Source of the DNA: Nannocystales bacterium
Lineage (GTDB): Bacteria > Myxococcota_A > Polyangia > Nannocystales > Nannocystaceae
DNA length: 64,000 bases
Direction of reading: 5' to 3'
Assembly (NCBI GenBank): GCA_050633305.1
Contig: JBOEGF010000018.1
Coordinates: forward strand, 672,001 to 736,000
Part shown: piece by piece, positions 1 to 64,000 of the stretch
How positions within the stretch are numbered: position 1 is the stretch's first letter
Layout: every line of letters begins with the position of its first letter
Notes under the pieces: generated by a model
What the model saw: the letters and a program-made list of their open reading frames with translations, nothing else
The model's database searches: none
Told to the model about the DNA's origin: nothing
Position numbers and translations under genes: made by a program

Positions 1-1251
1 CTCGACCGCGCGCAGCAGCCAGCGCGAGTTGTAGGCGACGCCTTCGAGGACGGCTCGAACCAGGTGGGCGCGTGTTGTGGCGAGAGAGAGGTTGAGGAAC
101 GAGCCACGAACGCGCTCGTCGGCGACGGGGCAGCGCTCACCGACCAGCCACGGCGTGAAGAGGACGTTGTCGCTTCCGGGGGGAGCACTGCGCGCGAGGG
201 CATCGATGCGCGAGAAAACGTCCGCGGGAGGAATGTCTCGGCCGAGAGCGTCATCGCCGTACAGCACACCGTCGCGGAGCCAGTTGAGACTCCCCCCCGC
301 GGTTTCCTGCGAGTTCCCGACGAAGTACTGACCGGGCAGCGCAGATGGAAGGCTGGCGATGTTGCGAAACAGGTCGGTCTTCTTGAACGGGACGTGCGCG
401 CTGATCCACGATGATGTCCCCAAGTAGAGGTGTGCCCTCGCGGGGCCGACGGCGCCTGAACCCACCGCAGCCGATTGCACATCCGGAGTCCCGCAGACGA
501 CGGGCGTGCCTTGGGGCAGACCTAGATCCTCCGCGGCAGAACCGCACAGGGGGTCGAGAATCTCCGTAGCCGCTCGCAACGGGGGGAGCTTTTCCCGGGG
601 GAGTCCGGTGAGTGCCAGCAGCCCGTCGTCGTAGGTCACCGCATCCAGGTCTCGATTGTCAGTCACCCAGTGCATCGCGATGGAGTCGTAGGACGCGGCC
701 GCGGTGCCCGTGAGCCGTAGGTTGAGATAGTCCTTCGGTTCGAGAAACCAGCGGGCGGCGTCGTAGCGAGCTCGGTCCGTCCGTTTCATCCAAAGGATAT
801 GGCCGACCGGGTCCTTCCCGTTGAGGCTGGGAGCGCCACCGGTCTTGCGCACCCAGCTGGCGACCTTGCGCGGGGAGTATCCTTCGACGGAGACCCAGCC
901 CTTGCACAGCGCTCGAACGTCCTGCGCACCGCGAGTATCCATCCATAGGATCGCGTTCCCAAGCGCGGAGCCGTTGGCGTCGACCGCCACCGTTCCGGCC
1001 CACTGCGCGGTGACGCTGATCGCTTTGACGGCGCTCGCTTCGAAGCTGGGATGGGCTCGAACTTCGGCGGTCGCCTCCGCGATGGCCTGCCACCACTGGT
1101 CGGGGTCCTGTTCCGCGCCGCCGCCGGGCTGAAGGATCAGCGTGGTGGGCCGAACGGCGGTCGTGAGCACGCGGCCACCCACGGTGACGAGCGCGACCTT
1201 GGGGCCCGAAGTGCCCAGATCGATCGCAAGTATCGTCGCGTCGGCACCCAA
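1..1251 (-). CDS. FGGY-family carbohydrate kinase (xylulokinase-like), 3' end outside window
   Basis: Not in the ORF track (no stop in window). Manual minus-strand translation from TTG at 1251 gives ILAIDLGTSGPKVAL, EQDPDQWWQA, AILWMDTR, YLGTSSW, LFTPWLVGERCP and RAVLEGVAY, all FGGY motifs. Confidence 0.9.
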   Translation of the reverse strand, partial: MGADATILAIDLGTSGPKVALVTVGGRVLTTAVRPTTLILQPGGGAEQDPDQWWQAIAEATAEVRAHPSFEASAVKAISVTAQWAGTVAVDANGSALGNAILWMDTRGAQDVRALCKGWVSVEGYSPRKVASWVRKTGGAPSLNGKDPVGHILWMKRTDRARYDAARWFLEPKDYLNLRLTGTAAASYDSIAMHWVTDNRDLDAVTYDDGLLALTGLPREKLPPLRAATEILDPLCGSAAEDLGLPQGTPVVCGTPDVQSAAVGSGAVGPARAHLYLGTSSWISAHVPFKKTDLFRNIASLPSALPGQYFVGNSQETAGGSLNWLRDGVLYGDDALGRDIPPADVFSRIDALARSAPPGSDNVLFTPWLVGERCPVADERVRGSFLNLSLATTRAHLVRAVLEGVAYNSRWLLRAVE

Positions 1252-1282
1252 CGGGGCGCAGTCTACTACGCCAGGCCCGGGA

Positions 1283-2047
1283 CTATCCGGCGATGACGGT
1301 GACGTCTCCGGTTCCGACTTCGATCTCGAGTTCGAGCACGTTCTCCGACGAGGCGGCCAGCGAATTCGTGTACTCGTCCCCGTCTTGCTCGAGTCCGCGG
1401 ACCACGATGTCCCCGATACCGTGCTCGACCTCCACCTGAAGACCGATGCCCCGCGGCAGGTAGACGGTGACGTCACCGGTCCCCGATGCGATCGAAATCT
1501 CGTTGGTGCCGGTCCACGTCGAACGCTTGGCATCGACGCTGACGTCTCCGGTTCCGGCTTCGACCGTGATCGAGGCCTGCGCGACGCTTGCGTCCCCGAA
1601 GTCCACGTCGAGGTCGCCGATGCCCACGGTGGAACCCAGCCCCCGCACCTGGACCCCGGAGAGATCCATGCCGATGTCTCCGAGGGTTGAGGTCGCCCTG
1701 AGGTTCATGGGCAGCTCCGTCGACAGACAGATGTCGAGGTCCATGTCACCGCCGCGTCCTGCCTTGCCGAGCAGTTCGACCTCGACGATGCCCTGACCGT
1801 TCTCGTCGAGAGCGTATTGGGTGTCTGCGTGGGCGCGCTTCGCGTCGTACCTCGCCCGGGCCTGTGCAAGGCTGCAGCTGCCGCCGCGGACGGCCAGGTC
1901 GCCGTTGGTCAGGAGTTCGACGGAGGCGGAGCGCGCCCCATCTCGTGGAAATACGAACTGCGCGTCGACCGGGTCCGGCCCGATCGGTTCCGCGAGGTGC
2001 CCGCAGCCAACAGCGAGGGTGAGGAGTGGGAGGGCGAATCTCGTCAC
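1283..2047 (-). CDS. Lipoprotein with DUF2154/DUF4097-like (LiaF/LiaG 'toast-rack') beta-repeat domain
   Basis: Lipobox-like LAVGC and repeated G(I/T)GD(V/L/I)x(V/I) units. GTG start chosen within ORF 1283..2119. Confidence 0.65.
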   Translation of the reverse strand: MTRFALPLLTLAVGCGHLAEPIGPDPVDAQFVFPRDGARSASVELLTNGDLAVRGGSCSLAQARARYDAKRAHADTQYALDENGQGIVEVELLGKAGRGGDMDLDICLSTELPMNLRATSTLGDIGMDLSGVQVRGLGSTVGIGDLDVDFGDASVAQASITVEAGTGDVSVDAKRSTWTGTNEISIASGTGDVTVYLPRGIGLQVEVEHGIGDIVVRGLEQDGDEYTNSLAASSENVLELEIEVGTGDVTVIAG

Positions 2048-2148
2048 GGCGTCGTGCTCTATGCGTCTGGGGACGGGCTGGGTTGCCTCAGGGGCAAAAA
2101 AAAGATCGGGGATGCGCACGGATTCTCTCCCAGCAGGCCAAGGACCCG

Positions 2149-2487
2149 ATGATGCGCTATTCCAAGGTCATGCTTCGTCCCACCGTCCTCGCCGTGGTGT
2201 GTGTCTGGGTCGGTGGATGTGCGACGATTCAGCTGGACGCGCGACCCACCGCGATCGAGCTCGCCGTGGCCGAAGACGAAGACCTCGGGGCTCCGGGACC
2301 CACCGCGGAAGAGCGGCAGGCGGCGCGGGATGCTCAGGCTCAGGCGGCGTTGGACGATCCGAAGGCAACGCACATCGACTTCGACGGCGAAGAGGCCAAC
2401 GACGCGCCCGTCGAGATGGTGACGATCCCCCCGGACCGCACGCCCTCGCACTCGCTGATTCAAGACATCACAATGGGCCCCGGTTGA
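2149..2487 (+). CDS. Small hypothetical lipoprotein
   Basis: Hydrophobic N-terminus ending VGGC, followed by an acidic body. Confidence 0.5.
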   Translation: MMRYSKVMLRPTVLAVVCVWVGGCATIQLDARPTAIELAVAEDEDLGAPGPTAEERQAARDAQAQAALDDPKATHIDFDGEEANDAPVEMVTIPPDRTPSHSLIQDITMGPG

Positions 2488-2562
2488 GCCCTGTGCCCCG
2501 CTGAACGGCACAGCGGAGTTCGTGTTTGGTGGGGTCATGGAGGCTGATAGCCTCCCGTTTCC

Positions 2563-3384
2563 ATGAAGAATTTCCGAGGACGGGTTGCCGTGATCACCGG
2601 TGCCGCAAGCGGGATCGGTCGCGCGTTGTCGATCGCATTGGCCGAGCGAGGGTGCGAGCTCGCTTTGGTCGACGTCAAAGAGGACGACCTCCGAGACGTG
2701 CAGAACGAATGCAAGCACCACGGTCGGCGGGTTAGCGTTCATTGCGTAGATGTCGCCTCCCGCGCCGCGATGGGGGAGCTTCCCGCCGCCGTTGAATCCG
2801 CGCACGGGGCGGTTGATATCGTCGTCAACAACGCTGGCGTCACGGTCGCATCGAACCTCGAGGACCAGGACCTCGATGATTTCGAGTGGCTGATGGGTAT
2901 CAACGTTTGGGGCGTGGTCTACGGGTGCAAGTTCTTTCTCCCCCTGCTCAAACGGAGTGACGATGCCTACATCGTCAACATCTCGAGCATGTTCGGGCTG
3001 GTGGGGGTCCCCGGGCAATCGTCGTATTGCCTGAGCAAGTTTGCGGTCCGAGGGTTCTCCGAATCGATCGGGGCTGAGCTGGCGGAGACGAACGTTCGGG
3101 TGATGAGCGTGCACCCTGGCGGCATTGCGACGAACATTGTCCGCGATGCTCGGTGGGCCAAGGATGACCTCGAGGGTAGGAGTCGTGCGATGCGCTTCTT
3201 TGAGCAGCGTGCGATGCCGCCGGAGCGAGCTGCCCTGCGAATCATCGAGGGGATGGAGCGCGGAGCGACTCGTAAACTCATCGCGTCAGAGACGTTTCTG
3301 ACGGATGCCGTCAAGCGAGTCATACCTGTATTGCCGCCGCGGTGGCTTGCAAAGGCACGCAAGGTCTTCGACCGAAATCGGTGA
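2563..3384 (+). CDS. SDR-family oxidoreductase
   Basis: TGAASGIG, NNAG and YxxxK (YCLSK) motifs. Confidence 0.95.
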   Translation: MKNFRGRVAVITGAASGIGRALSIALAERGCELALVDVKEDDLRDVQNECKHHGRRVSVHCVDVASRAAMGELPAAVESAHGAVDIVVNNAGVTVASNLEDQDLDDFEWLMGINVWGVVYGCKFFLPLLKRSDDAYIVNISSMFGLVGVPGQSSYCLSKFAVRGFSESIGAELAETNVRVMSVHPGGIATNIVRDARWAKDDLEGRSRAMRFFEQRAMPPERAALRIIEGMERGATRKLIASETFLTDAVKRVIPVLPPRWLAKARKVFDRNR

Positions 3385-3387
3385 GGG

Positions 3388-4188
3388 GTGTACCGTACGG
3401 ATTCGATGGAGTCCGTTCCTGACTGCACCCTGATCGGCGCTTCGCAGGATCTGGAGGGCGTGGCCTGTCCGATCGGTCGCGGTGAGGTGATGGTGGGTCG
3501 AAGCCTCGAAGCCGTCCTTCGCCTTCAGAGCGATGGGGTGTCGAGGTTCCACGCTCGCATTGAATGGGCGGAACACGGGGCGTTGTTGTTGTCCGATCTG
3601 GGTTCGTCGAACGGAACGTTCGTCAACGGGCGACGCGTGAACGAGCCCGAATCGCTCAAGGACGGCGATCGAATCCGCTTCGGCCCGTCGGCGGCGTTCG
3701 TCGTGCGCTACGGGAGCGACGCCGGCCCTGACACCATTGAGGTCCGGCACCCGACGCATTCGGAGACGACTGTCGATCTTCTCGCCACGCGCAACCAGGC
3801 GCGGATCCTGTTGTCTCGCATGGAGTACGGTTCTGCGCTGCCGTTGTTCATCGAGGTCCTCGATGCCCTCGACGCGGCAGCCCACGGAACCCTGGCGTCG
3901 AGCGAGGACATCGCTGAACTTCTCACCGAACTCGCTCGGTGCCATGTCGGTCTTCACGCGCCGACGGAGGCGGTGCCACTGTGCCGCCGCGCCGCGGCTC
4001 TGTTGCTGAGTTCGAGTGCCGGCAACGCATCCTTGGTCCGGGCGAACTTCGTTCTTGGGAAGGCGCTGTTCGCCGAGGCACCGACTGAGGCGAGGAAGAT
4101 CGTGACCGAGGCGGTCGAGTCTCTGGCTACAGGCGTTGCGCTTCGGCAAGAGATCGAGGCCTGGCTTGCGATCGCGGACCCCGCCTAG
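3388..4188 (+). CDS. FHA-domain protein with C-terminal TPR-like helices
   Basis: GR..VSRFHA..DLGSSNGTFVNG FHA signature and a helical Ala/Leu-rich tail. Confidence 0.85.
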   Translation: MYRTDSMESVPDCTLIGASQDLEGVACPIGRGEVMVGRSLEAVLRLQSDGVSRFHARIEWAEHGALLLSDLGSSNGTFVNGRRVNEPESLKDGDRIRFGPSAAFVVRYGSDAGPDTIEVRHPTHSETTVDLLATRNQARILLSRMEYGSALPLFIEVLDALDAAAHGTLASSEDIAELLTELARCHVGLHAPTEAVPLCRRAAALLLSSSAGNASLVRANFVLGKALFAEAPTEARKIVTEAVESLATGVALRQEIEAWLAIADPA

Positions 4189-4424
4189 CCGCGCACGATC
4201 GTGGCGATCGCGGCATGCGCGGGGTTTACGTCACTGGGAGCGGGGGAATCGCGCAGCCGATCCATCCTCGCCAACACACCGTAACCATTGGCGGCGGGTA
4301 TCCGTGCCGCGCGCACATCGAAACACATGACCAGGCACGGAGAGCCGGAGATCACGAGCGTCTTTGCGGCCCTGGCTCTTCCGGCTGCTATGCTCAATGC
4401 ATCTTACTTTGACTTGGATTTGAG

Positions 4425-5516
4425 ATGATGAGGCACCTTGCCAACTTCCGTGACGCGTTCGGAGCCGCCCTTTGGGCGGGCCTTCTCGTCACAGCCGGAG
4501 CGTGTAGCAACACGACTTCGGTCGACGCGGCGTCTTTGGACGACGGCGCCGACACAGCAGGCGCCCCCGGTTCAACCGGGAATGCCGCCGACGACGATGG
4601 AATCACCGGCCCGGGTCTGGGCAGCACCGGACCGGGTGCCGACGAGACCGGCGAGAGCGGGAAGGGATACGGCAGCACTGGCGGTGAATCCGGGGAGGTC
4701 GAACCCGTCCCCGAGGCCGGTCCGTTTCCGACGTGTCCCGACGAGCTCCCTGTAGGCTGGATCTTCTGCGAGGACTTCGAGACCGTCGGCGACCCCTCTG
4801 AGGTGTTCTTCGACTACCTCGACGCGGAGGGAAACTTCGTGCCCAGTCGCGAAGGCGGGGCCTCAGGTGTCGGTTCGATGCGGGCCCACTACCGTGAGGG
4901 CATCGAAGGGGCAGGGTTCATGAGCGTCTCGTTCGGGAACAACCCGATCAACACCGCAGGCCGCCCCGGATACAGCGAGGGCGACAAGTTCGACGAGGTC
5001 TACTGGCGCTTCCGCGTGAAGATGCAGCCGGGCTGGCCCGATGCAGGCCCGTACAATCTCTCTCGCATCAGCGCATTCGCGCAGTCGGATTGGGGGGAGG
5101 CCATGGTGGCCTCGATCGCCTCCGACGATGCCGAGGTCAACCTGCGTGCATCCGCGGCGAGTTGCGTTCAAAACAACGAGGTCGAGTGCACCGGGATCGA
5201 TGGCGACGCTCTGGTGCCGCTGGGAACCCTCAATGGCAGCACCCCGGTCTTCTCAGCGTTGCGCGCGGGCAAATGGCAGTGCGTCGAGGCGCACGTCAAG
5301 CTCAACACCCCAGGTGAGGCTGACGGCATGTTCGAGTTCTGGGTTGATGGCGAACTCGAAGCCGACCGGGTCGGGATGGACTGGCGCGGAACGTGGGAGG
5401 CGTTTGGTCTCAACCTCCTGTCCATCGAGAACTTCTGGGTTGGAGGCGCACCGGCGGACCTCGACCGATGGTTCGACGACGTCGTCATCTCTACCGAGCC
5501 GATCGGCTGCCAGTAG
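4425..5516 (+). CDS. Secreted lipoprotein with ConA/LamG-like (polysaccharide-lyase-like) domain
   Basis: Lipobox AGAC, Gly/Thr-rich linker, FCEDFE, GKWQCVE..LNTPG..DG..EFWVDG and WFDDVVIS. Confidence 0.6.
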   Translation: MMRHLANFRDAFGAALWAGLLVTAGACSNTTSVDAASLDDGADTAGAPGSTGNAADDDGITGPGLGSTGPGADETGESGKGYGSTGGESGEVEPVPEAGPFPTCPDELPVGWIFCEDFETVGDPSEVFFDYLDAEGNFVPSREGGASGVGSMRAHYREGIEGAGFMSVSFGNNPINTAGRPGYSEGDKFDEVYWRFRVKMQPGWPDAGPYNLSRISAFAQSDWGEAMVASIASDDAEVNLRASAASCVQNNEVECTGIDGDALVPLGTLNGSTPVFSALRAGKWQCVEAHVKLNTPGEADGMFEFWVDGELEADRVGMDWRGTWEAFGLNLLSIENFWVGGAPADLDRWFDDVVISTEPIGCQ

Positions 5517-5519
5517 CGA

Positions 5520-6629
5520 CTACTTCCCTTTGCAGCGGGGCTCGTTGTCTGCGCAACGAAACCGGACGTGGATGTGCTCGTCGTGTCCCCGGGAGTGGCG
5601 AACAAGGGGCGACGCTTTGGGTCGCCACTGCGGGAAGATGAGGTAGTTCTCGAGGGTCTCGCGGCTCTCCCCCATCGTGCGGGCTGCCTCGTAGACGCGG
5701 CGGTGCAGGTCAGCGTCGAGGAACACGACCGTCACCGCCTCCGTCGCCCCGAGCGCCTTGATCAATGCCCAGGTCGCATACCAATCGATCTCGTCGGCGT
5801 TGGGGTGCTTGGTGTCGGGCACATGCGCAAGCAGAGGCAGGCGGATGTCGACGTCGCGGCCGGACTGGTGAGACTTGTGGGGCGGAAGCTTCCGCCCGTT
5901 GCGTTTGCTGATCGAGCCAACAATGATCTCGTGTTCGAACCCGGTGTCGTATCGAAAGTTGGCGAACGCGATCTGCAGCTGTTCGATCGTGTACGAACTC
6001 CCCCAGAGCACCCGTTTCACGCCGCGGGTGTACAGAGGGCTTTCGGGGAGCTGGACAGCGTTGACGAGCCGCCCCCGGTTCGGTCGCCCGACGGACAATC
6101 CGCCTTCGGGGACGTCGAAGGACTCGGGAACCTCGTCGCCTAGCCCCGGTCGCACGGAAAGCGACAGCGCGGGGTCGACCCACGCCATCAGCGGACGCCC
6201 TGGCTTGAGGCGCCGCTGCTGCCAGTTCCACGCATGCAGGTCGGGGATCTCCACCCGCAGCTGGGCCGCGACGTCCCCCCAGGTTTCTTCTTCTGCGGGC
6301 ACGTAGGCCACCTTCATCCGAGGCGGAACGATGCGACGCGTCCGGACCTTCACACTCCGCTTTCCCCGAGGCGGGTAGGGCTGCTGCGGGTCGAGCTTGT
6401 TCCATTCGACAAGCTTCTCGCGTCGAACACCATAGCGAGCCGCGATCTGGCTGACACGTTCCCGATGGCGGATGCGGTGACGGATCCAGTGTGAGCGTTC
6501 GGCATGCTCGACCGGTCCGGCGAGTGCCGCGACCTCGTCCCACGTTCGAACGGTCGGTTGCTCCGCGAGGTCGCCGGATTCGCTGCCCACGGACAGCAAC
6601 ATCAGCAGCGACGACCCCACCAACGACAC
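5520..6629 (-). CDS. LysM-domain penicillin-insensitive murein endopeptidase (MepA-like)
   Basis: Two LysM-like units, GRPNRGRLVNAVQLP, HKSHQSGRDVDI and HDEHIHVRF. Start approximate, near a GGAGG. Confidence 0.85.
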   Translation of the reverse strand: MSLVGSSLLMLLSVGSESGDLAEQPTVRTWDEVAALAGPVEHAERSHWIRHRIRHRERVSQIAARYGVRREKLVEWNKLDPQQPYPPRGKRSVKVRTRRIVPPRMKVAYVPAEEETWGDVAAQLRVEIPDLHAWNWQQRRLKPGRPLMAWVDPALSLSVRPGLGDEVPESFDVPEGGLSVGRPNRGRLVNAVQLPESPLYTRGVKRVLWGSSYTIEQLQIAFANFRYDTGFEHEIIVGSISKRNGRKLPPHKSHQSGRDVDIRLPLLAHVPDTKHPNADEIDWYATWALIKALGATEAVTVVFLDADLHRRVYEAARTMGESRETLENYLIFPQWRPKASPLVRHSRGHDEHIHVRFRCADNEPRCKGK

Positions 6630-6670
6630 GCCTCCCTTTTTATCAGACCTCCGCGGTAGTCTCGGGGGCA

Positions 6671-8191
6671 GTGGCGTCTCGCATCTGGCTCCAGGCCTGT
6701 TTCGACTTCGCAACGACGCATGCGATCGAGGCCCGATACGTGGATGCGCTGCATGCTTTCGCCTATCCCAACCCCCGGGGGGGCCCGCCTCCGCCACCGG
6801 AACCTCGCTGGGCGGAGGACTTCGAGGCGTTGGAGCAGCTGCGGTGCGCACACCCGCTGGACGAACTACAGCTCCGCACATCCTTGGTCTCGGATCTGTC
6901 GGTCGAGGTCGACGCGGGGCAGGCGGCGATTTTTGCCCGGCGCATTGCCACCGTCGAACGCCAGCTGATCGGCCTGGACGATGCGACCGGGCGGCTGCTC
7001 CGTGTCGGACTCCGACAACGGCTCGAGGGGATTCTCGCTGCGCCACGCCCTCGCGCGCTTCGGGTACGGGCGCTCGCCGACTTCTACTACTCTTTTGCTG
7101 GACGCTGGCTTCACGAGCGAAGCAGCTCGTCACCCGCTCCTTCGCTCGCGGACGCAACCGCTTCGTTGGCGTGGGAGACGGTGTTTGAGGGTGGTGAACT
7201 CGCGGTGATCGACGGTGTGTTCTCCACGGGACCGGTACACGCGAATCTGCTGAGACTGCGTCCCGGTTCGGTGCGTGCTCGGGTGCTGGACCGCCGTGAT
7301 GCGGTCGCCCGCGGGACCCCCTTCGCCGAGCACGTGGATGCGCTGGGTGCTGCGGCTGCGATCTCCGGCGGTTTCTTCTTGTACAGCGAACCCGACATCG
7401 CACCGCCGTCGCAGCGCTTCGACCCCGTGGGACTGCTCGTGTCTGGGGGAGACGTCCTCTCGCCGCCGTTGTTCTGCCGCGGCGCGCTCGTCTTCGATGC
7501 GCAGGGGCGGTGGTCCATCGAACGCCGTGGTCCCGCCGGGGTTCGTGTCGTCCAGGGGAAGGCGTCCGTTGAGCTTGCGTCCGCGCTCACCCGCTGCGCC
7601 TGCGAGCAAGGCCCGGATGTTCCATCCGTCTCGGTCGCGGCGGGCCGGGTCGTCGCGACGGGGCGCCGGCTCGACGTGCCGCTCAATGGCTTCGTCGTGC
7701 CTTCGTCCGGGGCGTGGACCGTGGGTCAGGCCGTGTCGTTCTCGGCGCCGCGCATGGCCGAGGGGACCGAGGTGCACGAGGGGGTCGCAGGTGGTCCACT
7801 GTTGCTCGACGAAGGGGCGCCCTGTTTGGATCTGAGAGCGGAGGGGTTCTGGGGCACGGCTCCTCCTCTGACCTTCTCTCAGGACGAAACCGGCGATCGC
7901 AATACGCTTCCTCGGTTGGCGGCGGGCATCGACGGCGACGGCAATCTCATCCTTGTTGCCGTCGATGGTCGGAACTTCAAACGGGCGCTGGGGATGACCT
8001 TGGGCGAGGTCACTGATCTGCTCTCGAACCTCGGGTGCGTGGTGGCGACGAACCTCGACGGAGGGTCCTCGAAGCGAATGGTCGTCGGTGGAAAGACGCT
8101 CGATCTCGCGTCGACGGAGGTGGAGCAAGGAACCCCCGAAACGGCCAAGGTCCGGCCTGTTCACACCGCCGTCGTGTTCATGACTGCGTGA
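6671..8191 (+). CDS. Phosphodiester glycosidase family protein (NAGPA/DUF2233) with unknown N-terminal helical domain
   Basis: ISGGFF, GGPLLL, PRLAAG..VAVDGR..GMTL and ATNLDGGSS motifs. Start uncertain. Confidence 0.8.
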   Translation: MASRIWLQACFDFATTHAIEARYVDALHAFAYPNPRGGPPPPPEPRWAEDFEALEQLRCAHPLDELQLRTSLVSDLSVEVDAGQAAIFARRIATVERQLIGLDDATGRLLRVGLRQRLEGILAAPRPRALRVRALADFYYSFAGRWLHERSSSSPAPSLADATASLAWETVFEGGELAVIDGVFSTGPVHANLLRLRPGSVRARVLDRRDAVARGTPFAEHVDALGAAAAISGGFFLYSEPDIAPPSQRFDPVGLLVSGGDVLSPPLFCRGALVFDAQGRWSIERRGPAGVRVVQGKASVELASALTRCACEQGPDVPSVSVAAGRVVATGRRLDVPLNGFVVPSSGAWTVGQAVSFSAPRMAEGTEVHEGVAGGPLLLDEGAPCLDLRAEGFWGTAPPLTFSQDETGDRNTLPRLAAGIDGDGNLILVAVDGRNFKRALGMTLGEVTDLLSNLGCVVATNLDGGSSKRMVVGGKTLDLASTEVEQGTPETAKVRPVHTAVVFMTA

Positions 8192-8202
8192 TAGTGTCGG
8201 GC

Positions 8203-10695
8203 ATGCCTTACGCTTCGTTTCGCGTTCTTGCTGTGTCTGTGTTGCCGGCGGTTGTGTTGTTGGGTTGCGGTGATGACACGACCGCGACCCCGACGGAAGG
8301 GTCCACGGGCACCCCTGAGACGACCACAGACGATGGGACCACGACGGGCGGGGGGACCACGATGGGGTCCACGACGTCCGTCGATCCGGATGGGTCCGGA
8401 TCCGGCTCGACGAGCGCCGACGGGAGCACGACGTCGGGGGGCGAGAGCAGCAGCTCGAGTACCGGGACACCCAACCTCGACCCTGAGGCTGAGGACGACT
8501 TCTATCTGACCGACACCGCCGCAGCTCCACTCGCTGTGGATGCGGCGGCGGGCGTGCTCGGGAACGACGCCGACCCGGAGGGGGAGGACCTCGCGGTCTC
8601 GGACTTCGATGCGGTGAGCGAGGCCGGTGGAACCGTCGAGGTCCAGCCGGACGGTGCCTTCGTCTACACCCCGCCAGATCCATTTTGGGGAGAGGACGCG
8701 TTCACCTACACCACCGCGGACCCCCTGGGCGGCACCGCTCAGGCACGGGTCCGCGTTGCCGTGGCCCCGACCTCGGAGTCGCTCGCGGAGGTCGTCGCTG
8801 CCACGGCTGGAGTCCGGGTGAGCGGACCGAGCTCGGGCGATCGGTTCGGTGTCTCTGTCGCCGGTGGCGCCGATGTGAACGGCGACGGCTTTGCCGACAC
8901 GGTTTATGGAGCTGATGATGCGCTCGCCGACGGTCGCGGCGCGGCCTACGTCGTGTTCGGCGGTCCCGACGCAGCAGCGATCGACGGTGCCGATGTCGAG
9001 GCGGAGACTGGCGGCTTCGCCATCTTGGGACCCGCGGCGGCGTCATCGACCGGGTTTTCGGTCGCCATGCTCGGGGATGTCTCCGGGGATGGCCTCGGCG
9101 ACATCGCGGTCGCCGTGACGGATGGCGGGGGTCCCGGAGGGGTCTACGTCGTGTTCGGGTCCGCTGCACCGGGGACCGTCGATCTCGCCGCGCTCGGCGG
9201 CGATGGATTCGAGATCACCGGGGGAGACTCCTTTGGCCAATCCGTGGCGGCGGCCGGAGATGTCAACGACGACGGGTTGCAGGACATCGTGGTGGGCGAC
9301 CCTGACGCCGGCGGTGGCAGCGGGGCGGCCGTGGTTGTGTTTGGGAAGTCCGGCACGGAGACGGTCGACGGCGCAGCTCCGGGCGCGGAGGGGTTTAGGG
9401 TCGATGGAACGGTTGCCGGAGGCTCTCTTGGGTTTGCGGTTGCGGGCGCCGGTGACGTCAACGTTGACGGTTTCGACGATGTGGTGATCGGTGCGTCGGA
9501 GTCTGCGGTCGTCGGGCGGGTACTCGTCGTGTTCGGAAAACCGGATACCGCCGCTGTGTCGGAGGACGACCTCGCCGTTGCGGCGGATGGCGGCATCAGC
9601 ATCACCGGAGGCGCAGCGTTCGACCTCGTGGGCCGTTCGGTGGCGGGGGCGGGTGACGTCAACGGAGATGGGCGGCCTGACATCATCTTCGGAGCGCCGG
9701 GCATCGATGTCGGAGATGACAACGGTGCGGGTCGTGTCTTCGTCCTGTTCGGTGGCGTGGACATCGAGAGCACGACACTGGATGCCCTCGCGATGGGCGT
9801 CGGGGGCTTCGCGCTCGACGGCGCGAACCAGTTCGATTTTGCCGGCTGGTCGGTCGCGGGGGCCGGCGACGTCAACCGCGATGGGTTCGCAGACATCATC
9901 GTCGGCGCACAAGGAGCGGACACCCCGGTGAGCAACGCCGGCCGGGCCTATGTTCTATACGGTGCGTCCGATCTCGCGGGCGGAAGTCTTGCGGACTTTC
10001 CGGTCGGGGATGGTGGGTTTCATCTCGACGGGGAGGCGTTTGAGCACTTCGCGGGCGGTGCCGTTCACGGGTCTTCTGACCGCAACGGCGACGGGTTCGA
10101 CGACCTCGCGCTAGGCTTGCCCGAAGCCGAGTCCGACGCGGGGTTGGGCTATGTCTGCTTCGGCGGCAACTACGTCGGTGTCGACCGGCTTGGCTTCACG
10201 GCCGAGGCCGACATCGTGGTGGGCAGTGAGGCCGCTGAGACGCTGGTCGGCGGCCGGGGGGACGACGAACTGCAGTCCTTCGGGGGGGCCGATGTCCTGA
10301 GCGGCGGGGCAGGGGACGACGTCGTCAGCATCATCGACGGAGGCTTCTTCCGCATCGACGGTGGAAGTGGAACGGACACGCTTCGACTCGAGGGCAGCGG
10401 GTTCTCGCTCGATCTCGCGAACTTCTTCGACGCTGCGATCAACGGTATCGAGGTCATCGACCTGACCGGTGAGGGCGACAACGGGCTGTTCCTGGGCACC
10501 CATGAGCTGCTCGCACTCTCACCCACCAGCAACACGCTGAGGGTCCTGGGGGATGCCGGGGACCAACTCGTGGCTGACCTCGCCGGGGCGGGCTTCGTGG
10601 ACGAGGGGTCGGACGGAATGGTCACGACCTACTCGAACGGCGTTGCATCCATTGTTGTCGATGATGCGGTCGATGCGTTTGTATCCCTGGACTGA
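8203..10695 (+). CDS. Lipoprotein adhesin: Ig/cadherin-like (Big_9) domain + FG-GAP/integrin-alpha propeller + RTX-like Ca-binding repeats
   Basis: LLGC lipobox, GVLGNDADPEG..DGAFVYTP..FTYT, multiple GDVNGDGxxDxxxGA repeats and GGxGDD nonapeptides. Confidence 0.85.
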   Translation: MPYASFRVLAVSVLPAVVLLGCGDDTTATPTEGSTGTPETTTDDGTTTGGGTTMGSTTSVDPDGSGSGSTSADGSTTSGGESSSSSTGTPNLDPEAEDDFYLTDTAAAPLAVDAAAGVLGNDADPEGEDLAVSDFDAVSEAGGTVEVQPDGAFVYTPPDPFWGEDAFTYTTADPLGGTAQARVRVAVAPTSESLAEVVAATAGVRVSGPSSGDRFGVSVAGGADVNGDGFADTVYGADDALADGRGAAYVVFGGPDAAAIDGADVEAETGGFAILGPAAASSTGFSVAMLGDVSGDGLGDIAVAVTDGGGPGGVYVVFGSAAPGTVDLAALGGDGFEITGGDSFGQSVAAAGDVNDDGLQDIVVGDPDAGGGSGAAVVVFGKSGTETVDGAAPGAEGFRVDGTVAGGSLGFAVAGAGDVNVDGFDDVVIGASESAVVGRVLVVFGKPDTAAVSEDDLAVAADGGISITGGAAFDLVGRSVAGAGDVNGDGRPDIIFGAPGIDVGDDNGAGRVFVLFGGVDIESTTLDALAMGVGGFALDGANQFDFAGWSVAGAGDVNRDGFADIIVGAQGADTPVSNAGRAYVLYGASDLAGGSLADFPVGDGGFHLDGEAFEHFAGGAVHGSSDRNGDGFDDLALGLPEAESDAGLGYVCFGGNYVGVDRLGFTAEADIVVGSEAAETLVGGRGDDELQSFGGADVLSGGAGDDVVSIIDGGFFRIDGGSGTDTLRLEGSGFSLDLANFFDAAINGIEVIDLTGEGDNGLFLGTHELLALSPTSNTLRVLGDAGDQLVADLAGAGFVDEGSDGMVTTYSNGVASIVVDDAVDAFVSLD

Positions 10696-10747
10696 GTCGG
10701 TTTGACGCACCGCGACTGTGCTGCGTACCGTTTGAGAGAGCATCGCC

Positions 10748-11911
10748 ATGGACATCGCTAGCATTGGACCGCTCGACGTCGAACCCGAGCAGGTTCGCCG
10801 AGCGTTCGAGGCCGTTGCCGACCGACTCGAGGGCCGCAAACTCGGCTTTCTCTACCTTCCGCACGACGTCGACGCGGGGCCGCTGTTGAAGGCCGCGTGC
10901 GACGGTCTCGGGGACCGAGTGGTGGGCGCCACGACGGGCGGGGCGGCCTTTACCGAGCGTGGCTTCACGCGTGACGGTGTCGTCGGAGGGGTGATCGGCG
11001 GAAGCGGATTCGACTATTCGGTGGCCGTGGCCCACGACCTCTCCCCGCGCAAGACACAACGCCTCGAAGACGCGTGTGGGGAGCTGGTCGTCGCTGCGCG
11101 GAAGTCGGTGAGCCGTGTTCCCGCGTTGTTGGCCCTTGGCGACGGTCGCTCCATCGATGGCGTTGCTTTAACCGAGACGCTCAGCCGCAGCCTCCCACCG
11201 CACTGGCGTATCTTCGGCGGGACCGCAGGAGACTCCCTCGTCTTCGAGGACCGATCTCGGGTCTTCGTCGACGGCGAGGTGCTCGACGGGGCGGCGGTCC
11301 TCGTGGGCTTGTTCTCGGACTCGAACTGCGGCGTGGCGGTTGGGCATGGTTGGTCAGCCGTGCAGGGGGCCAAGGAACTCGCGGTGAGTGAGATCGACGG
11401 GCACAACCTGATCGGGCTCGATGGGCGCCCCGCGGCGGAGGTGTTCGGGGAGGAGCTACACCGCTTGGGGTTGGTGCCGGATCCCGCAGTGCTCGTCCCC
11501 GACGCGTCGCGGTATCAATTCGGGGCGCGCTCGCGGTTCGGTGAACTCACGGTTCGCGCGGCACTCGAGTTCCCCGGGGACGGCAGCATCCGTCTCGCCG
11601 GAGGGGTCACCTTGGGGACGGTGCTGCAAGTCGTCGCGACCACGCCGGAGCGCCTGGCCGAATCTGCAAGCGAGGTCGGTCGCCGAGCGGTGGCCGAGTT
11701 CCCCGACGGAAGGACCCCTCGGGGCGGGCTGGTGTTCGATTGTGCCGGGCGCTTGGCCTATTTGGAGGACGCCTACCCAAGTCAGCTGCGTGGCTTCTTT
11801 GCCGGCCACGCGTTTCCTGTCGTCGGCGTGACCTCATACGGTGAGATCGCGAAGTTCGGTGGGAGCCTCGAGGGATTCCACAATGCTACCGCCGTGATGG
11901 CGGCATGGTGA
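10748..11911 (+). CDS. FIST-domain (FIST_N/FIST_C) signal-transduction protein
   Basis: VVGATTGG, FGGTAGD, GHGW, LDGRPA, FDCAGR, GVTSYGEI and FHNAT motifs. Confidence 0.85.
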   Translation: MDIASIGPLDVEPEQVRRAFEAVADRLEGRKLGFLYLPHDVDAGPLLKAACDGLGDRVVGATTGGAAFTERGFTRDGVVGGVIGGSGFDYSVAVAHDLSPRKTQRLEDACGELVVAARKSVSRVPALLALGDGRSIDGVALTETLSRSLPPHWRIFGGTAGDSLVFEDRSRVFVDGEVLDGAAVLVGLFSDSNCGVAVGHGWSAVQGAKELAVSEIDGHNLIGLDGRPAAEVFGEELHRLGLVPDPAVLVPDASRYQFGARSRFGELTVRAALEFPGDGSIRLAGGVTLGTVLQVVATTPERLAESASEVGRRAVAEFPDGRTPRGGLVFDCAGRLAYLEDAYPSQLRGFFAGHAFPVVGVTSYGEIAKFGGSLEGFHNATAVMAAW

Positions 11912-11915
11912 TCGA

Positions 11916-13709
11916 TTGAAGGCGCTGCTCAAGGTCGGCTACGGGTGCAACGAGCACTGCACCTTCTGCCACACGCAGGACGTCCGACACATCGACGGTG
12001 CATCCGAGGAGGTCGAGGCCAAGATCGATCGTGCGAAGGCGCTTGGCCATTCGATGGTGGTGCTCTCGGGGGGAGAATCGACGATCCGCCCCGAGTTCTT
12101 CTCTTGGGCCCGCCGCATCGCGAGTCTGGACATGGATCTGGGGTTGGTCACCAACGGTCTGGTGCTCGCCTATCCGGACGTCATCGAGCGGTTGGTCAGC
12201 CTCCGTCTGCGCTACGTCTACATGTCCTTGCACGGCGGGGAGGCGCGCATCCACAACCGCCTGGTTCGGCGAGACTCCTTCGAGGCGGCTGCGTCGGCGT
12301 TGAACAACCTCTCGGGCCGCGGGCTCGACCTGACCGCCAATTGTGTCGTCACGCGGCAGAACGTGGAGCACCTCCGGGGCTTGGTCGACCACGTCGCGCG
12401 GCTGCCCGATGTGCGCTTGAAGTTCTCGTGGGTGGAACCAAAGGGCGGGGCCGCTCATCTCCTCGAGACGTTGGTCCCCCCACTCGAAACCGCTGCTGCT
12501 GCCGTGTCGGAGGCGCTCCGTCGATGGGACGAGACGACCGGACGGCCCTCCCAGGCTGTTCACGGGGGATTTCCGTTGTGCTCGTTGCCTGGCTTCGAGT
12601 CGCGCTACGACGACCTACGCACACATGACTACTGGACCATGAGCGAGATCGGCGAGCCCGATCTGTTCCCGATCGACGATCGAAACAAGTCGAAACCCGC
12701 GCCGTGCGAGCGCTGCAATCTGCGCGGAGGCTGCCCGGGACTGTTCCGACTGTACGGCGAACGCTTTGGTCACGACATGCTCCGCCCGCGAGAGGATGGG
12801 GTCCGGAGTAACAGCATCGACTTCGTCTACGAACACATGCAGACCGATGGGTACGCCGAGGGCGACGCCTGCCCGGTTTGGGCCGCGAGCGCGCGCCCCT
12901 ACGATCGGGACCGTCACGTCTTCGTGCGGCACGGCGCGAAGGTCGGCCGTTATCGCGCGCTATCCCGGGATTTCGACGATGACGAACTCGAGCGCATGAA
13001 GTTCGACACGGCGCAGCTGTACCTCGACGCGTCCCGGAAGTCCGCACCGAACGACTTCGCCCGCGACCTCGTCAAGCTCGACCGTAGCGAGCTGTGTCGT
13101 GAGTGCCCGGGCCACGACACCTGCGCGGGGATGTTCGAGCCGCGCTTCGAGGATGTCTTTGGTCGCGATGACGCGGTCGTCCGAGCACACCTCGGGTCGC
13201 TGCGCGGCGACGTGCTCGACGTGGGCTGCGGCGAGATGCCCTACGCCGACACCCTGAGCACGGGAATCGAGTCCGGTGCGCTGCGATATCTCGGTGTCGA
13301 CCCCGACGCTGAGGCCTTGGCGGCCGTTGCGGCCCGTCTGCCGCCGGTTGAGCTCCACGTCGGCACCTTGGCCAGCATCGACCCGCAGCGAACATTCGAC
13401 CACGTCTTGGTGCTGCGGAGCTGGAACCACCTCCCCGATCCGCACGGCTTCGCGGAGCGCGTTGCGACGATGCTCCGCCCCGGTGGCTCCCTGGTGGTCG
13501 TGGACAACGTCGCCTTCGCCCTGTTGAGGACTCCGGCGCAGACACGGGTGGCCCAGGGGTCGGCCGCCCGCTGGGAGCATTGCCGAAACGATGACGACCA
13601 GCAGGCTCACAGCGTCCTCGAGAGTGCCGGGTTGACGCTGCAGCGAAGGCTGCCGATCCGCCCCTCGGGAAGCAACCAGTGGATGCTCCTGTACACTCGC
13701 CCTGCATGA
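11916..13709 (+). CDS. Radical SAM enzyme (HxsC-like) fused to class I SAM-dependent methyltransferase
   Basis: CNEHCTFC (CxxxCxxC), SGGE, TNG, PLC, CERCNLRGGCPG, a second CRECPGHDTCAG cluster, then VLDVGCG..GVDPD..FDHV..LRPGG. Confidence 0.9.
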   Translation: MKALLKVGYGCNEHCTFCHTQDVRHIDGASEEVEAKIDRAKALGHSMVVLSGGESTIRPEFFSWARRIASLDMDLGLVTNGLVLAYPDVIERLVSLRLRYVYMSLHGGEARIHNRLVRRDSFEAAASALNNLSGRGLDLTANCVVTRQNVEHLRGLVDHVARLPDVRLKFSWVEPKGGAAHLLETLVPPLETAAAAVSEALRRWDETTGRPSQAVHGGFPLCSLPGFESRYDDLRTHDYWTMSEIGEPDLFPIDDRNKSKPAPCERCNLRGGCPGLFRLYGERFGHDMLRPREDGVRSNSIDFVYEHMQTDGYAEGDACPVWAASARPYDRDRHVFVRHGAKVGRYRALSRDFDDDELERMKFDTAQLYLDASRKSAPNDFARDLVKLDRSELCRECPGHDTCAGMFEPRFEDVFGRDDAVVRAHLGSLRGDVLDVGCGEMPYADTLSTGIESGALRYLGVDPDAEALAAVAARLPPVELHVGTLASIDPQRTFDHVLVLRSWNHLPDPHGFAERVATMLRPGGSLVVVDNVAFALLRTPAQTRVAQGSAARWEHCRNDDDQQAHSVLESAGLTLQRRLPIRPSGSNQWMLLYTRPA

Positions 13710-14170
13710 GTGCTGCGCCTGGTTTTCCCGACGACGCTGCGGAGATCGATGCGGACGACGGTCGCGTGTCGCTGGTTGTCGATGCCGAGCTGTACCCGCG
13801 TGATGCCGTGTATGCGGCGGTCATGCCGATGCTCGCGACGGCCTTCGTCATGCTCGACCAGTCACCGCAGGGGAGGACCCGCATCGAGCTGCGTCCCCGC
13901 GAAGCCTCCAACCCCGGCGCGTTGCGAGCGATGCTCGGGGGGCTCGCGAACGAGCTGTTGGTCGCGACGACCCGATCGGAGATCGCAAAACGACGGGGAG
14001 GCCTGTTGGAAGCTGTCACGCGCCGCGCCGTCTCGGGCGCGATGGGTGCACCGTCGCTCGACGACCTCGAGGGCTTTGATCTGGATGGGGATGCGTTTGA
14101 AGATCCTCTGGGCATCGCCGATTCGTGGGACCGCAGCCACGGCACGCCACAAGGAAAGGACGACGCATGA
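13706..14170 (+). CDS. hxsD: His-Xaa-Ser system protein HxsD-like
   Basis: VDAELYPRDAVYAA..ANELL..R..I..EDPLGIA..W pattern. ATGA overlap with the radical SAM gene; located upstream of HxS-repeat precursors. Confidence 0.75.
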   Translation: MSAAPGFPDDAAEIDADDGRVSLVVDAELYPRDAVYAAVMPMLATAFVMLDQSPQGRTRIELRPREASNPGALRAMLGGLANELLVATTRSEIAKRRGGLLEAVTRRAVSGAMGAPSLDDLEGFDLDGDAFEDPLGIADSWDRSHGTPQGKDDA

Positions 14171-14406
14171 GCACGCTTCGATTCCACAAGGAGCTGTATT
14201 CGGGGATGGCTGTCGATGCCGCGATGAAGCGCTTCGAGCGGTTCGCGACCTTCGAGGTCGCCGATGACGCCAGCCACTGGACCGTGGTGGTGAAGGCGGA
14301 ACGCCCGGAGCAGCAGACGCAGCTGGAGCGGGAGCTGGGTAACTTCGCGTTGGGACTCACGATCGAGCGCGGTGGTCCGGACGTCGCCGAAGACGCCTCA
14401 GACTGA
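14167..14406 (+). CDS. Small HxsD-like protein
   Basis: FHKELYSGMAVDAA..ELGNFAL resembles a short HxsD repeat. ATGA overlap with the previous gene. Confidence 0.7.
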   Translation: MSTLRFHKELYSGMAVDAAMKRFERFATFEVADDASHWTVVVKAERPEQQTQLERELGNFALGLTIERGGPDVAEDASD

Positions 14407-14452
14407 TATGCTGGGCGGGCGCGACGGTTGAGTGGCGCATTGGAGTGCGAGG

Positions 14453-14776
14453 ATGGACGACGACCGCAAGACAGATGATGGCGACGCTTTGCCGAGCTTT
14501 CGCGCGGCGGCGTCATCCGTGCTGGGCACCGACGCCCGTACGATCTCCGCCCGCGCTCGCTCCGCCGCCGATGAGCCCCCAACTGCCCCGGGAGCTGTGA
14601 TCGGGGGGGAAACGGCGGCCGGTGGTGGCCCTTCCCACTGCAGCCACGGGTCGCACGGCAGCCACGGGTCGCACGGTAGTCACGGATCGCACGGCAGCCA
14701 CGGGTCGCACGGCAGCCACGGGTCGCACGGCAGCCACGGGTCGCACGGTAGCCACGGGTCGCACGGCTCCTGGTAA
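14453..14776 (+). CDS. His-Xaa-Ser repeat precursor peptide 1 (HxsA-like), core SHC(SHG)14SW
   Basis: Acidic leader, conserved LPS..VLG..AR.ISARAR..ADEPP block, and 14 in-frame SHG triplets with synonymous variation. Confidence 0.9.
   Translation: MDDDRKTDDGDALPSFRAAASSVLGTDARTISARARSAADEPPTAPGAVIGGETAAGGGPSHCSHGSHGSHGSHGSHGSHGSHGSHGSHGSHGSHGSHGSHGSHGSW
14642..14767 (+). repeat. 14 x 9-nt coding tandem repeat (18-nt higher-order period)
   Basis: agccacggg/tcgcacggc alternation read directly. Confidence 0.95.
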
Positions 14777-14886
14777 GAGGGGGCTGTAGGCCCCAGTGCG
14801 AGGCTCAAAAACGCGGTCCATCCAGCCCACGGGTCGCCCGGATCAAGCCGGCAAGCCTGATATCATCCACGAAGGGGGCGCTTCCG

Positions 14887-15189
14887 GTGAATGATCGAAA
14901 CGAAGACCAGACAGCGGACGAGACGAACGACGACACGATCGAGTTGCCGTCGTATCAAGCCTCGCCGTCTGCGGTCCTCGGCGAGAACGCCCGCGAGATT
15001 TCCGCGCGTGCCCGCGCACAGGCCGACGAGCCGCCGGCGGGCAACGACACGATCAACGGGGGCGGAACAATGTTGGCGCCCAGCCACTGTAGTCACGGCT
15101 CGCACGGCAGTCACGGCTCGCACGGCAGCCATGGCTCGCACGGAAGTCACGGTTCACACGGAAGTCACGGAAGTCACGGGAGCTGGTAG
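14887..15189 (+). CDS. His-Xaa-Ser repeat precursor peptide 2 (HxsA-like), core SHC(SHG)10SW
   Basis: Paralogue of precursor 1 with the same leader block and 10 SHG triplets. GTG start after a purine-rich stretch. Confidence 0.9.
   Translation: MNDRNEDQTADETNDDTIELPSYQASPSAVLGENAREISARARAQADEPPAGNDTINGGGTMLAPSHCSHGSHGSHGSHGSHGSHGSHGSHGSHGSHGSW
15091..15180 (+). repeat. 10 x 9-nt coding tandem repeat
   Basis: agtcacggc/tcgcacggc-type units read directly. Confidence 0.95.
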
Positions 15190-15243
15190 CCGAATGAGCC
15201 GCCCGATCGAAATCCGGAGGTGGGTGTTCGAGCCCAGCGCTGC

Positions 15244-17520
15244 ATGAGCGACGAATCGCCCAGCAACGAGGGGGCTCCGACCCCGAGCGAAGAGACCGGG
15301 ACAGGTCCCGCCCCGACCTCCGAGAGCGAAGCCGTGCGGCGTCGGCTCACGATGTTCGTGCAGCCGCGCACAAAGATGGAGAGCGCAAAGGGTCGCCGAC
15401 GGGTGCTCTACGTGGGCACCAACCCTCGTGAGTCGGCGAACCTGCAGGAGCTGCTCAACGATGCGGTCGACCCTGGGTTCGGTGTCGAGCATGCGCCCGA
15501 CGAGACGATCGCTGTCGAGATGCTGAATCGCTCGGACAAAGCGTTTCAAGTGGTTGTCGTCGAGCTCGATCGCGACCGACGAATGTGGACTCGGCTGGTC
15601 CGCGACCGACGACTGCCCAGCATTCCCCTGATCGTTGTCGACCACCGGGGCACGCCTGAGGAGCGCTCTCTTCGTCGATCTCAGCTCCTCAAGGAAGGCG
15701 CGGCGGGGTACGTCCGCCGTAGCGAGCTCTCCGGAGCCATGCTCGAGGCGCTTGTGTTCGCTGCGCTCGAGCGCGCACAGATGCGTCAGGCCCTCAGCGA
15801 GGTCCAAGAACGATTCGCCCTGGCGGTCCGCGGAGCCAACGACGGGGTGTGGGAGTGGATTCTCGAAACCGGTGAGATGCACTTCAGCCGGCGATGGCGA
15901 GAGTTGCTCGGCTACGGTGTCGACGACCTCTCCAACTCGGTCAACGAGTGGTTTGACCGCGTCCACGCCGAGGACATCGCGGCCCTCAAAGAGGACATCG
16001 ACGCCCACCTCAATGGGGACAGCCCGTACCACGAGAGTGAGCATCGGATTCGGGCCAGCGACGGAACCTACCGCTGGGTGATCTCGCGCGCCGTGGCCCA
16101 GCGTCAAAACGGACGTCCGGTTCGGATGGCCGGGTCGATCACCGACACGTCCGACTACCGTCTGCGCGAGGAAAAGATCCGAGAGGAGTCGCGTCAGGAT
16201 GCATTGACCGGACTTCCCCGTCGGGAGCCGTTCATGGAACAGCTCGCGCGGGCGGTTCGACTCGCGGACACCGACGAGACGTACTGCTTCACCGCCTTGA
16301 TGGTCGATGTTGACCGCTTCCGGTGGCTCGCGGACTCCATCGGACACCAAGCGGCGGACGGCATGCTCGCCATTCTCGCCCGCCGCCTGGTCGCCTGCGT
16401 CCGCCCTGGGGACACCGTCTCCCGCTTTGGTGGGGACAAGTTCGCCGTGCTGCTGGAGAACCTTCGCGATGTCGACACGGCGACAGACATCGCCAACCGG
16501 ATTCGCCTGTCCGTGCACGAGCCGTTCGACGTCGAAGGACAGACGGTCTACACCACCGTCTCGATCGGGCTGACGACCTCGGACCGAGCGTACGCCGATG
16601 TCGACGAGGTCATCAGCGATGTCGCCGCTGCCGCGAACAAGGCCAAGGAGCGCGGACAGGATCGCCACGAGGTGTTCGATACGAAGATGCGCATCGACGC
16701 ATTGACGACGCTTCGCCTCGAAGTTGCGTTGCGTCAGGCGGTGGAGCGCGAGGAGTTCGAGCTGCACTACCAGCCGATCGTCGATCTCAAGTCCGGCGCG
16801 CTGATGGGCTTCGAAGCGCTCACCCGCTGGCGTCACCCACGTCGTGGCATCGTCTCACCGGCCGAGTTCATCCCCGTGGCCGAGCAGACTGGGCTCATCA
16901 TTCCGATTGGGCGGTGGGCGATTCGTGTCGCGCTCGAACAACTCGGTCGTTGGCAGGCGACGCTCCCGAGCAGCAACGGTGGCAAGCCACTGTCGATGAG
17001 CGTCAACCTCTCGGGCCGACAGATCGCGGACCCGCGGTTGCTCGACGAGATTCGTACCGCGATGACCGAGAACAACATCGCCGAGGACACGTTCCGCCTC
17101 GAGCTGACGGAGTCCGTTCTCATGGACAACTCGGAGTCCGTCTCGCGGACGCTGGCGACCTTGCGGTCCAACGGCGTGCGGATCTGGGTCGACGACTTTG
17201 GTACCGGGTACTCGTCGTTGAGCTACTTGCATCGGTTCCAGTTCGATGGGCTCAAGATCGACAAGAGCTTCGTCGACGCGTTGGACGGGTCGCCACAGGG
17301 CGCGGCGATGATTCGAACGATCCTCAGCCTGGCGTCGAACCTCGGCGTTGAGGTGATCGCGGAGGGGATCGAGTACACGGTCCAGGCCGACCAACTCCTC
17401 GAGCTCGGATGTGTGCGAGGCCAGGGCTACTTGTTCAGCCGGCCGATCGCTGCAGCGAAGGTTCAGGGATACGTCGCCGGAGGCTCAACCGAGCCCGCGG
17501 GTCCGCCTGTCGCATCGTAG
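15244..17520 (+). CDS. Pseudo-REC + PAS + GGDEF(GGDKF) + EAL protein, probable c-di-GMP phosphodiesterase
   Basis: GANDGVWEW..RVHAED PAS, DALTGLP, RFGGDKF, FEALTRW, LELTES and DDFGTGYSSLSYL. Confidence 0.92.
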   Translation: MSDESPSNEGAPTPSEETGTGPAPTSESEAVRRRLTMFVQPRTKMESAKGRRRVLYVGTNPRESANLQELLNDAVDPGFGVEHAPDETIAVEMLNRSDKAFQVVVVELDRDRRMWTRLVRDRRLPSIPLIVVDHRGTPEERSLRRSQLLKEGAAGYVRRSELSGAMLEALVFAALERAQMRQALSEVQERFALAVRGANDGVWEWILETGEMHFSRRWRELLGYGVDDLSNSVNEWFDRVHAEDIAALKEDIDAHLNGDSPYHESEHRIRASDGTYRWVISRAVAQRQNGRPVRMAGSITDTSDYRLREEKIREESRQDALTGLPRREPFMEQLARAVRLADTDETYCFTALMVDVDRFRWLADSIGHQAADGMLAILARRLVACVRPGDTVSRFGGDKFAVLLENLRDVDTATDIANRIRLSVHEPFDVEGQTVYTTVSIGLTTSDRAYADVDEVISDVAAAANKAKERGQDRHEVFDTKMRIDALTTLRLEVALRQAVEREEFELHYQPIVDLKSGALMGFEALTRWRHPRRGIVSPAEFIPVAEQTGLIIPIGRWAIRVALEQLGRWQATLPSSNGGKPLSMSVNLSGRQIADPRLLDEIRTAMTENNIAEDTFRLELTESVLMDNSESVSRTLATLRSNGVRIWVDDFGTGYSSLSYLHRFQFDGLKIDKSFVDALDGSPQGAAMIRTILSLASNLGVEVIAEGIEYTVQADQLLELGCVRGQGYLFSRPIAAAKVQGYVAGGSTEPAGPPVAS

Positions 17521-17548
17521 GCGGTCTCCGAGGTCGCCCACAAACGAG

Positions 17549-17575
17549 AACGCCCCCGCGAGCGCAGGGGCGTTT
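17549..17575. terminator. Hairpin between convergent genes, possible terminator
   Basis: aacgcccc...ggggcgtt inverted repeat followed by a short T run. Confidence 0.5.
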
Positions 17576-17607
17576 GTCTGGTTGGGAGAGAGGCGCCAGG
17601 GCTGCCG

Positions 17608-18849
17608 CTACATCGTGAACGGGTAGGTCGTGCCCATCTGACCGCTCTTGAAGCGACGGAAGCTGGCCGACTTCACGGCATCTTCCACACACTTGCCCAA
17701 CGCGGTCCCGCCGTGCGGGGCGTCTGCGGCGGCGGAGAGCACCTTGCCTGTATCGCCCTGGATCGAGAGCTTCACACGGACCTTGGTGCCCGCAGCCGCT
17801 CCGTGCTTCGACCCGCACGCCTTGGCTTTGCTCTTGACGGGCTTGATCCCTGCGCGGACATCGTTGGTCGACAGCTTGCTGGGCAGCGTCTTGTCGAGGT
17901 CCTTCTTGTCGAGTTGTGCCCGGCGAGCTTCCGCGCACCCGGGTTTGTCAGGGTTGAGCAGGCAGTCGCTTGAGAATTTCCCGTCGGTCTTTCCACCCGG
18001 GGCGGGCTTGGGCTCGGGCTCGGGCTCGGGAGCGGCCCCCGCCGTAGGCTTGCGTCGGCGCTTCCGGGTCGACGCGCTCGCGCTGACCTCGGGTTCTGCC
18101 TCGACCTCCGGCTCGGGTTCGGGCTCAGGTTCGGGTTCGGGCTCGGGCTCGGGCTCAGGTTCAGCCATCGCGAGCTTGGCAGGTTCGGGCTCGGGCTTGC
18201 GGTCCGCGACCGGTTCGGGCTTGGGCTCGGGCTTGACGGGTGCCGCGGCGACCGTCTTGGGCTCGGGCTTCTTGTCACCACCGGCGAACCCGACGAAGTA
18301 GATCGCGAGGCCGGCGGCGGCGAGTCCCAGAAGGAGCAACAGCATCTTGTTTCCGCCGCCTTCCTCCTCCTCGCCCGAAGACGAGCTGACCGTCACCGGG
18401 GTGGGCTCGGCGCTTGGCTTGGACTTGGCGGCAGTGTCGGCGACGAGCGCGGCGGCAGCTTTTGAATCGTCGCTCTCCTCGGGCTCGTCGTCGGCGGAGG
18501 TGTCGTTTGACGGCGTGGCGGCGACCGGCTTGGAGTCCTCGTCGCTAGACTTGTCGTCGTCCGAAGATTCTTCTCCGGAAGCCTTGCCGTCGGAACTGGC
18601 CGAGGCGGCCGGCTTCGCGTCGGACTTTTCTTCCGCGGCCTCCCGAGCGGCGTCCTCGTCGAGCACGACGGAGGTCGCAGCTTCGCCACCGAACCCGCCG
18701 ACGCCGAGGTCTCCGTCCTCGTCGGCGCTCGCCCCGATGTTGGGGCTCGAGTCCTCGTCGTCGTCGTCTGAGCCAAACGCGGCAGCAAGGTCCTCGATAT
18801 CCTGGAGCCCGGAGCTCTCTGCGTCGTCCTTTGATTTCTCGTCGACCAT
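17608..18849 (-). CDS. Bitopic membrane protein: acidic N-terminus, TM helix, PE-repeat linker, AgmX/PglI-like (TonB-C-like) C-terminal domain
   Basis: [19 protein letters not shown], a (PE)n run, and C-terminal [35 protein letters not shown]. Confidence 0.7.
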
Positions 18850-19184
18850 GGTGTCGTCAGGGGTTCTTTATGTCGTCTGCGTCACGCGTCTGCGCGACAG
18901 TGTTCAACGAACGGCATCCCGATTCCGTTCCCCTGGGGCCGGAGTTTAGCCCACCAGTGCGGGCAAACCGCAATTCTGGGCCCTCAGCCCGGCGTTCGCG
19001 CCTTGCTCGGCCGTTCAGGGCATTTTCGAGCTTGAGGCGGGTTCGCGGCGGGTCTCGGGGCCGCGCATCTCGCGAGGTGGCGGCATGCGAGCTTGCTCTC
19101 GTCGCAGTGCTGACACGCTAGCGGCACGATCGGCGCTGGCTTGGACGGGGCGGGTCCTCACCCCGGAGCTTTGGAAGGTGCCCT

Positions 19185-20474
19185 TCACCGGGGGGGGATG
19201 CGCGGGCTTGCTTGCTTGGCCTTCCGCTCGGCCTCGCGCTTGCGCCGAGCCTTCTGGACCCGCTTTTGCTCCTTTTCGACCACGGAGCCCATGGTCTTGA
19301 GGATGAGCTCGATCTGCGAGCGTTCCAGCTCGCCCCAGATCGTCACCTCGCGGCGGGTGTGTTCGACTTCGATGTCGTCGATCAACCCGCCGAGCATCAT
19401 CTTTGCGGTCAGGTTCCCGTCGATGAAGTCACGGAAGTTGCCGTTCCACCAGCCCAGAAAAGCCTTGGCTCCACCGGAGTTGATGAACTCGAGCCGGAGG
19501 TGAAACTCCGGGTTCTTGCGTGCCTCCATCGTGAACTCGACGTCGTTGGGAAGGTCAAAGGAACCCGCCGACTTCCGCTTCAGCGCTGCATGAAGGTCGT
19601 GCGCGACGAATTGCACGCCCGCGGTGGGGATGCGACGTGCGTACCGCCGCAGTTTGGTCAGCTCGCCGACGAAGTTCGCGGCGGTCTTCTCCTTGCCGAC
19701 TTCCTCGCCGAGGACCGCCGGCAAGAACTCAGGGCGGACGAGTACGGCGATGTTCTTCTTGAGAAGGACGAAGTGTCGCGGGTCGTTGTCCGGGCTGCCG
19801 TCCGCGGGCACAGGGTTGCCGCTGAGGGCGTCGCCTTGCTGCGTCCATTCGATGGTCTGCTTGGACTTGCGCGCGGCCGTTTCAATCTTGGTTTTCATGG
19901 CCTCGGTCGAGATGGTGTGGTCGACCGCGAGGAAGGTCTGAGTGACCGAGCGTAGGTTCGAGCTCGCAACCAGGATGTGGTTCGTGTCCTTGAGCGGATC
20001 GAAGCCTCCCTTGTCGACGAGGTAGCGGAAGTCCGGGAGCGGCCGGATCATGTCCATCGCATCCTGGCCGAATGGCAGTTTGCGGATGTTCCGGGTCGAC
20101 AGAAGCACGTGGTAGTTGGATGAGGGAGGACCCAGCTTGGCGACCTTGGACTTGCGCTTGCCGAGGTCGCGCTTGGGTCCCTCGTCGACGACGGGCTCTT
20201 CCTTCGGAGCTTCCTCTTTCGGAGGTTCTTCGGCTGGAGGCTCCTCGGTCGGTGGCGGCTCGGGCTCGACTTCGGCTGGCGGTACCGGCTCGGCGTTGAC
20301 GTCCGTACCTTGAACCGCGTTGATGTCGACGAGGTCGACCTCGATCATGTCGAATTCGAGATCGATGTCGACGTCGAGGGGTCCTGGGATGAGTGTGAAC
20401 CCGCTCAACAGCAGTGCGCCGTGCATCAGCACGGTGGCCGCGACAGCCGCGGCCCTGCGCCGAGCGTTACTCAC
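19185..20474 (-). CDS. Hypothetical membrane-anchored protein
   Basis: 429-aa ORF with an N-terminal TM containing His, a Pro/Glu linker and strong GC3 bias. Confidence 0.7.
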   Translation of the reverse strand: MSNARRRAAAVAATVLMHGALLLSGFTLIPGPLDVDIDLEFDMIEVDLVDINAVQGTDVNAEPVPPAEVEPEPPPTEEPPAEEPPKEEAPKEEPVVDEGPKRDLGKRKSKVAKLGPPSSNYHVLLSTRNIRKLPFGQDAMDMIRPLPDFRYLVDKGGFDPLKDTNHILVASSNLRSVTQTFLAVDHTISTEAMKTKIETAARKSKQTIEWTQQGDALSGNPVPADGSPDNDPRHFVLLKKNIAVLVRPEFLPAVLGEEVGKEKTAANFVGELTKLRRYARRIPTAGVQFVAHDLHAALKRKSAGSFDLPNDVEFTMEARKNPEFHLRLEFINSGGAKAFLGWWNGNFRDFIDGNLTAKMMLGGLIDDIEVEHTRREVTIWGELERSQIELILKTMGSVVEKEQKRVQKARRKREAERKAKQASPRIPPR

Positions 20475-20505
20475 GGCAGGATGCTAGCACGCCTGGGAAC
20501 GCGTC

Positions 20506-21357
20506 TCAGTCGAAGCGAGGCGCGCGTCCCATGAGGTCGGGGAGGGCGACCCAACCGGTCTTGCCGTCGAAGCAGACCAGCAGTTCTTCGTCCTCGAGGT
20601 GCATTTTGCACTCGGGGTCCTCCACCAGCTCGCTCAATCGCAGCGCGCCAAAAATCTCGCCCTCGGTGTCGAGGAACCAGTGCTTGCGTTCGAACCGCCG
20701 CTTGGCGATCTCTCGCATCCGTTCCAGCTCGGCGATATAGGCCTGCTTCTCGTCGTCGTCCCAACGCCCGTTGCGATTGGAGTCCCAGTGCGTCAACAAA
20801 CCAGCCGATGACGCCGCGGCTTCGCGTTCATCCGCTTCGGCCTCCAGACGATGCTCCAGCTCTTCGAGCGCAGCGGCTTCGGAGAAGAACCCCTGCTCCT
20901 CGAGCTCGAGGCGCCGCTTGTGCAGCTGGTCGAGCAAGTGTGCTTCACGCCAGCGCGAAGGCATCAACCCAAGCCGCTGAAGGATCCATGGGGTGAACAG
21001 GCCGGTTCCCGGGACTGGGAACGCGGAGTTGGCCGCCGCGATCAGACCGGCGGGGAACACCTTGACCATGTCGAGTAGTTGGGCGCGAACTTTGTCGCGC
21101 TCGGCTGCAGACACTTCACCCCCCTGCGCTCGGGCGATGATGATGCCCATCGCCTCCTTGCTTTCGTTCAGCTCTCCGACGAAGTTGCGCCAATGCAGGG
21201 AGGCCGTCGCCTTCGCCGAGCTGGTCATCCGCGTGATGAGGCTTGGGGGGCGCTCGAGGGCCTCGAGCTCCAGCTGCAGCTCATGGAGCGCACGCGTCTC
21301 CACACCCCGCGCCGACAACCGCTTCGCCACGTCGTCGAGCGTGTGATCGACCGTCAT
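20506..21357 (-). CDS. Hypothetical protein with LETM1-like segment, EF-hand loop and GYF_2-like C-terminus
   Basis: ELNESKE..ERDKVRAQLLDMVKVFP..PG..L.P; DSNRNGRWDDDE; W..EGEIFG..L..LV.FDG..GW. Confidence 0.65.
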   Translation of the reverse strand: MTVDHTLDDVAKRLSARGVETRALHELQLELEALERPPSLITRMTSSAKATASLHWRNFVGELNESKEAMGIIIARAQGGEVSAAERDKVRAQLLDMVKVFPAGLIAAANSAFPVPGTGLFTPWILQRLGLMPSRWREAHLLDQLHKRRLELEEQGFFSEAAALEELEHRLEAEADEREAAASSAGLLTHWDSNRNGRWDDDEKQAYIAELERMREIAKRRFERKHWFLDTEGEIFGALRLSELVEDPECKMHLEDEELLVCFDGKTGWVALPDLMGRAPRFD

Positions 21358-21388
21358 GCCCGAAGTATACGACCCGCAGGCGGCGAAC

Positions 21389-22123
21389 TCAGTTCAAGGT
21401 TCGCGCCCGTCGTCCGAGCTGGCTGGCGAGCTTGCGGAGTTCGGCGCCGCGGGGGTGTAGGGATGACAGCTGCTCCACGACCTCGGCTGCGCGGTCATGC
21501 GAGCCCCGACGCAGGTAGTGGTGGTGCAAGTTGTTGCAAACCCGGACCAGAATCGAGCGCGTGGGCGCAGGAACGAGAGCATCACGCAGAAGGGGGGCGG
21601 CCGCGGTGATGTGGCGGCCGGTCGCACGCGTATACAGCTCCGCGAGGCGGGAAAACGGCACCGTTTGCCCGCCGTCGAACGGGTCGAACACCATGGGGCT
21701 CGGACCGTCGAGGTTCACCCCGACCAGAAAGTGTCCAGGGAAGCCGACGCCTTGCAGGTCGATGCCGCACGTCTGCGCGAGATGGATCGCCAGTGCGCTC
21801 AGGGTGATCGGGAGGCCGTGGCCGGTCTCGAGAACACGGTCGACGAAGCTGTTGTCGACACGTTCATAGGTGTCGCCGGCACCGCCGAATCCTTCATCGC
21901 GCAGGAGCGCCATCAGCCGGACCGCGCCACCTTCATGGTCTCCGTGTTGCGTGGCGTCGCGGGTGTGGAGCTCAGCTTTGGCTTTCAGAGCCTCGAGCCG
22001 CTCCGCGTAGCCCGACCACACATAGCCCCGCTGCAGGTGATCGGAGAGCGCCTCCAAGGCCCGCATCAGCTGGCCGGGAAAAGGTTCACGCTGCGCGATG
22101 GTGACGAACGCCGATTCGGTCAC
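21389..22123 (-). CDS. SirB1/transglutaminase-like (Transglut_core2) protein
   Basis: NSFVDRVLETGHGLPITLS, GVGFPGHFL and DPFDGG. GTGA overlap with the def stop. Confidence 0.85.
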   Translation of the reverse strand: MTESAFVTIAQREPFPGQLMRALEALSDHLQRGYVWSGYAERLEALKAKAELHTRDATQHGDHEGGAVRLMALLRDEGFGGAGDTYERVDNSFVDRVLETGHGLPITLSALAIHLAQTCGIDLQGVGFPGHFLVGVNLDGPSPMVFDPFDGGQTVPFSRLAELYTRATGRHITAAAPLLRDALVPAPTRSILVRVCNNLHHHYLRRGSHDRAAEVVEQLSSLHPRGAELRKLASQLGRRARTLN

Positions 22124-22695
22124 GAGCCGTACCGTGCCACGACGGACTCGACGTTGCGACGGAAGGCATCTTCGTAATGCATCGCGAATGCCTTCCATGT
22201 GCACAGCGTGGTGGTGTCGCTGACTCGGTCGAGGAACAGCTTTCCGTCGAGGTGGTCGACCTCATGGGCGTACGTGCCCGCCGTGACGCCTGCGATCTCG
22301 TGGTCGATCGCGTTCCCGTGACGATCGAGAGCCTGGACCCGCAGGCGAGCATGTCGACGCACGACGCCCCGCATGTCTGGAACCGAGAGGCATCCCTCGT
22401 AGTTCTCGAACGTGTCGTCGCCGACCGGCGTGAGGACCGGGTTGACGAGAATCGTCAGCGGGATGTCCGGCTTGTACGGGTAGCGCGGGTTCTTATCGAC
22501 CTCGAGCGCGCAGATCCTGATCGGGCGGTAGACTTGGTTGGCGGCCAGGCCGGCCCCCCGTGCGTCGCGCATCGTTTCGACGAGGTCGTCGATGAAGGTT
22601 TGCACGTCGCCGCTGGCGAGCGCCTCGGCGCTCACGGGCTCAGCAGCGGTTCGAAGAACAGGCGTGCCCACTTGGGCGATCTTGAGCAGCGTCAT
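22120..22695 (-). CDS. def: Peptide deformylase
   Basis: GAGLAANQ, EGCLSVP and HEVDHLDG motifs. Confidence 0.95.
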   Translation of the reverse strand: MTLLKIAQVGTPVLRTAAEPVSAEALASGDVQTFIDDLVETMRDARGAGLAANQVYRPIRICALEVDKNPRYPYKPDIPLTILVNPVLTPVGDDTFENYEGCLSVPDMRGVVRRHARLRVQALDRHGNAIDHEIAGVTAGTYAHEVDHLDGKLFLDRVSDTTTLCTWKAFAMHYEDAFRRNVESVVARYGS

Positions 22696-22699
22696 CGGG

Positions 22700-24460
22700 C
22701 TATTTGATGACCTTGGCCTTGAGCGCCGCCTTGCCGTCCTTGACGTACACGGTGAACTGCACCCGCTTGATGTCGGGGCGCTTGGCTTTGAGGTCGCGCT
22801 CGTTTTTCCGCAGCTTGGCTGCGAACCGCTCGTAGGTGAGGTTGGCGGTGGGCTCGCCGCAGGCTTGCTTGACCTGCACGAACTCCTCGAAGATCTCCCC
22901 AAACTCCTCCTCGGGAGGTTCGGCTTCGGGCGGCGAAGGTGTCGCTGCTGGGGGCGCAGGGACGGGCGCGGGTGCTGCCGGAGGAGGTGCGGCGGGCTGC
23001 GGGACCGCGGGTGCCGGAGCCGTGTGCCTCGGTGCTGGAACGGGAACGGGAACGGGAGCGGGAGCCGGGACCGCGGAGGGTGCCGGGGCCGCGAACGCCG
23101 GAGGCGCTGCAGCTTCGGGCGTCGCCGCGGGCGCGGGCGCTGGGGTGTCTTCGGCCGCGGGCTGGACTCCGGTTTTGGCCCGTCGCCGGCTTCCGGTGTT
23201 GGTGGCCGACGACTCTTGCTGCCCCTCACCGAGCTTCTGGTGGGCTCGGGTCAGCCGGCGGCGCCGGGATGTTCGGGTTCGACGGGGAGCGGGCTCTTCC
23301 TCTTCGGCCACGCCGTCGTCGTCGATGTCGAGCTCGGCGAGGAAGGCTTGTCGGAGCGCCTCGTACGCGCCTGCGGCGGCGCGTGCTGTCTGCCCCGGTG
23401 TGCCTCCGTAGCGGTCATGGAAGACTTGGTGCTGCTGCCCGACGGCGAGCGCGTTGAACTCTTGAGCGAGGCGCCGCATGGGCCCGATCGCTTCGAGGTA
23501 CGGCAAGTACACGGCAAGGGCCCCGGAGAGCAGGAGGAGTCCGACCAGGATGGGCCAGTTGACGCGGACGCCCTTGCGTCGCGCTTCGCTGATGGCGGCC
23601 GCGATGTCCTGCTGACTCGCGGCAGCGGTCTCCCGGCTCATCACAATGAGGATCGCGCCGTTGTCCCCCTTGCCTGCCGGCCCGGGCACTCGCCCCATCG
23701 CGCCGATGCGCTTGTCGAGGCCGGAGCCCATGGCGAACACGTTGCTCGAGCCGTCGCTTGGAACTTCGGAACTCCGCTCTGCGGCGAGCGCTTCGATCTC
23801 ATCGCCGATGGGTTGGTCGCCGATGATCTCGCCGACGAGTTTTCCGTCGCGAACGATCCCCGCGGGCGTCTCGGATCCGAGGACTCGCCGAAGCAGAGAG
23901 CCCGCGCCCAGGTTGAGTTTGTCGACGCCGACCAGTCGCTGGTCGCCGACGACGGAACGCGTGACCTTGGCGACGTGGATCTCATCGCCGAGCGTGATCG
24001 AGAACTGTCCATCCTCCGTCGGAGGAATGCTCCGAAACGCCTCGGTTGCGATGACGTCGGCCATCGATGCTTCGGCGAGGCCGTTGGATGCCACGATCTT
24101 TCCCGAGCCGTTGACCACCGCGACGGTGATGTTCGACTTGGTGCGAACGCGGAGCGCCTCGGTCGCTTCTGCGAGGACCTGAGACAGTGGCGTGACTTCG
24201 TCGTCGTCGTCGTCTTTGGGGTCGCGAGCGAGGGCTTCCCGGAGACTGTCGTCGAGGACCAGCGCATTGACCTGTTGCACGGTCGACGCGCTGATCTCGG
24301 CGGTCAGGGCAGCGACCCCGGCCTCGGTGACGGCTCGCACCGCGTCCCGATCTGCGTCCGTGAAGTCGCCGCTTTGGCCGGCGGAGAGGAGGAACATGCC
24401 GGCGAGGCAGCCCGTGGCGAGGACAGCCAGAAGGACGGCCCAGATGCGCGTAAGTAGCAC
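22700..24460 (-). CDS. MXAN_5187-family membrane protein
   Basis: Two TM helices, a Pro/Ala linker and C-terminal YERFAAKLRKN..VQFTVYVKDGKAALKA. Confidence 0.75.
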   Translation of the reverse strand: MLLTRIWAVLLAVLATGCLAGMFLLSAGQSGDFTDADRDAVRAVTEAGVAALTAEISASTVQQVNALVLDDSLREALARDPKDDDDDEVTPLSQVLAEATEALRVRTKSNITVAVVNGSGKIVASNGLAEASMADVIATEAFRSIPPTEDGQFSITLGDEIHVAKVTRSVVGDQRLVGVDKLNLGAGSLLRRVLGSETPAGIVRDGKLVGEIIGDQPIGDEIEALAAERSSEVPSDGSSNVFAMGSGLDKRIGAMGRVPGPAGKGDNGAILIVMSRETAAASQQDIAAAISEARRKGVRVNWPILVGLLLLSGALAVYLPYLEAIGPMRRLAQEFNALAVGQQHQVFHDRYGGTPGQTARAAAGAYEALRQAFLAELDIDDDGVAEEEEPAPRRTRTSRRRRLTRAHQKLGEGQQESSATNTGSRRRAKTGVQPAAEDTPAPAPAATPEAAAPPAFAAPAPSAVPAPAPVPVPVPAPRHTAPAPAVPQPAAPPPAAPAPVPAPPAATPSPPEAEPPEEEFGEIFEEFVQVKQACGEPTANLTYERFAAKLRKNERDLKAKRPDIKRVQFTVYVKDGKAALKAKVIK

Positions 24461-24582
24461 GGTTGCTCCAGAGTGTAGGCCGGGGCGCGGCCCTACCGCA
24501 ATGCTCGTCAGCGCCCCTACGGCCAACCGGCCTGACATAAAAAAGGTTGCAACGCCTGGCGTGGGCGGTCGACCGGGATGTC

Positions 24583-26433
24583 ATGCGGACCCTCTGGGCC
24601 TGGGTGCTTGTGATCAGCGGAGTTGGAGGCGGGCTCGCGCTCGGTTCAGCGCCTTGGCTGCACCCCGCCTGGATCGGCGTTTTCTTGGCGCTGGCGGCTA
24701 CTGCGTTGGGGGTCGCCCGCGTGGCCCAGGGGTGGGGATGGGTCGCGTTTGGGCTTGCGCTTGTCCTGCTTGCCCTCACGCGAGGCGCTTCCGTGGGGCT
24801 CCGGGCCGAGGAGATCGTCGAGGCCGACCGCCGTGGGTTGGCTGAACGCACGCGTTCCCTCACCGTGGAGTCCGCGAGCACGCCTGGCCCGACATGCCGG
24901 GTCGATGCCCGGACCGCACGAGGAACCCCGGTCACGCTCGCGCTCCCGCTCGATCTGTGTCCCCTGTGGTGGGGGGAGCGCGTGGCTGTCCTCTCCGCCG
25001 ACCTGCACACCGACTCAGCTCGCAGCACGCCAGATCGCCGCACCCTCGTATTTGCCAGCCGCGCGTGGAGGCACCCCGCGCCACTTCGCCGCACATGGCC
25101 CGAGCGTGTTCGTGCTCGGATCTCTCGCGGTCTGGCCGAGGTCCGACAGAGTGGCTGGGACGGCGCTCGTGGTCGGCCCGCCCGGGGCTTCGTTGTCGCG
25201 AGCAGTCTTGGATTGTCGGCGTCGCTTCCCCCGGGGATTCGCGCGGAACTCCAACAGGCGGGGTTGGGCCATCTCATCGCCATCTCCGGGCTCCATGTGG
25301 GCCTTGCCGCGTGGGCATGGCTCGCCGTGTTGCGGTGGTCGTTGGCGCCTTGGTCGTGGGGGGCACGGGCAGCGCTCGTGTTGTCGGCGCTGCCCGTCGT
25401 GGCCTACGTCGTACTCACCGGTGCCGCTGCTCCGGCGGTTCGTGCTGCCATGATGCTCGGGCTCGTCGGGCTCGGGGCGGTGGTGGGCCGACCCTCGCAC
25501 TCTCCCACCGTGTTGGTCGTCGCCGCAGCGGCCATGGTCTTCGTGCGCCCACAATGGTTGTTGGAGCCGGGCTTTCAGCTCTCCATCGCCGCGATGGTCG
25601 TGTTGGTGGGGTTGCCCGCAACCGCGGGTGCGGCGTTCACGAGCTGGCATCTGGGGTGGGCTCTGCTGCCGCTGCTTTGGCTGCATTTCGACGCCGCGTC
25701 TGATGGAAGCGTGCTCGCCAATGCCCTCGCCGTGCCCGTGTTCAGCTTGTGGGTCGTTCCGGCCGCGGCCGTGGGCTGGGCGTTGGTGCCGATCTTCGGC
25801 GGGGCGGCGCTCGATCCGGCTGCGGCCGGGGCGGCGCTAATCCTCGATGTTGCGCAGCTCGTGTCGTCGTGGCCCGAGTTCCCCCGCTGGGCATGGGTCT
25901 GCGGCGCGGCCTTGGCCTGGGTGCCCGGACTTCGCAGCAGGGTGTCCCCGTCCTCCCGCGCCTGGCTCCCGCATCGAGGCGCGGCCCTCTTCCTTCTATG
26001 CGCCGCAGCGGTGTCCTTGCGCAGCAAGACCCCGCTGCCTGGTTGGACCGCATGGTCCAGCCGCGGCGACCCCGAGGTGCTCAGCGTCGACTCAGCCGGC
26101 CGCGCGTGCGCCCGTTCGCCCTCAGCGTCCCCCGCACGATGGCGGAGCCGGCTTCAGTCCGTCGGGGCCCGGACTCTGTCCGGCATTCAACAGGCCCCGG
26201 GCGTTTCGATTCGGGACCCCGCAGCTGTGGCCTGGCGTACCGCCGTTTCTCCGGACCCCGTGAGACGTGGCGTCCCGGACTGTTCGTTTCCCGATCACAC
26301 GGACGTTCGCGCAGCCCTGCGGGTTTGCTCCTCGTTCTCCTCTTCTCCCACGGCTCGGCGTCCTGATGAGGGCGTTCTCGAGTGCTGGAGCGCGCGCCTG
26401 GGAGCCTGGCGCCCTGCTCGGATACAATCATGA
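24583..26433 (+). CDS. comEC: ComEC/Rec2-family competence channel protein
   Basis: GLGHLIAISGLHVG, GAAAPAVRAA and PGFQLS motifs, with many TM helices. Confidence 0.85.
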   Translation: MRTLWAWVLVISGVGGGLALGSAPWLHPAWIGVFLALAATALGVARVAQGWGWVAFGLALVLLALTRGASVGLRAEEIVEADRRGLAERTRSLTVESASTPGPTCRVDARTARGTPVTLALPLDLCPLWWGERVAVLSADLHTDSARSTPDRRTLVFASRAWRHPAPLRRTWPERVRARISRGLAEVRQSGWDGARGRPARGFVVASSLGLSASLPPGIRAELQQAGLGHLIAISGLHVGLAAWAWLAVLRWSLAPWSWGARAALVLSALPVVAYVVLTGAAAPAVRAAMMLGLVGLGAVVGRPSHSPTVLVVAAAAMVFVRPQWLLEPGFQLSIAAMVVLVGLPATAGAAFTSWHLGWALLPLLWLHFDAASDGSVLANALAVPVFSLWVVPAAAVGWALVPIFGGAALDPAAAGAALILDVAQLVSSWPEFPRWAWVCGAALAWVPGLRSRVSPSSRAWLPHRGAALFLLCAAAVSLRSKTPLPGWTAWSSRGDPEVLSVDSAGRACARSPSASPARWRSRLQSVGARTLSGIQQAPGVSIRDPAAVAWRTAVSPDPVRRGVPDCSFPDHTDVRAALRVCSSFSSSPTARRPDEGVLECWSARLGAWRPARIQS

Positions 26434-26912
26434 CGACCTCCCCCATGCGCGCGACACCGAATCTGATCCCCGCTCTCGTCGAGGCGAGCGGAACCCACGA
26501 AGGGCGAGAGCATGTGATGCCCTACGGGGAACACATCCTGGGACGAGGCCGTGGCGCCACGGTGATCCTCGATGACCCCGACGTCAGCCGTCAGCACGCG
26601 AGGATCGTCGTCGATTCCGATGGCCTCACGGTGTTCGACCTGGGCAGCAAGAATGGAGTCCTCGTTGGCGGCCGCCGGGTCGACTCCGCGATGAGTCTGG
26701 GCCATGGCGACGAACTCACCGTCGGGGACATTCGTCTGCGCGTGCAGCACCCCGCGGCTCAGGTGGCGTCGGCCTTGGCGGCCGCCGGTGAGGCCACCGC
26801 CACCGTGACCAACACGCGCGACGAGCGAGATGCGCCGATGATGGGCCTGTTGGGGCCCATCCTCGGCGTCGTCGGGTTCGGGACCGTGGTCGCGGTGTTG
26901 CTTTTGGTATAG
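26430..26912 (+). CDS. FHA-domain protein with C-terminal TM anchor
   Basis: LGR..VSRQHA..DLGSKNG. ATGA overlap with comEC. Confidence 0.85.
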   Translation: MTTSPMRATPNLIPALVEASGTHEGREHVMPYGEHILGRGRGATVILDDPDVSRQHARIVVDSDGLTVFDLGSKNGVLVGGRRVDSAMSLGHGDELTVGDIRLRVQHPAAQVASALAAAGEATATVTNTRDERDAPMMGLLGPILGVVGFGTVVAVLLLV

Positions 26913-26919
26913 ACGGCCG

Positions 26920-28296
26920 GTGGTCGACCGATCTGCGCTCGCACGCCTCCCCAAGGTCGATGCCGTTCTCGACGCCGAGCCGCTCTGCGGAGCCGGTTGG
27001 CATCGGCCGCTGGCTCGCCGGGCTGTGCAGGCTGCGCTCGAGGAACTGCGTCGCGCCGTCCTGAGCGGAGCATCGGTCGACATCCCCGATGCCGCTGCAC
27101 TCGCGACGTCCGTTGGACGAACCCTCGAGGGGTGGGCTCGCCCTCGACCGATGCGGGTGATCAACGCGACGGGCGTCATCCTGCACACCAACCTTGGTCG
27201 GGCGCCGCTCTCCCAAGCCGCGGTCGATGCGATGGCCGATGCCGCGCTCTATTGTGACCTCGAGGTCGGGCTCTCCGACGGGAAGCGCGGTTCGAGGTTC
27301 GCGTGGTTGCGTCCGTTCATGGGCGCGGTCATCGGCGCCGCGGATGTTCACGTGGTGAACAACAACGCGGCCGCGCTCTTGTTGGCCTGTACCGTGTTGG
27401 GTGCGCCGGGCGGGGTCGTGCTCTCCCGGGGCCAGATGGTCGAGATCGGCGACAGCTTTCGCGTTGCGACCATGGCAGGCGCTGGCGGCATTCGTGTCGT
27501 TGCCGTGGGAAGCACCAATCGTACCCACCTGCGGGACTACGAGCAGGCTCTCGATGGCGACGGCCCTGATGCGCAGTGCGTGCCCGCTTCGGCATTGCTG
27601 TGGTGCCACCAGAGCAACTTCAAGCAAGACGGCTATGTCAAAGAAGTTGGGCTGGCCGAACTCGCGAAGCTGGCCAAGGCCAGGGACGTGCCCCTCATCG
27701 CCGACCTGGGCAGCGGCTCGCTGGGTGCCGGCCTGCCCGCAGTCGAACCGACGATCGGTGAGTACCTCGAACAGGGCGTCGACCTTGTCCTTGCCAGCGG
27801 CGACAAGCTCCTTGGCGGACCTCAGGCGGGGATCATTGCTGGCACGGCAAAGTACGTCGAGCGCTGTCGTCGGTTCCCGATGGCCCGCGCGCTACGCCCC
27901 GATAAGACCACGCTTGCGGCTCTTCACGCGACGTTCGCGGCGCACGCCCGAGCTGGAACTCCATCGATCCCGCTCCACGAGATGGTCGCTTTGGACGAGG
28001 CGGGGCTCCGGGCCCGGGCCGACGCAATCCGTCTGGCTCTGGGGTGGGGAGAAGAGCGGATCGTGCCGCTGAAGGCGGCGATCGGGGGCGGGAGCTTGCC
28101 GGGCGATACCATGCCGAGCGTGGGTCTTTGGGTTCCGTGCGCCAAGCCGTCGGCGACAGCGCGCGCACTTCGTCTCGGCGAGCTGCCGGTCATCGGGCGC
28201 ATCGAAGACGAACGATTGTTGCTCGATCTTCGCACCGTCGACCCGCGGGACGATGCCGCCTTGCGCACGGCGCTCGCAACCTTGGCCGATGCCTGA
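26920..28296 (+). CDS. selA: L-seryl-tRNA(Sec) selenium transferase
   Basis: VINATGVILHTNLGRA, VNNNAAA, VEIGDSFR, TNRTH, DLGSG and SGDKLLGGPQAG. Confidence 0.96.
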   Translation: MVDRSALARLPKVDAVLDAEPLCGAGWHRPLARRAVQAALEELRRAVLSGASVDIPDAAALATSVGRTLEGWARPRPMRVINATGVILHTNLGRAPLSQAAVDAMADAALYCDLEVGLSDGKRGSRFAWLRPFMGAVIGAADVHVVNNNAAALLLACTVLGAPGGVVLSRGQMVEIGDSFRVATMAGAGGIRVVAVGSTNRTHLRDYEQALDGDGPDAQCVPASALLWCHQSNFKQDGYVKEVGLAELAKLAKARDVPLIADLGSGSLGAGLPAVEPTIGEYLEQGVDLVLASGDKLLGGPQAGIIAGTAKYVERCRRFPMARALRPDKTTLAALHATFAAHARAGTPSIPLHEMVALDEAGLRARADAIRLALGWGEERIVPLKAAIGGGSLPGDTMPSVGLWVPCAKPSATARALRLGELPVIGRIEDERLLLDLRTVDPRDDAALRTALATLADA

Positions 28297-29122
28297 GCTG
28301 CCCGAGGTGGAGTTCGGCCGGCGCCAGCTTGCCGAGGCGCTGGTCGGGGAGACGATCGCAGAGGTCGACGCGGCGGACGACTGCATCGTCTACGAAGGCG
28401 TCTCGCCCGAGATGGTTGTCGCGGCGCTTCGAGGCGCCCGCGTTCTGGGGGCGCATCGGCGCGGCAAACAGCTCTGGCTTTCGCTCGATCGTCGGCCGTG
28501 GCCGTTGTTTCACTTCGGCATGACCGGTGGGTTCGTCACCCCGGATGCGCCCGGACTTCAGCTCCATACTGGGCCAAGTCTCGGCGCTGTCTGGCCTCCT
28601 CGGTTCTCGAAGCTGGTGCTCACCACCGCCTCTGGTCGGCGGCTCAGCATGACCAACGCGCGGCGGCTCGGGCGGATTCGTCTGCGCGAAGACCCGCCCA
28701 ACGAGTCTCCGATCGCCGAGCTGGGCTTCGACCCGTTGCTCGAGCCTCCCGAGGCGGAGACGCTGCTGGAGAAACTCAAACGTCGCCGCGGGGCGCTCAA
28801 GGGCCTGCTGCTCGACCAGCGCTTCGCAGCGGGGGTCGGCAACTGGGTGGCCGACGAGGTACTCCACGCTGCCGGCCTCGACCCGCGCCGCGTGGCGAAC
28901 ACGCTGAGCATTCAGGACGCACAGAGGCTCGCGTGGGCGCTGACGGACATCACCAAAAAAGCGGTCGACGCCGATGCCGACGCCGACCGCTACCCAAAAG
29001 GGTGGTTGTTTCACCGACGCTGGCATCCGACTGAAGGCATGACGACAGCCAAGGGGGACGCCATCGAGCTCCTCACGGTCGCGGGACGAACGACCGTGTG
29101 GGTGCCTGCGCGGCAGCACTAA
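28289..29122 (+). CDS. mutM: Fpg/Nei-family DNA glycosylase, zinc-finger-less type
   Basis: MPELPEVE, RRGK, HFGMTG and LLDQ..GVGNWVADEVL. No C-terminal Cys4 finger. Confidence 0.9.
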   Translation: MPELPEVEFGRRQLAEALVGETIAEVDAADDCIVYEGVSPEMVVAALRGARVLGAHRRGKQLWLSLDRRPWPLFHFGMTGGFVTPDAPGLQLHTGPSLGAVWPPRFSKLVLTTASGRRLSMTNARRLGRIRLREDPPNESPIAELGFDPLLEPPEAETLLEKLKRRRGALKGLLLDQRFAAGVGNWVADEVLHAAGLDPRRVANTLSIQDAQRLAWALTDITKKAVDADADADRYPKGWLFHRRWHPTEGMTTAKGDAIELLTVAGRTTVWVPARQH

Positions 29123-29132
29123 ACCTGCGCCG

Positions 29133-30395
29133 TTACTCCGCGACGTATTGCCACATCTCGCCGCCACCACCGGCGGCGATCATCTCCCCGCTGTCGAACA
29201 TCCAGACTCGCGACAGCGGGCCGGCGTCTTCGGGGGTGATGTCTTCGAACGTGCGGCCCCCGTCTTCGCTGATGATGACGAATCCGCCGAGTGCGGTGGG
29301 GACCTTCTCGCCGACCATCACGACGGTGTCGCCGTCGACGGTGATGTCGTTGACCCCAGCTTGGTAGTCGAGACCGGAGTCGAACAACTCGATCTTGTCC
29401 CAGTTGGCGCTGTCGTAGGGGTCGGCACCGTCGACGAGATAGATGAGCGGGAACTGCTCGCTCTGGTCGTGGCCGGCGACGATGATGTGCTCGCTGTCCC
29501 AGACGTGCATGTCGAGAAGCTCGCCGTCGCGCGTGTCGGGTTGCAGCAGGACGCTCTGGAAGTGGAACGTCGCGCCCTCGAGTCGCGAAGGGAGGTGGAC
29601 GCGGGCAGGGTCGTTGATGAGGCTGCCTACGGCGTAGAAATGGTTGTCGTTGGCGACGATGCGGCGGACTTGGAAGCTGCCCGCGTCGGGGTCGCTCAGG
29701 AGCGCCTCTCCGAGGCTCCCGACCTCTTCGAACTCGCCTCCGGCAGCGCGGTATGCCGCCGTACCTCCGGTCAGGGAGTCGATCAGCATCTGGCCGTCCG
29801 CGGTGATCGCCGCATTTTCGGCCTGGTTCACCGCGAGGAACGCGTTGTTGCTCGCCGTGTAGAGCCCGGTGGATCCGATCATGCCGCCCTCGTCAAAGCT
29901 CCACACCGGGTAGCCATCGAGTTGGTGGATCCCCGCGCCGTACAGCACGCCATCGGCTCCGCGACGAATGTCCATGATTCGGACTTCGTTGAACCGGACG
30001 TTGTCTTCGAACGTCGCGCCACCGTCGGTCGTGGTGAAAAGGCCTTCACCGTCACCGTTTTCGCCGCAGCCCACGAAGCCGGTCATGCGGTCGTCGAACC
30101 ACAGTGCGTTGGTCCCCGAACCACCGCAGGGACCGGCGATCTCGCTCCAGGCAAGGGGGCCCGAGGGCTCGCCTGTCTCCTCGCTGCCGGTCGTCGACGC
30201 GTCGGGTCCCGACGTGTCGCCGCTGCCCTCTTCGCCGTTCGTCTCGCCGGTGGTCGCGGGTCCACCGGTCTCCGCGTTGCCAGTTTCAGCCGCCGAGGTT
30301 CCACCATTGGTGGTGGACATGGGCTCCTCTTCCGCGGGATCACATGCGGTGAGGATGAACAGGGCAGCTAGAGGGGCAACGGAAAGGCGTTTCAT
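29133..30395 (-). CDS. Lipoprotein with BNR/Asp-box beta-propeller
   Basis: LTAC lipobox, Thr/Gly/Glu linker, and TTDGGATF and SEDGGRTF Asp-boxes. Confidence 0.75.
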   Translation of the reverse strand: MKRLSVAPLAALFILTACDPAEEEPMSTTNGGTSAAETGNAETGGPATTGETNGEEGSGDTSGPDASTTGSEETGEPSGPLAWSEIAGPCGGSGTNALWFDDRMTGFVGCGENGDGEGLFTTTDGGATFEDNVRFNEVRIMDIRRGADGVLYGAGIHQLDGYPVWSFDEGGMIGSTGLYTASNNAFLAVNQAENAAITADGQMLIDSLTGGTAAYRAAGGEFEEVGSLGEALLSDPDAGSFQVRRIVANDNHFYAVGSLINDPARVHLPSRLEGATFHFQSVLLQPDTRDGELLDMHVWDSEHIIVAGHDQSEQFPLIYLVDGADPYDSANWDKIELFDSGLDYQAGVNDITVDGDTVVMVGEKVPTALGGFVIISEDGGRTFEDITPEDAGPLSRVWMFDSGEMIAAGGGGEMWQYVAE

Positions 30396-30505
30396 GGGTC
30401 TCGGTCAAGAAGAGTCACGACGGCCGGGTTCGGATCACGCAGAATGTGTTTTTCTTGTTACGAGGCCCACGGCGGCTGCGTACGTCGGTTCTGTTACCCT
30501 GCAGC

Positions 30506-30724
30506 ATGCTGCGGAGCTGGGCGGGAAGGATTGGACTGGTCGCGGTCTTCAGCGTCGGAGTCGGGGCGAGCTGTTCCAAGAACGGCCGAGGATCCACGGA
30601 CCCGAACGCGTGTATGCGACGGTGTGACCAGGACGAGTGCGACTTCCACGCATCCAGCGTCGGGGACAACCAGAAGTACTTGGACTGCCTCGAGGGCTGC
30701 CAGAAGAAGTGCGGCGGGGGCTGA
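30506..30724 (+). CDS. Small Cys-rich lipoprotein
   Basis: Signal-like N-terminus ending GASC, then CxxxCxxxxC and CxxxCxxxC clusters. Stop is 12 nt before pyrC. Confidence 0.55.
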   Translation: MLRSWAGRIGLVAVFSVGVGASCSKNGRGSTDPNACMRRCDQDECDFHASSVGDNQKYLDCLEGCQKKCGGG

Positions 30725-30736
30725 TACAACCCCGTC

Positions 30737-31777
30737 GTGGCAGACACGCTGACGCTCGATCGCCCCGACGACTGGCACCTCCATCTGCGCGACGGCGCGC
30801 GGCTTGCAGATACGGTGGCCGCCTCGTCCAAGGTGTTCGGGCGGGCGATCGTCATGCCCAACCTGCGCCCGCCGGTCGCGACGGTGGAGGATGCGGTGGC
30901 CTACCGCAGGCGCATCCTGGAAGTGCGTCCGTCGGGGTCGAGGTTCGAGCCTCTGATGACGCTGTACCTGACCCCAGGGACGTCGCCGGATGAGATCCGC
31001 AAAGCGGTGGCGCATCCCGATGTGCACGGCGTCAAGCTGTACCCCGCGGGCGCCACGACCAACGCGGAGGCCGGTGTCACCGACCTGGGTGCCTGTGCGG
31101 ACGTGTTCGAGGCGATGGCCGAAGGCGGTCTCCCGCTGCTGATTCATGGCGAATCCATCGCTCCGGGGGACGATGTGTTCGATCGAGAGAGCATCTTCAT
31201 CCGCGACACGCTGGCCCCGTTGGTCGAGCGGTTTCCGACGCTTCGGGTCGTGTTCGAGCACATCACGACCCAGGAGGCAGTGCAGTTCGTCGAATCGGCT
31301 TCCCAGCGCGTCGCGGCGACGATCACGGCGCACCACCTGCTGTACGACCGCAACGAGATCTTCCGCGGTGGCGTTCGCCCCCACATGTACTGTCTGCCGG
31401 TCCTCAAGCGCGCCCGTCACCGCGAGGCCCTCATCGCCGCAGCGACAAGCGGCAACCCCAAGTTCTTCCTGGGCACCGACAGCGCCCCGCATGCGCAACA
31501 CGACAAGGAGAGCGCCTGCGGGTGCGCGGGGGTCTATACGGCGCACGCGGCCGTCGAGTTCTACGCTGAAGCGTTCGACGGTGCCGGGGCGCTCGACCGA
31601 CTCGAAGGGTTCGCGAGCCACCATGGGCCCGACTTCTACGGCCTCCCGCGGAACACCGAGCGGATTCAGCTTCGACGAGTGCCGCAGCCCGTGCCGACGA
31701 CGCTCCCGCTGGGCGATACCGAACTCGTACCGCTACGCGCGGGCGAGTCGGTGGGTTGGGTTGTCGAACAGGATTGA
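30737..31777 (+). CDS. pyrC: Dihydroorotase (homodimeric type)
   Basis: [32 protein letters not shown] and GTDSAPH. Confidence 0.97.
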
Positions 31778-31808
31778 CACGACTTCGGGGGACCCTGATT
31801 CTCGCGCC

Positions 31809-32480
31809 GTGCGGGACCACGACGGCGCGAACAAGCGCGCCTTGCAACGGCGGATTCGCGACGATGCGCGGGCCACCTATGACGCGTTCGCACCCGAGTA
31901 CGACGAGCATCTCCAAAGCGGCTGTAGCTATGCGTCGCCTGCTCGGGTCGCCCAGGCCGTCGCTCGGTTGCAGCCGTCGGGGCGTTGGCTCGACGTTGGA
32001 GCCGGGACGGGACTTCTGGGCGAAGCGCTGGCCTCCCACGAGGTGCGTCTCGAGCTGGTCGGTCTGGATGTCAGCGCGGCGATGCTCGCCCAAGTGAGAT
32101 GCCCGCTGTATGTCGCATGTCATCGAGGCGACGTACTGACGCGTATTCCCGGCAAAGAACTGTTCGACGGAGCGATGGCGAGCGGGTTGATGGAGTACGT
32201 GGTCGATGTGCCCGCGTTGTTCCGCCGAGTCGGCCGACGGTTGCGCGAAGGGGGAGTGTTCGTATTCACGTTTTCTCCGACCTCTGCGGCGGACGTGCGC
32301 GCGTTCGACGATGAAAGCGATCTTCACGCGCATGACCCCGAGCATGTTCGCGGCAGCCTGGACGAGGCGGGCTTCGTCGACGCCACAATGAGTCGTGCGT
32401 TTCGGGCCTACCAGAACGCAGACGTGTGGGTCCGACACCGCATCGTCATCGCCCGCCGCGGCGCCGTCCTCCGGGCCTGA
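31809..32480 (+). CDS. Class I SAM-dependent methyltransferase
   Basis: YDAFAPEYD, LDVGAGTG, GLDVSAAML and LREGGVF. Start approximate. Confidence 0.85.
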   Translation: MRDHDGANKRALQRRIRDDARATYDAFAPEYDEHLQSGCSYASPARVAQAVARLQPSGRWLDVGAGTGLLGEALASHEVRLELVGLDVSAAMLAQVRCPLYVACHRGDVLTRIPGKELFDGAMASGLMEYVVDVPALFRRVGRRLREGGVFVFTFSPTSAADVRAFDDESDLHAHDPEHVRGSLDEAGFVDATMSRAFRAYQNADVWVRHRIVIARRGAVLRA

Positions 32481-32566
32481 ACGGTCCCGGGTTTGAAGTC
32501 GGTGGGAGGGTGGCTCATGCTCGGGGGGTGGAGGCCCGAACGCACGGTCGTGAAGCAACTCTTCCG

Positions 32567-33937
32567 GTGACGCGCCGCGGTTCGGTCGGCCGCGGGATCC
32601 CAGGGGAGCGCCCCCCGGGGCCCCAAGACATCCCGATCATCGGCACCACGCGGATCTTCGAGCGCGATCAGCTCACTGCGATTCACCGGATCGTTCGTGA
32701 ACACGGCGACGTCGTCTCGTACAACATCGGCCCACAGCCGATCTTCTTGGTGAGCAATCCGGAGGACGTGGCCAGGGTTGTGCTGACCGACCACAGCAAG
32801 TTCATGAAAGGCGCGCTCACGCACGAGCTTTCGTCGTTTCTCGGCCGGGGGTTGGTGACCAGCGAGGGGCGCTTCTGGAGACGTCAGCGAAAAATCGCGG
32901 CTCCCTCGTTCACGCGGCGCCACATCGAGCGATTCGCCGACACGATGGTCGCGTGCACCCAGCACGCGCTCGAGTCGATGGGGGACGGCCCCCGAAACGT
33001 TCACATCGACATGATGGAGATGACGTTGGACATCGTCCTGCAGACGGTGTTCGGGGATGCTGAAGTTCCGGACATCACGGCGGTCGGTCCGCTTGTCGAG
33101 GTGATGATGGAAGGGTTTCATCACGCCCACCTCACCTGGCGCCGTTTGCTGCCCCGAGTGGCAAAAAAATCGACGTTGGCTGAAATCGAAGCGGCGAGCG
33201 AAGCCTTGGACGCGCTGTTCTACGGCATCATTCGACAGCGGCGGCAACGGGGAGGGGACTACGGGGACGACTTGCTGGGGCGGTTGCTCGCCGCACGGGA
33301 TGACGATGGCACCGGCATGACCGACGAGCAGGTCCGAGACGAGGTCGCCACGATCTTCCTCGCGGGTCACGAGACCACCGCGCTTTCGTTGTCGTTCACC
33401 CTGCTCTTGCTCGCCCAGCACCCCGAGATTCAGCAGCAGGCTCGTGCCGAAGTCGACGCGGTGTTGGGCTCACGCGCCGCGACCATGGACGACGTCGCGA
33501 ACCTCCCGTTCATCGATGCCGTGCTCAAGGAGTCGATGCGGGTCTATCCACCGGTCTACGTGTTCGGGCGCGAGGCCCTCGAAGACGTCGAGATCGCGGG
33601 CTGGGTGATCCCCAGGCGTGCTCAGGTGCTCACGCCCGTGTGGGCGATCCATCGCGACCCACGTTGGTACGACGACCCCGAAGTGTTCAACCCCACGCGC
33701 TGGCTCGATGGACTCGCCGACCGTCTTCCCAAGCATGCGTACCTCCCGTTCGGGGGAGGCGCGCGGACCTGCGTCGGCAACCACTACGCGCTGCTCGAAG
33801 GGGTCCTCGGTCTCGCAACCATGCTCCAACAGCTCGAGGTGACACCGGAGCCCGACTTCGAGCTCGAGCTCCTCACCTCGGTGACGCTGCGCCCCAAGCA
33901 TGGGGTGAGCGTTCGGTTGAAGCGGCGTGACACCTAG
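32567..33937 (+). CDS. Cytochrome P450
   Basis: AGHETT, ESMR (ExxR), FNPTRW and FGGGARTCVG heme ligand. Start approximate. Confidence 0.95.
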   Translation: MTRRGSVGRGIPGERPPGPQDIPIIGTTRIFERDQLTAIHRIVREHGDVVSYNIGPQPIFLVSNPEDVARVVLTDHSKFMKGALTHELSSFLGRGLVTSEGRFWRRQRKIAAPSFTRRHIERFADTMVACTQHALESMGDGPRNVHIDMMEMTLDIVLQTVFGDAEVPDITAVGPLVEVMMEGFHHAHLTWRRLLPRVAKKSTLAEIEAASEALDALFYGIIRQRRQRGGDYGDDLLGRLLAARDDDGTGMTDEQVRDEVATIFLAGHETTALSLSFTLLLLAQHPEIQQQARAEVDAVLGSRAATMDDVANLPFIDAVLKESMRVYPPVYVFGREALEDVEIAGWVIPRRAQVLTPVWAIHRDPRWYDDPEVFNPTRWLDGLADRLPKHAYLPFGGGARTCVGNHYALLEGVLGLATMLQQLEVTPEPDFELELLTSVTLRPKHGVSVRLKRRDT

Positions 33938-33965
33938 CCGTCAGACCCGGGCGCGGATGTCCTTG

Positions 33966-34007
33966 GCCTGAGCCGTCGCGACCCGGGGGGATCGCGACGG
34001 CTCAGGC
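33966..34007. terminator. Perfect 16-bp inverted repeat between convergent P450 and selB
   Basis: gcctgagccgtcgcga-N10-tcgcgacggctcaggc; no long U tract. Confidence 0.55.
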
Positions 34008-36014
34008 GCGCGGCCCGGGGATTCGGTCGTTTCCGCGGCGGACGGTGATCTGGAGCTGATCGAAGTGTTCCATCAGCGGCACGGCGAACTTGCGGCTGAG
34101 CCCGGTCATGGCCTTGAGCGCCTGCACATCGATGGTGCCCGACGCCGCCAGGTGCTCTCGCACGCCGACGAGCAAGCTCTCATGGCTCTGCTTGCTGAAC
34201 GACAAGTCGGCGGTGACCCGGATGAGTCGGCCGGTTCGTTGTAGTCCGCTCACCAGCTCCAACACCTCGGCCGCGGCCAACTCCAAGGACTCGGCCACCT
34301 CCTTGAGTGTGGGCGGTTTGTTCTGGGCGGCCTCGTACAGATCGAGGACCTTCTTCATTCGGGGCGGCAACTCGCCTCCCGCCGCGAGCCCTTTGCCTGG
34401 GCGTGCGAGCGTTCCGGCTTCATCCACGCCTCGCAGTGCTCCTCGTTCGACGGCCCGGTCGATGGCCGCGGCCGCCACGTCGGTCGCCACGCGCTTGCCC
34501 AGCGCGGCTTCGAGGGCAGGCCTGGCCATCCCCGTCTTCAGAGGCTGCGAGCCATGAAACTTGTCGACCGTGGAGATCGCCCGGTCGATCAGCGTCCGAA
34601 TCGCGGAGTCTTCGACGTAGCGGTCGTGGCCGATGCGGGCGGCATACGGCTTCTTCCCCTTGAGCAGTGGGTCGATCGCCGAGCGCACGTCATCCATGCC
34701 CGTGCGTCGGGCAAGCGTCGTTTCGTCAATGCCCAGCAGTCCCGCGTCCTGCACGAGCGCTTCGAGTTGGGCCCGGGGATCGTCGCCATGCAGGGCCCGC
34801 CCCAGAGCGATCCAACGCGGTCGCTGACCACGGCCCGCGGATGGTTCGGGGTCCAGAACGACGCCTCCACCGATCGTCCGGCCTTGATAGTTCTCCGACG
34901 GGTCCGAAAAGGCGCGGACCACAACCCGTGCGCCTCGCCACAGGGGAAGGGGCGTCTCCAAGCGAAACCGGACCAGGCCTTCGCGGCCGCTCTCGATCGA
35001 AACATCTTCTCCGGACGTGTCGGCGGCCTCGCCCTCGAGCGGCTGAACGTACAGCGGGTCGAGTTTCCCGTTGGTATAGGCCGTTCCTACGCACACTTGC
35101 AGTGCGCTCCCAGACTTCCACGGTGCTCCATGGGTCGGAAGGTGTTGCAACCACGCGTGGAAAACCGTCTGCCGGGAGACGGCATCTCCAGCCGTGAGCA
35201 CGTCCCCACGAGATAGGTCCTTCGTTTCGACACCGCCAAGGTTGAGTGCGATGCGAGAGCCCGCCCCGATTCTGTCTTGGGCATCGCCGCGGACTTGAGC
35301 CGCGCGTGTCCGGAGCTGCTGCGGCACACGTCCATCGCCGACCGGCTCGAGCCGTAGCGGGGTCTCTTTGCCAACATCCACCACGCCGCGTTGCAGCGTC
35401 CCCGTGACGACGGTTCCGTGGCCGCGGATCGAGAAGACGCGATCCAGCGGGAGAATCGGATCGCCCTTGGTGCCCCGCCGCGGAACGTGCTCGATCAGTT
35501 TCACGATGGCGGAGCGGAGCGTGTCCAGCCCCTCCTTGGTGTGTGAGCTGCACGGAATGATCGGCGAACTCTCGAAGATCGTCCCGGCCAGCGCTTCCCG
35601 GACATCATCCGCGGCCAGTTCAATCGCCTCTTCGTCGCCATCGAGGCGGTCGACCTTACTCAGAGCAACGACGCCGTGTTTGACCCCGAGCAGCCGGCAC
35701 ACGTTGATGTGCTCCCGCGTTTGCGGCATGACGCCGTCCTCGGCCGAGACCACCAGGATGACCACGTCGATGCCACCGGCCCCGGCGACCATCGTTCGGA
35801 CGAAGTTCTCGTGTCCGGGGACATCCACGATCGACGCTTCGAGCCCGGCCTTGATCGGCCACGGTGCGAAGCCGAGCTCGATCGTGATGCCGCGTCGCTT
35901 CTCTTCGGGCAGGCGGTCGGTGTCGGTGCCGGTCAGAGCACGCACCAGCGTCGTCTTGCCGTGGTCGATGTGCCCCGCGGTCCCGAGAACCAGGGAGCGC
36001 GGGGCTTTAGCCAT
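34002..36014 (-). CDS. selB: Selenocysteine-specific translation elongation factor
   Basis: [34 protein letters not shown] and C-terminal winged helix [15 protein letters not shown]. Confidence 0.96.
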
Positions 36015-36112
36015 GTCGGCGAGTGTCGTCCCCTGCGCGCCATCGGACAAGCCCAGCCGCTGTCTGTGCGGCGCTGTGCCGCCAAGCGTCGGTGGTGCTA
36101 CCCTGGCGCAGT

Positions 36113-37195
36113 ATGGGCCAGGCTGAGACGACGCCGCTGCCGGGCGCGATTGGGCGCTACCGCATCACCCGCAAGATCGGCGAGGGCGGCATGGGCGTGG
36201 TCTACGCGGGGTTCGATCCCGAGCTGCAACGCGATGTCGCGGTCAAACTCATCCGCTCTGGCCGGTTCAGGGGCAACGTGCAACTCGCCAGCGATCGTTT
36301 GCGCCGGGAGGCTCAGATCACCGCTCAGCTCGCACACCCCAATGTCGTGACGATCTACGATGTGGGCGAGTCCGACGACGGTGTCTACATCGCGATGGAG
36401 CTCGTCGACGGCCCATCCCTCGCGCGCTGGATGCGGCAGGATGCCCGGACCTGGCGGGAGGTCGTTTCGATGTTCTTCGGTGCAGGACGCGGGTTGGCCG
36501 CGGCCCATGACGAAGGCCTCATTCATCGCGACTTCAAGCCGTCCAACGTGCTGGTCGGGGACCGACGGGCCCGGGTCGTGGACTTCGGGCTTGCCCACGA
36601 TGGGCCGGTTCGGGGTCGTCCTCCAGCGCCGACGGCTGATGTTTTGTCCACCGCACCCAGCGACAGCAGCCGGGGTCGGGTTGACGACATCCTCACGACC
36701 TCTTCGGTCAGCACGACGACCAACGGCGTAGGCGATGTGTCGGTGACGATCTCCTCGCTCCGTGATGCCGCGCCCGGAGACGACGTCGAGACGACAAGCG
36801 CCGATGCGATGACGATCACCACCGATGGTGACGACCCAGTGACGGTCGAGGGCAGCGTCACGACCACCGGGCACTTTATCGGCACTCCCGCCTACATGGC
36901 AGCCGAGCAGTTCCTCGGTGGTGACGCCGACGCGCGGAGCGACCAGTTTTCGTTTTGCGTCTCTTTGTACGAAGGCCTCTACGGCGAGCGTCCGTTCGCA
37001 GGGAGGACAGCCTCGGAGATCGCCCGTAACGTCGTCGCAGGCAATATCCGAGCGACTCCGGGGCGGGCGCGCGTTCCCGGCTGGATTCGAAACATCCTGC
37101 TGCGCGGACTCGATCCAGACCCGGCGCAACGGCACGAATCGGTCAAGGCGCTGCTTGCGTCGGTCTGGTTCACGGCACGAATCATGTTCGATTGA
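36113..37195 (+). CDS. Ser/Thr protein kinase (Hanks type), cytoplasmic
   Basis: [35 protein letters not shown] and SDQFSF. Confidence 0.95.
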
Positions 37196-37258
37196 GCGCA
37201 CGCCGTGTTTTGTGCACGGGGCTTGCAGTGACTCAGGGCGTCTCGACAGGAGTCACCC

Positions 37259-37537
37259 ATGATCGCTCTCGACCGTTCCCCCCCGCGTGCCCTTGGTCCT
37301 CTCGCCACCGCCGTCTACGGCGTCCTCGACAAGTACACGTCGTTTCCGTGGCCGGTGCTCAAGGCACAGTGTCGTCGCAACGGGATCGATCCGCTGAACT
37401 TGTCACCGGCCATGTTGGGCGCGTTGATTCAAGACCTCGCGTTGGCAGTCGGTCGCTTCAACTCGATGTCCGCGGGTCTCTCGGTGCGCCGTGACCTGGT
37501 TGCGCTGCTTCGGGCTGAGACCAACCGATTGCCCTAG
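37259..37537 (+). CDS. Small hypothetical helical protein
   Basis: 92-aa ORF with an AGGAG RBS, filling the gap between neighbours. Confidence 0.6.
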   Translation: MIALDRSPPRALGPLATAVYGVLDKYTSFPWPVLKAQCRRNGIDPLNLSPAMLGALIQDLALAVGRFNSMSAGLSVRRDLVALLRAETNRLP

Positions 37538-37645
37538 TCCTCGGTTCTGCAGCTCCGCACGCCCGATTCCGGTCCCTTCGATATCCGGCCCTGGCCGGGC
37601 TTGGGAGGCCGATCTGCCGCCGGCCTTGCTGGATCCCGGGCGTCC

Positions 37646-39118
37646 ATGCCATCCCTGCCGTTGATGCGTCTGCGCAGTGCGGCGATAGGTCTCCTCGGTC
37701 TCGCGATCTACGCGTGGTCTGCGGAGGCGTCGGCCAAGGGCAAGCCCAAGAAGACCTGCGAGGTCGAGGTCGCTTCGGGCGACACCCTCAGCGGCATCGC
37801 GGCCAAGCACGGGGTCAGCGAGAAGGCGCTCATCTCAGGCAACCCTGCGCTCAAGAAAAACCCGAATCTTCTGCGCGTCGGTCAGGTCGTCAGCGTTTGC
37901 GTGGACCCGCCCGATGGTGGCGGTTCGGACTCAAAGTCCGGCAAGGCCAAGGGCAAGGCCAACGCGAGCAAGCCCAAGCGTGGTCGTTCGTGCGAAGGCG
38001 GCGGCGAGATCACGAAGCACGAGGTCGCTTCGGGAGACACCCTGAGCCGAATCGCGCGAACCTACGCGGTCAAAGAAAGCTCCATCACGCGCCACAACAA
38101 GGCGCTTCGTGCCGACCCCAACAAACTGAGGGTCGGGCAGGAGATCAACGTCTGCGTGTCCGGGGGAAGCGTAGGCTCTGCGAAGAAGTCGAAGGCCTGC
38201 GACTACATCACCCCGGTCCACACCCACACCGTCGTCCCCGGCGAGCATCTGGGTCAGGTCGCGGGTCGGTACGGCGTCCGAAAACGCGACCTCACCAAAC
38301 TCAACGCGAGGCTTCGCAAGAATCCGGACATGCTCAGGGTGGGGCAGAGTATTCGTGTTTGCCCGGTCATCGCACCCCGCGAACGGACCAAGATCAGCTA
38401 CACGGTCCAGTCCGGCGACAACCTGGGCACCATCGCGCAACGGTACGGGCTCACGCCGAGCGAGCTCGAACGCTACCAGCGAGGGAAGCTCAAGAACCCC
38501 AACGCGTTGCGGGAGGGGCAGTCTCTGACGGTCTGGGCGGATGGCGACGTGGTCGAAGGATTCGCGCGGATCGACCGCGACAAGGGCAAGCTCAAGGCGG
38601 GCGTCCAGCTGCCCCCGGGACGGCACTACGTCGTCAAGTGGGAAGCAGGCGCGTGGGGAACCGGCAAGACCGTCCGCGTGATTCAGTCCGCCGTCGCGAG
38701 CTACAAGCGCAAGCAACCCGGCGGGCCCAAGGTCCACATCGGGGACATCAGCAAGCGTGGCGGCGGCAAGTTCCGACCACACCTCTCCCACCAGCACGGG
38801 CGGGATGTGGACATCGGCTATGTGCTCGAGGGCAAGTATGCCCACGAAAAGCGGTTCCACACCGCGGTCAACGGCAACCTGGACATCGCGCGAACCTGGA
38901 CGCTGATCAAGGCGTTCGTCGACTCAGGCGAGGTCACGTACATCTTCATGGACTATCGAATCCAAGAGAAGCTGTACAAGTACGCCCAGAAGCGCGGGTA
39001 CAGCGAAGACACGCTCGATGAGCTGTTTCAGTACCCTCGTGGCAAGCGTCGGACGCACGGCCTCATCCGGCATTGGAAGGGGCATCACAACCACTTCCAC
39101 GTCCGCTTCCGAAAGTAG
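37646..39118 (+). CDS. 4xLysM + penicillin-insensitive murein endopeptidase (MepA-like)
   Basis: Four VxxG(D/E)xLxxxAxxxG..LRxGQ LysM units, GDISKRGGG, HLSHQHGRDVDI and HHNHFHVRF. Confidence 0.9.
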   Translation: MPSLPLMRLRSAAIGLLGLAIYAWSAEASAKGKPKKTCEVEVASGDTLSGIAAKHGVSEKALISGNPALKKNPNLLRVGQVVSVCVDPPDGGGSDSKSGKAKGKANASKPKRGRSCEGGGEITKHEVASGDTLSRIARTYAVKESSITRHNKALRADPNKLRVGQEINVCVSGGSVGSAKKSKACDYITPVHTHTVVPGEHLGQVAGRYGVRKRDLTKLNARLRKNPDMLRVGQSIRVCPVIAPRERTKISYTVQSGDNLGTIAQRYGLTPSELERYQRGKLKNPNALREGQSLTVWADGDVVEGFARIDRDKGKLKAGVQLPPGRHYVVKWEAGAWGTGKTVRVIQSAVASYKRKQPGGPKVHIGDISKRGGGKFRPHLSHQHGRDVDIGYVLEGKYAHEKRFHTAVNGNLDIARTWTLIKAFVDSGEVTYIFMDYRIQEKLYKYAQKRGYSEDTLDELFQYPRGKRRTHGLIRHWKGHHNHFHVRFRK

Positions 39119-39127
39119 CCCGAAGCA

Positions 39128-40294
39128 CTACCCCGTGGCTTCGACGATGAGAAGCAGCGTCCACAAGACGTTCGCCTCGTCATCGGTGCACTGCGCTTGG
39201 AGCGGGATGCCGAACGAAGTCACGTCGAGGACGAAGCTGCACGCACCCATGCTGTCGTCCGCGTTGAGGTCGTCGTCCCAGACTTCGTAGAGCCCAGGCA
39301 TCAAGAGCTCCTTGGTGGAGATGTCTTGCAGGATCGCCTCGTTCCACTCTGGTGTGACGGTGTTGGCGATGAACCCGGTCGAGTCCGTCGTGTCGCCGAA
39401 CGTCAGGGTGACGAAGGGGTCGGGCAGCCCGCCGAGGCTGTCCCAAGCGTCGCCGAGCGAGTTGGCGTCCGCGGTTGTTGCGGACAGGACCATGACCTGC
39501 CAAAGCGCCTCGGCGTTGGCTTCGCAGTCGCCGTTGCAGGAGGTGCCGAACGGGCACGTCGCGCAGACCGAGCCCGCCGCGCCGCACGACGCATCGGAAG
39601 CTCCATCGAGGCAGGTATCTCCATCGCAGCAGCCGTCGCAGCTCTCGGCGCAGGCGGAAGAGAGACAAGAGCCCTCGGAGCATGAGAACCCGGATCCGCA
39701 GTTCTCGCAGGTTGCGCCTTGAGCTCCACACGCCGCTGCGCCGGTTGACTCGAGCGGGACGCAGTCTCCGGTTGCATCGCAGCATCCGTCGCAGGTCGTC
39801 TCGCACGGAGGCTCGCACGAGCCCTCGTTGCACGTGCTCCCAGGCGAGCACACCGAACACTGGAAACCATCGTCTCCGCACCCGTCCAGCTCCGTGCCGG
39901 CGCGGCATTCGTCCCCGTCGCAGCAACCGTCGCAGTTGTCGGGGGTGCAGGCGGGAAGTGCCACGCACTGGCCTTCGTCGCAGAACGACGCGGCGTCACA
40001 CGCGACGCACGCCGCCGCAAGGACGCCACAAGCTTGGTCGAGGTCCCCGGCGAGGCATCCGCCGGCTGCGTCGAGACAGCCCATGCACCCGCCGTCAGAG
40101 GCGCTCGAGGGATCGCCGGTGTCATCCGGATCGACCGTGTCCCCTCCGGAGGTGTCGCTGGACTCGACCGGTCCGTCCGTCGCTCCACCACTCTCTGCTG
40201 GTTCGGTGAAGCAGCCGGGGAGCGGACCGAGCACGCCAACCGTCAGGAGGAGGCCTGCGCTCAGACCCCGTGCATCTGAGGCTAGAAGTGGCAC
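39128..40294 (-). CDS. Cys-rich repeat lipoprotein with C-terminal C2-like domain
   Basis: PGC lipobox, repeated CDGCC..C..CG..G..C..C units, and PDPFV..TPEWNE..VWDDD..DDSMG. Confidence 0.75.
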
Positions 40295-41043
40295 TCCACC
40301 ACCATCGCGGTGATGTTGTCGGTACCGCCGGCCTCGTTGGCGCGATCGATCAGCTCGCCAACGGCCGCTTCGAGGTCCTGGTTTCGCTTCGTGATGTCGT
40401 GGATCTGCTCGTCCGTCAGCATTCCGGACAGCCCGTCGCTACAGAGCACGAAGCGGTCGCCGTCTTCGAGGTCCACGCGAGCGATATCGACGACGACGTT
40501 GTCACGCATGCCCAGCGCTCGGGTGATGACGTTCTTGTGGGGGAAGTTTCGGGCTTCCTCCTCGGTCATGTCCGGTCGAGCCTCTTTGTAGTCCTCGAGC
40601 AGAGAGTGGTCGCGTGTCAGCAGGTGAATGATGCCGTCGCGGACGCGATAGACCCGGGAGTCACCAACGTGGGCGACGAAGGCCGAGTTGCCCTTGATGA
40701 TGAACGACACCAGGGTCGTACCCATCCCTCGCAGCTGGGGGTTCTTGGCCGCGCTCTCGTGGATCTTTGCGTTGGCCAACCGGATCGAAGCGACCAGCCG
40801 GTTCTCCACGTAGGACAAGTTGTGGTCGTAGCGGTAGGGCCACGTCGCATCTTGATCCTTGCTGTGGCGGTAGAACTCGCCCATCACCTCGGCGGCGAGC
40901 TTGCTCGCTACCTCGCCCGACGCGTGGCCGCCCATGCCGTCGGCGACCATGAAGAGCTGCTCATCTTCGATCAACGCGAAGTAGTCCTCGTTGTGAGTCC
41001 TCTTCATGCCGACGTCGGTCTTGGCCGCGTATCGGATTCGCAC
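40282..41043 (-). CDS. PP2C-family Ser/Thr phosphatase (Stp1/IreP-like)
   Basis: [31 protein letters not shown] and GGTDNIT. Confidence 0.96.
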
Positions 41044-41184
41044 CTCGGAGGCATCCTAGCGGACCGGCGAGGGGGAACCAAGGGGGGAGCACCGGACGGA
41101 GGTACCCGGATTTCCCTTGCGAAACGTGAGCTTGACTTCTGTTCAGTGTTTCGTCAGAGTCAGTGCCCCCGCAACGTGGCTGCC

Positions 41185-42546
41185 GTGCACGAACCTGAAT
41201 CTCAGACTTCCCCAGCCCCCCGCCGCGCTTGCGTCGGGCGTCTGGTTGCGGTGGGAGACGAGTTGCTCAGTGGCGATACCGTCAACACGAACGCGACAGA
41301 CCTCGCGTCCCGGTGTCGCGAGTTGGGTATCACGCTCGACCGCGTCGTCACCGTGCGCGATCGCATCGAAGAGATCAGCGCAGCGATCCGCCAATCCGCA
41401 GACGCGGATGTTTGCTTCGTCTGCGGCGGCTTGGGACCGACCTCGGACGACCGAACGGCCGAAGCCGTCGCCCATGCGGCAGGGGTCGAGCTCAAGCGGG
41501 ACGATGCCGCAGTGGAGCGACTCAAAGCCAAGTTCGCCGCGATGGGCTACGAGATGCCCGCGATGAATCTCAAGCAGGCCGATTTTCCGGCCACCGCCAC
41601 GATCGTCGCCAACCCGATCGGCTCGGCTGAGGGCTTCATGGTCCCGGTGCCGACGGCGGGAGGATGCCCGGTGTACGCCATGCCCGGGGTGCCCCGCGAG
41701 ATGCGTCGCATGTTCGACACGGAGATCGGGCCTGCGCTCGCCAAGCGGTTCGAGCTCTCACCCACGCCGCGTCGGATCTATCGCGCGTTGGGGCGAGGGG
41801 AATCGTCGTTGGCCCACGCGATCGAGCCGATCGTCCAGCAGGCGCGCGAGCGAGCGGGACTCGAATCCTTGTTCGTGCACTACCGGGCCACGTCGCCTCA
41901 GGTGCTCGTCGTACTCGAGGCCGGATCCTCTGTGGGCTCAAACGCCGAGGTGCAGGCGGCTCTGGGCGAACTCGACGCGCAGATCGTCGAGGCGATGGAG
42001 CCGGCGATCTACGGAGTCGGAGAGGAGACGCTCGCCGAACGGGTCGTCGATGCCCTGGGGCGCGCTGGCTTGCGGCTATGCACCGCCGAGTCGTGCACCG
42101 CCGGTGGTCTCGGTGCCACGATTACGGCGGTCCCAGGGTCGTCGGCGGTCTTCGACGGTGGCGTCATCTCCTACGCCAACGCGGTCAAGATCGGTCTGCT
42201 CGGGGTCGATCCTCAGGTTCTGGAAACGCACGGCGCCGTGAGTGAGCCGGTCGCGCGCGCGATGGCTGAAGGCGCGCGCAAAGCGACAGGATCCGATCTC
42301 TCCGTCTCCATCACCGGAATCGCGGGGCCCGATGGTGGCTCCGCCGAAAAGCCGGTAGGAACCGTCCATATCGACGTCTTCGATGGGGACGTCCACCTCC
42401 ACAAGAAACTCAAACTCCGCGGCAACCGTGGCAATGTTCGCCACTGCTCCCACCAATGGGCCCTCAAGCTCGTTTGGGATCGCCTCTGCGCACGCGGCCT
42501 CGCATCAGCCGTTTCCAGTTCACACCCTCAGGAGCCCCTGTCATGA
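41185..42546 (+). CDS. cinA: Competence/damage-inducible protein A (MoCF domain + PncC)
   Basis: [37 protein letters not shown] and [17 protein letters not shown]. Confidence 0.92.
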
Positions 42547-43673
42547 GCAAGAAGTCCGAACCCAAAGATCCCAAAGCGCAGCGCAACTCGGCCATCGATC
42601 TGGCGCTGGCCACCATCGAGAAGCAGTTCGGCAAGGGGTCGATCATGCGGCTCAACGACGGCAAGACGCCGGGGGGCGAGGTCAAGGTCGTCCCTACGGG
42701 CTGTCTCGCGCTCGACATCGCCACGGGCGTCGGCGGCTTTCCGCGCGGCCGGATCATCGAGATCTACGGACCGGAATCCTCGGGTAAGACCACGATGGCC
42801 CTGCACGCCATCGCAGAAGCCCAACGCATGGGCGGCGTCTGTGCCTTCATCGATGCCGAGCACGCGCTCGATGTTGGCTACGCACGCAAGATCGGTGTGG
42901 GCACCGACGACTTGCTCGTTTCTCAGCCGGACTACGGCGAGCAGGCGCTCGAGATCTGCGACATGCTGGTTCGTTCCGGCGCGGTCGACATCATCGTCGT
43001 CGACTCGGTCGCCGCGCTCACGCCCAAGGCCGAGCTCGAGGGCGACATGGGTGACAGCCACGTCGGTCTCCAGGCCCGGTTGATGAGTCAGGCGCTTCGA
43101 AAGCTGACCGGCTCGATCAACCGTAGCCGCACCATCGTCATCTTCATCAACCAGCTTCGGATGAAGATCGGGGTCATGTTCGGCAGCCCCGAGACCACCA
43201 CCGGTGGCAACGCGCTCAAGTTCTACGCTTCGATGCGCTTGGATATCCGTCGGATCGGCGCCATCAAGACCACCGACGCCGTTGTGGGCAACCGAACCCG
43301 GGTCAAGGTGGTGAAGAACAAGCTCGCGCCTCCGTTCCGCGAGGTCGAATTCGACATCACCTACGGTGAGGGCGTGAGTCGTGAGGGCATGCTCATCGAC
43401 CTGGGTGTCGAGACCAACGTGGTCGACAAAGCGGGCGCGTGGCTCTCGTACAAGGGCGAGCGCATCGGCCAGGGACGCGAGAACGCCAAGGTGTTCCTCA
43501 AGGAGCACCCCGAAATCTCGCAGCGTATCGAAGCCGAGGTCTTGGAGAAGAAAGGCCTCAAGGCCAAGGGCGAGGGCGACGCCGCGGCGGAAGAGCCTTC
43601 GGCACCCACCCCCGTGGAGAAGCCGGTCAAAGAGGTCAAGAGCCGCGGCGGCCGACTCCGGGCTCGCAACTGA
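42543..43673 (+). CDS. recA: Recombinase A
   Basis: [23 protein letters not shown] and [18 protein letters not shown] overlap with cinA. Confidence 0.99.
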
Positions 43674-43680
43674 TCGGTTT

Positions 43681-43743
43681 CCGACAAGACCCTCGCCCCC
43701 AGCGCCTGTCGGTTCTGGGGGCGTTGCTCGTTTCCCTTGTCGG
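43681..43743. terminator. Hairpin between convergent recA and radA
   Basis: cgcccccag/ctgggggcg inner stem plus ccgacaag/cttgtcgg outer stem. Confidence 0.6.
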
Positions 43744-43749
43744 CTTGGG

Positions 43750-45132
43750 TCAGGTCTCGAGGGCGAGCTCGAGCGCTTCACTGACGGTCTTGGGTGCGCG
43801 TACCTTCAAGCCCTTGGGGACCTTCGGAAGTTTTCCCGAGCTGCTGGGGGCGATGAGTGCCCGCTTGAAGCCGAGGCGCGCGGCTTCGGCGAGGCGGTTT
43901 TCGATGCGCGCCGCGTGGCGGAGTTCGCCGGTGAGGCCGATCTCGCCGATCGCAACCATGTCTCCTGGCATGGCGATGCGGCGGTGGCTGGAGGCGACCG
44001 CAAGCATCACCGCGAGGTCGGCCGCAGGTTCGAACAGCCGAACACCGCCGGTGACGTTCACAAACACGTCCTGATCCAGCACAAACTGTCCGCCGTGCCG
44101 GTCGAGCACCGCGAGCATCATGGCGAGGCGCGAAGGATCCACACCGACACTGTTGCGCCTGGGAGAGCCTCCCGGAGAGTTGGCCAGGAGCGCTTGGACC
44201 TCGAGCAACAGGGGGCGCGCGCCCTGCATCGAGACGGTGATGCAAGAGCCCGGTGCGTCGGTCGGCCGTTGCGCGAGGAAGGCCTCCGAAGGGTTGTGAA
44301 TCTCGCGAAGGCCCTCACCGGTCATCTCGAATACGCCCAACTCGAGCGTGCTTCCGAAGCGGTTCTTGGAGGCTCGCAGCAGTCGCGTGGCGCGGTCGTC
44401 GTCGCCTTCGAAGCCCAGCACGGTGTCGACCATGTGCTCGAGCAACCGCGGACCGGCGAGCTGACCGTCCTTGGTGATGTGGCCGACGATGACCACGGGG
44501 ACGTCGTGCTGCTTCGCGAAGCTGATCAGCTGCGTGGAGACGGCGCGGACTTGTCCGGTATTGCCTGGCAGGCCGTCGTTCTCGCTGCTGTAGACGGTCT
44601 GCACCGAGTCAACGACCAGTAGCTCGAGTTCGCCGGCCAGCGACAGCTCGCGTGCCGTACTGAGGATGGTCTCGGTTCGTGTCTCGGCGAGGAGAAGAAG
44701 CCGCTTGCCGTCGGCACCGAGACGTCGCGCCCGGCCGGCGATCTGCTGGAGCGACTCCTCGCCGCTGGCGTACAGCACCGACCGCTTCCCGTTTGCGAGC
44801 CGTGCTGCGACCTGCAGGAGAAGGGTGGACTTTCCGATACCGGGCGCGCCGCCCAACAGCACGACCGAGCCGGGGATGAACCCGCCTCCGAGCACGCGAT
44901 CGACCTCCTGCATCCCGGTGGTGACCCGCGCTTGTTCCTCCCCAACATCACTGAGCGCGACGGCCGCGGCTGTCGTTCCACTGGAGAGGACAACGCGGCC
45001 AGGGGTGGCCTCGGCGGGTTCCGTGACCTCTTCGATTGTGTTCCAAGCGCCACAGGAGGGGCACTTCCCGAACCACCCGGACTGGGTCGATTGGCACTCA
45101 GAGCAGATCCATTGCGACCGGGACTTCGCCAT
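43750..45132 (-). CDS. radA: DNA repair protein RadA/Sms
   Basis: N-terminal C4 zinc finger, GAPGIGKSTL, KNRFG and Lon-like C-terminus. Confidence 0.98.
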   Translation of the reverse strand: MAKSRSQWICSECQSTQSGWFGKCPSCGAWNTIEEVTEPAEATPGRVVLSSGTTAAAVALSDVGEEQARVTTGMQEVDRVLGGGFIPGSVVLLGGAPGIGKSTLLLQVAARLANGKRSVLYASGEESLQQIAGRARRLGADGKRLLLLAETRTETILSTARELSLAGELELLVVDSVQTVYSSENDGLPGNTGQVRAVSTQLISFAKQHDVPVVIVGHITKDGQLAGPRLLEHMVDTVLGFEGDDDRATRLLRASKNRFGSTLELGVFEMTGEGLREIHNPSEAFLAQRPTDAPGSCITVSMQGARPLLLEVQALLANSPGGSPRRNSVGVDPSRLAMMLAVLDRHGGQFVLDQDVFVNVTGGVRLFEPAADLAVMLAVASSHRRIAMPGDMVAIGEIGLTGELRHAARIENRLAEAARLGFKRALIAPSSSGKLPKVPKGLKVRAPKTVSEALELALET

Positions 45133-45238
45133 CGCGGGACCCTAGCAGCCCCGATGTGGCCAGGCCACGGAAGCGGCGACTGGTCGGCAGGTGCCCCACA
45201 CCGACACTGTCTGTGCCGACCGGTGGTCGCGAGGAAGA

Positions 45239-46009
45239 CTACTGTGCGACGGGTTCGTCGAGTTCAGGGACAGCGTCCGCATCGTCGAGTGCGACTGCTG
45301 TCTCACCTGCTGGCGCTGGTGCGAGACCGGCTTGGGGAGCCGCGGAGAGCTCCGCCGCGGGTGCCTCGTCCTGCTCCGTGTTCTCTGCTTGGAAGGCGTC
45401 CTGGTCCAGCTGCGCCCGCGACGTCTTGCCCTTCTTGCGCCGACGACCCTTTTTGGGCTTGGACTGCGGTTTCTTGGACGTCGCGGACGGCCGGGCCAAG
45501 AGCATCGAAGGTCCGTGCCGGGCGACCATTTTCGCGAGGCTCTCTCGCTGCGGGGCGGAGAGCTTGGCGTGCATCGCTTCGAGGACACCCCGCGCGCTGT
45601 TGTCCATCTCGGCGCGGTGAGCCGTCGCGTCTTCGAAGGCCTCGTCGAGCGCCTCGGTGTCGAGCGTGTCTTCTGCGAGCTCCGCCGCGATCTTCGCGTG
45701 GGCTTCCGCGAGCCCCCTGCGCTGACTGCTGGTGTTCTTGCGGTGCTCCTTCACCATGCTCTTAAAGGATGCGAGCTGCGCCTCGTTGCAGTCGATCTTG
45801 GCGCACATCTTCCCTACACCCACGCCGCTCGAGTCCCCGGCCCGCGTCTTCTCGCGCTTTCGCTTGCCCTTGCGCTTCTTGCCTTTCTTGGCCTGCGCCG
45901 TCGCGTCGTCCTTGGCGTCGCCCTCGTCGCCCGCGAAGCCGAAGTACAGGACAACGACGAGCATCACGCCGCCGATCAGAAACCAGGTGTTACGCGATAG
46001 ACCCAACAT
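45239..46009 (-). CDS. Spy/CpxP-like periplasmic helical protein
   Basis: N-terminal TM, then CNEAQ and LSAPQR LTxxQ-like motifs. Confidence 0.55.
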   Translation of the reverse strand: MLGLSRNTWFLIGGVMLVVVLYFGFAGDEGDAKDDATAQAKKGKKRKGKRKREKTRAGDSSGVGVGKMCAKIDCNEAQLASFKSMVKEHRKNTSSQRRGLAEAHAKIAAELAEDTLDTEALDEAFEDATAHRAEMDNSARGVLEAMHAKLSAPQRESLAKMVARHGPSMLLARPSATSKKPQSKPKKGRRRKKGKTSRAQLDQDAFQAENTEQDEAPAAELSAAPQAGLAPAPAGETAVALDDADAVPELDEPVAQ

Positions 46010-46153
46010 GCAGACGCCCTGGGGGCTCCGATAGCATGTTTTTGGGGGCCGGTCTGGGCCCGGGCGCTACGAGTCCCTGCCGTCAACGCAAACGCCCGGC
46101 GGCCCCGAATCGCGTGGATGCGGAAGCGCCGGGCGGCAGAGGCGTAGACTCGG

Positions 46154-48148
46154 CTAGAACTTGATGCCGACTTGCGCCTGCAGCGTCTGCACCGCGCGAG
46201 CGTCTTCACGCCCGCCGTTGGCCAGGTTGCGGTTGAACGCACCGAGCGGGAAGAGAACGCCGTACTGGATCTGGAAGAAGATCGGCTCTCGCGCGTCGTG
46301 GTAACGCGCTGCGCCGTCGAGCTCGACGCCGTAGCTGAATCGGTTGCCGAGCGTGGACTGACGTTCGACGGCCATCGCGTACTCGATATCCGCCCGAGCG
46401 CTGAAGTGGTCGAAGAAGTAGAAGGCTGCCCACGGCTTGAAGTAGGCCGCGTTCGACACTGTGCCGAGAAGTTCGCGGAACAGCAGCAGATCGGTGTTGT
46501 AGGCCGGGTTGAACCGGAACTGGCTAAACCGACTGTTGTCGTTCTGATTGAGCGGCGAGGCCGGGTCGCTGTCCAGCGGGCTCGCGGTGTCACCCGTGGC
46601 GAAGCCGTGGTCGAAGCCGATGTGGAACCGGTCGTCGAAGAAGCCGTACTTGAACTCCAGCGCGTAACCGAAGTTGAGGATCGACTTCCGGTTGAGCCCG
46701 TCGCTGTTGAGCTCGTTCAGCGAGTTCTGCCCGTCGTCGAGGTCGCTGTCGAAGTCCCGAATCTGGAAACGACCGAAGGTGGCGGCCGCCTCGAGCTCGA
46801 CCCGAAGTGTGCGCCAGTTGACCCGCATCCACGCGTCCGGGGTGACCATCAACGCACGTCGCTGGACGAGGCTGTTGGTGTAGGTCTGGAAGTCGGAGAC
46901 ATCCTCGACGCTCGCGGAGCCGTAGGCGTCGTCGAGGTCTTGGTACCGCAGCCAGCCGATCACGCCGTAGTTGAACACCGGGTTGCCGAGCGAGAGCTTG
47001 CGCTTGAGCATCTCTGGCTCGTCGCGGCGTTCGATCGACGCGGCCCACTGATAGACATTGTCGAACTTCTCGGCGGAGAAGGCCTGGCCGATGGTCCCGC
47101 CTTCGCCGTACTCGGGCCCAAGCAGCTGAGCGGTCGTCGGACCACTGTTGGCCCAGTCCCAGCTCAGGCGGAGCTTGTGGGTCTTGCGACGGTCCTTGCC
47201 GAAGTCGAAGCCCAGGCGGACGGAGTCCACGGAGTCTCCGTGGTCTCGATCGAGCTGCTGGATGATGTCGTCCTTGGCCAGCTTGGAGTAGCCGTTGCCA
47301 CCGTTGGCAACCATTCCCATGCCCCATGACCACGGCATGCGGCCAAACTCGACCTGCAGACCCCACCCGAAGCGGATGTCCCCCCAGGCCCGCTTGACCA
47401 CGACCGAATCCTTGGTGCCCGTCACGCCGGAGGCGGGAGGGTCTTGGCTTCGGGTGTAGAGGTCGAGGGGCGCGTAGGGGTCGCTCCCCAACAACGAGTC
47501 GGGCGTGCTGCCGAGCACCACGTTGTCGAGGATGTCGACCTGGGTGTGTACGTGCACGGTGTCGGTGATGTGCAGCGAAGGCTCGAGGCGCAGGCGCATG
47601 TTCGCGCTCGCGAACCCTTGTCGCCTGTTGCATCGAGTCACCGCGCGCGCCGCTGAGACGCCGCCATCGAGGAGACGGTTGAGGCAGCTGGCATCGTTGG
47701 TGCCGATGATGTTCCCGTCCTCGTCGGTTTCTTGCGACTCCGCCGGGGGATCGAAGAACCGCTGAGGGCGGTCGCCGTCTTCGAGGGTGGCGGGCTCGAG
47801 CAGACCCAGGCCGAGCCGGTGGAAGTAGTCCCCCCGCATCCGCATGTATCCGTTGAGGTCGAACAGCTCGAGTCGGCGAAGTCGGCGAGGCGTGGCAGGG
47901 ACCGGCTCGATCGGGCGCAAGGCTTCTTTGTCCTTGGGCGCCTCCTCGGCAGGTCCTTCCTTCTTCTCTTTGCGACCGCCTCCTCCAGGAGGGGCACCGC
48001 CGGGTCCGATGGGCCCGCCGGGGCCTCCGGCTCCCGGTTGCGCTGCCGCAGTTGTACCGACCCCACCAAGGGCCCCGACCACGAATGACGTGGCCAGTAG
48101 AATGCTTCGAAACGCCGGTACAGGGCGCGAATTCCGGAACCTGGGCAT
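46154..48148 (-). CDS. Myxobacterial outer-membrane beta-barrel protein (TIGR04551-like)
   Basis: Signal peptide, GYMRMRGDYF, ANMRLRLEP..LDNVVLGSTP, FGRMPWSWGMG and C-terminal aromatic (IKF). Confidence 0.75.
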   Translation of the reverse strand: MPRFRNSRPVPAFRSILLATSFVVGALGGVGTTAAAQPGAGGPGGPIGPGGAPPGGGGRKEKKEGPAEEAPKDKEALRPIEPVPATPRRLRRLELFDLNGYMRMRGDYFHRLGLGLLEPATLEDGDRPQRFFDPPAESQETDEDGNIIGTNDASCLNRLLDGGVSAARAVTRCNRRQGFASANMRLRLEPSLHITDTVHVHTQVDILDNVVLGSTPDSLLGSDPYAPLDLYTRSQDPPASGVTGTKDSVVVKRAWGDIRFGWGLQVEFGRMPWSWGMGMVANGGNGYSKLAKDDIIQQLDRDHGDSVDSVRLGFDFGKDRRKTHKLRLSWDWANSGPTTAQLLGPEYGEGGTIGQAFSAEKFDNVYQWAASIERRDEPEMLKRKLSLGNPVFNYGVIGWLRYQDLDDAYGSASVEDVSDFQTYTNSLVQRRALMVTPDAWMRVNWRTLRVELEAAATFGRFQIRDFDSDLDDGQNSLNELNSDGLNRKSILNFGYALEFKYGFFDDRFHIGFDHGFATGDTASPLDSDPASPLNQNDNSRFSQFRFNPAYNTDLLLFRELLGTVSNAAYFKPWAAFYFFDHFSARADIEYAMAVERQSTLGNRFSYGVELDGAARYHDAREPIFFQIQYGVLFPLGAFNRNLANGGREDARAVQTLQAQVGIKF

Positions 48149-48268
48149 GAAAGGCGCTGCACGCTATCAGCGCGTTGTCGCACCCGTCAACCGCGTTGGG
48201 ACCTCGTCGCAGCGGGGTGTGCGGTGCGTTCTGCGGGTCGCTCGTTGATGCCGTAGCCTGCGAGCGTC

Positions 48269-49333
48269 ATGACGAGCCCTTGGCAACCTGGACAGCTGTT
48301 GTTTGCTGGCTTCGAGGGCAAGAGCGTGCCCTCCGAGCTTGCGCGGTTGATCGAGCAAGGCCGAGTCGGCGGTGTGATCCTGTTCACTCGGAACCTCGGA
48401 GATCCCCGACACGTCGCGGGGCTGGTGTCGTCACTGCGCGCGTTGGCGCCGGAGCGTGCGCCGCTGACGGTCGCCGTCGACCAAGAGGGGGGGCGGGTGC
48501 AGCGGTTTCGATCGCCGTGGACGCAATGGCCACCCATGCGTCAGCTCGGCGATGTCGACGACCTGGAGCTGACCCGAGCGTTCGCCGACGCGATGGCATT
48601 GGAGCTGACGCAGCTGGGGATCGGCCTGAACTTCGCGCCGGTGATGGATGTCGACACGAACCCTGCGAACCCGGTGATCGGTGACCGCAGCTTTGGTGCC
48701 GACGCGGAACGTGTTTCACGACATGGGGTCGCGTTCATCGAACGGCTGCAGGCGCTGCAGATCGCGGCCTGTGCAAAACACTTCCCCGGCCACGGCGACA
48801 CCCATCAAGACTCGCATCTCGCCTTGCCGCGGCTTCCTCATTCCCTCGAGCGCTTGCAGCAGGTTGAACTCAAACCGTTCGTTGCGGCCGCGGAGGCGAA
48901 GGTTGCCGCGATGATGAGCGCGCACGTCGTCTTCGAGGCGGTGGATCCGAAACGTCCGGGCACGTTGTCTCCGCCGGTCATCGAGCTGCTCCGCGAAGAG
49001 ATCGGATTCGACGGGTTGGTGTTCAGTGACGACCTCGAAATGAAGGCGATCGCGGATCACTACACGCCCAAGCAATTCGTCGTCGGCGCCCTCAAGGCGG
49101 GGGTCGACGCTTTGCTCGTGTGCCGTTCGCTCGACCTGGTCACCGAAACCCTCTCGCGGCTCGAGGCGCTCCCCGACCCGACCATCGAGCGTGCCGTGGA
49201 ACGGATGGTGGCGTTCAAGGCCGCGTTCCCGCCGCCACCGATGCCCGACCCGAAGTCCCCTGCGGCTGTGCCGTACCCTGAGCACGAGGCGCTGGCGAAG
49301 CGTATTGCCGACGGCATCCCGCTTTCGCGGTAG
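48269..49333 (+). CDS. nagZ: Beta-N-acetylhexosaminidase (GH3)
   Basis: [20 protein letters not shown] and SDDLEM. Confidence 0.95.
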
Positions 49334-49343
49334 GGTCCCGCCC

Positions 49344-50138
49344 GTGGACGCGTACCTCGACTTGCTCCGAGACGTACTCGACAACGGCGTCGAGCGTAGC
49401 GATCGAACCGGGACCGGCACGCTCGGCGTGTTCGGGAGACAGCTCCGCTTCGACTTGGAGGAGGGGTTCCCGCTGCTCACCACGAAGAAGGTGCACCTGC
49501 GCTCGATCGTTCACGAGCTGCTGTGGTTCCTGCGCGGTGACACCAACGTCGCGTACCTGCAGGAGCACGGGGTTCGGATCTGGAACGAGTGGGCTCGCGA
49601 GGACGGGGACCTCGGTCCGATCTATGGCAAGCAGTGGCGAGCCTGGGGGACGCCGAGCGGGGAGAGCATCGATCAGATCGCCAACGTTCTCGATCAGATC
49701 CAAAACAACCCCACCTCGCGCCGCATGATCGTCAACGCGTGGAACGTGGGCGAGCTGGCCGACATGGCGCTGTCGCCCTGCCATTGCCTGTTCCAGTTCT
49801 TCGTGGCCGAGGGCCGGCTGTCGTGCCAGCTGTATCAGCGCTCCGCGGATGTCTTCCTTGGCGTGCCGTTCAACATCGCCAGCTACGCGCTGCTGACCAT
49901 GATGATCGCGAGGGTGACCGGGCTGCGCCCCGGGGAGTTTGTGCACTCGTTCGGCGACACGCACCTGTATCTGAACCATGTCGAGCAGGCTCGGGAGCAG
50001 CTGACCCGGACGCCGCGCTCGTTGCCGGTCATGAAGATCCTGCGCACCCCGCCAACTCTCTTCGACTTCGAGTACGAGGACTTCGCGCTGGAGGGATACG
50101 ATCCTCTCCCACACATCAAGGCGGCGGTCTCGGTATGA
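49344..50138 (+). CDS. thyA: Thymidylate synthase
   Basis: [18 protein letters not shown] and [14 protein letters not shown]; 264 aa. Confidence 0.98.
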
Positions 50139-50629
50139 AGGTCTCGCTCATCGTCGGCCGCGCTCGCAACGGCGTGATCGGACGCGAGGGCGATCTTCCG
50201 TGGCGACTTCCGGCGGACTTGGCTCAGTTCAAGCGCCGCACCATGGGGCATCACCTCATCATGGGTCGTCGGACGTTCGAGTCGTTACCCGGGATCTTGC
50301 CCGGACGCCCACACGTCGTTCTGACTCGCGACCCCAGTTTCGAGCGGGACGGGGTCCGCGTCTGTTCGAGCCTCGATGCTGCCCTCGAGGTGGCGCGTGC
50401 TGCGGGCGACGACGAGGCCTTCGTGATCGGGGGCGGAGTTGTTTATCGGGAGGCGCTCAGCCTCGCTGACCGGGTGTATCTGACGCGGGTCCACGCCGAC
50501 GTTGAAGGCGACGTGACGTTCGACGAGCTCGACGCGACGCGTTGGGATGAGGTCGAGCGCGAAGACAAAGAAGCCGACGACCGCAACGCACACTCCTTCT
50601 CGGTGTGCGTGTACGAGCGCCGGCGCTGA
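50135..50629 (+). CDS. folA: Dihydrofolate reductase
   Basis: [19 protein letters not shown] and VIGGG. ATGA overlap with thyA. Confidence 0.97.
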
Positions 50630-50691
50630 GGAACGGGCAGGCTGCTGCCGGCCTGGCCGGATCACCGTGGTGGTCCGGGGGCGTAGGAGGG

Positions 50692-51225
50692 CTACATGCC
50701 CGGGACGCCCTCGATCTTGACCTTGCCGTCCTTACCGACTTCAACCTTCGTACCGTCGGCACCCTTGATCGTGGTCTTGCCGTTTTTCGTCTTGACGACC
50801 GAGCCGTCCGCACCCTCGACGTCCGTGTTCCCGTCCTTGGTTTTTACGGCGTTGCCCTGGCCATCTTTGGCTTCGACGCCGCCCTTGCCGTCGACCTTGG
50901 CTTCGTTGCCCTGACCGTCCTTCGCGTCGACGGTCCCATCGGCACCGACCTTGACCGCGTTGCCTTGACCGTCGGCGGCCTTGATCGTGCCGTCGGCGCC
51001 GACCTTGACTGCGTTGCCCGCACTGTCCTTGGCTTCAGCACTGCCATCTGCGGCCGCGCCAACGGCAGCTGCGCCGTCCTTCTTGTCCGCGTCCTTTCCG
51101 GCCTTGCCGTCGTCCTTCTTCTCAGACTTCGTGGCGTCCTTGTCGGTCGCAGACTTGGCCGCGTCGTCGCAACCCCCCAACGAAAGCGCCAGAGCGAGGG
51201 TGGAAACACTAAGCAGTGTCTTCAT
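50692..51225 (-). CDS. Lipoprotein with about four 18-aa beta-hairpin-like repeats
   Basis: LGGC lipobox and repeats of xAKDGQGNAVKVGADGTV. Confidence 0.75.
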   Translation of the reverse strand: MKTLLSVSTLALALSLGGCDDAAKSATDKDATKSEKKDDGKAGKDADKKDGAAAVGAAADGSAEAKDSAGNAVKVGADGTIKAADGQGNAVKVGADGTVDAKDGQGNEAKVDGKGGVEAKDGQGNAVKTKDGNTDVEGADGSVVKTKNGKTTIKGADGTKVEVGKDGKVKIEGVPGM

Positions 51226-51412
51226 GGCGGAAGCATACCCTCCGGTCGACCGGACGGTGGCGGGGCCGGCGCAGGTGTCGGTGCGGGTGTGCGACTGCCG
51301 GACGGCGATCCGTCCCATAGTGGGGACCTGTTTGGGACCTCTGGCTTTCGCCGCACGAGGGCATCACGGATACTCAAGGCGCCCACGATTTTTCTCGGGC
51401 GGGTAGGTGGCG

Positions 51413-52288
51413 ATGAGTGTGATGACCACGATGGCAGCGGGTTTGTTGGCGGCGGCAGTCCTTTCAGAGGGCTCACCACCTGCGCAGGAAGTCGGGCCTC
51501 CGGTTCTGACGGGTTCGCTCGAGACCGGACTCTACGCGGGGCAGCAGCCGGAGCAGGACGCGGTTGTCGCCTCGCCACGCTTGCAGCTCGGGGTTCGCGC
51601 GCGCCCGGAGGTCGAACTCAGGGTCTCGCTCGGCGTGGCTTCTCTCACCGCGCAACATCAGCGCGACGGCCGGGTCCGCGCACAAGGACCCGGCAACTTC
51701 GTCTTCGGCGCAGGCTGGGTGAGGGACGGACTGGATGAGCGACACCGAGGACACCTCGGGTTTGCGTTCTCCTTGCCCACCACACTCGACCCGAGTCCTC
51801 ACGTGCTCGATGCGCATCGCCTGGCCCGGGCCACTCGAGGTGGTTTGAACGCGTGGGAGTGGTCGCCCGCGACGATGGGCGTGCTGGTGCCCGTGGGTTG
51901 GTCGATGCATGAGCGGCGCTTCGACGTTGGCGTCGAGGGAGTCCTGGGCGGGCTGTTCTCGGCGGCGGGTGATCTCGATGACCCGGGGTTCGTTGGGCAG
52001 GTTCGCGGCGCGGCCGCAGTCCACGTCTGGAGAGCCCGACTGGGCGGGGCGTTGGCTGCCGTTTACAACGGCCGTGAAGAACTCGGTGCCGTGCAAACCA
52101 GCGTGCAGCCCTTCGTCGACCTCGCGTTGTGCCGGACAAAGCGACTCGCGACGTGTGGTCTCCACCTCGACGCGAGGGCGACCGTCAATGTGGACGCGCC
52201 GTATGGCTACGGACCCGAGGGCATGAGGGTCTGGGGGACCATCGTTGGCCTGCGGTGGACAGTCCGCGACCCACCGAGCGAGACGTAG
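51413..52288 (+). CDS. Hypothetical exported protein, possible outer-membrane beta-barrel
   Basis: Signal-like N-terminus, alternating hydrophobic strands and WGTIVGLRW near the C-terminus. Confidence 0.55.
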   Translation: MSVMTTMAAGLLAAAVLSEGSPPAQEVGPPVLTGSLETGLYAGQQPEQDAVVASPRLQLGVRARPEVELRVSLGVASLTAQHQRDGRVRAQGPGNFVFGAGWVRDGLDERHRGHLGFAFSLPTTLDPSPHVLDAHRLARATRGGLNAWEWSPATMGVLVPVGWSMHERRFDVGVEGVLGGLFSAAGDLDDPGFVGQVRGAAAVHVWRARLGGALAAVYNGREELGAVQTSVQPFVDLALCRTKRLATCGLHLDARATVNVDAPYGYGPEGMRVWGTIVGLRWTVRDPPSET

Positions 52289-52782
52289 TTCTCGAGCGAG
52301 TCCTTCGGGACTCGACCGATGGTTGGAGCCCGGATCGTTTTCGATTCGGGCTCTTTCGTTTGTGCTCCGACGGACCTCAGATGCGTGGCGCGACGGCACA
52401 CACGGCGAACTGACCGAAGGCCCCCGAGCGTCGCTTCGAGCTTCGAAAAAACGCCTCGGCGACTGACCCTTCACCACTGCACACACGCGAGATGTTCGGA
52501 TGTTTCCTACAAAATCCGAAAAAGCTTAAACACCGCGTAGCGCTCGAAAGTGGACCCCTACAGGCATTTTCTCGAACGCGTTGCGCCACAGCACAACCCC
52601 GAGCTCCACGGGTTGCGGTGCGTGCTCATCCGTCTAAACTTTGTGGGCTTGGAGCAACCCACTTCCGTGTTGTCCGAATAGGACGACGGAGGTCGAGGCC
52701 CGCTTCCACCGCGAGCACAGATCCGGGAAAAAATCCCATCCTTCTTGAGAACCCGAGACGACAAACCTAGTCTGGAAACAAC

Positions 52783-53400
52783 ATGCGCGATTCGAAGCTG
52801 ACGTTGATGCTCATTGGACTCCTTGGAGGTGCCCTTGTGCCCGCCGGGTGTTTCATCACCACTGAATCTGACCGGTACACCGATACCGAGGGCGACGTGA
52901 ACCCTTCCGGTGGGGGCAGCGGATCGAATCCGTGTGAAGTGGGTGCGCCGGGCTGCCCGTGCACCAACTCCGGGACCTGCGACCCGAACCTTCAGTGCGT
53001 CGAGAACACATCCATCGGTGCCAGCTGGTGTTTGCTTCCCGACTGCACGGGCTCGCTCGGCTGTGAGTGCACGATGGGCGGCACCTGTGACACCGGGCTT
53101 CTGTGCGCCGACATCGGTTCCGACCCCGGCATCTGTGTCGACGACGACCCATGCCTCGATGTGGACATCGGCACCGAGGGCTGTCAGTGCACCCAGGGCG
53201 GAGGCTGCGATACCGCTTTGAGCTGCGTGTCCGGGCTTTGCGTGGACGTTCCCTCCAGCGGTACCAGCGGCTCCACCGATCCGACCGAAGGTCAGACCAC
53301 CTCCGGTGGTGACACCTCCAGCAGCACCAGCGGTGCGGACGAATCCAGCGGTGGCAGCGTGGACACCAGCGGCGGCGTCGCTCCCACCACGGGCAGCTGA
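52783..53400 (+). CDS. Cys-rich lipoprotein with three GxxGCxC..CD..LxC modules
   Basis: PAGC lipobox, three repeated modules and a Ser/Thr/Gly tail. Confidence 0.8.
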   Translation: MRDSKLTLMLIGLLGGALVPAGCFITTESDRYTDTEGDVNPSGGGSGSNPCEVGAPGCPCTNSGTCDPNLQCVENTSIGASWCLLPDCTGSLGCECTMGGTCDTGLLCADIGSDPGICVDDDPCLDVDIGTEGCQCTQGGGCDTALSCVSGLCVDVPSSGTSGSTDPTEGQTTSGGDTSSSTSGADESSGGSVDTSGGVAPTTGS

Positions 53401-53484
53401 ACCTTCCATCGACGACTTTGACGCGTCAGCCGAGGCTCCGAGCGATTCGCTCGGGGCCTTCGTGCGTTTGTGGACCCCGCAGAA

Positions 53485-55578
53485 CTACGTCGCCGGACGA
53501 CTTCGCCACCGCAGCACGGCTTCGAGTCCGAGCAGGGCGAGCGCAAGCCAAACGAGCCAACGCCACTGCGGCACGTTGACCGCGACACGACCCTCGATGC
53601 CCTCTGAAGACGCTCCCTCGGATTGCACTCGAGCGGTCTGAGACTCTGAAGGGTCGACTTCGACCGAGAACACAGCCTGCTGCGCGCCTTCGCTACGCAC
53701 GGTGTAGTGCCCGGCGACGAATGTGTCTTCGAACGCCACCGCGCCCTCGCTGGGGGCGAGCGAAACCTCGGTACCCTGCGGAGTCACGAAGACGACGGGT
53801 CCTCGCGCTCGCTCGCGACGGGTTTCTCCGGCCGTGAGCCGTGCTCCGACGCCGCCGGACTGCGTGTCCCCGAGGTAGCTCAAGACACCCGACACCATCG
53901 ATACGAATCCCGGGCGCAGCGGGAGGTCCGCCCAGTCTCGGTCGATCGATGTGGTCAACATCGCGACGCGGCCCCCGTCGACAGTCCGCGTGAGGAGGGC
54001 GGGAGCTCCAGAGGTGAAGGACAGGGCGATGCTGGCCTCACGCCGGGGGTCCGGCTCGAGGAGCATGACACGCCGGGCGACCGTTCCCGAGAGTCCGACG
54101 TCTCCATCGAGCCCCGCGAACACCGGATGTCCGAGGTCTGCGGGCGCGATGCCTTCGACCCGTGCCTCGGTGCGGCCCGGCGCGGTGCCGACTTGGACTG
54201 GCCCTCGCATCATCAGCGGAAGGATCGGACCGAACGCGCGGTTGTAGGCGGTCGCGTCGACTCGGTCACCCACGCTGACAAAGACCCCCATGCCACCGCG
54301 GACGCGTTCGATGACCGCACCGGCAACAGCGGGGTCGGGCGCGCGAACGTTGGCGAAGACCAAGACGTCGATGTCCGAGAGTCCTGCGGCACCTTGTTTG
54401 CGAACCCTTTGTGCGAGTTGATCCGGAGCAACCGAGCGGACCCGGACCGTCCGGTCCTCGTTCTGTGCGGCGACGGCGGTGGTCAGGAAGAAGACTTCGT
54501 CGTGCGCTCGGAGCTCGCTCGGGTCGCCGTTGACGACAGCGATCTCGGTTGCGTCTTCGGCCGCAAGCCACAGGTGTCGGCGGTCATCGCTGGGCAGGGG
54601 GTCATCGTCCGGGTCGAGCAGCGCGACGGTGGCCGGGAGGATGTCCGCATCCTCGAGCAGCGTGTGGGTGAACTGGACCGGGACCGCCTCGTCCGGCGGC
54701 AACAAGACCGCGGCGCGGGCGACCTCAGCTTCTCCGATGAAGAGGCCGACCGTCACAGACCTGGCCTCAGCGCCTTCGTCGGCACCGAAGCGCTGCAAGG
54801 TTGCGTCGACACGTGCAGCACGAGGGTCGAGGTCAGGCGCGGGCTCCCACTGGAGGTCGATGATCGCGACGTGTTCGGGAAGCGGTACGTCATCTTCGAT
54901 GGCGGGGATCGGGAGGACGATTGCGCCGCCTTCGGCCGTGGTGGGGAGCGACGCGAGGCCGGCTTCGGTACTGTCCCCCACCGCATAGACGACGCGTTTC
55001 CGATCGTTGGACCCGTTCTCTCGCAGCATGCGTGCGGCTGCGGGGAGCGATGAGGCCAACGGCCATGCGCCGGCCCGTGGCACGTCGCGTTCGAGCCAGC
55101 GTTCGAGGGCTTCTTGGACGCGGGACGGGTCGGCGGTGGGGTCGATTCGAGGACCCTCGGGGTCGGTGGTGACCAGCCCGATGCGGCTTCCCGCGGGGAG
55201 CGAGCTGAGCAAAGTGTCGGCCTGTTCCTTGGCGTGCTCGAGCAAGGTCTTTCCATCGACCCGAAGACCCATGCTGCGAGACCCATCGACGAGCAGGACT
55301 GCGTCGTGAGGCTCAGCGACCATCGTGAGACCGCCATCGTGTTCGGTCGCGGGCCGGGCGAGGGCGAAGAGGAGGAGGCCGAGAAGCAGAAACCGGACGA
55401 TGAGCAGCGGGAGGTCGCGCAGTGACCGGCGGCGGGTCACGGAGGGTTCCGCCGTGGGCAGGAACCGCATCGCGCCGAAGCGGATCTCCAGCGGACGCTC
55501 CCGCCCGAGCAGGTGCGCGATGACAGGGGCTGCAAGACCGAACAGGCCGAGCAGCAGCGCGGGCGCCAGAAAACTCAT
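53485..55578 (-). CDS. BatA/double-TM N-terminal + vWA domain protein
   Basis: FLAP..L..PVIAHL..F..MRFL..LL..R....ALARP, DGSRSM MIDAS-like motif and a C-terminal TM. Confidence 0.88.
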   Translation of the reverse strand: MSFLAPALLLGLFGLAAPVIAHLLGRERPLEIRFGAMRFLPTAEPSVTRRRSLRDLPLLIVRFLLLGLLLFALARPATEHDGGLTMVAEPHDAVLLVDGSRSMGLRVDGKTLLEHAKEQADTLLSSLPAGSRIGLVTTDPEGPRIDPTADPSRVQEALERWLERDVPRAGAWPLASSLPAAARMLRENGSNDRKRVVYAVGDSTEAGLASLPTTAEGGAIVLPIPAIEDDVPLPEHVAIIDLQWEPAPDLDPRAARVDATLQRFGADEGAEARSVTVGLFIGEAEVARAAVLLPPDEAVPVQFTHTLLEDADILPATVALLDPDDDPLPSDDRRHLWLAAEDATEIAVVNGDPSELRAHDEVFFLTTAVAAQNEDRTVRVRSVAPDQLAQRVRKQGAAGLSDIDVLVFANVRAPDPAVAGAVIERVRGGMGVFVSVGDRVDATAYNRAFGPILPLMMRGPVQVGTAPGRTEARVEGIAPADLGHPVFAGLDGDVGLSGTVARRVMLLEPDPRREASIALSFTSGAPALLTRTVDGGRVAMLTTSIDRDWADLPLRPGFVSMVSGVLSYLGDTQSGGVGARLTAGETRRERARGPVVFVTPQGTEVSLAPSEGAVAFEDTFVAGHYTVRSEGAQQAVFSVEVDPSESQTARVQSEGASSEGIEGRVAVNVPQWRWLVWLALALLGLEAVLRWRSRPAT

Positions 55579-56546
55579 GCCGCATCTCCTTCGGGGACCA
55601 CACCTTCGAGACGAGCGAGCAGTCCCAGGAAGGACTCGACGATGTCGCCGTCGGTGCGGACCGTGTGGAGCAGCAGCCCCTCTCGGTCACAGCGTTCGGA
55701 GAGCCGGGCTTGGTGTGCCCGTATCGCTTCGAGGTAGCCCTCGCGGATGGCTGCGGCTGCGCCTTCTTTCGGTTTCCGAAGCCCGAACAGGTCGGTGAAT
55801 CTCAGGGTGGTCCGGTCGGTCCAGGGGAACTCGAGTTCGTCTCGGTGAAGGACCTGGAGAAGCACCACATCGTGGCCGCGGGCCCGGATCGACCCCAGCG
55901 CCCCGATCAGAGCGCGGTCGGCCTCGTCATCCTGAGGTTGTCCATCGCCGCTGGGGTCCAGAAAGTCCGACACCACGACGACCACGCTGCGGCGTGGCAA
56001 CCGGGGCGTCATGGCCTCGAGGAGGGGCAGCCAAGGGCAGGTTCCGGCGGGCTCGACATCGCCAAGCTGGGCGGCGAAACCGGCGAGGCGTTCGGGGCTG
56101 GAGCTGGGCCTCGCCAAGGCGTCCTCGAGTGTGCCTTCGCGACCGGTCACCAAGGCGACCGGATCGCCTTGGCCCGATGCGAGCCAAGCCAGACCGCCGA
56201 CGAGGGAGCGTGCATAGCTCAGCTTTTGCGCATCGCCTTTGCCGTAGGCCATCGCGCCGCCCAGGTCGGCGGCGAAGACCACTGAGAGCTCGTCCTCGGC
56301 CTCGGTTTGGCGGAGGACGAGTCGCTCGCGGCGAGCGATCGCCCGCCAGTCGAGGCGTCGCGGATCATCGCCAGGGACGTAGGCTCGGTGGTCTCGGAAG
56401 TCGAGGCCGACCCCGGCACGAGCCGAACGGTGCCGTCCGAGACGGCGGCCGAACACGGGCCGTTGCAACACCAAGGCTCGCGCACGCAACAGCTCCCGCA
56501 GCTGAGCGGGGACGAGCGAGGCCAGCGGCAGGGCACGCTCGCTCAT
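55575..56546 (-). CDS. DUF58 domain protein
   Basis: GRHRS..G.G.DFRDHRAYVPGDDPRRLDWR and VVVSDF. Confidence 0.92.
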   Translation of the reverse strand: MSERALPLASLVPAQLRELLRARALVLQRPVFGRRLGRHRSARAGVGLDFRDHRAYVPGDDPRRLDWRAIARRERLVLRQTEAEDELSVVFAADLGGAMAYGKGDAQKLSYARSLVGGLAWLASGQGDPVALVTGREGTLEDALARPSSSPERLAGFAAQLGDVEPAGTCPWLPLLEAMTPRLPRRSVVVVVSDFLDPSGDGQPQDDEADRALIGALGSIRARGHDVVLLQVLHRDELEFPWTDRTTLRFTDLFGLRKPKEGAAAAIREGYLEAIRAHQARLSERCDREGLLLHTVRTDGDIVESFLGLLARLEGVVPEGDAA

Positions 56547-56551
56547 CGGGG

Positions 56552-57562
<1,011 letters not shown>

Positions 57563-57789
57563 GGACAAAGCTGCCAGTGGTATAGCCCGCCACATGGGCG
57601 CCCGTCACATCCGGACGCCCACACCTCGCCGATTCTCACAGACTCGCATCGCGCGCCGCGGATGATCGTAAATACGGTGCGTTGCAGTGAAACGATGTTC
57701 GTTGAAAGAGGGCGTCAGGTGGGCCAGATTCACCGGTACACTCAACCCGAGGTCGGACAAAATCCGGCGAAATACGGAGAATCAAAACG

Positions 57790-58953
57790 ATGGCGACATT
57801 CAGCGAGGTACTCGCACGCGTGAAGTCCGAGATCCGCGAGGTCTCGGTCGATGAGACGAAACAACAAGCGGTCGACAAGAGCGGCCCTGTTCTCATCGAT
57901 GTTCGAGAGCGCGACGAGTACGAGCAGGGCTACATCAACGGTGCCGAGTGGATCCCTCGCGGGTTCCTCGAGATCAAGGTCGAGGACGCGGTGTCCAACC
58001 GCAACCAGGAGATCATCATCTACTGCGCTGGAGGAACCCGATCGGCGCTGGCTGCCAAGTCGTTGCTCGAGCTGGGGTACACGAACGTCGCGTCGATGGC
58101 CGGGGGATTTCGGGCCTGGAAGAACGCAGGCTTCGGCTTCGAGCGCCCACGGGTGATGAGCCCGGAGCAGATCAAGCGGTACAGCCGGCACATCATGCTT
58201 CCCGAGGTGGGGGAGGCAGGGCAGGCCAAACTGCTTGACGCCAAGGTCTTGTTCTTGGGAGCGGGCGGTCTGGGTTCGCCGTCCTCGCTCTACCTCGCCG
58301 CGGCAGGCGTCGGGACGATCGGCATGGTCGACGACGACGTTGTGGACGAGAGCAACCTGCAGCGGCAGGTCATCCACAACACCGAGCGGCTCGGGATGCC
58401 CAAGGTGGAGAGCGCGAGGCTTACCCTTCAAGCGCTCAACCCCGACGTCGAGGTCGTGCCGCACCAAACTCGCCTGAGCAGCGAAAACATCATGGAGCTC
58501 GTCTCCGGCTACGATGTTGTCGTGGACGGCGCGGACAACTTCCCGACCCGCTATCTGCTCAACGACGCCGCACTGAAGCTTGGCAAGCCGGTCGTGCACG
58601 CGTCGATCTACCGATTCGAGGGCCAGGTCACCACGTTCCTTCCTGGCGAGGGTCCCTGCTACCGCTGCCTCTACCCCGATCCTCCCCCGCCCGGAATGGC
58701 GCCCAGTTGCCAGGAGGCGGGCGTTCTCGGCGTGCTTCCGGGGATCATCGGCAGCCTGCAGGCGACCGAGGCTTTGAAACTCATCTTGGGCATCGGAGAA
58801 AGCCTGAGTGGGCGCCTGCTCGTTTACGATGCGCTCCGGACCAAGTTCCGGACGTTGAAGCTGCGCAAGGACCCGAACTGCCGCGTGTGCTCAAAGCCGC
58901 CCGAGGACATCGAACTCATCGACTACGAAGCCTTCTGCAGCATCGGAGGCTGA
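57790..58953 (+). CDS. moeB: Rhodanese-MoeB fusion (molybdopterin-synthase adenylyltransferase, MoeB/MoeZ-like)
   Basis: N-terminal DVRE..YCAGGTRS rhodanese, RYSRH, GAGGLG, SNLQRQ, CYRC and CxxC. Confidence 0.92.
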   Translation: MATFSEVLARVKSEIREVSVDETKQQAVDKSGPVLIDVRERDEYEQGYINGAEWIPRGFLEIKVEDAVSNRNQEIIIYCAGGTRSALAAKSLLELGYTNVASMAGGFRAWKNAGFGFERPRVMSPEQIKRYSRHIMLPEVGEAGQAKLLDAKVLFLGAGGLGSPSSLYLAAAGVGTIGMVDDDVVDESNLQRQVIHNTERLGMPKVESARLTLQALNPDVEVVPHQTRLSSENIMELVSGYDVVVDGADNFPTRYLLNDAALKLGKPVVHASIYRFEGQVTTFLPGEGPCYRCLYPDPPPPGMAPSCQEAGVLGVLPGIIGSLQATEALKLILGIGESLSGRLLVYDALRTKFRTLKLRKDPNCRVCSKPPEDIELIDYEAFCSIGG

Positions 58954-59114
58954 GTCATAGGGCGCGAGAATGAGCCCAAAACGGGGCTAGAAGGGGCCTA
59001 GAACGGGGTGGTTTGGTGTCGGCTTTTGTCGCACCATTGCGCCCCGTTTTCGCGTGCTTCCACCCGATCGGTGAATGTGACGCACACTCGGACTGTCTCT
59101 TCCTCGCCCGACCG

Positions 59115-59798
59115 ATGCGTACTGCACTCCTCCTCTCCGCCGCCTTGATCACCGTTGCGCTCCCTTCGGGGGACGCGCTGGCCAAGCCGAACACGTTTGT
59201 CAGCAGCTCCAAGAAGGGTCCGAAGGGTCTCAAGAAGGGCAAGTTCAAGAGCAAAGGCAAGAAGAGCAAGGGGAAGGGCAAAGGAAAAGGCAAAGGGAAG
59301 GGCAAGGGCAAAGGGAAGGGCGGCTCTGGCGGCGACTCGGGGTCGGGCGACTCCGGGTCGAGTTCGGACGACACGTGCGAGCTTCCCAACGGCGTGACCT
59401 CGATGGTCAAAGGAGCCGGCCAGCGTTTGAGCTTCACCTTCGCCGGCAAGGTCTGGGTTCGAAACGGGAACGCGAGCGGGAGCTTCTTCCTGGCCTTCCA
59501 CCCACAGAGCCCCGGCAGCGCGGTCGTGCACGTCACCTGCCGCTACAACGACTTCACCAACCTCGAGATCTCCGACGCGCGTGCGAGTTTCCGGATGTCG
59601 GGCAACTGTCAGCAGGTCTTCGACGACGGCCGCATCGAGCGCGTCAGCGCGACCAATGACGTCATCATCAACAACGCCGAGACCGACTCGGTTTCGATCG
59701 CGAACGTCGGCCCGGGGCTTTCAGTCCCCGGAGGGGCGGTGAGCTTCGGGAACTTTCAGATGTCCGGTGGGGACAGCGAGTCCCCGCCGCCGAGCTGA
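59115..59798 (+). CDS. Secreted hypothetical protein with Lys/Gly repeat tract
   Basis: Signal peptide ending ALA, a (KG)n tract and a beta-rich C-terminal domain. Confidence 0.7.
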   Translation: MRTALLLSAALITVALPSGDALAKPNTFVSSSKKGPKGLKKGKFKSKGKKSKGKGKGKGKGKGKGKGKGGSGGDSGSGDSGSSSDDTCELPNGVTSMVKGAGQRLSFTFAGKVWVRNGNASGSFFLAFHPQSPGSAVVHVTCRYNDFTNLEISDARASFRMSGNCQQVFDDGRIERVSATNDVIINNAETDSVSIANVGPGLSVPGGAVSFGNFQMSGGDSESPPPS

Positions 59799-59913
59799 GC
59801 AGCCTGACCTCCTTGGCGAGGTCCTCTCGGGGAGACTGTAGGGCATCCGTGTCGAGCGACGGATGCCCTTCTTGCGTCCGCCGCAGACCCACGAAGTGCG
59901 CGAACCGCCGCGC

Positions 59914-60702
59914 TCAGCTGCACTGGAACGACGCGTAGCTCCTGCACGCGCCCGCGATGCAGGTGTCTTCCCGGCACGTCTGCAGCGCAAGCGCAGCCGA
60001 CTCTGCACTCGGCGTCAGGCCCGCGCAGCAGTTGTCGAAACACAGTCCGCTGACGGCACAGTCCTGCATGCAGGCGACCGCCGTACTGCAGCCCGGCTGG
60101 GCGTCACATGCCGAGTCCTCCGGCTCGCACTCGTTTCCATGGGTGCAGGAGAAGCAATCGTCGCAAGTCTCCTCGCTCTCGGCGCAGCTTGCAGGCGGGT
60201 CTGTGGTGTCCGATGCATCCGTGGTTTCGGCGGACGTACTCGTACTCGTACTTGTGTCGACGGACGTCGTGCTCGGCGTGGTGTCCGTTGGCATGGTGTC
60301 CGTTGGCGCGGTCGTCGACGTGGTGGACGTCCCCGTGGTGGATGTGCTGCTGTCGCTATCGGTACTCGTCGGCGTGACCGTGGTGCCGCCTTGGGGAAGG
60401 CAGACATTGCCAGTGCACTCCAGGTCGGGTCCGCAGCGTCCCTGCCCATCGCACTCGCAGATCGCGGTGCCCGGGGTGCAGTTCTCCGCGATACAGATGT
60501 TTGAGGGGGTGCAGACCAGGTCAGGCTCGCACGCGCCAGCCAGGCACTCGCACCCGAAGCTGCCCTCGTTGCAGTTGCCCCCGGTCGCGCTTCCGTCTTC
60601 CGTGGCTGGCTCGGTGAAACATCCCGACAACAGCGCGAACAGGGTGGCCAGGCCGAGCGTGCCGATTCGGCGGGTGTTCCTCGTGTTCGAAATGAAATCC
60701 AT
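59914..60702 (-). CDS. Cys-rich lipoprotein
   Basis: LSGC lipobox, GSFGCEC..CEPDLVC modules, a Thr-rich linker and a Cys-rich helical tail. Confidence 0.8.
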   Translation of the reverse strand: MDFISNTRNTRRIGTLGLATLFALLSGCFTEPATEDGSATGGNCNEGSFGCECLAGACEPDLVCTPSNICIAENCTPGTAICECDGQGRCGPDLECTGNVCLPQGGTTVTPTSTDSDSSTSTTGTSTTSTTAPTDTMPTDTTPSTTSVDTSTSTSTSAETTDASDTTDPPASCAESEETCDDCFSCTHGNECEPEDSACDAQPGCSTAVACMQDCAVSGLCFDNCCAGLTPSAESAALALQTCREDTCIAGACRSYASFQCS

Positions 60703-60876
60703 GAGCATTCAAGGTCGGGGAACGAATACCCTCGCGGCGAAGACTCCCCAGTCCCCGCGTTTCTTCCCTACGGATCGTAGACCGTTTGCAAGACCGGGGG
60801 ATTCGCGTGTGGTCTCACTCGGCGGCAAAAAATCGGGCATCGGATTCTACGGCCCCGCGCGGTATAGCATGCACTA

Positions 60877-62601
60877 GTGAGAGGCTTCGACGAGGTCGCC
60901 GCGTTCATCCGGCAGCACGAAGTGGGCCGGAGGGCCCATATCGAAACGCCCTTTGGACGTCGATTGGTCTACTACGCCGATTTAACCGCAACGGGACGGT
61001 ATCTGCACTTCGTCGAGCGGTGGATCAACCGGGTGCGGCCCTTCTACGCCAACACGCACACCGCGGTGTCTTCGACCGGTCGCATCATCGGAAGCCTTCG
61101 AGAGAACGCCAGAGGTGTAGTCCGGGATGCGGTTCGTGCAGACCCGGATGATGAGGTGCTTTTTTGCGGGTCGGGGGCGACGGCGGCGATCAACAAGCTC
61201 GTGGGGTTGCTCGGGCTGGCGGCATCGCAACCGCTCCGGGCGCGCTGCAAGACACCGCCGGCCGAACGCGCAGTGGTGTTCATTGGCCCCTTCGAGCACC
61301 ACAGCAACGAGCTCCCGTGGGTCGAGTCCGACGCCGATGTGGTGGAGATCGGTCAGACCGCTGACGGAAGCGTGGACCTCGACGAGTTGCGGGCGGAGCT
61401 CGAGCGCTACGCGGATCGGCCGCTGAAGATCGGCAGCTTCTCCGCTGCATCGAACGTCACTGGGGGCTTCTCGGATGTGGGCGCGATTGCCGAGGAGTTG
61501 CACCGCGGAGGCGCGTACGCGTGCTTCGACTACGCCGCAGGAGGGCCATACATGCCGATCGACATGCATCCGCCCAACCCCGCTCAACGGATGGACGCGA
61601 TCTTCTTGTCGGTCCACAAGTTCATCGGGGGCCCCGAAGCGTCCGGAGTGCTCGTCGCCAACCGCTCCCTGTTTCGCTGCGATACGCCGGTTCGTCCGGG
61701 CGGGGGCACCGTGGAGTATGTGGCTGCCGCAGCCTCGGATGCGATCGACTACACCGTCCGGCTCGATGAGCGGGAGGAGGGGGGGACACCCGACATCCTG
61801 GGGGATGTGCGGGCTGGGACCGCGTTCTTGGTCAAGCAGATGATCGGCGCCGAGGCGATCGTCGAACACGAGTGCGAACTCGCGGCCAAGGTCCTGGAGC
61901 GCCTCGCTGCCCACCCTCGGATCTCTCTGCTCGGTTCGACAACCGCACCGCGCCTGGCGATCCTCTCGTTCAACGTCGACGGGCTGCACCACGACTTCGT
62001 CGCGGGTCTGCTCGACCATCTATTCGGGATCCAGAACCGAGCAGGCTGCTCGTGCGCGGGCCCCTACGGGCACCGCTTGCTGAATATCGGGCGCGAACTC
62101 TCAGAGAGGTTTCGCTCCCTCATCCACGAAGGGGTCGGCGGGATCAAGCCGGGCTGGGTCCGTGTGACGGTCCCGTTCTACGCAACGGCTGAAGATGTCG
62201 AGTTTCTGGTGTCGGCGATCGAGTTCGTCGCCGACCACGGCCGCACGCTTGTTCCGCTGTACGAACTGAGTTGGGCCGACGGCGTGTGGCGGCATCGCGA
62301 GCGCCCGCAACCCGACATCGAGCCCATCGAGCTCACGGTGGAGGCGCTGCAAGAGGCGGCCCAGTCGTTTGCTGCCGGCGATCATGAAGCGCCGATGAGC
62401 GAGCGCGAGATGCTCGCCAACCGGGAGCGATACTTCGAGGAGGCTCGCGCCCTCGTCGACCGATTGCAGGCGCAGTGGCGCACGACGCCCCCGCGGTTCA
62501 ACCCCCCGACGGGACGCGCCGAAGTCGACGAGCTGTGCTGGTTTCAGTACGTGTACTGCGACGAGGTTCCGCAGCCCCCGAGTGCTCACAGCGAGACGTG
62601 A
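60877..62601 (+). CDS. Class V aminotransferase (cysteine desulfurase-like)
   Basis: YANTHT, EHHSN, ASNVTG, DYAA, SVHK PLP lysine, EEGGTP and RAGCSCAGPYG. Confidence 0.9.
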   Translation: MRGFDEVAAFIRQHEVGRRAHIETPFGRRLVYYADLTATGRYLHFVERWINRVRPFYANTHTAVSSTGRIIGSLRENARGVVRDAVRADPDDEVLFCGSGATAAINKLVGLLGLAASQPLRARCKTPPAERAVVFIGPFEHHSNELPWVESDADVVEIGQTADGSVDLDELRAELERYADRPLKIGSFSAASNVTGGFSDVGAIAEELHRGGAYACFDYAAGGPYMPIDMHPPNPAQRMDAIFLSVHKFIGGPEASGVLVANRSLFRCDTPVRPGGGTVEYVAAAASDAIDYTVRLDEREEGGTPDILGDVRAGTAFLVKQMIGAEAIVEHECELAAKVLERLAAHPRISLLGSTTAPRLAILSFNVDGLHHDFVAGLLDHLFGIQNRAGCSCAGPYGHRLLNIGRELSERFRSLIHEGVGGIKPGWVRVTVPFYATAEDVEFLVSAIEFVADHGRTLVPLYELSWADGVWRHRERPQPDIEPIELTVEALQEAAQSFAAGDHEAPMSEREMLANRERYFEEARALVDRLQAQWRTTPPRFNPPTGRAEVDELCWFQYVYCDEVPQPPSAHSET

Positions 62602-62639
62602 CGGCGAGGGGCGAGGGGGGCTGGTAGATTCGGGCATCC

Positions 62640-63533
62640 ATGCGCCTTCACCTTGTCGACGGCACGTTCGAGCTCTTCCGGGCTCACTTCTCCAAGCGCC
62701 CGGGCGCAACTTCGTCCGACGGGCAGGACGTCAAGGCCACCGTCGGCGTTCTTCGCTCGGTGCTGGCTCTGTTCACCGAGGAAGACGAGCTTGCGACCCA
62801 TGTTGCGGTCGCGTTCGACAATCCGATCCGGTCGTTCCGCAACGACATGTTCGACGGCTACAAGACCGGGGAGGGCATGGAGCCTGTTCTCGTCGAGCAG
62901 ATGGACCTGGTCGAGAAGGCGACCGCAGCGATGGGCATCGCGGTGTGGTCGATGGATCGCTGGGAGGCCGACGACGCGCTCGCGGCGGGAGCGGTCAAGT
63001 TTGCCGATGCCGTCGAGCAAGTTCGCGTCATGACCCCGGACAAAGACCTCGGGCAGACGGTCCGCGGGACCTCCATCGTCCAGGTGGACCGGATCCGTCG
63101 CCGGGTCATCGACGAGAATGGGGTCCGCGAAGCGCGGGGTGTCTCCCCGGCGAGCATTCCAGACTATCTTGCGCTGGTGGGTGACACGGCCGATGGAATT
63201 CCCGGGCTCCCCGGCTTCGGCGCAAAGTCTACGGCGACCTTGCTCGCGCACTACGAGCACCTCGAATCAATTCCCGATGACCCTGCGGCTTGGGCGGTCA
63301 AGGTCCGCGGAGCGCAGCGGCTCGGCACGACACTCGCCGAGCGCCGCGAGGACGCGATGCTGTACCGGAGCTTGGCGACGCTGGCCCTCGACGTCCCGCT
63401 CACGGACGATCTCGAGTCCCTTCGGTGGACGGGTCCGACGGGCGATTGGGCATCGGTGTGCGAGTCGCTCGGGCAAGGTGGCCTCGAGCGCCAAGCCCAT
63501 GCGCTTGCGGCGAGCCGTGCTCGGAGTTCGTGA
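62640..63533 (+). CDS. Stand-alone 5'-3' exonuclease/flap endonuclease (PolI N-terminal-like)
   Basis: LVDG..FRAHF, YK, EADD, DKDL and DYLALVGDTADGIPGLPGFGAK. Confidence 0.93.
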   Translation: MRLHLVDGTFELFRAHFSKRPGATSSDGQDVKATVGVLRSVLALFTEEDELATHVAVAFDNPIRSFRNDMFDGYKTGEGMEPVLVEQMDLVEKATAAMGIAVWSMDRWEADDALAAGAVKFADAVEQVRVMTPDKDLGQTVRGTSIVQVDRIRRRVIDENGVREARGVSPASIPDYLALVGDTADGIPGLPGFGAKSTATLLAHYEHLESIPDDPAAWAVKVRGAQRLGTTLAERREDAMLYRSLATLALDVPLTDDLESLRWTGPTGDWASVCESLGQGGLERQAHALAASRARSS

Positions 63534-63538
63534 CTCGG

Positions 63539-64000
63539 CTACCCGATGAACGAGCGCAGGTAGTACGCAACCTTGAGGGTGACCGCATGGAACGGGTCGG
63601 CCTGTGCCGTCGACCCGGCCGGCAGGTTGTTGCGGTAGACCAAGAACATGTCGCTTCCCGGGAGGAAGCGCCATCGCAGCCGACTTTGCAGCCCGACCCG
63701 CTCCGATCCCGGTGAGAGGTCCAGACGTACGAGGTTGTCGAACGCCAGGTTCCGTGTGATCGCGATGTCGACGTTTCCATTGGCGAAGCCGAAGTTGAAG
63801 TCTTCGTCTCGGGATTGGAAACGGCCGACCAGGTGGGTGTAGGAGGCTCCGAGCGTGAAGTGCTTGCCCAGGCGGACGGTGGTCGATGCGCTGGGTTGGT
63901 GTGCGGCTCCGCCAAACAGTTGGATGAACTCGTAGCTGAGGTTCCCACCGACGACGCGTCGAGAGGGCAGGGCCGCGTAGGTCCGGTTGCGAAATCCTGA
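63539..64000 (-). CDS. C-terminal part of an outer-membrane beta-barrel (DUF5916-like) protein, 5' end outside window
   Basis: Not in the ORF track. Manual translation is open from 64000 to TAG at 63539 and includes QSRLRWRFLPGSDMFLVY..VTLKVAYY. Confidence 0.7.
   Translation of the reverse strand, partial: SGFRNRTYAALPSRRVVGGNLSYEFIQLFGGAAHQPSASTTVRLGKHFTLGASYTHLVGRFQSRDEDFNFGFANGNVDIAITRNLAFDNLVRLDLSPGSERVGLQSRLRWRFLPGSDMFLVYRNNLPAGSTAQADPFHAVTLKVAYYLRSFIG

Follow-up and report, generated by a model that had tools for sequence, protein, structure and literature searches.

The canonical His-Xaa-Ser (HXS) system, composed of HxsD, HxsB, HxsC, and HxsA, has been described (Li et al., Nat Commun 2026, PMC13128918) as an anti-phage system that keeps phage DNA out. 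According to the available text of that report, HxsA is the demonstrated substrate, a "+C/-4H" (+8 Da) modification of HxsA maps to the SHRSS motif, and an HxsC-HxsD pull-down was obtained for the E. coli system; the radical chemistry is described there as unsolved, reconstitution having failed in the authors' hands. The families of a relative of this system are already curated by NCBIfam, namely HxsA4 (NF038313), HxsD_rel (NF038315), and HxsC4 (NF038332). Matches to the HxsA4 type occur in 167 of the 401 Myxococcota genomes sampled, yet our literature search found no paper naming HxsA4, HxsC4, or any of these three accessions. A preliminary description of the locus considered here had regarded the product of His-Xaa-Ser systems as uncharacterised, which holds for the HxsA4 type but not for the canonical system, with its +8 Da modification and anti-phage role. 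Judged by its sequence, the locus is a cut-down branch of this little-studied relative of the phage-blocking system.

The locus occupies positions 11916-15189 of the window, i.e., the whole 64,000-nucleotide stretch of DNA that was analysed, from a Nannocystales bacterium. The list of open reading frames gives five genes in the same (+) orientation (Table 1), and two ATGA stop/start overlaps, read directly from the sequence, couple rSAM-MT to D1 (13706-13709) and D1 to D2 (14167-14170). GC3 is 0.74-0.83 across all five genes and similar in their neighbours. Neither HxsB nor a protease or a transporter adjoins the five genes, and in these respects the preliminary description was accurate. The FIST gene stops 4 bases 5' of the rSAM-MT start and is co-oriented with it, possibly within the same operon; five of the six close relatives have a FIST gene immediately ahead of the fusion, and the other 74 loci have none there. 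On the other side, the co-oriented PAS-GGDEF-EAL gene starts 30 bases past A2. A GGDEF-EAL gene also lies downstream of the precursor in five of the six close relatives (locus L026 is cut short), as well as in seven full-cluster loci, at 62-70% identity.

Table 1. Features of the His-Xaa-Ser locus and its flanks (positions within the window).
Feature	Position	Strand	Remarks
FIST-domain sensor-like protein	10748..11911	+	387 aa; Pfam FIST 84.9 bits, FIST_C 59.4 bits
rSAM-MT (radical SAM + class I methyltransferase fusion)	11916..13709	+	597 aa, TTG start
D1, divergent HxsD-like protein	13706..14170	+	154 aa
D2, HxsD_rel protein	14167..14406	+	79 aa
Precursor A1, HxsA4 family	14453..14776	+	107 aa; ORF open from GTG 14432, ATG 14453 likelier start
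Tandem DNA repeat encoding A1 array	14636..14767	+	Tandem Repeats Finder: 18 bases, 7.3 copies, 92% matches
Precursor A2, HxsA4 family	14887..15189	+	100 aa, GTG start
Tandem DNA repeat encoding A2 array	15091..15179	+	Tandem Repeats Finder: periods 9 and 18
PAS-GGDEF-EAL protein	15220..17520	+	766 aa by longest ORF; Pfam EAL 256.5, GGDEF 114.3, PAS_3 77.4 bits

Both precursors end in perfect arrays, SHC(SHG)14SW in A1 and SHC(SHG)10SW in A2, with 15 and 11 HxS units, respectively; each 18-base copy of the A1 DNA repeat encodes two SHG units. The likelier start codon of A1 is preceded by a GGAG/GAGG stretch. According to the leader alignment, the repeat core follows a conserved acidic leader, LP[ST][FY] ... 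REIS.RA..ADE, represented by LPSF and ARTISARA..ADE in the acidic A1 leader and by LPSY and AREISARA..ADE in A2. Precursors that enzymes recognise usually consist of a conserved leader with a perfect repeat behind it, a pattern that A1 and A2 fit. Both exceed the HxsA4 cut-off of 55 bits (A1, 99.3; A2, 64.4), and a whole-genome search with the same model refound them at 98.8 and 62.5 bits. When all six frames of the 11.0-Mb genome were scanned for (HxS)>=4 or (Hxx)>=6, seven rows came up, five of them Arg/His-rich frames; A1 and A2 are the only His-x-Ser arrays and hence not a chance occurrence. Canonical HxsA effectors combine about five basic HxS repeats with a signal peptide and a peptidoglycan-binding domain. 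In A1 and A2, Pfam gave only a sub-threshold Collagen row and no peptidoglycan-binding domain, and no signal peptide is apparent from the sequences, whose N-termini are acidic and contain no hydrophobic stretch.

An A2-type precursor occurs in all six close relatives (L026-L031). Two precursors are present in only three of the seven lineage loci (the window, L026, and L028), so the duplication, initially taken as distinctive, is not a defining trait. HxsA4-type arrays typically contain 9-20 units, with 49 in one unlinked locus, and long perfect arrays are thus normal for this type. Since NCBIfam already holds HxsA4, HxsD_rel, and HxsC4, and long arrays are usual, the locus is not an unrecognised variant, and the proposal of a variant set apart by very long perfect arrays has to be dropped; the assignment to a His-Xaa-Ser-type system stands, with both the HxsA4 and HxsD_rel models above their cut-offs.

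The fusion of a radical SAM enzyme and a methyltransferase, also claimed at the outset, is confirmed by Pfam: rSAM-MT matches the radical SAM superfamily (PF04055, 79.8 bits, cut-off 29.5) and the class I (Rossmann) SAM-dependent methyltransferases (PF08241, 44.6 against 21.2; PF13649, 42.9 against 27). In an alignment of 16 sequences, where the N-terminus MKAL... is common to the homologues, the cysteines C11, C15, and C18 of the CxxxCxxC motif CNEHCTFC (residues 11-18) are invariant, as are two further cysteine tetrads (222/264/267/273 and 319/394/397/403) and residues G437 and G439 of the GxGxG motif I (VLDVGCGE, at about residues 433-440). With the AF2 model (pLDDT 85.1, pTM 0.81), Foldseek retrieved BlsE, PqqE, and SkfB for the predicted N-half (E 1e-8 to 3e-7) and PrmA/NodS-type methyltransferases for the predicted C-half, and no solved chain matching both. 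Pfam SPASM gave no row for rSAM-MT, despite the two invariant tetrads and the BlsE/PqqE/SkfB-like predicted fold. No NCBIfam model reached its cut-off on this protein. The best were HxsC4 (NF038332), rejected at 79.3 bits against 500, and HxsC, at 64 against 267.9; these scores barely exceed those for MftC or MoaA, and "HxsC-like" is a weak label for the enzyme. Among the best 120 homologous clusters listed, identity is 51-88%, and 119 cover 99-100% of the query (one, 74%). The fusion is a member of a large, conserved Myxococcota family that carries no name.

Family models also bear out the HxsD-like identity suggested for both small genes. D2 scores 70.5 bits against HxsD_rel (cut-off 41), a family that lies between HxsD and HxsB in fusion-less loci as well (L125, 59.4 bits; L122, 68.1). 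D1 is homologous to HxsD by alignment but divergent: it scores 19.9 bits against TIGR03976 (cut-off 50), a cut-off exceeded by its orthologues in full clusters (e.g., 67.4 for L050), and is 31% identical to the second HxsD of the genome, on contig C14. Its C-terminal tail, FD..(x)..DPLGIA.SW, is invariant over 23 sequences; in the window lineage D1 has lost the FIDRC and AWR motifs that homologues elsewhere keep, a divergence that could reflect an altered or lost function. A complex of rSAM-MT with D1 was predicted at a score of 0.48 (best control 0.01). Scores in this range are wrong more frequently than right, except for pairings that were likely beforehand: of 157 solved complexes 116 attained the mark, as did 2 of 215 mismatches, but just 18 of the 157, along with both mismatches, did so with a score no higher than 0.60. 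The runs share at least 24% of contacts, with a partner pLDDT of at least 59, and the prediction lends weak support to the pairing.

A survey of 80 related loci revealed, downstream of the fusion, an HxsD-like gene in 42, HxsB in 34, HxsC4-like genes in 22, and a homologous precursor or (HxS)>=3 peptide in 31. The six-gene cluster fusion-HxsD-HxsD_rel-HxsB-HxsA4-HxsC4 is complete in 20 of them, e.g., in L050 from Enhygromyxa salina SWB005 (HxsB, 581 bits against 370; HxsC4, 607 against 500; HxsD, 67.4 against 50). At this locus the window lineage (the window and five clear relatives) holds just the fusion, D, D_rel, and A4 genes; in L027-L031 the precursor is directly followed by the GGDEF-EAL gene, with no HxsB or HxsC4 between them. 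A split form is found in L122, where HxsD, HxsD_rel, and HxsA4 are followed by a separate protein that shares 42% identity with fusion residues 295-595 and then by an HxsC-like radical SAM gene. In some 28 loci whose downstream flank spans at least 4 kb, no Hxs gene lies near the fusion.

The fusion is present in 25 of the 401 sampled genomes. HxsA4 is matched (E<=1e-5) in 24 of these 25, the exception being a 77%-complete genome, against 167 overall, and exceeds its cut-off in 125 of the 401; in all five tested genomes where the fusion stands alone, HxsA4 is over cut-off elsewhere. The co-occurrence of the enzyme with SHG-type peptides, proposed as a check, is thus seen genome-wide, and locally in the 31 loci noted above. 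As 143 of the 167 HxsA4-positive genomes have no fusion, the fusion is an accessory, rather than a core maturase, of the HxsA4 type.

The separate hxsB that the preliminary description suggested searching for was found. In canonical HXS, HxsB is adjacent; here its single copy is on another contig (TIGR03978, 570 bits against 370; C14:59129-60610), along with the second HxsD, further radical SAM genes, and an HxsC-like protein well below the TIGR03977 cut-off (69.7 against 267.9 bits). The claim of a single maturase is therefore limited to the locus and does not extend to the genome. HxsC4 did not exceed its cut-off of 500 in any of six genomes, those of the window and five close relatives (best in the window genome, 107.7 bits). 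An unlinked HxsB over cut-off was found in the window genome and in four of the five relatives, the fifth having no HxsB at E<=1e-30. In a midpoint-rooted tree of 42 rows, four of them outgroups, the unlinked HxsBs group together with 100/100 support and fall among the in-cluster HxsBs of relatives, within a subgroup supported at 93/99, and a 100/100 branch parts them from four HxsBs of fusion-less loci. The unlinked HxsB is thus, by phylogeny, the orthologue of the in-cluster one. Orthologues of the 589-aa and 840-aa radical SAM proteins of C14 adjoin the fusion in 8-11 other loci.

The locus is probably, though by no means certainly, a trimmed sub-cluster, specific to this lineage, of the HxsA4-type system of Myxococcota. 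We infer the chemistry of HxsA4-type systems by analogy. The leader would deliver the repeat core to the enzymes via the HxsD-type proteins, in line with the HxsC-HxsD pairing of E. coli, and the fusion would act repeat by repeat along overlapping S-H-G-S units. Its methyltransferase half may provide a SAM-derived one-carbon unit, and the radical SAM half, with two predicted auxiliary clusters, may perform hydrogen-abstracting cross-linking, a scheme that would fit the "+C/-4H" (+8 Da) on SHRSS of canonical HxsA. Participation of the unlinked HxsB is still probable, and the resulting peptide would be rigid, His-derived, and modified many times over. A housekeeping or metal-related role seems likelier to us than a phage barrier of the HXS kind because the precursors show neither a signal peptide nor a peptidoglycan-binding domain and their family is spread widely and evenly across the phylum.

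Alternatively, rSAM-MT with D1 and D2 might be the only maturase of both precursors, the C14 genes serving otherwise. The five genes are co-linear, with overlaps or short gaps; L027-L031, with enzymes 73-86% identical, share the layout lacking HxsB and HxsC4; one of the five relatives has no detectable HxsB at the above threshold; and the locus retains its own HxsD-like pair though C14 has another HxsD. This explanation nevertheless seems unlikely to us, given that the unlinked HxsB is placed by the tree as an orthologue of the in-cluster protein and is retained in all but one of the genomes searched, that the six-frame scan offers it no other His-x-Ser array, and that the C14 radical SAM genes adjoin the fusion in other genomes. 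Still more doubtful is the stronger proposal that the fusion and its two HxsD-like partners alone suffice, placing a SAM-derived one-carbon His-Ser bridge on every S-H-G-S unit and giving a ladder-like cross-linked polymer from the 10-14-unit array. If true, the four-gene set would be a natural minimal system revealing the "+C/-4H" chemistry of HXS-type effectors.

The radical SAM enzymes might also have their target elsewhere, e.g., in the FD..DPLGIA.SW tail of the HxsD-like protein, leaving the repeat proteins as unmodified His-rich metal-binding or structural ones. The invariance of that tail agrees with this, as do nine fusion loci that have an HxsD-like gene and HxsB and no (HxS)>=3 peptide in the available flank (L048, L065, L069, L072, L078, L079, L083, L084, and L104; two flanks are under 3 kb). 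However, the fusion almost always shares its genome with HxsA4 (24/25 and 5/5), HxsA is the shown substrate in the available account of the canonical system (PMC13128918), and A1 and A2 are built as enzyme-recognised precursors, which makes such a target very improbable. Finally, a decaying remnant that has lost HxsB and HxsC4 from the cluster and whose remaining genes are non-functional would account for the divergence of D1 below the HxsD cut-off and for the missing HxsC4 in the six genomes. It is barely credible for a locus with five intact ORFs of gene-like GC3, all catalytic cysteines, and methyltransferase motif I, whose layout and perfect arrays are conserved in seven genomes with enzymes up to 27% different.

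The locus ties an unnamed, large, and strongly conserved radical SAM-methyltransferase family to HxsA4-type peptides. The domains of the fusion occur elsewhere split and in reversed order beside a precursor, and in one lineage the local cluster is reduced to the enzyme, two putative adaptors, and the substrate. The 10-14 identical target units would multiply any per-unit mass shift, offering a practical entry to His-x-Ser repeat chemistry, and the small size of the locus could ease testing of the unsolved HXS-type chemistry. For annotation, it cautions that Hxs systems can be scattered across a genome.

With the canonical HXS system, as far as it is described in the available text (PMC13128918), the locus shares a His-x-Ser repeat substrate, an HxsD-type small protein, radical SAM maturases, and the key unit S-H-x-S (SHRSS there, repeated as S-H-G-S here), and the window genome has an HxsB orthologue. 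In contrast, the window precursors are 100-107 aa long, with an acidic leader, no domain match, and 10-14 perfect SHG units, and the window has no HxsC over cut-off, adding instead the methyltransferase fusion and a second HxsD-like gene. Full HxsA4-type clusters such as L050 have the same precursor family, HxsD_rel, fusion (52-57% identity), and order of the first three genes; the window locus differs by the absence of HxsB and HxsC4, the diverged D1, and the doubled precursor, HxsB of its lineage being on another contig and HxsC4 not found in the genome. The poly-cyclopropylglycine (TVG) system, in the accessible part of its report (PMC9062424), likewise combines a leader and a tandem short motif with a radical SAM enzyme acting repeatedly, as we propose here, but its enzyme family and chemistry are unrelated; HxsB appears in that text just as an annotated cluster of the network. 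The SPASM/twitch enzymes BlsE (7vob), PqqE (6c8v), and SkfB (6efn) resemble rSAM-MT in the predicted fold of its N-half and in extra cysteine clusters beyond the core barrel, whereas all three lack a fused Rossmann methyltransferase.

The locus is a real feature. Its five open reading frames, all in one orientation between 11916 and 15189, are as the preliminary description gave them, and re-reading of the sequence bore out the overlaps, the C-terminal tails and the uniqueness of the arrays. They encode a protein joining a radical SAM domain to a class I methyltransferase (hereafter, the fusion), an HxsD-like protein (D1), an HxsD_rel protein (D2) and two repeat precursors (A1 and A2). Imperfect 18-base repeats in the DNA underlie both SHG arrays; among the seven rows of a six-frame scan of the 11.0-Mb genome, only those of A1 and A2 are His-x-Ser arrays. 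GC3 is 0.74–0.83 across all five frames, and neighbouring genes are alike. A promoter and terminator scan of 10400–15600 gave no promoter-like and two terminator-like sites, not above shuffles, and among public sequencing runs no RNA run containing the locus was listed, with one DNA metagenome holding 0.38 of the words.

Features of the locus, its flanks and the other loci compared with it
Feature	Location	Strand	Length	Remarks
Fusion	11916-13709	+	597 aa	TTG start at 11916; N-terminus MKALLKVGY common to homologues
D1 (HxsD-like)	ATGA at 13706-13709	+	154 aa	ATG overlaps the fusion stop
D2 (HxsD_rel)	overlap at 14167-14170	+	79 aa	coupled to D1 by a like overlap
A1, first repeat protein	14453-14776	+	107 aa	likeliest start ATG 14453, purine-rich stretch ahead; C-terminus SHC(SHG)14SW
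A2, second repeat protein	14887-15189	+	100 aa	GTG start at 14887; C-terminus SHC(SHG)10SW
Gly/Asp-rich repeat protein	8035-10695	+	886 aa	hydrophobic N-terminal stretch
FIST sensor-like gene	10748-11911	+		gap of 4 bases to the locus
PAS-GGDEF-EAL gene	15220-17520	+		gap of 30 bases to the locus
Acidic protein	17608-18849	-	413 aa	long (Pro-Glu)n run; single hydrophobic segment
Unlinked HxsB, same genome	C14:59129-60610			570 bits (cut-off 370)
HxsA4-type protein of locus L131	G122:C18, 7686-8393	-		49 HxS units (HGS, occasional HAS); ends GQW
Split-gene locus L122	G170:C5, 7190-11001			HxsD, HxsD_rel, HxsA4 (118 bits), 310-aa protein, 551-aa HxsC-like radical SAM protein

The FIST sensor-like and PAS-GGDEF-EAL genes flank the locus on its own strand. 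The latter is 85–92% conserved in close relatives, above the Hxs genes, and also lies downstream of the precursor in seven full clusters. The Gly/Asp-rich protein is kept upstream in close relatives at 58–87% identity.

Both repeat proteins pass the NCBIfam cut-off of 55 for HxsA4 (NF038313; A1 99.3, A2 64.4), and D2 passes that for HxsD_rel (NF038315; 70.5 against 41); curated models thus exist for the precursor type and for one of the adaptors. D1 is a weak match to HxsD (TIGR03976; 19.9 against 50). The fusion enzyme is not curated in NCBIfam: no model passed, and its best scores, HxsC4 (79.3 against 500) and HxsC (64 against 267.9), are just slightly above those for MftC and MoaA. Assignment of the fusion to HxsC4 was discarded on score (79 against 500). 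In Pfam, Radical_SAM covers residues 6–158, and class I methyltransferase domains span roughly 430–575. A literature search found no paper naming HxsA4, HxsC4, HxsA3, HxsA2, NF038313 or NF038332, and PADLOC (2023) gave generic viperin-type radical SAM rows only, with no Hxs model.

The fusion belongs to a sizeable family, with at least 839 proteins at E≤1e-10 among 8000 candidates scored from a collection of 5.8 billion proteins. The best 120 of these are 51–88% identical to it, 119 of them covering 99–100% of the query; the two-domain make-up is nearly universal among them, and their names, where given, say just "radical SAM protein", with Nannocystaceae, Polyangiales or Myxococcota as origin. 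In an alignment of 16 sequences, the CxxxCxxC motif (C11, C15, C18), two more cysteine tetrads (C222/264/267/273 and C319/394/397/403) and methyltransferase motif I (G437 and G439) are invariant. AF2 gives a confident model of the fusion (pLDDT 85.1, pTM 0.81); Foldseek matches its N-terminal half to BlsE, PqqE, SkfB, GDGT-MAS and DesII and its C-terminal half to PrmA, NodS and further Rossmann methyltransferases, and found no solved chain spanning both halves.

The gene context of the fusion was surveyed in one genome per species (179 confirmed relatives, 80 loci retained for counts), with genes called by tblastn and simple ORF filters; gene lists from the GC3 filter are rough and served only for choosing ORFs for family scans. 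An HxsD-like gene lies downstream of the fusion in 42 of the 80 loci, HxsB is present in 34, an HxsC4-like gene in 22 and a same-strand (HxS)≥3 peptide in 31. The full order fusion, HxsD, HxsD_rel, HxsB, HxsA4, HxsC4 is found in 20/80; for one such gene set, in Enhygromyxa salina SWB005 (L050), NCBIfam gave HxsB 581 against 370, HxsC4 607 against 500 and HxsD 67.4 against 50. The short layout of the window is common only to the close relatives L026–L031, whose enzymes are 73–89% identical to the window's; L026 ends inside its second precursor, and in L027–L031 the PAS-GGDEF-EAL gene comes straight after the precursor, as in the window. Nine loci have the fusion, then an HxsD-like gene and HxsB, with no repeat peptide in the flank examined; in six of these (L048, L065, L069, L079, L083, L104) the set is fusion-HxsD-HxsD_rel-HxsB. 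No Hxs gene was seen in 37 loci, nine of which have less than 2.5 kb of downstream flank.

The 33 complete precursors have cores of 9–20 HxS units, 32 end in W, and their leaders share LP[STV][FY] and REIS.RA..AD motifs. Arrays of such length are typical of the type. The preliminary description had taken the locus for a distinct His-Xaa-Ser variant; it stands nearer to known things than that: its families are curated and the canonical system has been characterised. The C-terminal tail FD(F/L)xx(E/D)xF(E/D)DPLGIAxSW of the D1/HxsD family is invariant in 23 HxsD-type proteins, including an unlinked copy on another contig of the same genome (C14), and looks like a docking motif.

Co-occurrence was assessed in 401 genomes spread evenly over the phylum, with HxsA4 matched at E≤1e-5 and the fusion at E≤1e-80. 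HxsA4 matched in 167 genomes (125 above cut-off), including 29/29 of one family, and the fusion in 25. Homologues of the radical SAM gene do occur with repeat peptides: by comparison of the lists by hand, HxsA4 is present in 24 of the 25 fusion-bearing genomes, a ratio that overstates the strength of the link because kin are not independent. The exception is a 77% complete genome. In each of five genomes where the fusion seemed to stand alone, those of Nannocystis exedens and N. pusilla included, HxsA4 over cut-off lies elsewhere, in three of them 20–70 kb off on the fusion's contig. Conversely, 143 of the 167 HxsA4-positive genomes are without the fusion; it thus ranks as an accessory confined to a subset and not as a core component.

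Ten HxsA4 loci from genomes of this sample without a fusion match include HxsD-HxsD_rel-HxsB-HxsA4 cores, with HxsD_rel recognised by model in L125 (59.4 bits) and by eye in L130, as well as orphan precursors. The 49-unit precursor of L131, likewise from such a genome, stands behind HxsD and HxsB. In L122, the 310-aa protein is a stand-alone "middle + methyltransferase" form, 42% identical to residues 295–595 of the fusion. This split, re-ordered arrangement gives independent support that methyltransferase, radical SAM enzyme and repeat peptide work together. We also considered D2 as a private partner of the fusion; this was discarded, as HxsD_rel lies between HxsD and HxsB in the fusion-less L125.

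The proposal of a single maturase is true of the locus but not of the cell. The genome search for a separate hxsB found one copy, on C14. Its neighbours there are another HxsD, which shares 31% identity with D1, and an ORF of 840 aa that matches radical SAM twice and whose C-terminal part is HxsC-like, under both cut-offs; no His-x-Ser ORF was found on the minus strand of C14:55500–66000. The wider region (C14:48000–84000; L022, L023) holds a loose radical SAM group of a 492-aa protein, HxsB, the 840-aa ORF, a 589-aa and a 353-aa protein. Orthologues of the 589-aa and 840-aa proteins adjoin the fusion gene in 8–11 other loci. Unlinked HxsB also occurs in four of five close relatives, in two of which (G406 and G409) a HxsC-like ORF of 819–839 aa lies beside it at the thresholds used; no HxsC4 over cut-off was found in the window's own genome or the five relatives. 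In a 42-row maximum-likelihood tree (midpoint-rooted, matches aligned over <430 residues left out), the five unlinked HxsBs group together with 100/100 support, and this clade falls within the in-cluster HxsBs of relatives that carry the fusion (enclosing subgroup 93/99); four HxsBs from loci lacking the fusion lie across a 100/100 branch. The most economical interpretation is dispersal of a single ancestral cluster in the window's lineage.

The analysis shows which genes make up the set, that they are conserved and that they are linked at the level of genomes; how they work can be proposed. The acidic leader may serve as a handle for HxsD-type proteins, which would use it to present the core repeats. 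The fusion, whose gene is coupled in translation to those of D1 and D2, is predicted to bind at least D1, for which modelling of the complex lends weak support (score 0.48 against 0.01 for the best control). In every S-H-G-S unit, the methyltransferase half would transfer a carbon from SAM to His or Ser; the radical SAM half, aided by two putative auxiliary clusters, would afterwards form hydrogen-removing links, and HxsB probably still acts in trans. The HxsA4-type peptide looks more like a candidate physiological or metal-handling product than a patchy defence gene, because its spread is even and family-wide and export signals are absent. New here are a conserved, unnamed family of enzymes associated with HxsA4-type peptides, a split-gene counterpart of the fusion, and a system scattered over the genome, of which the part left at this locus offers a handy minimal set for experiments.

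According to Li et al. (PMC13128918), the canonical HXS system, which comprises four genes in E. coli and Klebsiella, blocks phage DNA entry, and Pseudomonadota hold 99.7% of the systems counted. There, HxsA undergoes cleavage and a +8.0 Da "+C/-4H-type" change on SHRSS, for which both outer Ser and the His are essential; HxsC binds HxsD, and the chemistry is still unsolved in that account. The two-step route proposed above would sum to the same "+C/-4H" arithmetic. The window proteins share with canonical HXS the S-H-x-S unit and an HxsD-type partner, but they lack export and anchoring features and are accompanied by a methyltransferase.

What the first reader, a model, noticed from the sequence alone, without database searches (positions are those of the whole stretch)
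14453..15189. Two precursor paralogues define a conserved leader, an invariant SHC entry and an SW terminus
Seen: LPSFRAAASSVLGTDARTISARARSAADEPP versus LPSYQASPSAVLGENAREISARARAQADEPP, flanked by divergent acidic N-termini and Gly-rich linkers. Both cores start P-S-H-C and end G-S-W-stop, while repeat number differs (14 vs 10). Inference: the 31-aa block is the maturase recognition sequence. The single Cys and terminal Trp are under selection as modification or cyclisation sites, whereas array length is tolerant.
Basis: partly seen in the sequence, partly recalled or inferred. Interest (0 to 1): 0.75.

Follow-up and report, generated by a model that had tools for sequence, protein, structure and literature searches.

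The report
Twin HxsA4 His-Gly-Ser repeat precursors
Two neighbouring small genes encode members of an already catalogued family of histidine-glycine-serine repeat peptides (HxsA4); a short motif at the start of their leader likely docks them on a radical-SAM enzyme encoded elsewhere in the genome, and their single cysteine is not obligatory, because whole related genera lack it.

Summary
Both pass the curated cut-off of NCBIfam NF038313 (HxsA4), whose model already runs from this leader to the Trp. This scan found the family before on other DNA.

The leader is under selection, but only its first 12 positions (hydrophobic-Pro-x-hydrophobic-x7-Leu) are kept across the phylum. 'SHC' is not invariant (5 of 52 family precursors). 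The core reads HCS-(HGS)n-W, and three genera of the same family have Ala or Gly in place of Cys in their only array. No enzyme tested tracks the Cys. Terminal Trp is near-invariant in this phylum. Array length clusters at 9-11 in the family.

HxsD models as a non-RRE fold. HxsB (contig C14) has an RRE-like N-terminus, and a predicted complex weakly favours HxsB as the partner (0.57 versus 0.09). Chemistry and function are untested. The closest studied relative is the HXS anti-phage system, whose effector domains are missing here.

The parts
14453..14776 (+). HxsA4 precursor, paralogue A (107 aa): acidic N-terminus, leader block, Gly-rich linker, core HCS-(HGS)14-W
   Evidence: NF038313 99.6 bits, cut-off 55; translation
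14489..14581 (+). 31-residue leader block of A; positions 1-12 (14489-14524) hold the phylum-wide motif hydrophobic-Pro-x-hydrophobic-x7-Leu
14636..14776 (+). Core of A: 15 His-x-Ser triplets (first has Cys), Trp, stop
14887..15189 (+). HxsA4 precursor, paralogue B (100 aa from GTG): the copy kept at this locus in all 7 genomes of the genus; core HCS-(HGS)10-W
   Evidence: NF038313 64.3 bits, cut-off 55
14944..15036 (+). 31-residue leader block of B; motif at 14944-14979
15085..15189 (+). Core of B: 11 His-x-Ser triplets (first has Cys), Trp, stop
14167..14406 (+). HxsD-like protein (79 aa)
   Evidence: NF038315 70.5 bits, cut-off 41; homologous to HxsD by profile comparison, probability 95%, E 3.7e-8
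13679..14170 (+). HxsD-family protein (about 163 aa; start uncertain); predicted beta-alpha-beta-beta-alpha fold with a long helix and a conserved acidic tail; not an RRE
   Evidence: TIGR03976 19.7 bits, below cut-off 50; alignment; model; fold search
11916..13709 (+). HxsC-like radical SAM domain fused to a class I methyltransferase domain (597 aa)
   Evidence: Pfam Radical_SAM and Methyltransf_11; best NCBIfam hits HxsC4 and HxsC, below cut-off; found in 34 of 34 family genomes chosen for having a precursor and 0 of 7 chosen as controls without one

Best explanation
The two genes are HxsA4 His-Xaa-Ser repeat precursors, duplicated early in this genus; the first 12 residues of their leader likely dock on the RRE-like N-terminal domain of HxsB, and radical-SAM enzymes would then modify the repeated His-x-Ser triplets, with the Cys an optional site. 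Shown: family membership, selection on the leader, the two-tier leader conservation, loss of Cys in whole genera, near-invariant Trp, an HxsB gene on contig C14, and HxsB directly upstream of the precursor in many relatives. Inferred: the leader motif pairs with the HxsB RRE; HxsB and the HxsC-like enzymes (at least six more in this genome), helped by the HxsD proteins, install His-Ser cross-links and methyl groups along the array; the leader is removed; Trp is a separately recognised end. The product would be a rigid His-rich peptide, most likely acting in phage defence at the envelope (about 0.4) or in metal binding (about 0.25).
For: Membership. The motif [LIVFM]-P-x-[FLIVYW]-x7-L is in 45 of 52 family, 85 of 104 phylum and 26 of 43 collection-wide precursors, against 0.012 of shuffled family leaders. 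Outside the family (97 sequences), matches to either window copy average 0.39 over block positions 1-12, 0.15 over 13-20, 0.25 over 21-28 and 0.08 over 29-31. HxsB scores 570.6 bits on TIGR03978, cut-off 370. Its model begins with three strands then three helices, the order that defines an RRE (PMC12710340, passages). It aligns to CteB 5WGG from model residue 6 to 465 (Z 35.0, rmsd 3.7, 407 aligned), and CteB binds its leader on that RRE (PMC6231123, passages). Predicted complex of HxsB, HxsD, HxsD-like and leader plus four triplets: weak support, score 0.57, best of 3 controls 0.09, that control being HxsB replaced. The mark was reached by 116 of 157 solved and 2 of 215 mismatched pairs, but at 0.60 or under by only 18 solved pairs and both mismatches; runs agree in at least 51% of contacts; partner pLDDT at least 50; a like complex (CteB-CteA) is solved, so the pass may be memory. 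Order rSAM-MTase, HxsD, HxsD-like, HxsB, precursor in G448, G450, G451, G456, G408 and G150. HxsB ends within 700 nt upstream in 22 of 46 family and 31 of 79 phylum loci (short flanks make these lower bounds). In E. coli HxsA the Ser, His and Ser of SHRSS are essential and carry +8 Da (PMC13128918 section 9). A His-Ala-Ser motif forms a His-Ser cyclophane in minviopeptin (PMC12912966, passages).
Against: No chemistry was tested. The complex gave no contacts, so it cannot say whether the leader or the repeats bind, or whether the RRE is the site; one of three runs scored 0.21. Pfam finds no PqqD/RRE family in any of 43 HxsB sequences. SuiB binds its leader outside its RRE. In E. coli the stable complex found was HxsC-HxsD, with no stable HxsB-HxsC association. 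In this genome HxsB is on another contig. Positions 13-28 are also conserved within the family (Arg17, Ala23, Ala27 in 43 of 43), so a second binding site is likely. No protein here reaches the HxsC or HxsC4 cut-offs. The +8 Da change is not a plain -2 Da cross-link.
Confidence: 0.55

Rival explanations
1. One reading: the whole 31-residue block is the recognition sequence for the adjacent HxsD proteins or rSAM-methyltransferase, and Cys and Trp are obligatory modification or cyclisation sites (for example a Cys-to-Trp macrocycle).
For: Block under purifying selection. Cys in 96 of 104 phylum precursors (set chosen by an HMM that favours Cys). Trp in 98 of 99. HxsD, HxsD-like and the rSAM-methyltransferase stay beside the precursors here while HxsB moved.
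Against: Cys is absent from the only HGS array of g267, g269 and g257 genomes; pattern counts equal one array per genome (G439 excepted), including the single-contig G433. These genomes keep Trp and the rSAM-methyltransferase. The HxsD model is a small alpha/beta fold, best Z 7.6 with no RRE listed. With HxsD and HxsD-like kept and HxsB replaced, the complex score fell to 0.09.
Confidence: 0.12
2. The leader is mainly a non-canonical export or targeting signal, as for E. coli HxsA, and the matured peptide is an envelope-located anti-phage effector; enzyme recognition rests on the repeats.
For: HxsA export depends on HxsB, HxsC and HxsD and on its N-terminus (PMC13128918 section 8). A sister leader type in the same NCBIfam family has a hydrophobic stretch after an FLxSEEGK motif (23 of 27 with an 11-residue hydropathy of at least 1.6, against 6 of 124 others).
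Against: The window's leaders have no hydrophobic segment (maxima 0.82 and 0.39). Nothing follows the repeats, so there is no peptidoglycan-binding domain. The repeats carry no Arg or Lys (translation), unlike the basic repeats proposed to bind DNA in HxsA.
Confidence: 0.2
3. The product is a His-rich metal-binding peptide (Cu, Ni or Zn store or chaperone); Cys is an optional extra ligand and array length sets capacity.
For: 11 and 15 evenly spaced His. Length varies from 7 to 50 His in the phylum set. Cys is dispensable. A copper-binding RiPP with His cross-links exists (PMC10206099, search listing only).
Against: No metal-transport or metal-resistance gene among the 13 neighbouring proteins scanned. 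The studied relative is a defence system. A kit of seven or more radical-SAM proteins is hard to explain for simple chelation.
Confidence: 0.13

Closest known systems
HxsA4, NCBIfam NF038313 (with HxsD-like NF038315, HxsB TIGR03978, HxsC4 NF038332)
   Same: Both ORFs pass the cut-off. The model aligns from the first Leu of the leader block to the terminal Trp (profile 2-93 and 1-93 of 93). HxsD-like and HxsB pass their cut-offs. The family passes cut-off in 125 of 401 phylum genomes.
   Different: Tandem paralogues with two stable leader subtypes. Operon split so that HxsB and a second HxsD lie on another contig. No protein reaches the HxsC4 cut-off of 500 (best 113 bits).
HXS anti-phage system HxsD-HxsB-HxsC-HxsA (Li et al. 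2026, PMC13128918; abstract, sections 8-11 and a term search read)
   Same: His-x-Ser repeats in the substrate, an HxsB orthologue, HxsC-like rSAM enzymes and HxsD-family proteins.
   Different: HxsA has a signal peptide, five basic repeats and a peptidoglycan-binding domain, and 99.7% of systems are in Pseudomonadota. Here there are 11-15 Gly repeats ending in Trp, no following domain, no hydrophobic signal, two kinds of HxsD and many more rSAM proteins. The main text has no occurrence of Myxococc-, HxsA4, leader, RRE or tryptophan.
Triceptides such as minviopeptin (PMC12912966; passages read)
   Same: Aromatic-x-x three-residue motifs; a His-Ala-Ser motif is cross-linked His-to-Ser by an rSAM enzyme.
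   Different: HxsB scores 47-51 bits on the cyclophane-maturase models YhhB, AmcB and GrrM/OscB, far below cut-offs of 310-445. Homopolymeric core and multi-enzyme kit.
CteB-CteA, an RRE-rSAM-SPASM thioether maturase (PDB 5WGG; PMC6231123 passages)
   Same: Closest solved RiPP maturase to HxsB by sequence (E 2.6e-35) and full-length fold.
   Different: CteA is Cys-rich. The HxsA4 core has at most one Cys, which is dispensable.

Membership tests
HxsA4 (NF038313) | Score at or above the curated cut-off of 55 bits | tested here: met
   99.6 and 64.3 bits
HxsA4 (NF038313) | Small protein ending in a His-x-Ser array and Trp | tested here: met
HxsA4 (NF038313) | HxsB maturase and HxsD-like protein in the genome | tested here: met
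   HxsB 570.6 bits against 370; HxsD-like 70.5 against 41
HxsA4 (NF038313) | Partner rSAM of family HxsC4 (NF038332, cut-off 500) | tested here: not met
   13 genome matches, none over cut-off; best whole-protein score 113 bits; genome 92% complete. This concerns the partner enzyme, not the precursor.
Canonical HXS anti-phage system | HxsA with signal peptide and peptidoglycan-binding domain (TIGR03979) | tested here: not met
   No TIGR03979 or Pfam domain hit for either ORF; leader hydropathy maxima 0.82 and 0.39
Canonical HXS anti-phage system | Four-gene order HxsD-HxsB-HxsC-HxsA with HxsC and HxsD over their cut-offs | tested here: not met
   HxsC best 112.8 bits against 267.9; HxsD 19.7 and 32.4 against 50; genes on two contigs
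Canonical HXS anti-phage system | Blocks phage DNA entry; +8 Da modification of an HxS repeat | not testable with these tools
   Needs phage challenge and mass spectrometry
RRE-dependent RiPP precursor | Cognate enzyme carries a three-strand, three-helix RRE | tested here: met
   HxsB model elements E8-12, E15-19, E25-28, H30-38, H46-53, H63-73; aligned to CteB from residue 6. By predicted structure only; no Pfam PqqD hit.
RRE-dependent RiPP precursor | Leader motif binds the RRE cleft | tested here: inconclusive
   Weak pass, 0.57 against best control 0.09, no contacts given
Triceptides | Aromatic-x-x motifs in the core | tested here: met
   11 and 15 His-x-Ser triplets
Triceptides | Maturase belongs to a cyclophane-forming rSAM family | tested here: not met
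   HxsB 47-51 bits against cut-offs 310-445
Sacti/ranthipeptides (Cys thioether) | Conserved core Cys donors and a thioether-maturase family member | tested here: not met
   One Cys, absent in three genera; HxsB 124 bits on PapB against 340 and 102 on SCIFF maturase against 425

The most novel reading that the evidence does not exclude
The motif hydrophobic-Pro-x-hydrophobic-x7-Leu is an unmapped RRE recognition sequence, shared from myxobacteria to Omnitrophota, that lets HxsB recruit a His-Gly-Ser polymer in trans into a scattered assembly line of seven or more radical-SAM, B12 and methyltransferase enzymes. The line builds a poly-cross-linked, Trp-capped peptide of a new RiPP class. The tandem pair here, with two leader subtypes each under selection, is a natural experiment on how leader and length steer that line.
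Probability: 0.3. Interest if true: 0.62.

Novelty: new member of a known kind. Interest (0 to 1): 0.33.

Why it matters
The family is catalogued and common in this phylum (over cut-off in 125 of 401 genomes), and this scan has met it repeatedly, so the pair itself is not a surprise. Its value is practical. The comparison cuts the proposed 31-residue recognition sequence down to about four testable positions, points to HxsB's N-terminal domain as the probable partner, and removes Cys as a required site. That sets up the first biochemical test on a widespread multi-enzyme radical-SAM pathway whose only studied relative blocks phage DNA entry by chemistry that is still unexplained.

Tried and rejected
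1. A Cys-dedicated enzyme. Six rSAM proteins of this genome were searched across relatives of known precursor type. The window enzyme, C14:82107 and C18:615952 occur with or without Cys. C14:48256 is patchy and unrelated to Cys. HxsB, the B12 fusion and C14:73617 occur in Cys-less genomes. The tandem double rSAM at C18:604109-605998 first looked linked (15 of 15 Cys-bearing against 2 of 12 Cys-less family genomes). The link failed in 80 handles, 61 of them new: full-score hits in Cys-less G441, G411, G452, G454, G472, G469, G473 and G474, and none in Cys-bearing G420, G424, G125, G240, G275, G487, G491 and G496 (only 16 candidates scored per genome, several genomes incomplete, some handles duplicate others). 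The SPASM protein at C18:606810 showed 13 of 15 against 1 of 12, but is present in Cys-less G231; it was not tested further.
2. One HxsD copy per leader subtype. G402, G403 and G404 have two HxsD copies but only the B precursor genome-wide.
3. HxsD as an RRE. The model has a different topology and no RRE chain is among the 50 rows shown; this is inconclusive as a fold search.
4. Expression. No RNA holder was listed; this is no evidence either way.
5. No promoter-like or terminator-like site in 13600-15400.
6. The ESM Atlas could not read the HxsB N-terminus. The original paper on these repeats, recalled as Haft and Basu 2011, was not held under the id I tried and was not read.
7. Literature: six searches listed no study of HxsA4 or its leader. 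The full list of 13 RRE motifs in PMC12710340 is in a figure I could not see; its main text and one supplement held as text do not mention Hxs. Supplements of PMC13128918 were not read and may bear on leader conservation.
Rows dropped before counting: 43 of 211 unique arrays (wrong-frame or unrelated proteins, truncated leaders, assembly gaps). Among them are likely true precursors: L199 (Trp not followed by a stop), L258 (no Trp), L193 (frameshifted), and L205, L254, L276, L277 (gaps). One search used only 148 precursors that end in Trp and have an LP-like start, so its Pro2 and Trp values are by construction. One search's pattern required Trp-stop (27 of 30 genomes matched).

Full report
1. 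Observation. ORF A runs 14453-14776 (107 aa) and ORF B 14887-15189 (100 aa from GTG). The 31-residue blocks at 14489-14581 and 14944-15036 share 21 residues; 13 of these use different codons, and third-position identity is 13 of 31 against 22 and 25 at positions 1 and 2. Both cores begin P-S-H-C, hold 14 and 10 SHG units and end Ser-Trp-stop. They are the only His-x-Ser arrays in the genome. Read in register, the cores are HCS-(HGS)14-W and HCS-(HGS)10-W: the Cys is the middle residue of the first triplet and the last Ser belongs to the last triplet.

2. Identity. Both ORFs exceed the cut-off of NCBIfam NF038313, HxsA4 (99.6 and 64.3 bits against 55). It passes cut-off in 125 of 401 genomes sampled from the phylum. 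Upstream lie an HxsD-like gene (NF038315, over cut-off), a weaker HxsD homologue and an HxsC-like rSAM fused to a methyltransferase. HxsB (570.6 bits against 370) is on contig C14 with a second HxsD, and at least six further HxsC-like rSAM proteins are scattered over C14, C18 and C12. In G448, G450, G451, G456, G408 and G150 the order is rSAM-methyltransferase, HxsD, HxsD-like, HxsB, precursor, so this genus has split an older operon. A record titled Nannocystis exedens carries the same precursor as genus g267 of the window's family, which places the family in the Nannocystaceae.

3. Sets used to test conservation. (a) Own family, found by a DNA pattern for His-Gly-Ser that does not depend on leader, Cys or Trp (61 of 72 genomes match). 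Loci came from the first 30 matches and, whose pattern required Trp-stop. (b) Phylum hits of the HMM: 29 loci and 80 regions fetched; this set leans toward the consensus. (c) A pattern scan of the genome collection, which stopped at 120 loci. Of 211 unique arrays, 43 were dropped (listed under Tried and rejected). Kin are not independent, so counts are descriptive.

4. Leader. Selection is clear: within the genus pN/pS is 0.07 among A copies, 0.19 among B copies and 0.35 between them (uncorrected proportions, 8 sequences). Conservation has two tiers. The motif [LIVFM]-P-x-[FLIVYW]-x7-L (block positions 1-12) is in 45 of 52 family, 85 of 104 phylum and 26 of 43 collection precursors, against 1.2% of shuffled family leaders. 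Positions 13-28 are kept within the family (Arg17, Ala23 and Ala27 in 43 of 43) but not beyond it (0.15-0.25 matches), and the closing Glu-Pro-Pro is genus-specific (0.28 in the family, 0.08 outside). The 31-residue boundary therefore reflects the shared ancestry of two paralogues as much as a functional unit.

5. Cys. S-H-C occurs in 5 of 52, 4 of 104 and 0 of 43 precursors; the residue before the first His is usually Gln, Gly, Thr or Glu. Cys is common (38 of 52, 96 of 104, 15 of 43) but is replaced by Ala in g267, by Gly in g269 and g257, and by Met or Val elsewhere. In those three genera the pattern counts equal a single array per genome (G439 excepted), including the one-contig G433; a Cys-bearing precursor with non-HGS repeats is not excluded. 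These genomes keep the window's rSAM-methyltransferase. Some genomes carry one paralogue with Cys and one without (G407, G442, G445). A search for an enzyme that tracks the Cys failed. Cys is probably selected in most lineages but is not needed for the pathway.

6. Trp and length. Complete cores end in Trp in 17 of 17 family and 98 of 99 phylum sequences (70 SW, 28 QW). In the collection set 26 of 38 end in Trp, 6 in GGWC, 4 in Tyr and 2 otherwise; the named non-Trp records are Elusimicrobia, a Saccharibacterium and one unclassified bacterium. An aromatic end is thus strongly kept; the preceding Ser is not. Length ranges from 7 to 50 His in the phylum set but clusters: 41 of 58 family arrays have 9-11 triplets, all six complete B copies of the genus have 11, and the phylum mode is 16.

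7. Partner of the leader. HxsD models as beta-alpha-beta-beta-alpha plus a long helix (pLDDT 83.5) with only generic matches (best Z 7.6), and HxsD-like is a short homologue. HxsB models with three strands and three helices at its N-terminus (pLDDT 90.8) and aligns over its length to CteB, including CteB's RRE (Z 35.0, rmsd 3.7, 407 residues; PMC6231123 passages). A four-chain prediction gave weak support: 0.57 against a best control of 0.09, which was the run with HxsB replaced. At this score a pass is more often wrong than right unless the guess was likely beforehand (18 of 157 solved pairs and both false passes lie at 0.60 or under). Runs agreed in at least 51% of contacts, partner pLDDT was at least 50, no contacts were given, and a like complex is solved. 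I count it as a small push on a guess that the RRE fold and gene order already made likely.

8. Mechanism and function. Most likely the leader motif docks on HxsB, the rSAM enzymes modify the His-x-Ser triplets, the leader is removed, and Trp marks the end; all of this is inferred. The basis is the E. coli HXS work, where Ser, His and Ser of the last repeat are essential and carry +8 Da (PMC13128918 section 9), and the His-Ser cyclophane of minviopeptin (PMC12912966 passages). The methyltransferase and B12 domains suggest methylation as well. Function is open. Phage defence is the leading guess from the relative, but the signal peptide, peptidoglycan-binding domain and basic residues of HxsA are absent here; metal binding is the main rival.

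9. Paralogues. A and B coexist in G000, G401 and G405; A was not found in G402, G403, G404 or G406. Two HxsD copies occur where only B is present, so the leader subtypes do not pair one-to-one with HxsD copies.

10. Verdict. The earlier claim that the enzyme kit is present or absent as a whole holds for three enzymes tested and not for three others. Six literature searches listed no study of HxsA4; most subscription papers are outside that library. Novelty: new member of a known kind. Interest 0.33.

Noticed in passing
G000:C14:59129-63611 (L050, L051, L063): HxsB lies downstream of a second HxsD copy and an 840-codon ORF fusing a B12-binding rSAM to an HxsC4-like rSAM. HxsD is duplicated in 4 of 5 genus relatives searched, whereas the relatives mapped show one copy beside HxsB.
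   Followed up: partly
window 14453-14776; L184, L185, L187-L190: Paralogue A is present in 3 of 7 genomes of the genus (G000, G401, G405) and not found in G402, G403, G404 or G406 (72-92% complete), including the close relative G404. It is old, under strong selection where kept, yet dispensable.
   Followed up: yes
L233, L235, L241, L248, L249, L091 and others: A sister leader type has FLxSEEGK, then a word such as ITRRQ, ITRKQ or ITRGQ and a hydrophobic stretch, resembling a degenerate export signal (the likeness to twin-arginine signals is recalled, not tested). Similar leaders occur in Elusimicrobia, Patescibacteria and Omnitrophota records, where cores often end in Tyr or GGWC.
   Followed up: partly
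window 13679-14170 (alignment A2): HxsD proteins end in an acidic, poorly structured tail with a strongly conserved D-P-L-x-I-x-x-x-W motif, a candidate docking motif for the rSAM enzymes.
   Followed up: no
   Followed up: partly
G000:C18:615096-615584; L338:1028-2089 and 8263-9372: Two kit rSAM proteins of relatives have no full orthologue in this genome: one gives only distant hits, the other only a 173-residue partial match through a relative's copy. The assembly is 92% complete.
   Followed up: partly
window 15220-17520 and 10748-11911: A PAS-GGDEF-EAL protein follows the precursors (seen in 6 of 7 genus loci; the seventh ends at its contig edge), and a FIST/NosP-like protein precedes the rSAM gene. 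No link to the system was tested.
   Followed up: no
L174, L222, L225, L228, L094, L262: Very long arrays occur (32-64 triplets), and the phylum set peaks at 16 His (27 of 99) while the family peaks at 11 triplets (23 of 58).
   Followed up: partly
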